A stretch of DNA of 35,099 nucleotides from NCBI GenBank assembly GCA_000320545.1, contig ADNK01001397.1, positions 1-35,099 of the forward strand, written 5' to 3'. The first letter of the stretch is position 1; each line of letters opens with the position of its first letter. This DNA comes from Bigelowiella natans CCMP2755. Its lineage: Eukaryota > Protista > Cercozoa. Of this stretch, positions 1 to 35,099 are shown piece by piece. A program made the translations under genes and the position numbers. The notes below the pieces were generated by a model. The model saw nothing but the letters and a program-made list of their open reading frames with translations. It was not told the DNA's origin and searched no databases.

Positions 1-477
1 AGTAGCAGCAGTAGGTGTAGTAGTACTGGTCGTCATCTTCGGATCGGTAATCAATAAATAGCCCAAATGCAGCCTGCCTGCCGATCAAGCTACTGCAACC
101 CCCCCCCCCCCCCCCCCCCAAGTTAAGGGCGGGGGTGGAGCCGCCCCCCCCGCCCTGGGGATTTTCTTTCGAGAGGGAAGCGAAAAAACATCATTTCCCC
201 ATATACCCCCCCCCGTTGGTTTCCCCTCTTCGGGCCGATTACCAAACGACGCGTTTGGAGATAAGTCGTAGCGGTCAATCATCTGGGAATGAATTCGTAA
301 GATTCGATACGATGCGATGGGATACGTGGAGAGCAGGCGTGCATGCTTAGTATGCGTGTAGAGGGCCATGAGAACCTCGTGGAGGAAGTCTGGTTTCCCG
401 AGGTATGCCCGCCCACTATGAGGAAGGAAGGGAGTAGGATGGGGAGATGTAATAGAGAGAAAGAGAGAAAGAGAGAA

Positions 478-527
<50 letters not shown>

Positions 528-1327
528 CATGAAAACGAGACAGAAGAAGGGAGTAAAAGTTACAGCAAAAGTAGGGTTTCTCCAGTGTGGATCAATGACT
601 CTCGTTGTGAGCGTTGGCTCTCCCTCTTATCGACCCCTCCCCGCCCCCACCCCCTCACCTGGAGCGCGTCCCACTGCATTTTCGGATCAACCTGGGATAG
701 GAACAGATGCGGACACCGAGTTAGTGAGTGGATGAGGGAGTGAGGGAGTGATGCTGAAACATCTGGTTCTCAAGGTGCTACGGCAGGATAGAGCGCTGCC
801 GTGCTTTTGTTCTACGTGAGGATAAAGCGCTGTCCTGCTTTGCGGCAGGCTAAGAATCATGGGCTGTTACTCTTGGTTATCATCTGCCATACATCGTCGT
901 AGAACTCGAATGGTGTCTTGCTTCTCTCCAACCACTCTAGAGCTTTCTTCGTGTTACCCCCATGAAGAAGACTATCCCAAAACTTTCACGAGTTATTGAA
1001 GGGAGAATCAGCAACTTGCTTCATTATTTTAATATGGGTAAGAGTAAGTTGCTTTATTATTATTATAATGTGCGAAGTCATTTATACCTCTTCAAGTACC
1101 CTCTCTCTGCTGAACCTGATAAGTTAATGAGTGATGGTTGAGTGGTGTTCGTGTATTGACTGAAACGGCACTCTTGCCCGTCGAAGTGGAGGGGGGGCGG
1201 TAATGATTCGTTCGGAAGTAAAGAGTATTCGCGGCTTTCCCTTATTTTACTTCGGATTGCGCACAATGCTTTGACACATTCAAACGAATTGTTTCACTTA
1301 CTTTTTTTTACTGCTTTTCCCGCCCAT
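1..1327 (-). CDS. Partial multi-exon gene of unknown function running off the left edge; predicted N-myristoylated start MGGKSSKK
   Basis: ATG at 1327 gives ATG GGC GGG AAA AGC AGT AAA AAA AA|gtaagt (exon 1302-1327, strong donor). Further protein-like minus-strand segments flanked by AG/GT: ESREYSLLPNESLPPPLHFDGQ (~1170-1240), FSRERVLEE (~1088-1115), WGNTKKALEWLERSKTPFEFYDD (~890-965), GRAYLGKPDFLHEVLMALYTHTK (~345-416). The exon chain is tentative. Confidence 0.4.
454..524. repeat. (GA)n microsatellite, intronic; (CT)n on the sense strand of the left-edge gene
   Basis: Directly visible AG/GA dinucleotide run. Confidence 0.95.
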
Positions 1328-2131
1328 AGTCCTTTAGACTCCTCGGGAGCTTCGGTTTGCGATCACTGTGAGAGGGCCCATTCGTGCTCCAGCTTTAGTT
1401 GAGAACTGAATGAAGGCTTTATGGGGAAAATACCTAAAATTATTTACCCAGAAATAATAATTTTAGAAAGAAATCTCATCGGAAATTAATCAAAATACCT
1501 ACAGAACTGAGGATCACTACGGCATCTCCATCGCCGTTTTAAGTTCGTAAAGTCATCAGGATAAACTTTACTTGTATTGTGATGTTTTCGGCTTATAATA
1601 TTATCTAAAAATGAGACAACCAGATCACAGATATTTTTGTCCAACAATTCGCGTTACCATCTAAGTAGAATGGATTCTCGCTGTGCGTCATGGAAAACAA
1701 CATGGCTTCAGGTGATATAATCGAACAATTTTCACCCGCGACAACATACAGTTGCATGGAAAGATTGCTCGCCAGATCCGGTCAGAGCTTGAAAATACGA
1801 AAAATCTACCAGTATTATTAATATATACCTTATATTCTTTTTAACGACAATATGTTACTCAACATTTTAATGAAAATATGGCGTGACAGAGCTTTCGCGA
1901 CTCACCACCCTCCGCCTGAAAATTGTCTCGAGTGAGATTTCAAGACGACAATGCACAGGTTTGTGATCGCGTAAGGATGATAATTCTAGTGTCAAAGGCT
2001 AATTTTTCCTTGTCTCATTTGAGGATTGTCATCCTATTATACTATTTTTTACGAATAATCAGAGAATTCACATCTGAGGTCTTAGTGGTGCATATCGGCC
2101 TCTCCCCCTGCTCTTCCTTCCCTTCCTGATA

Positions 2132-5100
2132 ATGGCCAAGGAAAGCGCAGAGCACCTCCTGATTCTGCGGGAGGCGTGCTATGGACTTCTTTGTCGTGTC
2201 CACTGGAACCATAATCCACAGTTCCTGAATCCCACATCGCTGGAGAGCAAGGATATTTCACAAGTGATCCGCTTTGCCAAGAGAAGCTTCCCAAAGATTA
2301 GTTGTCTAGAGGCAAGGCAGCAGATCAAGACATTCGACGCATTTGCCTCGAAGGCAGAAGCGATAGTAAATGAGCTAGAGGATTGGTGAGTTTTCATTTT
2401 AAAACTCGTGAGAAGAAGAGAGGAGTTATGGTCGTTGAATGTGACAGGTATCGGACGATTTGCGATGTCATCTCATTTAACGGCAAAGCTCTCACAGCCT
2501 TGAACACGTTTGTAAAGAACGTGACAACACTGCGGAAGGTACTTTATGCTTGCCAGCGGCACACCTGCCGTCTGGATTCGCTTTTAGCTAATCAATCTGA
2601 TAAAAATTCAAATCACAGGCAAACTTCCACCTTATGATGCTGTTCTTTGAACTTCTTGGGGGCTACGTAAAGCTTCAGATTGCAATGCAGGTGAACAACA
2701 GCTAAATGCAATAACCTTGAAACTTGGCGCACCCTTCACATTAGATTGAGATCTTCCATGTACGCGTCTCTGTCTTCTGCGACAAACAGAGCGTAGGATT
2801 CAAGGCGCGGAACATTGCAATGTACATCATGGCCCTAGAGACTTCTCAAAGCAAAAAAGGTCATTATGTGTGACGATAAACTTTATAACTACCCTTATTG
2901 CCCCTGCTTCCCTACTGTGTAATGAAAATGTCGCTGCCATTCGAGGAACATAAATGTAATTGGTGGGAGGCGGAGAGGGGTTATAAGGAGAGGCCGAAGA
3001 TGGAAGGGTGGCTAACGGAAATCCCATTGATATTGAACTATACAGACGAGCGATTAGATGCCGTTTTAAAATACATGAGCGAGATGATGGGAAACCAGGA
3101 TCTGAAGCTTGAAGAACGTTTAAAGGTAGGTGTTGCTCGCACCATGATGCCTTTTTCCATGTGCTTTCTGGAATTTTAACGATACCTTTGAAGGCAGCAG
3201 GAACCACCACCACCACCACTTCCCCTTCCATTTCATTCGGTGTGGATTAGGTTATAGCTTAGTGTGTTAGGGCAGAGCACCCGAGTCTTAATCGACAATC
3301 TGCGAGTTCTCCATACACGTATCTCGTGAAGCAAACGTCTCTCACATAACGGTGCCGGCTTCCTGTATGGTGTGTGTGTGTGTGTGTGTGTGCGTGTGTG
3401 CGTGCGTGCGTGCGTGCGTGCTTCCCCCAATCAAGGTTACGTTCGCCACTTTGAGACAGCAATGCGAGCCGATGACGCAGGTCGTGCGGGACTCGTGCAA
3501 GTTCTTCTGGAGCTCCATCCAGAAATGGGCGCCCGCGGAGAGCTTCGAGCGCCACCGCATGTTCAGCATCCTGTACGACGCCAGCAAGATCATCCAGCCC
3601 GCGCGCACGGAGAACTACCTGGAGCTCGAGTACCTCAACGGGGTCCGGGAGTGGCTCCAGTACGCGCTGCTGGTCTGCCCCGCGGCGCTGCAGGAGCAGG
3701 CGGCGCGGTCGTGCCTGAACAAGATCATCAGCAACTACTTCGTGACCCCCGTGTTCCGCGACATCACGTTCGAGCTGTGCAAGTCGTGGGACTCCACCTT
3801 CTGGGACTACAAGTGCGGGCACATAAGCCAGGGGACAAAGTTCTACCTCAAGACCCACCGCGACGACGTCTTCAAGGATGCGTACCTCAAGGGCAATGAG
3901 TGCGCGCTGAACCACAGGTCCCTCCGGCGCTACCTCCAGGTGATGCTGCGGCAGTACGTCTGCCTGTTCACGGAGATTCCCGGCCTGGCCGCGCCCAAGT
4001 TCCAGCTGGTGCTCGCCCTGCTGAAGCTGGCCTCCGACGAGATCCACTGGTACTTCCAGCACACCAACGTGAAGCCGTTCAAGAGCCACAAGCAGAAGTG
4101 GCTCGACCCCCTCTCCAAGGACCAAAACATAGTGAAGCTCATCGCCGCCTGCGTGGACCTCTGCCAGCTCGTCTCCAAGCACGCCGACGTCGTGCGGGAG
4201 TACTTCATCGAGTACATCAGAGACATCGACGCCCCGCGGTGCATCAGCGAGCTCGGGAAGATTAGCCAGAAGTACGCGAAGCAGGTCCCCGCGGAGGTCC
4301 AGAACGCCATCCGGGTTTTGACCGAGGAGGCGAAGAACATCAGCCCCGAGTCAAACTTCTCGGTCATCCAGCTCAACTTCTTCCGGACCTCGTGCTGGCT
4401 GAGCTCCAGGGGCTCGGGGGTGCCGGCCGACGAGGCCAACGCGGCGCTCGCGGTCGTCAACGAGATGTTCACCCACTTCTCCAACGTGCTGCAGACGGAG
4501 CAGCGGCTCGTAGAGACCGCCAACATCGGCGCGCTCATCTGGTACAAGGAGGACTTCAAGCAGGTGAAGGAGTGGACGCTGGGCCGCTCGGACCTCTACC
4601 AGTACTCGATGGCGCTGATGCAGGTGCTGGAGCACGTCCGGTACGACCTCAACCTCCGCTACTGCCCGGACGAGCAGGCGTTCATAATACGCGCGACGAC
4701 CAAGTTCGCCGAGTTCGTGATGGAGCACATCTGCCGCGCGATCATCGAGAACTTCGACAAGATGCTGGGCTGGGCCAACTACCTCAAGGAACTCGGCGGG
4801 CTCAACCCGGTGATCAACAAGTACCTGAGCCTTAACCGGAAGGGGCGGCCCAAGCTGCAGGAGACCGCGCAGCCCGGGGTGGAGAGCAGGTATGGCGGCC
4901 AGGGCTACTACTCCGTCCAGGTGCAAGCGCAGGCCGTTGCAGACCTCCTCGGAGCGGTGCGGGAGCTGAGGCAGTGCCAGGTCTTCAAGACCGTGATCAA
5001 CACCCACGATTGGTTGTACGAGGCGCTTGATGTGCACGTCGATGCCAAGATACGGGGCCTCTTCGAGTCGAAGGACCAGCGCCTCTGCCGGCCCTCCGAG

Positions 5101-6294
5101 GCGCTCAGCCGCCTGCGCTGCATACAGCGCGCGCTGACGTTCGTGGAGCAGCACATCATGCTGAACGCCAGCGACATCCTGCGCGGGGCGGTCCTCAAGC
5201 ACTTCGCCAACGTGGCTGCGGGCACGATCGGCGCGCCGCTCAAGACGGACACCAAGTCGAGCGCCGCGATCCAGAAGGTGGGGAAGTTTTACTGGGACGT
5301 CGTCAACCACAGCAACACCGCCTTCTCGCCGCTCAAGATACACTTCGTCACGCGCGCGCACGGGCGCAGGCACCGGGACGACGTCAATGCGGAGGACTTC
5401 ACCACGCACCCGGAGCTCCGCGCCCTGTGCCACGTGGTAGGCCCATACGGCGTCAAGGCCATCCAGAGCGTGCTGCTCTCCAACCTCGGGAGCAGCATTG
5501 CGGAGATGAAGCGGATCATTGCCAACAACAGCGTGTACCTGGGGCAGCTCGACTTCGTCGATATCACGTCGTGGGAGAACATCGTGACCAAGGTGAGCGG
5601 CAAGGACGAGTTCCTTCGGCTCGCCGTCCAGGTCGGGCGGTGCCTGCAGCTGATCTCCACGCTGAAGACCGCGCAGCGCGCGGTGCAGGAGAACGACATC
5701 CCGTTCGTCTCCCGGATCATAGAGCTGGTGATGCGGCGCATCGACAAGGACGGGAAGATCACGCCCGGGCAGACGCTGTGCAACGTGCTGACCGACTCGG
5801 GGGTGGAGGACCCGATGTACGACCAAGGCCTCAAGGCCGTGTTCCAGAGGGGCTTCTCCTCGGGGGTGGTTCTCTCGCACTTCCCCAAGATGTTCGCGTG
5901 CCTCTTCATGTCGGAGATGTGGAAGAGCACGCGGTTCCAGCCGGAGGCCGAGGCCTTCAGCACCGGCGTCGAGAGCGTCATCACGACGATCCAGACGGTC
6001 ATCCCGGCCATCTGCTCGTCGCGCGAGAAGTCGATGGGCATGCTGCGCGACTTCGTCACGCTCTCCGCGCACGCGCTGCTCCACATGAACTCCAAGGCCG
6101 AGGCGAACAGCCGCGCCATGCGCGGCTACCACATCCCCTCGATGATGATCTTCATGAGCCAGTTTATGGAGACCTGCAAGGGAATGTCGATGGATATCCT
6201 CGAGAGGTGCCTCCCCTTCACGCTCATGCGAACCAAGATCATCGAGATCTACGAGAACCTGCGCGTGCAGACGGAGGAGAAGGGGGCGGCGTGA
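2132..6294 (+). CDS. NCKAP1: Nck-associated protein 1 (NAP1/HEM-2), SCAR/WAVE regulatory complex subunit
   Basis: Exons 2132-2385, 2448-2538, 2619-2690, ~2790-2859, ~2988-3126 and 3436-6294. Translation AEHLLILREACYGLLCRVH..SQVIRFAKRSFPKI..WYRTICDVISF..ANFHLMMLFFELLGGYVKL..LEYLNGVREWLQYALLVCP..QPGVESR..CRPSEAL..AEDFTTHPELRALCHVVGPYGVK..SMDILERCLPFTLMR follows the NCKAP1 family motifs in order. The stop at 6292-6294 overlaps a GTGAGT donor, so a short extra 3' exon is possible. Confidence 0.92.
3370..3421 (+). repeat. (GT)n grading into (GCGT)n, just upstream of the acceptor at 3435
   Basis: Directly visible. Confidence 0.95.
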
Positions 6295-7237
6295 GTTCTC
6301 CTTGTTTCCCACCCTCCTCAACTATCGATTTCGCGCGGCAACGCAGCCAGTATTAGCAACAGCATTTGTAGTCACCACGTAGTTTCATCCCTTTTCTGCC
6401 CCCCCCCCATCCCCACCACCACCACCCCACCAACGGCGACGAGAGACAGGAACAAAGTCGAGGGATGGACAACAGCTGCGGTATATAGGAGCAACCGGTG
6501 ATAGTGGCTGTTGGTTCTTTGTGCGAATGGGTTGGCTCTACAGCCGCATTGTTGTCAATAAAGCTAATCATTATGAATATTGAGCCGGTAGCCCGACGAG
6601 AAGTGTATTGATTGCTATCGACGCTTGTATGCGTAGTCTTACCTGTATGGCGAGCACAGGCAGATGGTGATGATGACATATAGGCATCTCTGTTCATTCA
6701 TCTATCGCGGTAGTGCACGACAAAAGTCCATATCTATGTCGAAATCTACAGCATACGTACGCATGGAAGCAGTATATATGTACGTATCTTTTGCGTCATA
6801 ACACAAACACAAACACACACACACATATATGTATATACTATAGAAACACGAAGGCGCAATCATCGCAGTGGCGACTATATATGCATGCACCTGCGCGCAG
6901 CCCTATAGTTCTTTATACTAGCTTTAGTCATTCAGCGTCCAGATATAGGCTTTTCCATAGCTAATAGAAGCTACCTACCTAAGCTAGACTGCTCCGACAA
7001 GCATTGGCGGCATCATCATTGCATTGCTGCCTTACTAGCTTACCAGCTAATAAGTGGCCGTTCTATGCTACATGCAACGATCCATTCTTGCACATGCATA
7101 TCACCGCAGCCTTGAATAAGCAACAATGGTATGTCTGCTGCTTTGCATAGGTAGTCTACTGCTAACTGCACATGTACTCAACAACTTAAACAACACCGCA
7201 GCGACGTGCTCTAGTGCTGTGACTTCGGCCCAGCTAG

Positions 7238-9614
7238 CTAGCCTTGCACATCATCTGGGAGGACGTCGGAACGGTACCTAAACTGCACTCGAAGCGGTAG
7301 GTGATCACTAGGCCAGCTCTCACATGGGAGGAAAGTCTCGCTTGTTCCACCAGCAGTGTTGTCAGCAGCTCCACCACCATCAGCACCAACTCCAGCTTCA
7401 GCCCTGGGAACAACTCCCTTGCCGTTCACTCCCTTGTCAACCCACGACTGAGGTTGCTGAGCATTGCTCGCCACCAAGCTGCTGCTGTGGAAAACGTGGT
7501 CGATCTGCCCCGTGAAGCCGGGCGTCACGTTGGTGGCGAAGGAGCGCTTGCTGCCGGTGGGGAACGCCGAGCTGAGTTTCAGGTCATGGCGCATTATCAG
7601 GGACGTGCAGATTTGCCTGGCGTCAGCTGCCAGGGCTCTTGCAGACGCTGAGTTTGCGCTGTAGGCAGCTGGAATCTGGTCCTTGGCTCTCATCGTGGCC
7701 TTCTGAACAGCATCGAGCATCTTCTTGTAATTCTCTACCTCATCGTCGGTCTTCTTCGCCCACCAATACGGCTGCCTGCAGCGCCCATTTTTGCAGACGA
7801 AGAACTCCAGCTTCTTGCCAGTGTTGGGGTCGACGCCGGCGTGAAGGGCCTTTGGCACCTTCTCGTTTTGCGAGAGGGACTCGTGCTTCAGCGGCTCGAA
7901 TGTTCTAGATGAGTGGGGGGGGAGGGGGGGGGGGGTAAGGGAAAACGCTCAATATCGCTACAATCATAATCATCACCATCACCATCATAACCTCAGCCCA
8001 ACTTTTGTCATGTCATCATCTATTATCATCATCTATCATCGCCATCTATCACCATCCTTTATCACCACACAACGGGTACCCATTGCACTTCGTGCACCTG
8101 AGCGAGACCAGGACAACAGCAAACAGTAGCAGAGAGCAAGAGGAGTGAGGAGGGGGACAGATCGAACGACGAGAGAATAAGAAAAAGAAGGAAAAAGGCT
8201 CTCCGAGCTTATATACGACAGCACATGCGTAGATAATACCTTTGGAACATGAGCTCCGGCCTGAATTTCAGCTGCATCTGCTTGGCCACAACCTGAAAGG
8301 CAGCTCTGTGGTCCTTCTCCGTAACGAGGACGAACGGCGGGCAGTCTCTCCGCTGCACGAGCTTCTTCGACTGCGTGATTACGAGCCTGCGCTCCCTCTT
8401 TGCGAGCGAGAATAGGCTGTAGCACGTGTTGCTGTTCCACTTGCCGCTGCCGGCACCGCGCAGCGGCTGTGCGCGAGGTGGTGGCGGCCTTGGCGACGAT
8501 GATGACGAGGACGAGTGATCCTTCGCGTCGTTGTCGTTGTCGTCGTCCTCGTCGCCGAACATGTGCGCATCGACACCAACCTTCCGCAAAGAGCGCGCTA
8601 GTTTGTCCAGGCCTGCATCGGCGATAAGCACTCGTCGTATTTTGCGGTCGTTCTGAGCTGCAGCAGCTGGTCCGCGCGTAGCATTGCCCCCTTGCCCCTC
8701 CCCCCCCCCTTCCCCCTTCACCTCATCTCCTCCCCCCCCCTCTTCGGTCGCGTGTTGCTGCTTCCACAACCGCAGTGTAGGCTGGCTGTCTGTCGCTGCC
8801 TCGCCGTCCGTTTGCCGTCGGATAGCGGATATATCATATTCGCCATCAGCGAGGAAGCGGAAGGTATAGCTACCCGGCGTTGAGTTGAGGTCTCCGCAGA
8901 GTATCAGGTTTACGTCCGGCGGTAGTTTTGGTACAGGTTTCTCCCACTTCGATTCGTCATGCTCCTGTGATCTGCGAGGAGGAGGAGGAGGAGTTGCTGC
9001 TGCTACTATCGTGTTTCTTGTCTTCCCGTCCCCCTCCTCTTTCCTAGAGAGATATGCCTGGATGCAGCGGGTGAGGAGGGCAATTTGCTTGAGCTTCACA
9101 TCTTCATAGTTCGGATTCCAGAAGAGATGGCAATTCGCAACCAGAAGAAGTCCAGAGGCGGGTCCTTGGCCTTCCTTGGCTGTGCTCGTTGCCATCGTTG
9201 CTGTCGTTGTTGTCTGGTGCAGTAAGTCCCGCAAAATTACCAGTTGCCCCACGTTGTTTCTTCGCAGCCGAATGGCGTTCGAATCGTCTGCTACGTCGGC
9301 AAGGAGGTTCATATTTACCCCTTCCGCCGACACCTTCCTGAATCGCTCGCAGCGCCACGCGACCAAGCAGCCATCCTTCTTGGGGGACTCGCTTCGTGAT
9401 CGGCTCCCGTCTTCTGTGTGCGGTTACATCGGAAATGTGCAGGTGTGAAAGTGTGCGAGCGTAGAGTAGCTCTATGGACGGAAGAAAAAGGATAATAAGA
9501 TTGTCGCTGATGGGGCTGAAGCACATTGACGAATGCTAAATTCGCACCCTCGAGGGCACGCACGACCTGCATCATCATCGTCATCCAACCACATACTTAT
9601 CACCATCATCATCA

Positions 9615-9670
<56 letters not shown>

Positions 9671-10310
9671 CGACACGTGTTTCATTATCAAGACCATAAT
9701 CGATGCCTCGCTGGCAGTAATCGCATCTGTAGCCGAGGCTCGTAAGCTCCTTCTGCCAAAAGTCATCAAAATGGTCCACCTCCTGCAAGCAAAGAATGTC
9801 CGCGTCGAGGCGCGGCAAAATATGCCGGAGCGCCTTCGAGCGACTTTTCCAGTGGAGGATCTCGTGTGGGCGACAGTACTCAAAGTTTTTCCGATGGCAG
9901 TACTCATCCGCCAGCACATTCAGAGATACAAGAGAGAAAGAACGGTCTAAGGGAAGCGTCATATAAGGGGTTATAGGTTGTCGAACAACTTTTAGGACGA
10001 TAGCTCCTACCTGAGCTTCTGCCATCATCGGGCCTGCGCCAGTGCCATGGCTGCCCCCAAGGACTAAGAATAACATATACGCAGTTTGAAATCATGGCTT
10101 ACGATTCTCGCAGGGTGGAGCGGGAAGAGTTATCGTCTTCTACCTGATCATCGAAATCGCACACGAGCTACGCTACCATCGTCCCTTTCTTCTGCTAACT
10201 GTTCATGGTCTTCTGGGGTGGGGGAATCGACTGACGAAACTGTTGCCTCTATTGTTGCCAATCTTCCGACCACACAGGCGATTTGAGTCTCCGTTTATAC
10301 TTCCTTTCAT
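7238..10310 (-). CDS. CCR4/Angel/nocturnin-family EEP nuclease (deadenylase-like) with an internal Mut7-C domain
   Basis: EEP motifs in order: SLNVLADEY, ADILCLQEVDHF, DGCLVAWRCERF, NNVGQLV, VANCHLFWNPNYEDVKLKQ, ILCGDLNSTP, TNVTPGFTGQIDHVF, WPSDHLPL. Mut7-C motifs lie between GDLNS and the C-terminal EEP part. Main exons ~8240-9413, 8080-8097 and 7238-7904. The 5' exons and the ATG at 10310 are tentative. Confidence 0.88.
9617..9667. repeat. (CA)n microsatellite in an intron of the EEP gene; (GT)n on its sense strand
   Basis: Directly visible. Confidence 0.95.
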
Positions 10311-10489
10311 TACAGGTCAGATATATGACGCATAAAATATTACCTAAATCATCCCTTCAGAGTGTGCTATGCGAAACAGCGTTCGCGCCATTTTTCATGA
10401 CTGATTTTATGAGCTTTTTTATAACAAATAATATCTAAGGAATATTGTCTAAAAAAACCAACAGTCCTCTGCTTCTCCGAGGCAGAAGG

Positions 10490-10651
10490 ATGGAAGGCGC
10501 TGCTGCACAGACGAAGGCCGGCCAGAGACCAGTCCTTCAAGAGGATACCTTTGAAAGTAGAACGCAAAAAGATAGCTTGTCTCGCATATGAATCCTAATC
10601 ATCACTGCCTCACTCGTCGTTTTAATACTCATACTCCTGCTCTCTCTCTCC

Positions 10652-10686
<35 letters not shown>

Positions 10687-10982
10687 GTTCTCTTTCTCTG
10701 CGTGCCTACCCACCCTCTCTTCAGTTCTCTACGAGATGTCTAGGATAATGAACTGTGGTCTGGATAGGCAAACACTCTCCATATTGATTAGTTTATGCGA
10801 GAGTGGAGTGAACCCTGAAGCGTTAGCGAGCGTGATTAAGGAGCTTCGAAGGGAAACCGCCGCCTTGAGCATGGTTGTTGCTGTTAAAATTCATTCTATC
10901 TCGTTTTGTCGGTTATTCTCTCGCTGAATCTTACACACTGATTTGACAGGACTCGCAAGATGACGTGGACGAGAAGCGCTAA
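10490..10982 (+). CDS. MZT1: Mitotic-spindle organizing protein 1 (MOZART1/GIP1), gamma-tubulin ring complex microprotein
   Basis: Exons 10490-10556, 10725-10873 and 10950-10982 splice in frame to [82 protein letters not shown]. The LNx[20 protein letters not shown] signature is that of MZT1. Confidence 0.95.
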
Positions 10983-12134
10983 TAAAGTTTTGAGAATCAT
11001 GTGGTGCATCTAAATGTTTTGAAAGTAATAAGGAAGAGCATATTGAGACCACCTCACGATTGGCATATACATGCTTATTGCACGTCATAGCCATGGTATT
11101 ACAACCACAAAGCGTAGTCAGGTAACAGAAGAGACAGGAGCATGCCACAACACACGTGCCAATGAACGCCAGCAGATTCACCCCACACACATGTGTCACA
11201 AGCACACACAAGCTATGGCTGGTATATGTAAGGCACGATCGCCGATGGTGGCTGCTACGCAAGCTTACAACATGTACATTGTGTAGCCACATATCTGCGA
11301 TGCATATGCATTTGTATGAAAATCTTAGACATGCGATGTACGATGTAGACAGCCGCGCTAGCGCGGTCTAGCGGTGCTTAGCACGTACGTCTACTAGGCG
11401 TACCTATACCGTACGTATATCGCGCGAGTAGCATGACCTAGTGACGACTAGCATGTTATGAATCTGTGCTCTAGTGCTATTGTTGTATTGCGTATGCATG
11501 TCATATATAGCAGCTGCGAGCAGTCTAGCAGTACGTGTCTAGAGCGTGCTAGCGTGCTGTATGCCTATAGGTTGTACAAGTATGTATCCTATAGCTGCTA
11601 GCATGCTAGCATGGCTTGCGTTCATCGGGCAATTTTACGCGGACATACATGACGACACCTAACTCTAGCTAGCTAGCTATGCTAGTATATGGCTACATTG
11701 GGATGACCTTTGAAAAATACAAATCTATATACAAAAAAAAAAATATATCCATCACATCTGTCACATCATACATTCTAGCATTGCCACCTTTGGCTAGACA
11801 TCGCTAGATCGTGTTGCACTTTGCTTGCGTACCGGTATACATAATCGCACTATACAACACATGTACAGATAGCTGCATTCTTACATACTAGCACATCGTG
11901 CATAATAATATTTATATGCTAAGCATACTAACATACAGCTAGCTCGCCCTTCTGGCATCATCCTAATAATGTCCACAGAACATGGGAGCTGTGCCTCTTC
12001 AAACGCATGTAAATAGCATACGCAAGCGAGTGAATTTTCCTTTCCATGCTCATGTAATTATAGAACATTACATGATACACATAAGTTTCCTCTGTTTCAC
12101 GTAGCTATCGTATGAGCAGTGTCAGTTTGCGTGC

Positions 12135-12841
12135 CTACTTCTTCTTTGCTTTGATTTTTGCCACCATCATTTCTGTAACAACAACACAGAACAATTAGAA
12201 CCCTGACGAATCACTACCAATAAGCTCAACTAGTATCATTCTCGAGTGGGTGTGCAGTGGAGTGCGGTGGCTTTCTAATGCGCAGTTACCTTTGTTGATG
12301 AGGTGGCACGTCTTTTCTACGAGGCCAAGAAGTTTGCTCACATCGGACGACCACTCGTCTACTACCTCATTCGCTGTCTTCTTGCGAGCGAAAGTTACGA
12401 TCTGTGCTGGCCTATCAATTTTTGCGTGTAGTTGCTTGCTCTGCACCATCTCCGAGAGGTATGCTTCGGTTTTCTGCACATAATTATGCATATTGTTATT
12501 ATTAGGTTTATGATATTATAATGATATGTATGTAAGGAACAAAATCTAACAAATTCTAACACGTTCTCGACGTATTGGAAAACATTGTGCCTCCGCCGCC
12601 ATGTTTCAAGTTAAGATCGGAATCGATGTTATGGCATAATACAAAACACCAACCACATAGCAACCTGCCGTTATTTTCTACATCTTTATTCTAGAGAAAA
12701 TTTTGTCCGAAATAGTCCGGAGACAAAGCAACCTCTTCTGATAGGCCGAGTAGGAAAGCTAACCGTTCACTCTTGATGCGACTGTAATATTTCGACAGTA
12801 CTCGAATGTTCTGAGGAGAGATATAAACGAAATCCGCTATC

Positions 12842-12885
<44 letters not shown>

Positions 12886-14779
12886 AAACACAACCGAAAT
12901 TTATAGATAAAGACTGGCGGCGTGTCGAACTAAACAATATTTTGCGTGAGATAGATAGGTAGGAGGTAGGTAGGTGATAATACATACGTGCTGGACGACG
13001 GATCGTTGAAACTGCGTATCGTATCCCATCGATTTAAATTCTCCTGAGGTCTTGAATTCGTCGTTAAGCGGCCACGGAATCAGTTCGTCTGTCGTGAAGA
13101 GCTCTACCAGGTTCCTGAGCAACACCGACCATCCATTGTTAAATACGGGGGTTGCAGGGGGGGGGGCAAAGAAGTTGAAAGAAACGGCTCATAAACCACA
13201 AACGGATGTTTCGGAAGCCTCTCCGAACACGATTGCTCTCTCAGGATATGAGAAGAGCCTCGAATAATAAGGGATCTTTGCGTGCGCAATCAAGAAGGAA
13301 GTAATTTTTTTTCTCTCTCTCATCGGGGTACGTGTACTACTTACTTTGCCATTGGAAGCTTGTTCAACTCCTTCACCGTCATCTTAAATCGGTGAATCAT
13401 GTCTGACATTTCAGCATCGTACGGCGACAAGCAGAGATATACGACAGCACTCTTCAACGCCTATAAATCAGCAAAATGAAAATATGATTTCTTGAGGTGA
13501 AGGGGGGGAGCGGCAGGGGAAAACATGAAACGGTGCATCAGTCACGTTTGTCGAATTATTTGTGATTCATTTCACCTCTTGGTAAGCCTTAACCTCCTTC
13601 TGCTCCTGCTTGATTTTGAAGAGAGAGTGGTAGCACTTGCACGTATCAAAGAAAGCGTTTTCATGCGAATAATATTTAATCATAAGGTTGTAGAACTTCC
13701 ACTGGAGCTCCCCGAAACCGCTTTCCTTGAGCTTTTCCGTGTTGACCTTCTTAGCTACGATAGATGCCCTGACCCATTTATTTGTTTGGATGCAGAGACG
13801 GATCTGCTCGAGGAGAAATTCCGCTTTCTCCTTGAGTTCCATGGATCCTATAGTTTCGACCTGTACAAAGGGGGGTGCAAGATAGAAGAACGGGAAGGGG
13901 GCGGGGGAGTAATGACAACGACATCACTACAAACAAGTTCTGATTAATAGCTATTTTGTGATTAGCAAACCTGCACTTCCTGTAGGATAGAACATGCGTC
14001 CTCTTCCTTGCCCTCGTCCTCTCGGATCTTTGCGAGAGTCTTGGTGAGGCGAGCGCGCTCAAGTTCCACCATGAGCTGAAACGAGACCTCAGTATCAATA
14101 ATGGACGCGGCGGCTATGCACACAATTTAGGACCTTTCCTGCCGACACTGTGCGTAGAGTTTCGATCAGATCGACCTTTGTTTGCATATCTGGAGTCATG
14201 TCCAGGGCTTCCATTGCTGCCTGTACTACCGTGGAGATGACCTGAAAAAGTGGCACGTGTTCTGTCGGCTCTGTTTTCACCTAAGTTGTCATCACAATGG
14301 TGGTACCTTGCGGAGCTGTGCTCGCCTCTTGCAGAGGATGGCAATGTGGTTGTTTAACGTTTTCCACTGTTTGCATTTGATACAAAGTTCTATGATAGCT
14401 TTGGCAAGCTTTTGAGTGGATTCTGTGTCCGCAGCCTGGGTGGAAAAGCAACCAAATTTTAATAATTCCATTTATCTGGATGATCGATGCCAGGGAGTGC
14501 TGTCGATGGAAGATGCTGACCACGATATTAGTTGAGCTTACCAGTCGGGTTTTCTTTTCCAGTTGAAGCAGGTTAGTAAGAGCGCTATCCAGCTTCGAAG
14601 CCTGGGCGTAAATATGATACGGGTGAGTTCAGCGATAGACGACACTCATAGATTTAGGCTCTACGTACATCAGCTTCCACGGGAGAAATATACACGGGGA
14701 TTTTCGCATCCACTTCTTCCGAGAAGTCTCCCTTCAGACTCTTCACGAACTTCTTCTCCTCCACCTTCTCAACCTCCAT
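12135..14779 (-). CDS. PSMD12: 26S proteasome non-ATPase regulatory subunit 12 (RPN5), multi-exon
   Basis: Minus-strand exons encode GDFSEEVDAKIP, ALTNLLQLEKKTR, ILCKRRAQLRK, DLIETLRTVSAGK, VELERARLTKTLAKI, QVETIGSMELKEKAEFLLEQIRLC, YLCLSPYDAEMSDM, QNIRVLSKYYSRIK, AKIDRPAQIVTF..WSSDVSKLLGLVEKTCHLINKE (PCI domain). Stop TAG at 12135-12137. Confidence 0.95.
12843..12881. repeat. (GA)n microsatellite in a PSMD12 intron; (CT)n on the sense strand
   Basis: Directly visible. Confidence 0.95.
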
Positions 14780-15904
14780 GGATGATGCCTACGTGATAGA
14801 TAAGATGAAATTTTTAGACATGCTGTGTGACAATCTCGTTAATCTTGCCGGCGATGTTAGCCCGAAAAGATGTCAATGTAATATTGATTTTAAACACTTG
14901 CTTCATCGAAATTCGTTCTCTATTGTTTTAGAATATGTCTGAGCTGAGCTAATATGCCACACAGATGTAATATTAAATTTGAAGTTACTAATCGTACTAT
15001 CGCAAAAAATGGAAGGATTGCGCAAACGATTGCAAGATCCTGTTCCGCAGGGAAGATGGTTGCGATTTACTTCCAATGCACTGCTGTGCTGCAATAGCGC
15101 ATTGCTCAGATATTGAGCAATGCATTAATTTGCGCGGAAGTGCTGGTAGATTTTGGCGTCTATTTCACCACCCAGACCCCACATGGTTCCCATCTGGCAT
15201 GCTCTCTAAAGGAAAAGGTTAAATAAGGGCAGTGCCTTGTCCGCCATTGCTACGACTTATGGTAGCTTGAATCAGACTGATTTTTATGAAACGTCAACCT
15301 AAAATTATTGTCGTAATGTAAACTCCAATGGCAATCCAACTTTTGACGTCCATCTGCACTCACGGTACGTTTTAACTCAGACTTAACCGTGTCTTTCCCA
15401 TGTACTTCTCTTCGAAGCTGGAGTGTATTTTGTGCATTTTTTGGCCTTTCTGCAAGTCGCAGAGCTGAACTCGAAGCCAAACAGGGCGAGTAGAAAGTAT
15501 CATAGAGATCCAGTTTCGCGCGAAATGAAGACGGTGATCCGCAAAGCGAAAGCGCACACAGGTTTCGATCTTACGACAAAGGTATCGAAGAAATCTCGAA
15601 TGCTTGAACCCGAATCCAGCCTTATTCTTCGACTCTGAGGCTGTTTTTATTGTCGTAGTAGTAAACCCACGGGGATCATTCAGCAGCACAGCCTTCAAAT
15701 CTGGGCCTGAATTTTCTCGAGGTTTTGAGCAAAGATCATCGCCCGCCCTTTCCTCTCCCACCCTTCACGACGAAAAGGTTGCTATTTACCGTGCCATAGT
15801 AGTGGGTCATTGGCATCTTGAAGCAGGGCTTGTATTGAATTCGAACGTGTTACAAGCCTTTTTGTGCCGGCGGGTTGATTGCACTGCGGATACTCCGAGG
15901 AGGC

Positions 15905-16914
15905 ATGGCTTCCAAGAACACGCAGCTTTCCCCGGAGGACATTCCCTCCACTCAATCTGTGCCATCGTCACGGCCCCGAGACACCTCGGTGCGAACACAA
16001 GAACATCCCGAGCGGAAAAATTCTTCCGTAGCGCCCCCGAAGAATGGTGGAGGAAGCGTCCTCCTCCGTATTAAGCGAAAAAGAGATGAGAACCCTATGG
16101 AGGCTCTCCTAGTAGCCACTGAGGCGGATCGGGGCTATTCGAAGCGACCGATGCTTAAAACGATTCGCCGGATGATGGGGAATGTTTCTCTTAGCTCCGA
16201 AGATAAGGATAAAAAAATACCAAATGTGAAAGAAGAGGAGGGCAGCGGCGAGGCCGAAACTAAGCTCTTCACGTTAGTTGACACAGTTTCCGAGGCAGAC
16301 TTCCGTTCCAAAGAATTCTCCCAAAAAATTTTGGCACGGCTGAAGAAGGCGAAGAAGCGTCGTTGCCTCAAGGCGGCCCCCCTCACCCAGAGGGAAAAGC
16401 GAAAGGCGTCAAGAGCGGACCGCATCAGAAGGTTTGAGAAGATGCAGAAGTACAGATTCAAGGCAACTCAGAAGATCACAGTCTCTGGAATCGACGCGGG
16501 TACGGATCAACGTGGAGAGCTCAAGCTCGTGGATCTCGAGACAACGAAAAACGAATTCGATGGGATAAAACTGAAGGTATGTGCGCACCCTAGCTTAGGC
16601 CGTCGCCCCTCACTGACAAGAGTGTGAATGCGATGTTGAGATTTGGATGCTTTCAACGCAGGATCCGACCGTGTCCCGAATGGATGCTGTCAACAAGAAA
16701 TACAGCACGAACAAGGTGGGGGCTGAAATTTGGGAGTATCGTCGAGTGCGCTGTGTTGAATATCATCGAGTGTGCTGTGTTACAAGGACGTGACATCATG
16801 ATTTGTGGTCAGCTTGCCGAGAAGTGCGAGAAGAGCATCGAGGAGTACTTCCAGCAACCCCGAATATCATCGTCATCATCATCGAAACCGTCTGCTGCTC
16901 AGCAGCAGGTAAAA

Positions 16915-16950
<36 letters not shown>

Positions 16951-17199
16951 ATATATGCATGGATGCACCCATACCCAACGACCATAAGCTCTCTTGATAA
17001 GCTCCTCTCCTCTACATTTGGTGGTGGCAGCAGACGTCGCAGTTATCGTCGCAGCAGCACCTTCCCGAGTCGAAGAAGTTGGAAATGGAGACGGATAAGG
17101 AGGGAGGCGACGACTACGTCTACGATATCTACTGCATTTCCCAGGATGCTGCAGACACAGGTTATTGCTCACCCACGTAATCAATAAGGGCTAATCTGG

Positions 17200-17238
<39 letters not shown>

Positions 17239-18007
17239 GTTTTGATTGTGTGTTTTTATTTTCCCGTGAACAATGTACGCCTGCATGCCATACTTCTCTT
17301 TCTTCTAAACATTCTCGGCACGACTACCACTCCGATACCCCGCAGTATGTATATATATCCTTAACCGTTGCTGCTGCTTCGCTTCTCTTCTCTTTGCCTC
17401 AGGAACGATTCTGAGCGGGTTGGACGAGGCAGCGAAAGCTGCGTATGTAGACATGAGGGGGATGATAGAAGCGCAGCAACTCTGGGAAAGAGAATACGGA
17501 TATGACGATAGCGAGGAGGAGGAAGAAGGAAACGGATATGGCAGCGAGGATTCGAATGCACAGGAGGTAGTAGAGGAGGATGAGGAAAAGGAGGAGGATA
17601 GAACAACAGATAGATAAATAGATAGATTGTGCTATGGTATCATCATCATCGTTATCATCATCACCATCATCATCATCACACGTGAAGTAGGATTCATGGT
17701 ACAAATTATGCTCTAATAAGCGATATAAATATCGACCAAGCTCCCAAGCTGACGACGCCACGACCACCATGCGCACCCGCTCACCATTTTCGCATTGTGT
17801 TGTGTGTTGCTGTGCGTTGTGTGCATGTACGACGCACCGTCTCAGATTGATTATCCCGACGAGGATTGGGAAGAGGATTTCCCCGGAAACTACAGGGATC
17901 GAAGCCGGGAGTCATCAAGCAGTGACTTGCTCACCGACCAGTTGTGGATGCGGGAGCAGGCAAGTCCCACCCGAATCACCCTGAATGACCTCCGCAGGCG
18001 GAAATGA
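15905..18007 (+). CDS. IWR1: IWR1/SLC7A6OS/DMS4-like RNA polymerase II nuclear import factor, multi-exon
   Basis: N-terminal LLRIKRKRDENPMEALLV, internal DDYVYDIY (~17109-17132), and an acidic C-terminus YGSEDSNAQ|IDYPDEDWEE match the Iwr1 family. Stop TGA ends the final exon at about 18007. Internal exon boundaries are only partly resolved. Confidence 0.85.
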
Positions 18008-18271
18008 GGGATCGATCGGCGGCGGCGGCGGCGGCGTCGGAATGTTAACAGAGTACTTGTATGATAGGATAGACGATAGATCTAGAGATGTTACCAAAAT
18101 ACACGCTCTTCGCAAGGTTGGCATGTCATTGTATATCGTACATCTAGACAACCCGTTAGCGTGTGCCAGCATGATGTGTTTTGCATATCGCCGTCGCATT
18201 CCTAAACATCTATATATAGATTCTAGAGGTGTAGACGATGCGCCTACATGAGGCGCGATGCCTTTACAACA

Positions 18272-18597
18272 TGTTGCGCGTAAGGTGTTCACAGGCCGAG
18301 GCGCTACGTGCACAAGTAGGCAGGGGGGGGGAAAGGCACGTTTGCTTCCTTTTGAAGAGTTGTGTTTATTTTTATTAAAGATTATATTTTTATTAAATCG
18401 TGCACTGCGTAATCATTCGCGAAGCTTTCGCGAATGCCGCCGCACGTGGGGCAGCACACTTCCGGTGTGCTGCCATGAGTCCCGCCGGAACCCACGTGCC
18501 TATGCTGTATTAATATCTACGTTATCTATATTCTATATCCGCGACAACCCCTTTGTTGTCGCACGTGACTTGTGCCCGCGTAGTGGTACGCGCTACA
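18272..18597 (-). repeat. 3' LTR (326 bp)
   Basis: Direct repeat of 23662-23987, no mismatch seen by eye. Terminal inverted repeat TGTTGCGCGTA...TACGCGCTACA (10/11). Several AATAAA hexamers on the minus strand. Confidence 0.97.
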
Positions 18598-18605
18598 CCT
18601 CCCCC
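18598..18605 (-). other. Polypurine tract GGGGGAGG
   Basis: Abuts the 3' LTR on the element's sense strand; a further purine-rich AAGGAAGGAAGGAAGGAG lies just upstream. Confidence 0.8.
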
Positions 18606-18648
18606 AAGTCACGTTGCTCCTTCCTTCCTTCCTTATTCCCTTAGACCT

Positions 18649-21600
18649 TCATCGCTTTCGGAACTTCACCAACCACCAGGTAATAGATTCCTCTCTAACC
18701 TTATCTCCTTTGTCGCTTACCCAGAACTCACCTTCGTCCTTAGGTTCGTGTCCATACCAGCCCTCTGCATCAAGGTCCCCCAGGACCTTATACCAGTGCT
18801 CAAAGGGTAAGTCGGGAACAGCTAGGTAGAGTAGCTGATATTTTCCGTCCTTTATTTTCATAGCTACCCTCTCCATATTTCGTAATCCAGGGTAGCCTAG
18901 ATAGACAATCTTCATGCGCCAATCGTCGTTCACCCTGACCTTATTGTTTCCATATTCCACATCGAACTTAGGTCGGGGTCCTAAACAAGGCATTGCTCGC
19001 TCCCACACAGTAGGGTTTACTTTAACATCCTCTAGGAGCTTCTCACCGATATCATAATTCTTTAGGTGACTGATGTGGCGCAAGGTGACCCTGTTCCCAT
19101 CATAGATGTAGTACTGCTTCCTCCCCTTCCTCTCGGTAACCTTTGCAACGCCACCCCAGAAGGGGTCTTGTTTATTTCTCGATCTCAGATTTACCTTGGC
19201 CCTAACATACTGTCCTTCCTTTAGAACTCGGCCATCGTACGGGACCTTCTCGTCTTCGCTCTCGGTATCGTCGTCGTTGTCGTCGCCTTCTTCCCTCTCC
19301 TTATCCTTGATACCTCCCCCAGACGTGAAGGTGTCGTTTACTAACCCTTGTATCTTGTCTGGTGTGGTGCTATTTATCCTGCTTAGGTTGGCCAAGGTGC
19401 GGTGGAGTCGCTCTACCTTGGAGTTGGACTGGGCATAGTATACAGGTGAGGCATCAATATTAGGGTGTGGTAGCTGTAGAAGAGAGGTCTCATTATCCAC
19501 ATGTAACTTCTTTGGTATCTTGTTTATGCTAACTTCATCAGGGATAGCCTGGAGCTCAGACTCCCAGGTACGGTAGCAGTTAGTAAGCCTCTGCTTATAT
19601 AAGCCTTTGTTCTTCTTAGCAACGTTGACCTTGATAATCTTTTTAACCCAGCACTTTCCAGTGGCCACATCAACGAAGGTAAGGTAGTGATAGCCATCGT
19701 ACTTATAAACATCAATTTGCACGATATCTAAGAAGTTCCTTGCTTTGATTTTCTTAGATGCACGGCTCTTGCTGGACTCCTTGGTGGCGACGCCTGCCGC
19801 CTTCAAGCTGGAGCGCCTGCAGCCACGCAGGTATGTCCTTATCTCTTTTAGCTTGTAGGGCCAGTAGTAATGGTAGAGTAGAGCAGTGATATGGTTTTCT
19901 CCTACGTGTGCAGGTCCATGGGCGGTAAAGAGAAGGGCTCCCCTGGTCCGCCGTGGCACGTAGGTACGCCTAACATTATTAGTGTATACATATATCCTAT
20001 CACTAAGTACCTCATGCTTGTGTTTGTATTTATCCAGGTGTTCTTGAAGGTGCTGGAGCTCCTCTGGCTCAGGCAGGAAGTCGCCGTCCTCGAAGGTAAT
20101 CGCGTTAACCATAGGGGTGACCTGGGTAGGGACTTTCTTTTCGAACAGCCTGCTGAAATAGTCAGCAAGCTGCTTGTCTCCTGGTGCGTAGACCACTGTC
20201 CTCTTGTCCCTAAACTCTTCCGTGTCCGCCCTCATAGCTGCATACTCATCGTTAGGCGCTTCGAGCTTGCGGTCGATGCCTAGGAGGGGCTTGTGGTCAG
20301 TCATTAAGGTGAAGCTGGGCACCGACAGCAGGTAGTATCTTAGTTTCCTCTGCGCCTCAGTCATGGCTTTATACTCTCCTTTTGTAGGGCTGTACTTGGC
20401 CTCAGCTGCTGTGCAGGCCCTGCCCCACACCCGTATGATCTGCTGGTCTTGGGTAAGTACAGCAGCCATACCTAGCTTAGACCAGTCTGTCCATAGGGTA
20501 GCTGGTCTAGTAGTGTCTAGCTTAGCATTCAATAGGGTGTTGCTGCATAACTTTATTAGGTTATCGAAGTGGGCATCAAGGCCAGCCTTGGCCCACACCT
20601 TAGCGAAGCTGAGGCCTACAGAGTTCTCCTTCCGGTAAGCAGTAGTAAAAGCAGCTGCAGTCCTAGCGTAGGTAGGGGAGAACCTACGTAGTATCCAAGC
20701 TGCAGTCTGCAAGAATGACTTTAACTCCTTTGCATTCTTAGGTTTAGGGGCTTGCTGTAGTGCTGCTACTTTCTCGGGGTTTGGGGTGATGCGGCCTTGC
20801 TCCAGGTAATATCCACACCACTTGATTCTTGTAGCTAGGAATGTACACTTCTGCAGTCTAATAGTAAAACCGAAGTGTGCAAACCTAATAAATATATTTT
20901 CCAGGAGGAAGATCTGAGCGACGACTGTGTTGGTACATATTATGTCATCATCCACATACACAAACACAAACACCCACAACACAGACGCCATCCCATCATG
21001 TGTGTATGCCCTGTAGTTCTGACTACTGAACGCATCCCCTGATATGCTTAGGCCGTAAGGGAATACGACGAAGTGCCACTTCCTGTGCCTGCTGGAGAAC
21101 GCGGTAATGGGGCGGGAGGTTTTGTGGATGGGTGTCTGCATGTATGATTCATTTTTATCTAGGGAAGAGTAGTATTTGTATCCTATGACGTGTTCAATAA
21201 CGTCATCTATCCTTGGTGTAGGTGTCTGGATCCTCTTTATTACTCGGTTGTGGCGGATGAAGTTGTGCGCCAGGCGGAAGAAAGGGTAAGTAGGTTTCTT
21301 AGCTAGCACATGTCTCACGTTCCATGGTGAGTTGCTTGGCTCTATCTTCCCTTCCTTTGCCCATTCATTGATCTGCCACTCTATCTTTTCCCAGTCCGCT
21401 TCCGGTCGCCTATGTTCTGGGTCATTGATGATGCACTCTTCGTATCCCTTCTTTAGCTCGATCTTTACTGGGGTAAGCTTGCTGGAGGGCTTCGTCGTCG
21501 GCTTGGTGATGTCAGAGTACTTCTCGTTTAATATTTTATTAATGTACTTTTTGCCTTTGTCGATATCCCAATCATCAGCTGGGGGGGTCTTGTCCAGTAG

Positions 21601-23622
21601 CTCCGTTATCTGTCGGATGGTCTTGCCGGGGTTCTTCTTCCGTAGCTCGGTAGGTGTAGGTAGCTTGTTGTCCGCTAGGTCCATAAACTCTAACGCATTA
21701 ACGCTTGACTCAGAGGTCCACTCGTCAAGCCGTATCATGTTCTGGCTGATGGTCCTGCCTGACTTCTTTGGCAACTTAGCAAAGTATATCTTGTGATTGT
21801 AGAATGATATGATCCCCCCTAATTTTTCTAGGGCATCCTGTCCGAGGAGTAGTTCCATGGATAAAGTCATGGCTACTCGGGTCTTGATTTGGGTCTCCGC
21901 GTCGCTGCCAGGTATCTGTAGCTTTAGCATTAGCTCACCGACGGTCTTCATGGAAGAGCTTCCGTCTGCTTGAGCATATTTACGTTCTTTCTTAGTCACT
22001 TGATCCAATAGTCCTAACCTTCTTACTGTGCTTAGGCTTATGAAGGACTTCGGCATGCTGCCACTATCCCAAAGGGCAGGTAGTTTCTTGTAGTCTCCGT
22101 AGCTGTCTTTAACTTTAACCTTGGTCATAGCAACTTTGATAGTCCTGTTAGCGTCTTCGTCATTAATGTTGCATACTCCTAAGTTCTTTATGTCGTCTAG
22201 GGTCATGGGCTTGTCTTGGTCCTGCGTTGCTGGTACTGCTGTCTTCGTCGGCGCCTGCTTAAGGTGATCTAATATTCCGTTTATCTGCTGCTGTATAGCA
22301 TTGATACTGTTCTGCTTTTTGTTCTTATATTTATTGTTCTTCCCGTTGTTGCTGCCTTGCCATTTGCTGTTGTTATATCCTTGTCCTCTGCCTTTCTTTC
22401 TCTTTAACTTCTCGTAGTGTTCGTTGAGCTGCCTGATCGTCATCCTGGGTCGTCCTTCTTTCCTGTCTCTGCAGTCTTTAGCGGTGTGTTTCCCTTTACG
22501 TGAGCAGTATCCGCAACGTCGGTTACCTTCCCTGTCCTTGTACCAGTCTCGCTGCGGCTTAATAGCGTTAATGTTTCCTATGCCAGGTACCTTAGGGCTG
22601 GTAAACTTGCGGTCCTGCTCCTGCTCGCGTAGGGATATAGCCTGCACTGCTGCCTCCATCGTGGTGTAGCCTTTCTCCGTAACGTAAGTGGATTCCTTTA
22701 TCTTTAACTTGAACTCTTCAAACCTTGCCTGATCATCACCTGTGTTGTAATTAAAATCATGTAGTTCGTCGATCATATCCTGGAAGCGCGTGGCAAAGTC
22801 TCTAACAGGTTCTCTCTCATGCTGCATCATTGCTCTGTATTTTCTAATAGCCTGGGGTAGGGAGTTAGCATCCTGTTCATTTACAAAAGCCTTCATTATC
22901 GCCTCAACGTCTCGTAGCCCACTAACTGTAGTGTGTATTTTCTCTAGCTGCCTGATCCGGGTCCTGCCTGTCTCGTAAAGGTCCATGGCTTGCTTTATTA
23001 TAGCTAGCCATTTGAGCTTGTCGTTTTCGGTGGGGTTAGGGGTAAAGTCGCAGAGTATACTCCTAGCGTTCTTCCACCACCTCCTTGCCTCACCTCTTTT
23101 CCCGTTGTATTTCGTTATCATAACCGGTGCTGTTTTAACAGACATGAACTGGGTGTTCCGCTGTACCGGCTGCTGCTGCTTGACGGTGCTCTGGGTCGTC
23201 CCCCGCGAGGCGCCCAGACCCCCGTCGTTCCTAAACAAAGCTGCCCACTCTGGAGGTAAGTCTGCTTCGTAATCCATGATGTCCTGCATGATAGCTGCCC
23301 AAACATCATGTGTCTGATACTTGTATTCTATCGATACTTTCAGTTTGGCGTAGTTGCTCGCCCTGGGTCGCAAGGCTCGTAATGCCATTACGACCTTCTT
23401 GCTTTCGGCGGCCACGTCCTCGTCGTCCGCCTCGTAGAAGTTCTCCAGTGCCTCTGCTGCTGCATCTGCTTTCTTAATCCCGGGTGCTGGTCCCGGCGGT
23501 GCCTGTGGAGGTGTTCCTCCTCCTTCCTTAGCGTCCGTATCGCCCTTCCTTTCCTGTTTCTGCTCGTGCCCTTGCACGGCCTGCGAGCCAAAGTCCTGCT
23601 GTTCTTCTAGCTGCTGTGACAT
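18649..23622 (-). CDS. Gag-Pol polyprotein (1657 aa): capsid, zinc knuckle, aspartic protease, RT, RNase H, integrase, SH3/GPY-F module, C-terminal Dam-like extension
   Basis: Uninterrupted ORF. MHR-like QHEREPVRDFATRF; knuckle CGYCSRKGKHTAKDC; protease ALWDSGS; RT FPYGL..YVDD; RNase H TDWS..GEY..TDHKPL..ADYFSR; integrase AHGPAHVG..QIDV..VDNE..SNSKVERLHRTL; LKEGQYV..PFWGG..HISHLKNY. Confidence 0.96.
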   Translation of the reverse strand: MSQQLEEQQDFGSQAVQGHEQKQERKGDTDAKEGGGTPPQAPPGPAPGIKKADAAAEALENFYEADDEDVAAESKKVVMALRALRPRASNYAKLKVSIEYKYQTHDVWAAIMQDIMDYEADLPPEWAALFRNDGGLGASRGTTQSTVKQQQPVQRNTQFMSVKTAPVMITKYNGKRGEARRWWKNARSILCDFTPNPTENDKLKWLAIIKQAMDLYETGRTRIRQLEKIHTTVSGLRDVEAIMKAFVNEQDANSLPQAIRKYRAMMQHEREPVRDFATRFQDMIDELHDFNYNTGDDQARFEEFKLKIKESTYVTEKGYTTMEAAVQAISLREQEQDRKFTSPKVPGIGNINAIKPQRDWYKDREGNRRCGYCSRKGKHTAKDCRDRKEGRPRMTIRQLNEHYEKLKRKKGRGQGYNNSKWQGSNNGKNNKYKNKKQNSINAIQQQINGILDHLKQAPTKTAVPATQDQDKPMTLDDIKNLGVCNINDEDANRTIKVAMTKVKVKDSYGDYKKLPALWDSGSMPKSFISLSTVRRLGLLDQVTKKERKYAQADGSSSMKTVGELMLKLQIPGSDAETQIKTRVAMTLSMELLLGQDALEKLGGIISFYNHKIYFAKLPKKSGRTISQNMIRLDEWTSESSVNALEFMDLADNKLPTPTELRKKNPGKTIRQITELLDKTPPADDWDIDKGKKYINKILNEKYSDITKPTTKPSSKLTPVKIELKKGYEECIINDPEHRRPEADWEKIEWQINEWAKEGKIEPSNSPWNVRHVLAKKPTYPFFRLAHNFIRHNRVIKRIQTPTPRIDDVIEHVIGYKYYSSLDKNESYMQTPIHKTSRPITAFSSRHRKWHFVVFPYGLSISGDAFSSQNYRAYTHDGMASVLWVFVFVYVDDDIICTNTVVAQIFLLENIFIRFAHFGFTIRLQKCTFLATRIKWCGYYLEQGRITPNPEKVAALQQAPKPKNAKELKSFLQTAAWILRRFSPTYARTAAAFTTAYRKENSVGLSFAKVWAKAGLDAHFDNLIKLCSNTLLNAKLDTTRPATLWTDWSKLGMAAVLTQDQQIIRVWGRACTAAEAKYSPTKGEYKAMTEAQRKLRYYLLSVPSFTLMTDHKPLLGIDRKLEAPNDEYAAMRADTEEFRDKRTVVYAPGDKQLADYFSRLFEKKVPTQVTPMVNAITFEDGDFLPEPEELQHLQEHLDKYKHKHEVLSDRIYVYTNNVRRTYVPRRTRGALLFTAHGPAHVGENHITALLYHYYWPYKLKEIRTYLRGCRRSSLKAAGVATKESSKSRASKKIKARNFLDIVQIDVYKYDGYHYLTFVDVATGKCWVKKIIKVNVAKKNKGLYKQRLTNCYRTWESELQAIPDEVSINKIPKKLHVDNETSLLQLPHPNIDASPVYYAQSNSKVERLHRTLANLSRINSTTPDKIQGLVNDTFTSGGGIKDKEREEGDDNDDDTESEDEKVPYDGRVLKEGQYVRAKVNLRSRNKQDPFWGGVAKVTERKGRKQYYIYDGNRVTLRHISHLKNYDIGEKLLEDVKVNPTVWERAMPCLGPRPKFDVEYGNNKVRVNDDWRMKIVYLGYPGLRNMERVAMKIKDGKYQLLYLAVPDLPFEHWYKVLGDLDAEGWYGHEPKDEGEFWVSDKGDKVREESITWWLVKFRKR

Positions 23623-23638
23623 TGTTAGTCAAATCGTT

Positions 23639-23656
23639 TCCCGTGTGTGGAAGCCA
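23639..23656 (-). other. Primer-binding site TGGCTTCCACACACGGGA
   Basis: Begins with TGG (complement of the tRNA CCA end) 5 nt inside the 5' LTR. Its complement TCCCGTGTGTGGAAGCCA looks like a tRNA T-arm/acceptor 3' end. The tRNA species is not determined. Confidence 0.75.
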
Positions 23657-23661
23657 AAGGT

Positions 23662-23987
23662 TGTTGCGCGTAAGGTGTTCACAGGCCGAGGCGCTACGTG
23701 CACAAGTAGGCAGGGGGGGGGAAAGGCACGTTTGCTTCCTTTTGAAGAGTTGTGTTTATTTTTATTAAAGATTATATTTTTATTAAATCGTGCACTGCGT
23801 AATCATTCGCGAAGCTTTCGCGAATGCCGCCGCACGTGGGGCAGCACACTTCCGGTGTGCTGCCATGAGTCCCGCCGGAACCCACGTGCCTATGCTGTAT
23901 TAATATCTACGTTATCTATATTCTATATCCGCGACAACCCCTTTGTTGTCGCACGTGACTTGTGCCCGCGTAGTGGTACGCGCTACA
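23662..23987 (-). repeat. 5' LTR (326 bp)
   Basis: Direct repeat of 18272-18597; followed on the minus strand by the PBS and the gag ATG. Confidence 0.97.
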
Positions 23988-24070
23988 AACATACTAGCAT
24001 ACGCGGTCAATCAGTACACACATTTTTGCATTTTAGCTGCATGGCTGTGTGGTTATTTAGTTATGTCTAG

Positions 24071-24110
<40 letters not shown>

Positions 24111-24658
24111 ACAGTAGTTGCACTGAACTGCGCACAAGCTAGTTATTAGCTAGCCCAGCTAGCCAGATACGATGTCTCCGAATGATCAATAATGTTTAGA
24201 TGACATGCCAGCATGGCTGGCTCTTTAATAAAGGCACATGTAAGACGGACGTAATTAATTAATTAATCATGTGTCTAGCTACTTAGCTTCAGCGCAGCAT
24301 GCTAGTAGCATAGATATAAATTCAACATTTTGGTTAGTGTCTCATGAATACATTCATAATGCATGCTAGCATGATGCTAGCATGGTGAAAGCATCAATTG
24401 CAAACTTGCGTGGAGTGCTGTCACACAGCAATCTAGCAATCTCTTGTTGTTACGTGTACACCTAAACATGTCGCCTTGAGCATCTAATAGCAGGCGCCTG
24501 CTATAACCTGCTAGCCTGGCGAGGAGCAATACTGGGGAGGAACGCCGTTGTTGCCGCTCGCATAGCATACGAGCTTGTAAGCAGCAGCGGTTCTAGTAAT
24601 CTAGTTATCTTTGAGTGAGACAGCATTATACGCATACGCACTCCAAATTGACAGCGAT

Positions 24659-27014
24659 CTAAGCAAGTGCTTCTATGAAAGCCTCTGGATCAAAATCTCT
24701 AAGATCTTCCATCTTTTCTCCGACACCTTTCATAATGACACATACACAACATGCACGCACACAGTGAGCTGAGCGAGGACGCAAGGCCGCGCAGATTTAT
24801 ATACACACAACTACAAACCACTGCTACTAGTACGATAATCGCCGCTGTTGTTCTTGGCACTGCGGTTTTCCAGTTACTCTCCTCTCCACATCCTTCTACT
24901 ATTTGTTATTGCCACTGACCAATTAGCCGAACAGGTAGCTTCAAGTCCTGAGCGATAGAGAATATTGCCCCGCCTTTCGAGCTAGGAGCATACAGCGAAA
25001 ACACAACAAAACCAAAAGCTCAGCGAACGTTGCGACAACGACAGCGACGCTCACCAACCTGCCATCGAGCTTCGTCACCACGACCCCGGTGAGGGGTGCG
25101 AACTCATTAAATTCCTTCGCTTGGATCACTGCGACAAGGGGGGGGGGGGGGCAGATGATAGTATATTTATGAAAGAATGATATGGATGTACAAACGCTAA
25201 TGTTTCTGTGTCCAATGCTTTTTATAGAGCACAGCTAACGGTGGAGCTGCATTTCTGTGCGCTTTTCCAAAGGGCATCAAGAAGCATGTGTGCCTCTTCT
25301 GGTTATTACCAGAGTTTTGACCGACTGTTCCATCTAGCACGAGGAGAGTTTCGTGAGGCCTGCCCGTGCAGAAGGGGAGGGAGAAGAGGGAGGGGGACGG
25401 AAGGGGGAGGGGGAAGGGAAAAGAGGAATGAAGAATCGTCATCATATATGCGAAACGGCTTCCTTAAAATAAAATGTCTACCCATCAGGGATGGACTTCT
25501 GCACCGCTTTATATATTTTGTTAAGTTCATCCATAAGGCCCTCCTAATATGGGCACCACAACACAAACAACGTGAAGAACGTTCAAATTCAGCTCAAACT
25601 GTAGAGCATCTCAACCCCCCCCCTCAATTCACAAGTCTCTATGATTCCTCAGCATCCTCCCTTCAACTACCCGCTTTTATCTTATGAGATCACTCGAGTC
25701 AATCACCATGTTTCACAAGCACGCCACCACGAAACAACGGCGAAGAGCTAATATTACCTTGTTTTGAAGCCGCCCAGCTGTATCAATTATCACCGTGTCG
25801 TGACCCCCCTGGTACAGCGACGAAGGCGAGGTCAGGGAGGAGGAATAGGAAGAGAGGAGGAGAGGAGGAAGGGGGATGGCGAAGGAGATGGGAAGTAGTA
25901 TATCAGTGTTGGTGATACAGCGAAGAATAGAAAAGAAGCGAACACGACAAAACACTTGTTGGACAACTGTTTTGTCTTGTTCGCTTCTTTCTTCTTCAGC
26001 AGCTACAAACACTACTACTCCTACCACTGCTCCTACCTTTTTTGCAGCCTCGATGGCATCGTATACGACGGTGGAGGGCTTGCAGTTGTCGTTGCGCGGG
26101 GTTGTCATTTCTACGCCGATTCGGTCTGCCCACACACCTATTTTGAAGGGGGAGGGGTGATTGATGAAAGAATAAATAAATCATCATCCGGTTTCGAGTC
26201 GCCAACTCCTCGATTCTCGTAATGTACAATCGGATGTCACGTCTTGCCATGCCATACATCATCCGCACCTAATTGGTCTACGGCGGCCGCTCTGAATGTA
26301 TCTGCCGCTGCCAGCATCACCTGCACGAAAAAGCAGTGATGATTCATTGTTGTTGTTGATGGTGTTGTGCGCCAATATCATGATCAGAGTGCTTGGCGGG
26401 GGATGGACGTCATCACAATTCTCCGCATGCGCGCGGGCACGCACGTGTGTATGTGTGTTTATTGAAATGTCAATTGCTGACTTTTCGGCCGTCGTTCTTG
26501 AGTCGATTGGCCATCTTTGCTATGGTAGTGGTCTTCCCGGCACCGTTCACTCCGACGACGAGAAGAACCCAGATGTTTTCCTCTTTCGGCTTCAGAGGTA
26601 CGTGCACGTTGTCAAGAATGTCTCTACACAAAGAAAAGTAAATTTCATCGACGATAAATACATTCGTATATTTAGCATTTTGTTAGGAAAGGGAGGAAAG
26701 CCTGAAACAGTCCAAAGTTTTGTACCTCATATTTTGGCGGAGCACATCACGAAGTGTTTCAGCGTTAGTCTCTCTGAGATATTCAAGAATAAGGTTTTAT
26801 GATGGTCACATGATAAGGGAGGGGAACTAGGGAGAAAAACACAAAACAAATATATGCACATACCCCCCTGCCACCAGATCTCGGATCGGGTCAAGCAAGA
26901 CCGTTGTTGTCGAAATGCCGACGTCTGCCATCAAAAGCTGACGGATGGATAAAGATTGTTGGTGTGAGATCTGGTCGCACTGATGCTTGCGCACATAACA
27001 CACGAACACACACG

Positions 27015-27053
<39 letters not shown>

Positions 27054-27488
27054 TACACTGTTCTCCCCAACACACCATCCTCCATGCTTGCTACCCACCA
27101 ACTACGCAGGACCCCCCTCCTCATTCCTCTTCACCTGTTCCTCGAGCTCATCAATCGTGTCATCGTCAACCTCCCCGGTCATCAGCAGATTGAACTGCTG
27201 CTGAAGAGCATTCCGGCTTTTACTGAGGGAATTGGCGAGCGACTCGACGATACTCTTATCAGCGCCTACCCGAAATTCACGGGTTGGCGCAGTCTTCCGC
27301 CCCATAAGATTGCAGGGTCGCGAGGAGATAGAGCGAAGGACAGATGGATGAAAGGAGGAGCTCCGTGCGCTCTTTATCGAACGAAGGCCTAGCGGGGAGC
27401 TAACTCGCCGGGCGCTGTGCGAGGCGAAGACCATCGCACCGACCGCCATCAATAACACGCACCAACACGTGGCCTTGGTGCGTATCAT
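24659..27488 (-). CDS. ftsY: Plastid-targeted signal recognition particle receptor FtsY (cpFtsY), multi-exon
   Basis: DELEEQ|[20 protein letters not shown] (P-loop), [67 protein letters not shown]. Hydrophobic signal peptide then a Ser/Arg-rich transit-like peptide from the ATG at 27488. Confidence 0.93.
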
Positions 27489-28035
27489 AGCGGAAAGCAG
27501 TGGTGGGAGAAGCTGGTTCTTCAAAGGTCGAGGCGGTTTTCTGCTACGGAACTGAGGTAGTACCCCCCTGCCTGCTCTTTGAGTTGTGAGCACAACCAGT
27601 CTTCTGCTTCTCCGGGGCAGAGAAATCTGGAGAACTTGGCCAAGAATGTCAAGGCGTTTTCTAGCTAAAACTCACATCAATTCCTGACGTATCATCCAAA
27701 ACGCAGGGCATTTAAGACAAAAACTCATGAGCGAGGGAGCAAAAGAGCAATCGTGGCTCGTTTCAGGGAAAATAAACAAGGAGTCATCATACTGATCCAG
27801 ACGTATTTGTTGTGTGGTTGCTGCATTATTCTAGCTCAAAAAAATACCCATAAACTACTAATTATTGCAGATATGGTCTTTGTTGGTGTTTGTTGTTGCT
27901 TTTGTTGTTCTTGTTGTAATTTTATTCCAATGCTCTACCGGGAAACTACGAACCATATTGCGACTAGTTAGGACAAGAAATCAGCAACTAAGTGCACCCC
28001 GGTCTGCGAGTATTTGAGCACTGGGGCATCCACAG

Positions 28036-28282
28036 ATGGCTGCTGTGCCGTCTACCGTGCGGAAGGTGATGCCGCCCCTCGTACGGGTGCAACTACATCA
28101 CAGAATACCATTCCACATCTCGTGATGATTGAGCTCGCATTGTAATCGTGATTAGGCAGCGTACGACGTCGTAGTTTGTGGTGCAGGATTCGCGGGTGTC
28201 TCTGTTGCGAGGCATCTCTCCGAGCATCACCGACTAAAGGCAAACAGACTGCTGATATTGTGTTTCTTCGATTCTGACATTG

Positions 28283-28337
<55 letters not shown>

Positions 28338-29801
28338 GCTCGCTCGCTCACTCTCTTTCCCTGTGTGTGCCTGTGTTCTCCTAGGTCGCATTGGTTGATC
28401 CAAACGCCCCGCTATCCTTGACATCTGCCGTGTCGACGGAATGCTATCGGGACGTGTGGAGGTGCGTGCGTAAAAACACTTCACTGCACGGCATTATACT
28501 GATTCAATTTACGGCAGTCTTTGAGAGATTTATTGCCTGATCTGTTCTGAGAGTCGCCTCATTTATCTTCTTCAGTAATGGTGCGATGCAGCAGCTAATG
28601 CGCAGGTGGTGTTTCGTGAGAAATCTAATCTACCATCCACTTCCTTGCATAATACACGATGTGTGGTGTTTGTATGTCCATTTAAAAAGATAAATGTTTT
28701 GTTGTTGCCCTTTTTTGGGGGTTTCCCCCTTTCGCCTGAAAGGTCGATTGATGGCATGGAAACCTTGGCTAGGGAGAGCGGGAACGAGTTTAACATGAAT
28801 CGCAACGGTGAGTATACTAACCGATACATCCACGTGCCAAAGAGGCGAACCCACCGACACTCTGATGCGCTGAATCATAGCCCTCAACGTCTGTCATCCC
28901 TAAAAAAGGCTACTTGTTCGTTGCGACCGACCCTGGTGACCCCCTCCCAGAGGCACCTGCTGAATGGAAGCTCAGGAGGACACGGGGGAGGACTAGGCAT
29001 TGCAGTGGTGATGATGCGAATGGCCTCCACGCTTCTTCGTCTTCATCATCATCATCTTCATCGTCACCGTGCTCCTCACAACCATACGTTCCAAATGTCG
29101 CCGTGCCAACCCCCGACCCCCACTGCGAGTTTCTGGCGAATCCGGACGGAATGGACCTTCTCACCGGCGAGGACGTCCACAGGCAATTTCCCTTCCTTGC
29201 CCGCCAATCAACGCATCATCGCCGCAACGAAGAGGGCAAGGAGGGCAGCGACGGCATCACCGCGGCAGTACATGCAAGAAGGTGTGGATGGTTAGACAGC
29301 CAGGGGTATGGCTCTTATTTACTCAATCGTGCGAAGGACCACGGAGTAAGCTATTCATATCGCTCGCTCACTCACTCACCGATGATGTATCACAATCCCA
29401 GATCCGATGGGGAAATATGACAATATGCTGCTGACCAACGTCAGGTGGAGACCTGGCAAGGCTACTCCGTTTCCGGAATAGACGTGGGCAATGGCAGAGT
29501 CAAAGCTGTTAAGCTGCAGCATGCGTCCTCCAGGTAGTGCAGACAGCTGTTTGTATGTGCTGATGTGGGGAGATGCTTATTGTGTCTTTATATGAACGTT
29601 CGCGTGTGTGTGTGTGTGCGCGTATTTCTCCTTCGTATACCCACCGTACTCGGCCTCCCTACGCCTGTTGTTATTTCAGGGAGGTGGAAGTAATCGAAGC
29701 CCCTGCCTTCGTCAATGCGGCTGGCCCATTCGCCAGGGTGAGGAGGAAGAAACATGTGCAAAAGAGGCAGCATGTTGCTGTTCTGCATTCTCGACGATTA
29801 C

Positions 29802-29843
<42 letters not shown>

Positions 29844-29847
29844 GTGT

Positions 29848-29901
<54 letters not shown>

Positions 29902-30119
29902 TATTGTGTTGGGATGGGATGACGCTGCGTGTGTGCGACAGGGGTGAAGTGTCCTTTGCCAGATGCATCCTCCTTTCATCTCACACGATGCGTGTGCCAT
30001 GATAACGATCAGAGTATTCACGCGCTGCTGCCAAGAGACGTAGAAGATCCCCTCGGAGACCTCAACCTGACAAACACTCTTCATGCGAAGGTCAGTCAAA
30101 GAGAAAGAGTGCAAGATAG

Positions 30120-30166
<47 letters not shown>

Positions 30167-31865
30167 GGGGGAGGGACCTAATGCGTACTGAATATGCACT
30201 GCATATACCGTGTGCTAATTGTCAGGTGATGCTCCGAGATGTCCACGGAGTGATCCCTAGTCACAGCCCAATGATTATCTCCGCAGATCCGATTAAGATA
30301 CCGTGGGATGAAGGCGAGCTCCAGGTAGCAGCAGCAGCAGTAGCAGCAGCAGCTCAATCATGATCTGATACTAAGACCAAAAAGGAAAAACTAGAAGTTG
30401 TAGTAGTAGTAGTAGTAGTAGTAGTAGCAGTAGATGATGTAAGTAGTGGGTTGTGGTAGAGGCCACAGCGGAACTGTTACGAAGAAAGGAAGAATCCAAG
30501 TGCCAGAGACGCTCATTTCTGCATCTTTTCAGGGGCTTCTGGAAGCCAACAACGAGGAGCTGGAGGCGGTAGTAACCACAACTGTCTCAGGGCTCTTCAA
30601 TCCCTGATCTGTCTGCTGCTGAGAATGACTGGACACAACCGCTAGACCCCTGCTGCTGTATCGTTCGTCTCCTCCCTTCAAAATATACCTGCGACGCTAC
30701 CAAAATAAAAATCACCTGAAATTATTTTTTTTGATTTTGTTCCCTACCAATCGTACTGTGCCGCCGCTGCGTAGATGCTGGGGCCGGCGTGGTGCCGATC
30801 GCACTTAGAGGCGCTTCCCGCGGGAGCTCACGTGAGGCCCACCTCGAATGGAGATTGGTCAGTACAAGGGGCGTGTGGTGGTGGTGACAACGATGGTGGT
30901 AAAAGCGTTTGCGGTGATAATAATTTTGAGTAGATGAAGATGCGTCTGTGTTATTGATGTCTTTCCGACGCGAATAACATAAAAGGCTCGTATTTGTCTG
31001 GGAGCACGCCCATCACCACGTCACAGCTGGGACTCTAGTCGACGATGACCACCAAGGTTTCGCAAGTGAAGAATGGGGGAGGGAAAGCCTTATTCTTCAT
31101 TAGTCTTTTTATGTTTGCCGAGAGACATTTCTCGCGCTTGAATATTGATGATAAACGACGTATGAAATCAGATCTGAAGAGTCCCCTCCACCGCGACTTC
31201 TACCCCGACTTGGTAAGTACCCACCCCCCTGCTCCCTCCGAAGATTTTAAAAAACAAGCCAGCTCAGTAAAAAACGGGAAGCGAAAAAGATGACGGGAGA
31301 CTCTGATTAATTTCTTTTGCCTCTCCATTCTATTCCAAATAAAGGTTGAGTCAAGGCTCGACGACCTGTATCCTGAGATGGCTCTCAGGGCAATGGCCAC
31401 CATCGTGCCGGCTCTCGAGCACTATGTCGGCGGAGGAAGCGGCAATCAGCCGCCGCACATAGGAACGAACATGGACGGGGGCTACTACACATCAACTTCA
31501 GATTCGAAGCCAGTGATCGGCCCTCTCGCCGAAGTTGGCGGGTGAGGACGCCATTACTCGCGCTCTCGTGTTATTATTTCCCCTATCTCTGCTATTGTGC
31601 ATGATCATGACAACCTTGAAAACTATAATCTTCACGCAGGTATTACTTCCTCTGCGGCTTCGCTGGATATGGTCTGATGGCGGCAGAAGGCGCCGGGGAG
31701 CTCTGTGCGCAACACGTAGCACGCGATTGCAGCAGTAATAAGTCTTCAATAGCCTCTTTCCCGGAGTGGGGCCAGGCGTTCTCTTCAGAGCTTTCGCAGA
31801 GACTGGATTATGAGAAGCGATTCGGTACGGCGAGTACAAGTGGAAGAATAGGCGGCTCGCTTTGA
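28036..31865 (+). CDS. FAD-dependent oxidoreductase (DAO/sarcosine oxidase beta-like family), multi-exon
   Basis: YDVVVCGAGFAGVSVARHL (Rossmann GxGxxG), VALVD..LSLTSAVSTECYRDVW, RSIDGMETLARESGNEFNMNRNG, HARRCGWLDSQ, FVNAAGPFA, DGGYYT..DSKPVIGP, CGFAGYGLMAAEGAGEL. The ATG at 28036 follows CAG, so an upstream exon is possible. Confidence 0.88.
29803..29898 (+). repeat. Compound (CT)n(GT)n intronic microsatellite
   Basis: Directly visible. Other tracts in this gene: (CT)n 28286-28328, (GA)n 30122-30162, (GTA)n ~30399-30433. Confidence 0.95.
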
Positions 31866-32359
31866 TAGGAATAAGACAAGATAGCGTCGCTTTACTAGTA
31901 TAGCAGCTGCCGCCTTGTTTACGGCCATTTTCGCAGCTACGAAATAATCGCAGCTAGCTAGTTGATAATAGCAAGCTTGTTGGTGGTTGTATCGATCACC
32001 ACTTTCCTTCTATGTGTATGCGTGTACTAGCATGCTGCTGTATATATTACATACATTTGATGATGACTGACGACGCGAGATGCCAGTCTAGGCTGTGCAT
32101 GCATGCACGCACGCGTGTGATCGAAACATATTTGTTTGCTTGGTTCGAGAGTTGTTTTCGCGTGCATGCATGCAAGTGAGCGCACTATAATGTTGCAACG
32201 AATGACGGGCCAATGGATGTAGCTGACCTTATGGCACGATTTAACGAACAAACGCACGATAGTACTGTGCACGGGAAGTTTGTCCAACAATTGGGGCCTG
32301 CCGCAATATATACCTACTCGATTGCTCTCTTTCAAATATTCGTGAGAGCGAGCTACTTG

Positions 32360-33088
32360 TTAATCCTCGGGTTCCGCCTCCCGTAACTGATTTTTTGTTG
32401 GAGAATTTAACTGACTCTGTATGCCTTGTTTCTCCTCTTTAGGACTGGTTTGCTTAGACTGATTCTTTGCTGTAGAATTTGTTTTTTTTTTTAGCGAACT
32501 TAACTGGCTTTCGATGTCATTTTTCTCCTCTTTGAGACTGGCCAATTTAGATTCGAATTCCGATTGTTGCTTATCGAGGTTTTCAATTTCCGAGTTTATA
32601 TCCTTTGGCCTAGCACTCACCGCAAACGGATGAATCGCTTCTGATCCACGCGCTGCTGACTCCATGTTTTGCATTTCGGACTCCCGATCTCTGCTTGGGC
32701 TTGCGTTCTGACCACGTCGAGACCCATAAGAATTGTGAGAAACACTTGGAGATTCTGGATTTTTTGCATGGCTTGATTTTGATCTTGATCTAGATCTACT
32801 ATGTTCCTTCTTTCGCTTAATCTTTAATGCCCTGCCGGTTTCCGATTTGTAAAAATCCACGATTTCATTCTTTTGATTGTCGGCGCTGAACCAATACCTA
32901 AGAACGACATCTTCCGGGTCGACCATAACTCGGGATATCTTATCCAGGCTTCGTTCTTCAAACCGGGCCTCGGCTGCCTTCCAACCACTGAATTTCTCAA
33001 TTTGGAAGACGTCAGCCTTGAGGTAGACGACGCAGAACCTCCCCGCCGTACATATGATACTCAGGTCGATGCTCGAGCAGCACCCCAT
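32360..33088 (-). CDS. Hypothetical 242-aa protein; N-terminal MGCC dual-acylation motif, C-terminal coiled coil
   Basis: Single uninterrupted ORF: MGCCSS start, globular-looking ~85 aa, an RS-rich linker, and a heptad-rich INSEIENLDKQQSEFESKLASLKEEK segment. Confidence 0.65.
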   Translation of the reverse strand: MGCCSSIDLSIICTAGRFCVVYLKADVFQIEKFSGWKAAEARFEERSLDKISRVMVDPEDVVLRYWFSADNQKNEIVDFYKSETGRALKIKRKKEHSRSRSRSKSSHAKNPESPSVSHNSYGSRRGQNASPSRDRESEMQNMESAARGSEAIHPFAVSARPKDINSEIENLDKQQSEFESKLASLKEEKNDIESQLSSLKKKTNSTAKNQSKQTSPKEEKQGIQSQLNSPTKNQLREAEPED

Positions 33089-33650
33089 CTAGCCAAGGGC
33101 AATCTCCTGCCTAAGCATTCACACCTTGAACTGAGCGGTTCTCTGCACTACCAGCCCACCCCTTCCGTTCGTCTCTGTCAACGGGCAGTTTCGGCTCGAG
33201 CGTTATTTCCAAACCATATGCAGATCTATGAGATAATATGTTATAAATACAGTGCATTTATTGACTGCGACAATATTTAGTAAAAAACCTCAAATATATT
33301 GCATTAATTGAGTGCGACATGGAATCCAGATGATATTTTGGCAATTTTCTCACGAGTTCGGAAGGCAGCGATCTAAGTCTCCGCCTCGTTCTGACCAAGC
33401 GCGGAAGCGTTCCTTCGCAGCTCCCCATGACGTCACGGAGCGGGGTCGGAAATGAGCCTTCGAGCGATGAAAAGGGGCAGCAGGGGACAAAACAATGGTT
33501 CAATTCGTCGGTGATTAACAACGGTGAGAACTTTCGAAAAATAACTAAGAAGAGACGTGCACACTAGTATGCTCACTGGCATGCACGCTCTTATACGACC
33601 ACACTACTCTTCGTGTTTGGACAGTATTCGGGGCATTTAAAGGAAGCGGG

Positions 33651-33927
33651 ATGTCGCCGCTGCCTACCCCTAGCCGAGTGCGTTTGCTCAATGCCACCGA
33701 CAAGAACCTAGAACTAGAATGGGAAATCATGGATTATTCTGAGTCGGAAGAGCCGTCGAAGGAAACCAAAGCAACGTCTCACAAGAAGGTCATTGACAAC
33801 GTCCAATCACCGTCACTCGAACATGCAATCAATCGAGAAGGGTTGCATTGAGAGCTATCTTTTATTGCGAAGATGAACTGACGGCTCGTTGAATAATACA
33901 CACACACACACATACACACACACGCAC

Positions 33928-33977
<50 letters not shown>

Positions 33978-34658
33978 CAGAAGGAGTCGTACTTCTTCGG
34001 TCTATTTGGGTCCAGCAAATCGAAAAAAAACAATGGAGCTTCAAATGAGCACGGGGAGGAGAAGGACGGCAACTCAGCAGAGGCACTCAACCCCGTCCCT
34101 ATGGAAGACGAGGCAGCTTGGGGAGAGGAACCTGCTGTGCCGCGCCCGGATCCTATGAGCGAAAACGATGATGATGATGATAATGATGATGATGCAAAGA
34201 TGGGGGACATCAGAACGAATTCCCCCCCCTCAACTGCTGACGATCCCAAAGAGAGTAAACCGAAGCGGCGGCAGTGGGAATTCGAGGTGCAATATTGCGA
34301 GAAGGCCTCGTGGCAGGCAAGGTTTATTTGGACAAAACGCATTACGAGGAGCACGACCATCATCCTCAGCGAACTCTCTCCTTCTACAAGCTATCTTGTA
34401 AGAGTGCGGGCAAGGGGAGTTCTGGGGGGGCCGACGGGAGCCACAGAAACGGGGGGGGCGGGCGGGAAGGAATCAAACGAAAGCGGGACGACTAGGAATC
34501 AAAGTGGCGATAAGAATCACTGTGGAAAATGGGGGGGGTTGTCCGAGATCGCTGAGTTCATGACGAGGGGGCGACTGCAGCATGAAGCCAAGGAAACAAT
34601 GGAGAGAGTCAACGCTTATTTTGCGGAGAAGCTCAAACCATATCCGGAGGACAGGTAG
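33651..34658 (+). CDS. Fibronectin type III domain protein (3' end uncertain)
   Basis: Exon 1 LPTPSRVRLLNATDKNLELEW (FN3 strands A-B), an intron ending at 33980, then FEVQYCE..IILSELSPSTSYLVRVRAR..KWGGLSEIAEFMT (strands C-G). The TAG at 34656-34658 overlaps a donor, so a further exon 34989-35037 is possible. Confidence 0.7.
33898..33977. repeat. Compound (CA)n-(TA)n-(TG)n microsatellite, quasi-palindromic, just before the acceptor at 33980
   Basis: Directly visible. Confidence 0.9.
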
Positions 34659-34688
34659 TACTGCCACCAATGAGACAAAACACAGCAA

Positions 34689-34691
34689 CAA

Positions 34692-34723
<32 letters not shown>

Positions 34724-34917
34724 AGAAGAAGAAAAAGCCGTGACGGCAATAGGCCGTACAATCGAGAAGCTATCACGATGTTGTTCACAAGCGCCTACTC
34801 AAACAGTAGCAATAGCAGCCATAAGGACACCGTTATCATCGTCATCATCACCATCATCATCATCATCATAATTATCATCATCAGCAGCAGCAGTAAATAG
34901 CAGCAGTACCACGTACG

Positions 34918-34958
<41 letters not shown>
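34689..34958. repeat. Cluster of simple repeats (AAG)n, (ATC)n, (CAG)n and (CA)n
   Basis: Directly visible. Confidence 0.9.
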
Positions 34959-34959
<1 letters not shown>

Positions 34960-35099
34960 ACAGCTACCAAGACTCAACGATTGACAAGGCCGGCCGGGTG
35001 GGCCTTGGCCTCGTGCACACCTTGGATTTCATGGTAGCAGCTAGCGAGTCATCGTCGCACATTCTTCCTGCTCACAACGTGTTATATTTTCACCGATTT

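What the first reader, a model, noticed from the sequence alone, without database searches (positions are those of the whole stretch)
7760..8638. Mut7-C (PIN-like plus Zn-ribbon) domain inserted inside a CCR4-family EEP nuclease
Seen: between the EEP motif GDLNSTP (~8875-8895) and the C-terminal EEP motifs (LSSAF, TNVTPGFTGQIDHVF, PSDHLPL) lies RRVLIADAGLDKLARSLRKVGVDA..LFSLAKRERRLVITQSKKL..AAFQVVAKQMQLKFRPELMFQRCTKCNG..VPKA..FFVCKNGRCRQPYWW. Established: this is the Mut7-C pattern (D.ML..LAR.LR..G.D; A..E.R.LLT.D; F.RC..CN; F..C..C...YW). In eukaryotes Mut7-C is best known C-terminal to the DEDD exonuclease of MUT-7/EXD3-type small-RNA trimming enzymes. Inference: an unrelated 3'-end nuclease fold has acquired the same module as a loop insertion, suggesting a convergent RNA 3'-trimming or silencing enzyme. 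The T-R-D aspartate is Ser here, so Mut7-C may bind RNA rather than cut it, while the EEP catalytic residues look intact.
Basis: partly seen in the sequence, partly recalled or inferred. Interest (0 to 1): 0.8.

Follow-up and report, generated by a model that had tools for sequence, protein, structure and literature searches.

The report
CCR4-type nuclease with nested Mut7-C domain
This alga's gene encodes an RNA-tail-trimming enzyme of the CCR4 type with a second, probably RNA-gripping, module (Mut7-C) inserted in its middle; the design is real and shared by many single-celled eukaryotes, databases auto-label it, and I found no paper that describes it.

Summary
A four-exon gene on the minus strand (7238-10076) has GT-AG introns and an 18-nt micro-exon. 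It encodes a CCR4-like EEP nuclease with a Mut7-C domain (PIN-like part plus four-Cys zinc ribbon, about 7760-8640) nested between the GDLNS strand and the C-terminal EEP motifs.

- **Domains:** Pfam finds both domains.
- **Gene model:** A 717-aa homologue read from a transcript-sized contig aligns in order across all four exons, including the micro-exon.
- **Not a one-off:** 114 of 278 fetched relatives carry Mut7-C. In all 73 where both EEP halves are also found, Mut7-C lies between them.
- **Taxa named so far:** a diatom, two rhizarians and a euglenid.
- **Origin:** An EEP-only tree fits a single origin next to true CCR4, not Angel.
- **EEP residues:** The catalytic residues and the CCR4-specific T-N-x-T..F hairpin are conserved.
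- **Mut7-C residues:** The T-x-D aspartate is serine family-wide. No LRR is present.

Most likely this is a 3'-5' exoribonuclease that does not dock to CAF1 through an LRR, with Mut7-C helping to bind RNA as it does in MUT-7/EXD3. That function is inferred, not shown.

JGI already auto-names such proteins "Ccr4 / protein with PIN domain", but I found no paper describing them. I rate it a new variant of a known kind, of moderate interest.

The parts
9671..10076 (-). Exon 1: the start codon at 10076 is provisional. It holds the EEP N-terminal part with the SLNVLA Asn and the LCLQEVD Glu.
   Evidence: Pfam PF03372 29.9 bits. tblastn of P0001 residues 104-181 matches 9941-9705 at 57% identity. The frame upstream of the ATG is closed by stops.
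9414..9670 (-). Intron 1 (257 nt, GT...AG), which contains a (GT)n microsatellite
   Evidence: Sequence read; splice-site check
8240..9413 (-). Exon 2: EEP middle part (DGCLVAW, NCHLFWNP, GDLNSTP), a Gly/Glu-rich linker, and the N half of Mut7-C from about 8640
   Evidence: Pfam PF01927 36.9 bits and PF03372 26.7 bits. CNOT6L is the best PDB sequence hit, E 1.5e-10. P0001 residues 195-521 align to 9381-8239.
7760..8640 (-). Genomic span of the nested Mut7-C domain (PIN-like part plus four-Cys zinc ribbon). It is split by introns 2 and 3 and carries a low-complexity Asp/Ser/Pro loop.
   Evidence: The homologue's insert, folded alone, best matches the MUT-7 CTD 8Q66.
8098..8239 (-). Intron 2 (142 nt, GT...AG)
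8080..8097 (-). 18-nt micro-exon that supplies the first Cys pair of the zinc ribbon (R-CTKCN-G)
   Evidence: tblastn of P0001 residues 521-527 gives RCTKCNG at 8099-8079 with 100% identity, in order with the flanking exons. Both Cys are conserved in the family, 33/34 and 34/34.
7905..8079 (-). Intron 3 (175 nt, GT...AG)
7238..7904 (-). Exon 4: second half of the zinc ribbon (FFVCKNGRCRQPYWW), a helix and linker, then the EEP C-terminal part (LSSAF, ATNVTPGFTGQIDHVF, PSDHLPL). The stop codon is at 7240-7238.
   Evidence: Translation. Pfam PF03372 profile positions 175-225. P0001 residues 528-716 align to 7903-7280.

Best explanation
The locus is one spliced, single-copy gene for a member of a conserved protist subfamily of CCR4-type EEP nucleases.

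Shown:
- The EEP fold is complete and carries all catalytic residues.
- It also carries the CCR4-specific T-N-x-T..F hairpin. The literature ties the Asn to contact with the 3'-OH of the terminal nucleotide. Its numbering here is my mapping, and the role of the Phe in adenine recognition is from my memory.
- A Mut7-C domain is nested in the loop after the GDxNS strand and the helix that follows it.
- That Mut7-C keeps its first Asp, its Glu and all four zinc-binding Cys, but has Ser in place of the T-x-D Asp.
- The family has no LRR.

Inferred:
- The enzyme is a Mg2+-dependent 3'-5' exoribonuclease, probably preferring poly(A).
- It is not tethered to CAF1 through an LRR as canonical CCR4 is.
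- The Mut7-C insert does not cut. It adds a basic RNA-binding surface that holds the substrate for the EEP site, as MUT7-C does for the DEDD exonuclease of MUT-7/EXD3.
- So the same helper module was recruited twice, by two unrelated 3'-5' exonuclease folds.
For: **Gene model**
- GT-AG introns, matching phases and no internal stop.
- Homologue P0001 aligns in order over all four exons. It is a 717-aa ORF on a 2207-nt JGI contig, which I take to be a transcript.
- This locus is the only one in the genome that matches P0001 beyond the EEP N-terminal region.

**Domains**
- Pfam finds both in the window, in the 10 best hits and in 34/34 (Mut7-C) and 33/34 (EEP) aligned members.

**Nesting**
- All 73 proteins with EEP-N, Mut7-C and EEP-C detected have them in that order.

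**Fold**
- The full model of P0001 (pLDDT 75.8, pTM 0.74) best matches CNOT6L (E 2e-20, TMt 0.74-0.80), ahead of ANGEL2, PDE12 and Nocturnin.
- The insert folded alone (pLDDT 92) best matches the MUT-7 CTD 8Q66 (Foldseek prob 0.97; Z 8.8, 142 residues, rmsd 3.0).

**Residues**
- EEP N, E, H, D, N, D, D and H are kept in 29-34 of 34 members.
- Hairpin Asn: 56/59 in the family, 15/16 in true CCR4, 0/10 in Angel. Hairpin Phe: 57/59, 15/16 and 1/10.
- The Asn contacts the 3'-OH and is CCR4-specific according to PMC8216464.
- In Mut7-C the T-x-D position is Ser in 30/34 members, against Asp in a canonical bacterial protein.

**Phylogeny**
- On EEP columns alone the Mut7-C carriers cluster.
- One clade is not rejected, and the constrained tree is better by 47 lnL (p-AU 0.92).

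**Role of Mut7-C**
- In MUT-7 and EXD3 it raises RNA affinity 6-8 fold and speeds degradation. The isolated CTDs served as negative controls in the RNase assays (PMC11347159).
Against: - No biochemical or transcript data exist for this protein or any family member.
- I could not see model coordinates, so the position of Mut7-C relative to the EEP active site is unknown.
- Three of the four acidic residues of Mut7-C are kept, so residual nuclease activity is not excluded.
- Other CCR4-like EEPs proved to be phosphatases (ANGEL2, Nocturnin), so fold and catalytic residues alone do not fix the substrate.
- A small insert-less clade named 'angel homolog 2-like' falls inside the family in the free tree.
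- The N-terminus of the window's gene is not established.
Confidence: 0.6

Rival explanations
1. The EEP domain is an RNA-end or dinucleotide phosphatase rather than an exonuclease. It would resemble ANGEL2 (2',3'-cyclic phosphatase) or Nocturnin/CCR4C (NADP(H) phosphatase), with Mut7-C bringing in an RNA such as a tRNA or a repair intermediate.
For: ANGEL2, PDE12 and Nocturnin are all strong structural matches to the P0001 model. The family lacks the LRR, as those enzymes do. A clade named 'angel homolog 2-like' nests in the family in the free tree. Plant CCR4C was recently shown to be an NADP(H) phosphatase (PMC12557515, seen).
Against: CNOT6L/CNOT6 and yeast Ccr4 are the best sequence and structure hits. 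The hairpin Asn and Phe typical of true CCR4 are kept in 56-57 of 59 members and are absent from the Angel clade. The family sits on the CCR4 side of a 99% SH-aLRT split from the main Angel clade.
Confidence: 0.15
2. Both modules cut. Mut7-C is an active PIN-like endoribonuclease that makes an entry cut, and the EEP domain then degrades the new 3' end.
For: The first Asp (31/34), the G-x-D Asp (32/34) and the Glu (27/34) of Mut7-C are conserved, and the Ser at the fourth position is itself conserved in 30/34. Mut7-C was first described as sharing the PIN pattern of catalytic residues (PMC1779556).
Against: The T-x-D Asp is lost across the family. From general knowledge, PIN nucleases normally need every acidic residue. 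The isolated CTDs of MUT-7 and EXD3 served as negative controls in RNase assays (PMC11347159). [quoted passage not shown]
Confidence: 0.12
3. [quoted passage not shown] It would tether the nuclease to a granule or complex rather than bind RNA.
For: In C. elegans the segment between the two Cys pairs binds MUT-8 and localises MUT-7 (PMC11347159). In this family that segment is about 35-40 residues long with conserved positions (A1 consensus). The family lacks any other partner-binding domain.
Against: MUT-8 binding depends on a Caenorhabditis-specific beta-sheet insertion, whereas RNA binding is proposed as the ancestral role. Invariant Arg residues (R425 and R472 of P0001) fit a nucleic-acid surface.
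Confidence: 0.1
4. The gene model is an artefact: two neighbouring genes, or a pseudogene read together.
For: No transcript from this organism could be consulted, because records of the window's own genome are withheld from the searches. The 18-nt exon is unusually small.
Against: The EEP fold would be cut in two without the flanking exons. Seventy-three independent proteins, several of them transcriptome ORFs, show the same order. All junctions are GT-AG, in phase and free of stops. The micro-exon matches RCTKCNG exactly.
Confidence: 0.03

Closest known systems
CCR4 / CNOT6 / CNOT6L deadenylase nuclease domain (EEP)
   Same: It is the best sequence and structure match. All catalytic residues are shared, along with the H-x-x-W-x-P motif and the T-N-x-T..F hairpin. 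The family is nearest to the LRR- and zf-type CCR4 groups in the tree.
   Different: There is no LRR, so no tether to CAF1 of the canonical kind. A Mut7-C module of roughly 190 residues plus linkers sits where CNOT6L has a loop of a few tens of residues between its DLNS and LKSAY motifs.
MUT-7 / EXD3 / Nibbler-type 3'-5' exoribonucleases with C-terminal MUT7-C
   Same: The same accessory domain (Pfam PF01927). The only solved example, 8Q66, is the best structural match for the insert. Both attach it to a 3'-5' exoribonuclease.
   Different: The catalytic domain there is DEDD (DNA_pol_A_exo1), unrelated to EEP. Mut7-C there is a C-terminal appendage, not nested. No PF01612 domain is found here.
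ANGEL1/2, Nocturnin, PDE12 (LRR-less CCR4-like EEPs)
   Same: EEP fold of the CCR4 class without an LRR; strong structural matches.
   Different: The Angel clade has Thr/Ser in place of the hairpin Asn and lacks the Phe. It is separated from the family by a 99% SH-aLRT split. None of these proteins has a Mut7-C.
Prokaryotic Mut7-C proteins (stand-alone in archaea; Ub-Mut7C fusions in bacteria)
   Same: The insert aligns over 95% of its length, at 25% identity, with a Chroococcidiopsis Ub-Mut7C/Mut7-C protein. It shares the L-x-D..L..LAR.LR, G-x-D, E-x-R-x-L-x-T, RC..CNG and C..C..YW motifs.
   Different: The canonical T-K-D is T-R/Q-S here. The family adds a variable low-complexity loop after the G-x-D strand and a conserved CPP motif.
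Plant-type CCR4 (CCR4a/b with a zf-C6H2-type N-terminal domain, PF15801)
   Same: A CCR4 nuclease in which a different module replaces the LRR. These are the closest named non-family hits to P0001.
   Different: The extra module is N-terminal and a zinc finger of another kind, not a nested Mut7-C.

Membership tests
Exo_endo_phos (EEP) superfamily, PF03372 | Profile match above Pfam's gathering score | tested here: met
   Exon 1 scores 29.9 bits and exon 2 scores 26.7 bits against a cut-off of 24.5. Exon 4 scores 18.2 bits on the C-terminal end of the profile. P0001 scores 63.7 bits.
Exo_endo_phos (EEP) superfamily, PF03372 | Catalytic set: Asn, Glu, His, Asp-x-Asn, Asp, Asp-His | tested here: met
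   All are visible in the window's translations and conserved in 29-34 of 34 family members.
CCR4 subfamily (CNOT6/6L, yeast Ccr4) | CCR4-specific beta-hairpin Asn (3'-OH contact) and Phe (T-N-x-T..F-x-G) | tested here: met
   The window has ATNVTPGFTG. The family keeps Asn in 56/59 and Phe in 57/59; true CCR4 15/16 for each; Angel 0/10 and 1/10. The role of the Asn is from PMC8216464. My mapping of its number onto the YTNYT Asn is probable, not certain.
CCR4 subfamily (CNOT6/6L, yeast Ccr4) | N-terminal LRR that binds CAF1/POP2 | tested here: not met
   No LRR family appears in any of the 34 members or in the window's pieces.
CCR4 subfamily (CNOT6/6L, yeast Ccr4) | Poly(A)-specific 3'-5' exoribonuclease activity | not testable with these tools
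   Needs an enzyme assay.
Mut7-C, PF01927 | Profile match above the gathering score | tested here: met
   The window's exon 2 alone scores 36.9 bits against 23.3. P0001 scores 76.6 bits. All 34 members match.
Mut7-C, PF01927 | Four-Cys zinc ribbon (C-x-x-C ... C-x(2-4)-C) after the PIN-like part | tested here: met
   CTKC lies in the micro-exon and CKNGRC in exon 4. The four Cys are kept in 33-34 of 34 members.
Mut7-C, PF01927 | Full set of PIN-type acidic residues, including the T-x-D Asp | tested here: not met
   The first Asp, the G-x-D Asp and the Glu are present. The T-x-D Asp is Ser in the window and in 30/34 members, against Asp in a canonical bacterial protein.
Mut7-C, PF01927 | Fold like the solved MUT-7 CTD | tested here: met
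   The insert model (pLDDT 92) against 8Q66_A gives Foldseek prob 0.97 at rank 1. VIA gives Z 8.8 with 142 aligned residues and rmsd 3.0; the next hit has Z 7.0. This was tested on homologue P0001, not on the window's joined protein.
MUT-7 / EXD3 family | DEDD 3'-5' exonuclease domain (PF01612) N-terminal to Mut7-C | tested here: not met
   No such Pfam hit appears in the window's pieces or in 34 family members.

The most novel reading that the evidence does not exclude
Mut7-C is a portable RNA 3'-end 'feeder' module that two unrelated exonuclease folds (DEDD in MUT-7/EXD3, EEP here) recruited independently. On this reading the protist family is a 3'-trimming or deadenylating enzyme that works outside the CCR4-NOT complex. 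It would act on a dedicated RNA class such as small RNAs, or on specific mRNAs, in diatoms, rhizarians and euglenids.
Probability: 0.3. Interest if true: 0.7.

Novelty: new variant of a known kind. Interest (0 to 1): 0.55.

Why it matters
The role of MUT7-C was assigned only in 2024, as an RNA-binding helper of one exonuclease family. Here the same module is nested in an unrelated 3'-5' exonuclease fold and kept across at least three distant eukaryotic lineages. Its catalytic Asp is lost throughout the family while the zinc ribbon and basic residues are kept. That is independent comparative support for MUT7-C as a general exonuclease helper.

The finding also defines an uncharacterised, LRR-less branch of the CCR4 family in ecologically important protists such as diatoms and chlorarachniophytes, whose RNA-decay machinery is poorly known. 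It offers a natural test case for how a domain inserted in a loop can retarget a nuclease.

Tried and rejected
- **Pfam PF01927 search of the whole genome:** no match. The domain is split by introns and the E-values are genome-wide, so this says nothing about absence.
- **phmmer of the Mut7-C pieces against PDB sequences:** only low-complexity chance hits (EED, CED-3). 8Q66 is too distant for a sequence search and appeared only by structure.
- **phmmer of exon 4 against PDB:** nothing. The C-terminal EEP match showed up only with the full-length homologue.
- **The search for related loci with alignment A2 in genome contigs:** I obtained a canonical Mut7-C from the plasmid collection instead.
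- **Literature:** no paper combines Mut7-C with deadenylase, CCR4 or Exo_endo_phos. All 10 papers that mention Mut7-C were listed, and I checked the four most relevant.
- **Apicomplexan origin:** my first guess. I dropped it once a Nckap1 gene, the genome size and earlier notes pointed to a chlorarachniophyte.
- **Joined protein:** P0001 was the full-length proxy.
Full report
**1. What is in the sequence**

On the minus strand between 10076 and 7238 lie four open segments.

- Exon 1 (10076-9671) carries the N-terminal EEP motifs SLNVLA and LCLQEVD.
- Exon 2 (9413-8240) carries DGCLVAW, NCHLFWNP and GDLNSTP. A Gly/Glu-rich linker follows. From about 8640 comes RRVLIADAGLDKLARSLRKVGVDA, then a low-complexity Asp/Ser/Pro loop, then ERRLVITQSKKLVQRRDCPP.
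- An 18-nt micro-exon (8097-8080) encodes R-CTKCN-G.
- Exon 4 (7904-7238) begins with the second half of a zinc ribbon (FFVCKNGRCRQPYWW) and ends with the C-terminal EEP motifs LSSAF, ATNVTPGFTGQIDHVF and PSDHLPL.

The three introns (257, 142 and 175 nt) are all GT...AG. The phases fit, and the coding length is 2265 nt (754 codons). Only the terminal stop is present. I checked this exon by exon without joining. Intron 1 holds a (GT)n microsatellite.

Pfam confirms both domains on the separate exons. Mut7-C scores 36.9 bits (E 5e-9, cut-off 23.3) on exon 2. Exo_endo_phos scores 29.9, 26.7 and 18.2 bits on exons 1, 2 and 4, covering the start, middle and end of the profile.

**2. Support for the gene model from relatives**

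I ran a full HMMER search with exon 2 against 1.84 billion cluster representatives. It gave 357 hits at E <= 1e-3. The best was P0001: 717 aa, 43% identical, E 4.8e-54.

P0001 is an uninterrupted ORF on a 2207-nt JGI contig. I take that contig to be a transcript, from its size. A tblastn of P0001 against the window aligns in order to all four exons:

- residues 104-181 to 9941-9705;
- residues 195-521 to 9381-8239;
- residues 521-527 (RCTKCNG, 100% identical) to 8099-8079;
- residues 528-716 to 7903-7280.

In the window's own genome (91.4 Mb, 3736 contigs) this is the only locus that matches P0001 beyond the EEP N-terminal region. Other loci are ordinary CCR4-like paralogues.

Records of the window's own genome are withheld from the protein searches (notes), so no annotated model or transcript of this organism could be consulted. 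Earlier notes of this scan call the genome Bigelowiella natans. I did not verify that.

**3. It is a family, not a one-off**

- All ten top hits that I scanned carry PF01927 and PF03372.
- I built family HMMs for the N-terminal EEP part, the Mut7-C part and the C-terminal EEP part. Of the 278 proteins fetched, 114 carry Mut7-C.
- In every one of the 73 where all three parts are detected, the order is EEP-N, Mut7-C, EEP-C.
- The ESM Atlas holds a cluster of 120 eukaryotic proteins with PF01927 (100% of members) and PF03372 (94%). Diatoms are its commonest phylum.
- Named sources so far are Pseudo-nitzschia delicatissima (diatom), Lapot gusevi and Amorphochlora amoebiformis (Rhizaria), and Ploeotia vitrea (euglenid).
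- JGI's pipeline already names such proteins 'mRNA deadenylase subunit Ccr4 / uncharacterized protein with PIN domain'. NCBI calls the Amorphochlora one hypothetical.
- None of 34 aligned members has an LRR or a plant-type zinc finger.

**4. One origin, on the CCR4 side**

I cut the insert out of each family member and built a tree from EEP columns only (115 rows, 331 columns, quick IQ-TREE).

- The 59 Mut7-C carriers fall into one 66-row group (SH-aLRT 89). It also holds six insert-less rows, including a small clade named 'angel homolog 2-like'.
- The carrier label needs three changes on this tree. The strongly supported branches force only one.
- The group lies with the LRR- and zf-type CCR4 proteins, on the far side of a 99% split from the main Angel clade.
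- Forcing all carriers into one clade gave a tree 47 log-likelihood units better than the free quick search (p-AU 0.92). A single acquisition is therefore compatible with the data.
- The window's exon 2 groups with P0001 and P0152 (98%).

**5. Fold**

The AlphaFold2 model of P0001, built with 34 family sequences, has pLDDT 75.8 and pTM 0.74. The ordered parts score above 90.

- Its best PDB matches are CNOT6L (E 2e-20, target TM 0.74-0.80). The alignment runs across the insert. CNOT6, ANGEL2, PDE12 and Nocturnin follow.
- By sequence, CNOT6L, CNOT6 and yeast Ccr4 also lead.
- The insert folded alone (193 residues, pLDDT 92) has the MUT-7 CTD (8Q66) as its top Foldseek hit (prob 0.97, E 0.02).
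- It is also the top VIA-align hit: Z 8.8, 142 residues, rmsd 3.0, covering both the PIN-like part and the ribbon. The next hit has Z 7.0.

**6. Residues**

- The EEP catalytic Asn, Glu, His, Asp-x-Asn, Asp and Asp-His are present in the window and in 29-34 of 34 members.
- The hairpin T-N-x-T..F-x-G keeps its Asn in 56/59 family rows and 15/16 true CCR4 rows, but in 0/10 Angel rows. Its Phe is kept in 57/59, 15/16 and 1/10.
- Chen et al. 2021 describe this Asn as contacting the terminal 3'-OH, and as conserved in CCR4 homologues but not in other EEP enzymes (PMC8216464). My mapping of their residue number onto the YTNYT Asn is probable, not certain.
- That the Phe helps recognise adenine is from my memory of the CNOT6L structure paper. 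I did not check it here.
- In Mut7-C, the first Asp (31/34), the G-x-D Asp (32/34), the Glu (27/34) and the four Cys (33-34/34) are conserved.
- The T-x-D Asp is Ser in 30/34 members and in the window.
- A canonical bacterial Ub-Mut7C/Mut7-C protein has LLTKD at that place. It comes from a Chroococcidiopsis plasmid and scores 162 bits in Pfam.

**7. How it most likely works**

Shown: this is a complete CCR4-type EEP nuclease with a nested Mut7-C that keeps its zinc site but lacks one catalytic acid. It has no LRR.

Established elsewhere: in MUT-7 and EXD3 the MUT7-C domain raises ssRNA affinity 6-8 fold and speeds degradation. The isolated domains bound RNA only weakly and served as negative controls in the RNase assays. 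RNA binding is proposed as the ancestral role (PMC11347159).

Inferred: the protein is a Mg2+-dependent 3'-5' exoribonuclease, probably preferring poly(A). It lacks the LRR through which canonical CCR4 docks to CAF1, and it uses Mut7-C as a built-in RNA-binding arm.

Rivals are a phosphatase role like ANGEL2 or Nocturnin, an active PIN-like endonuclease, a protein-docking role for Mut7-C, and a wrong gene model. The rival sections give the evidence for each.

The start codon is also provisional. P0001's first 100 residues are disordered and do not align.

**8. Novelty**

Both domains are known. The combination is recognised by automatic annotation and is widespread. In the searchable literature (8.1 million PMC papers plus bioRxiv), only 10 papers mention Mut7-C at all. 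None combines it with CCR4, deadenylase or Exo_endo_phos.

The two surveys of Mut7-C architectures list only three kinds: DEDD fusions (some with an added aminoacyl-tRNA editing domain), ubiquitin-like fusions and stand-alone forms (PMC5499597 and PMC1779556).

I therefore rate it a new variant of a known kind: an undescribed, LRR-less CCR4 branch with a nested helper domain. The window's gene is an ordinary member of that branch.

Noticed in passing
window 3352-6294 (+): A 980-aa open frame in GC-rich DNA (62-64% GC). It matches Nckap1/NAP1 of the SCAR/WAVE complex (Pfam PF09735, 409 bits, profile positions 197-1118). The first ~200 profile positions must lie in upstream exon(s).
   Followed up: partly
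window 18649-23622 (-): A 1657-aa open frame with reverse transcriptase and RNase H domains (a Ty3/gypsy-like retrotransposon). Another note of this scan concerns its integrase end.
   Followed up: partly
window 8080-8097 (-): The micro-exon is 18 nt long, so skipping it would keep the frame but delete the first Cys pair of the zinc ribbon. That isoform might lack a folded ribbon. No transcript data were available to test this.
   Followed up: no
window 9612-9665 (intron 1): A long (GT)n microsatellite lies directly after the exon 1 donor site. It offers many alternative GT donors.
   Followed up: no
P0004 (954 aa, ENA metagenome protein): This family member has three tandem Mut7-C modules inside the EEP insertion site (three Pfam stretches). 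P0010 (Ploeotia vitrea) adds an N-terminal DUF4291, and one member has a small methyltransferase domain.
   Followed up: partly
P0085, P0103, P0211, P0238 (EEP-only proteins, one named 'angel homolog 2-like', Schistocerca): In the free EEP tree this insert-less clade nests inside the Mut7-C family, and its hairpin has Ser in place of Asn. It may be a secondary loss of the insert or a long-branch artefact.
   Followed up: partly
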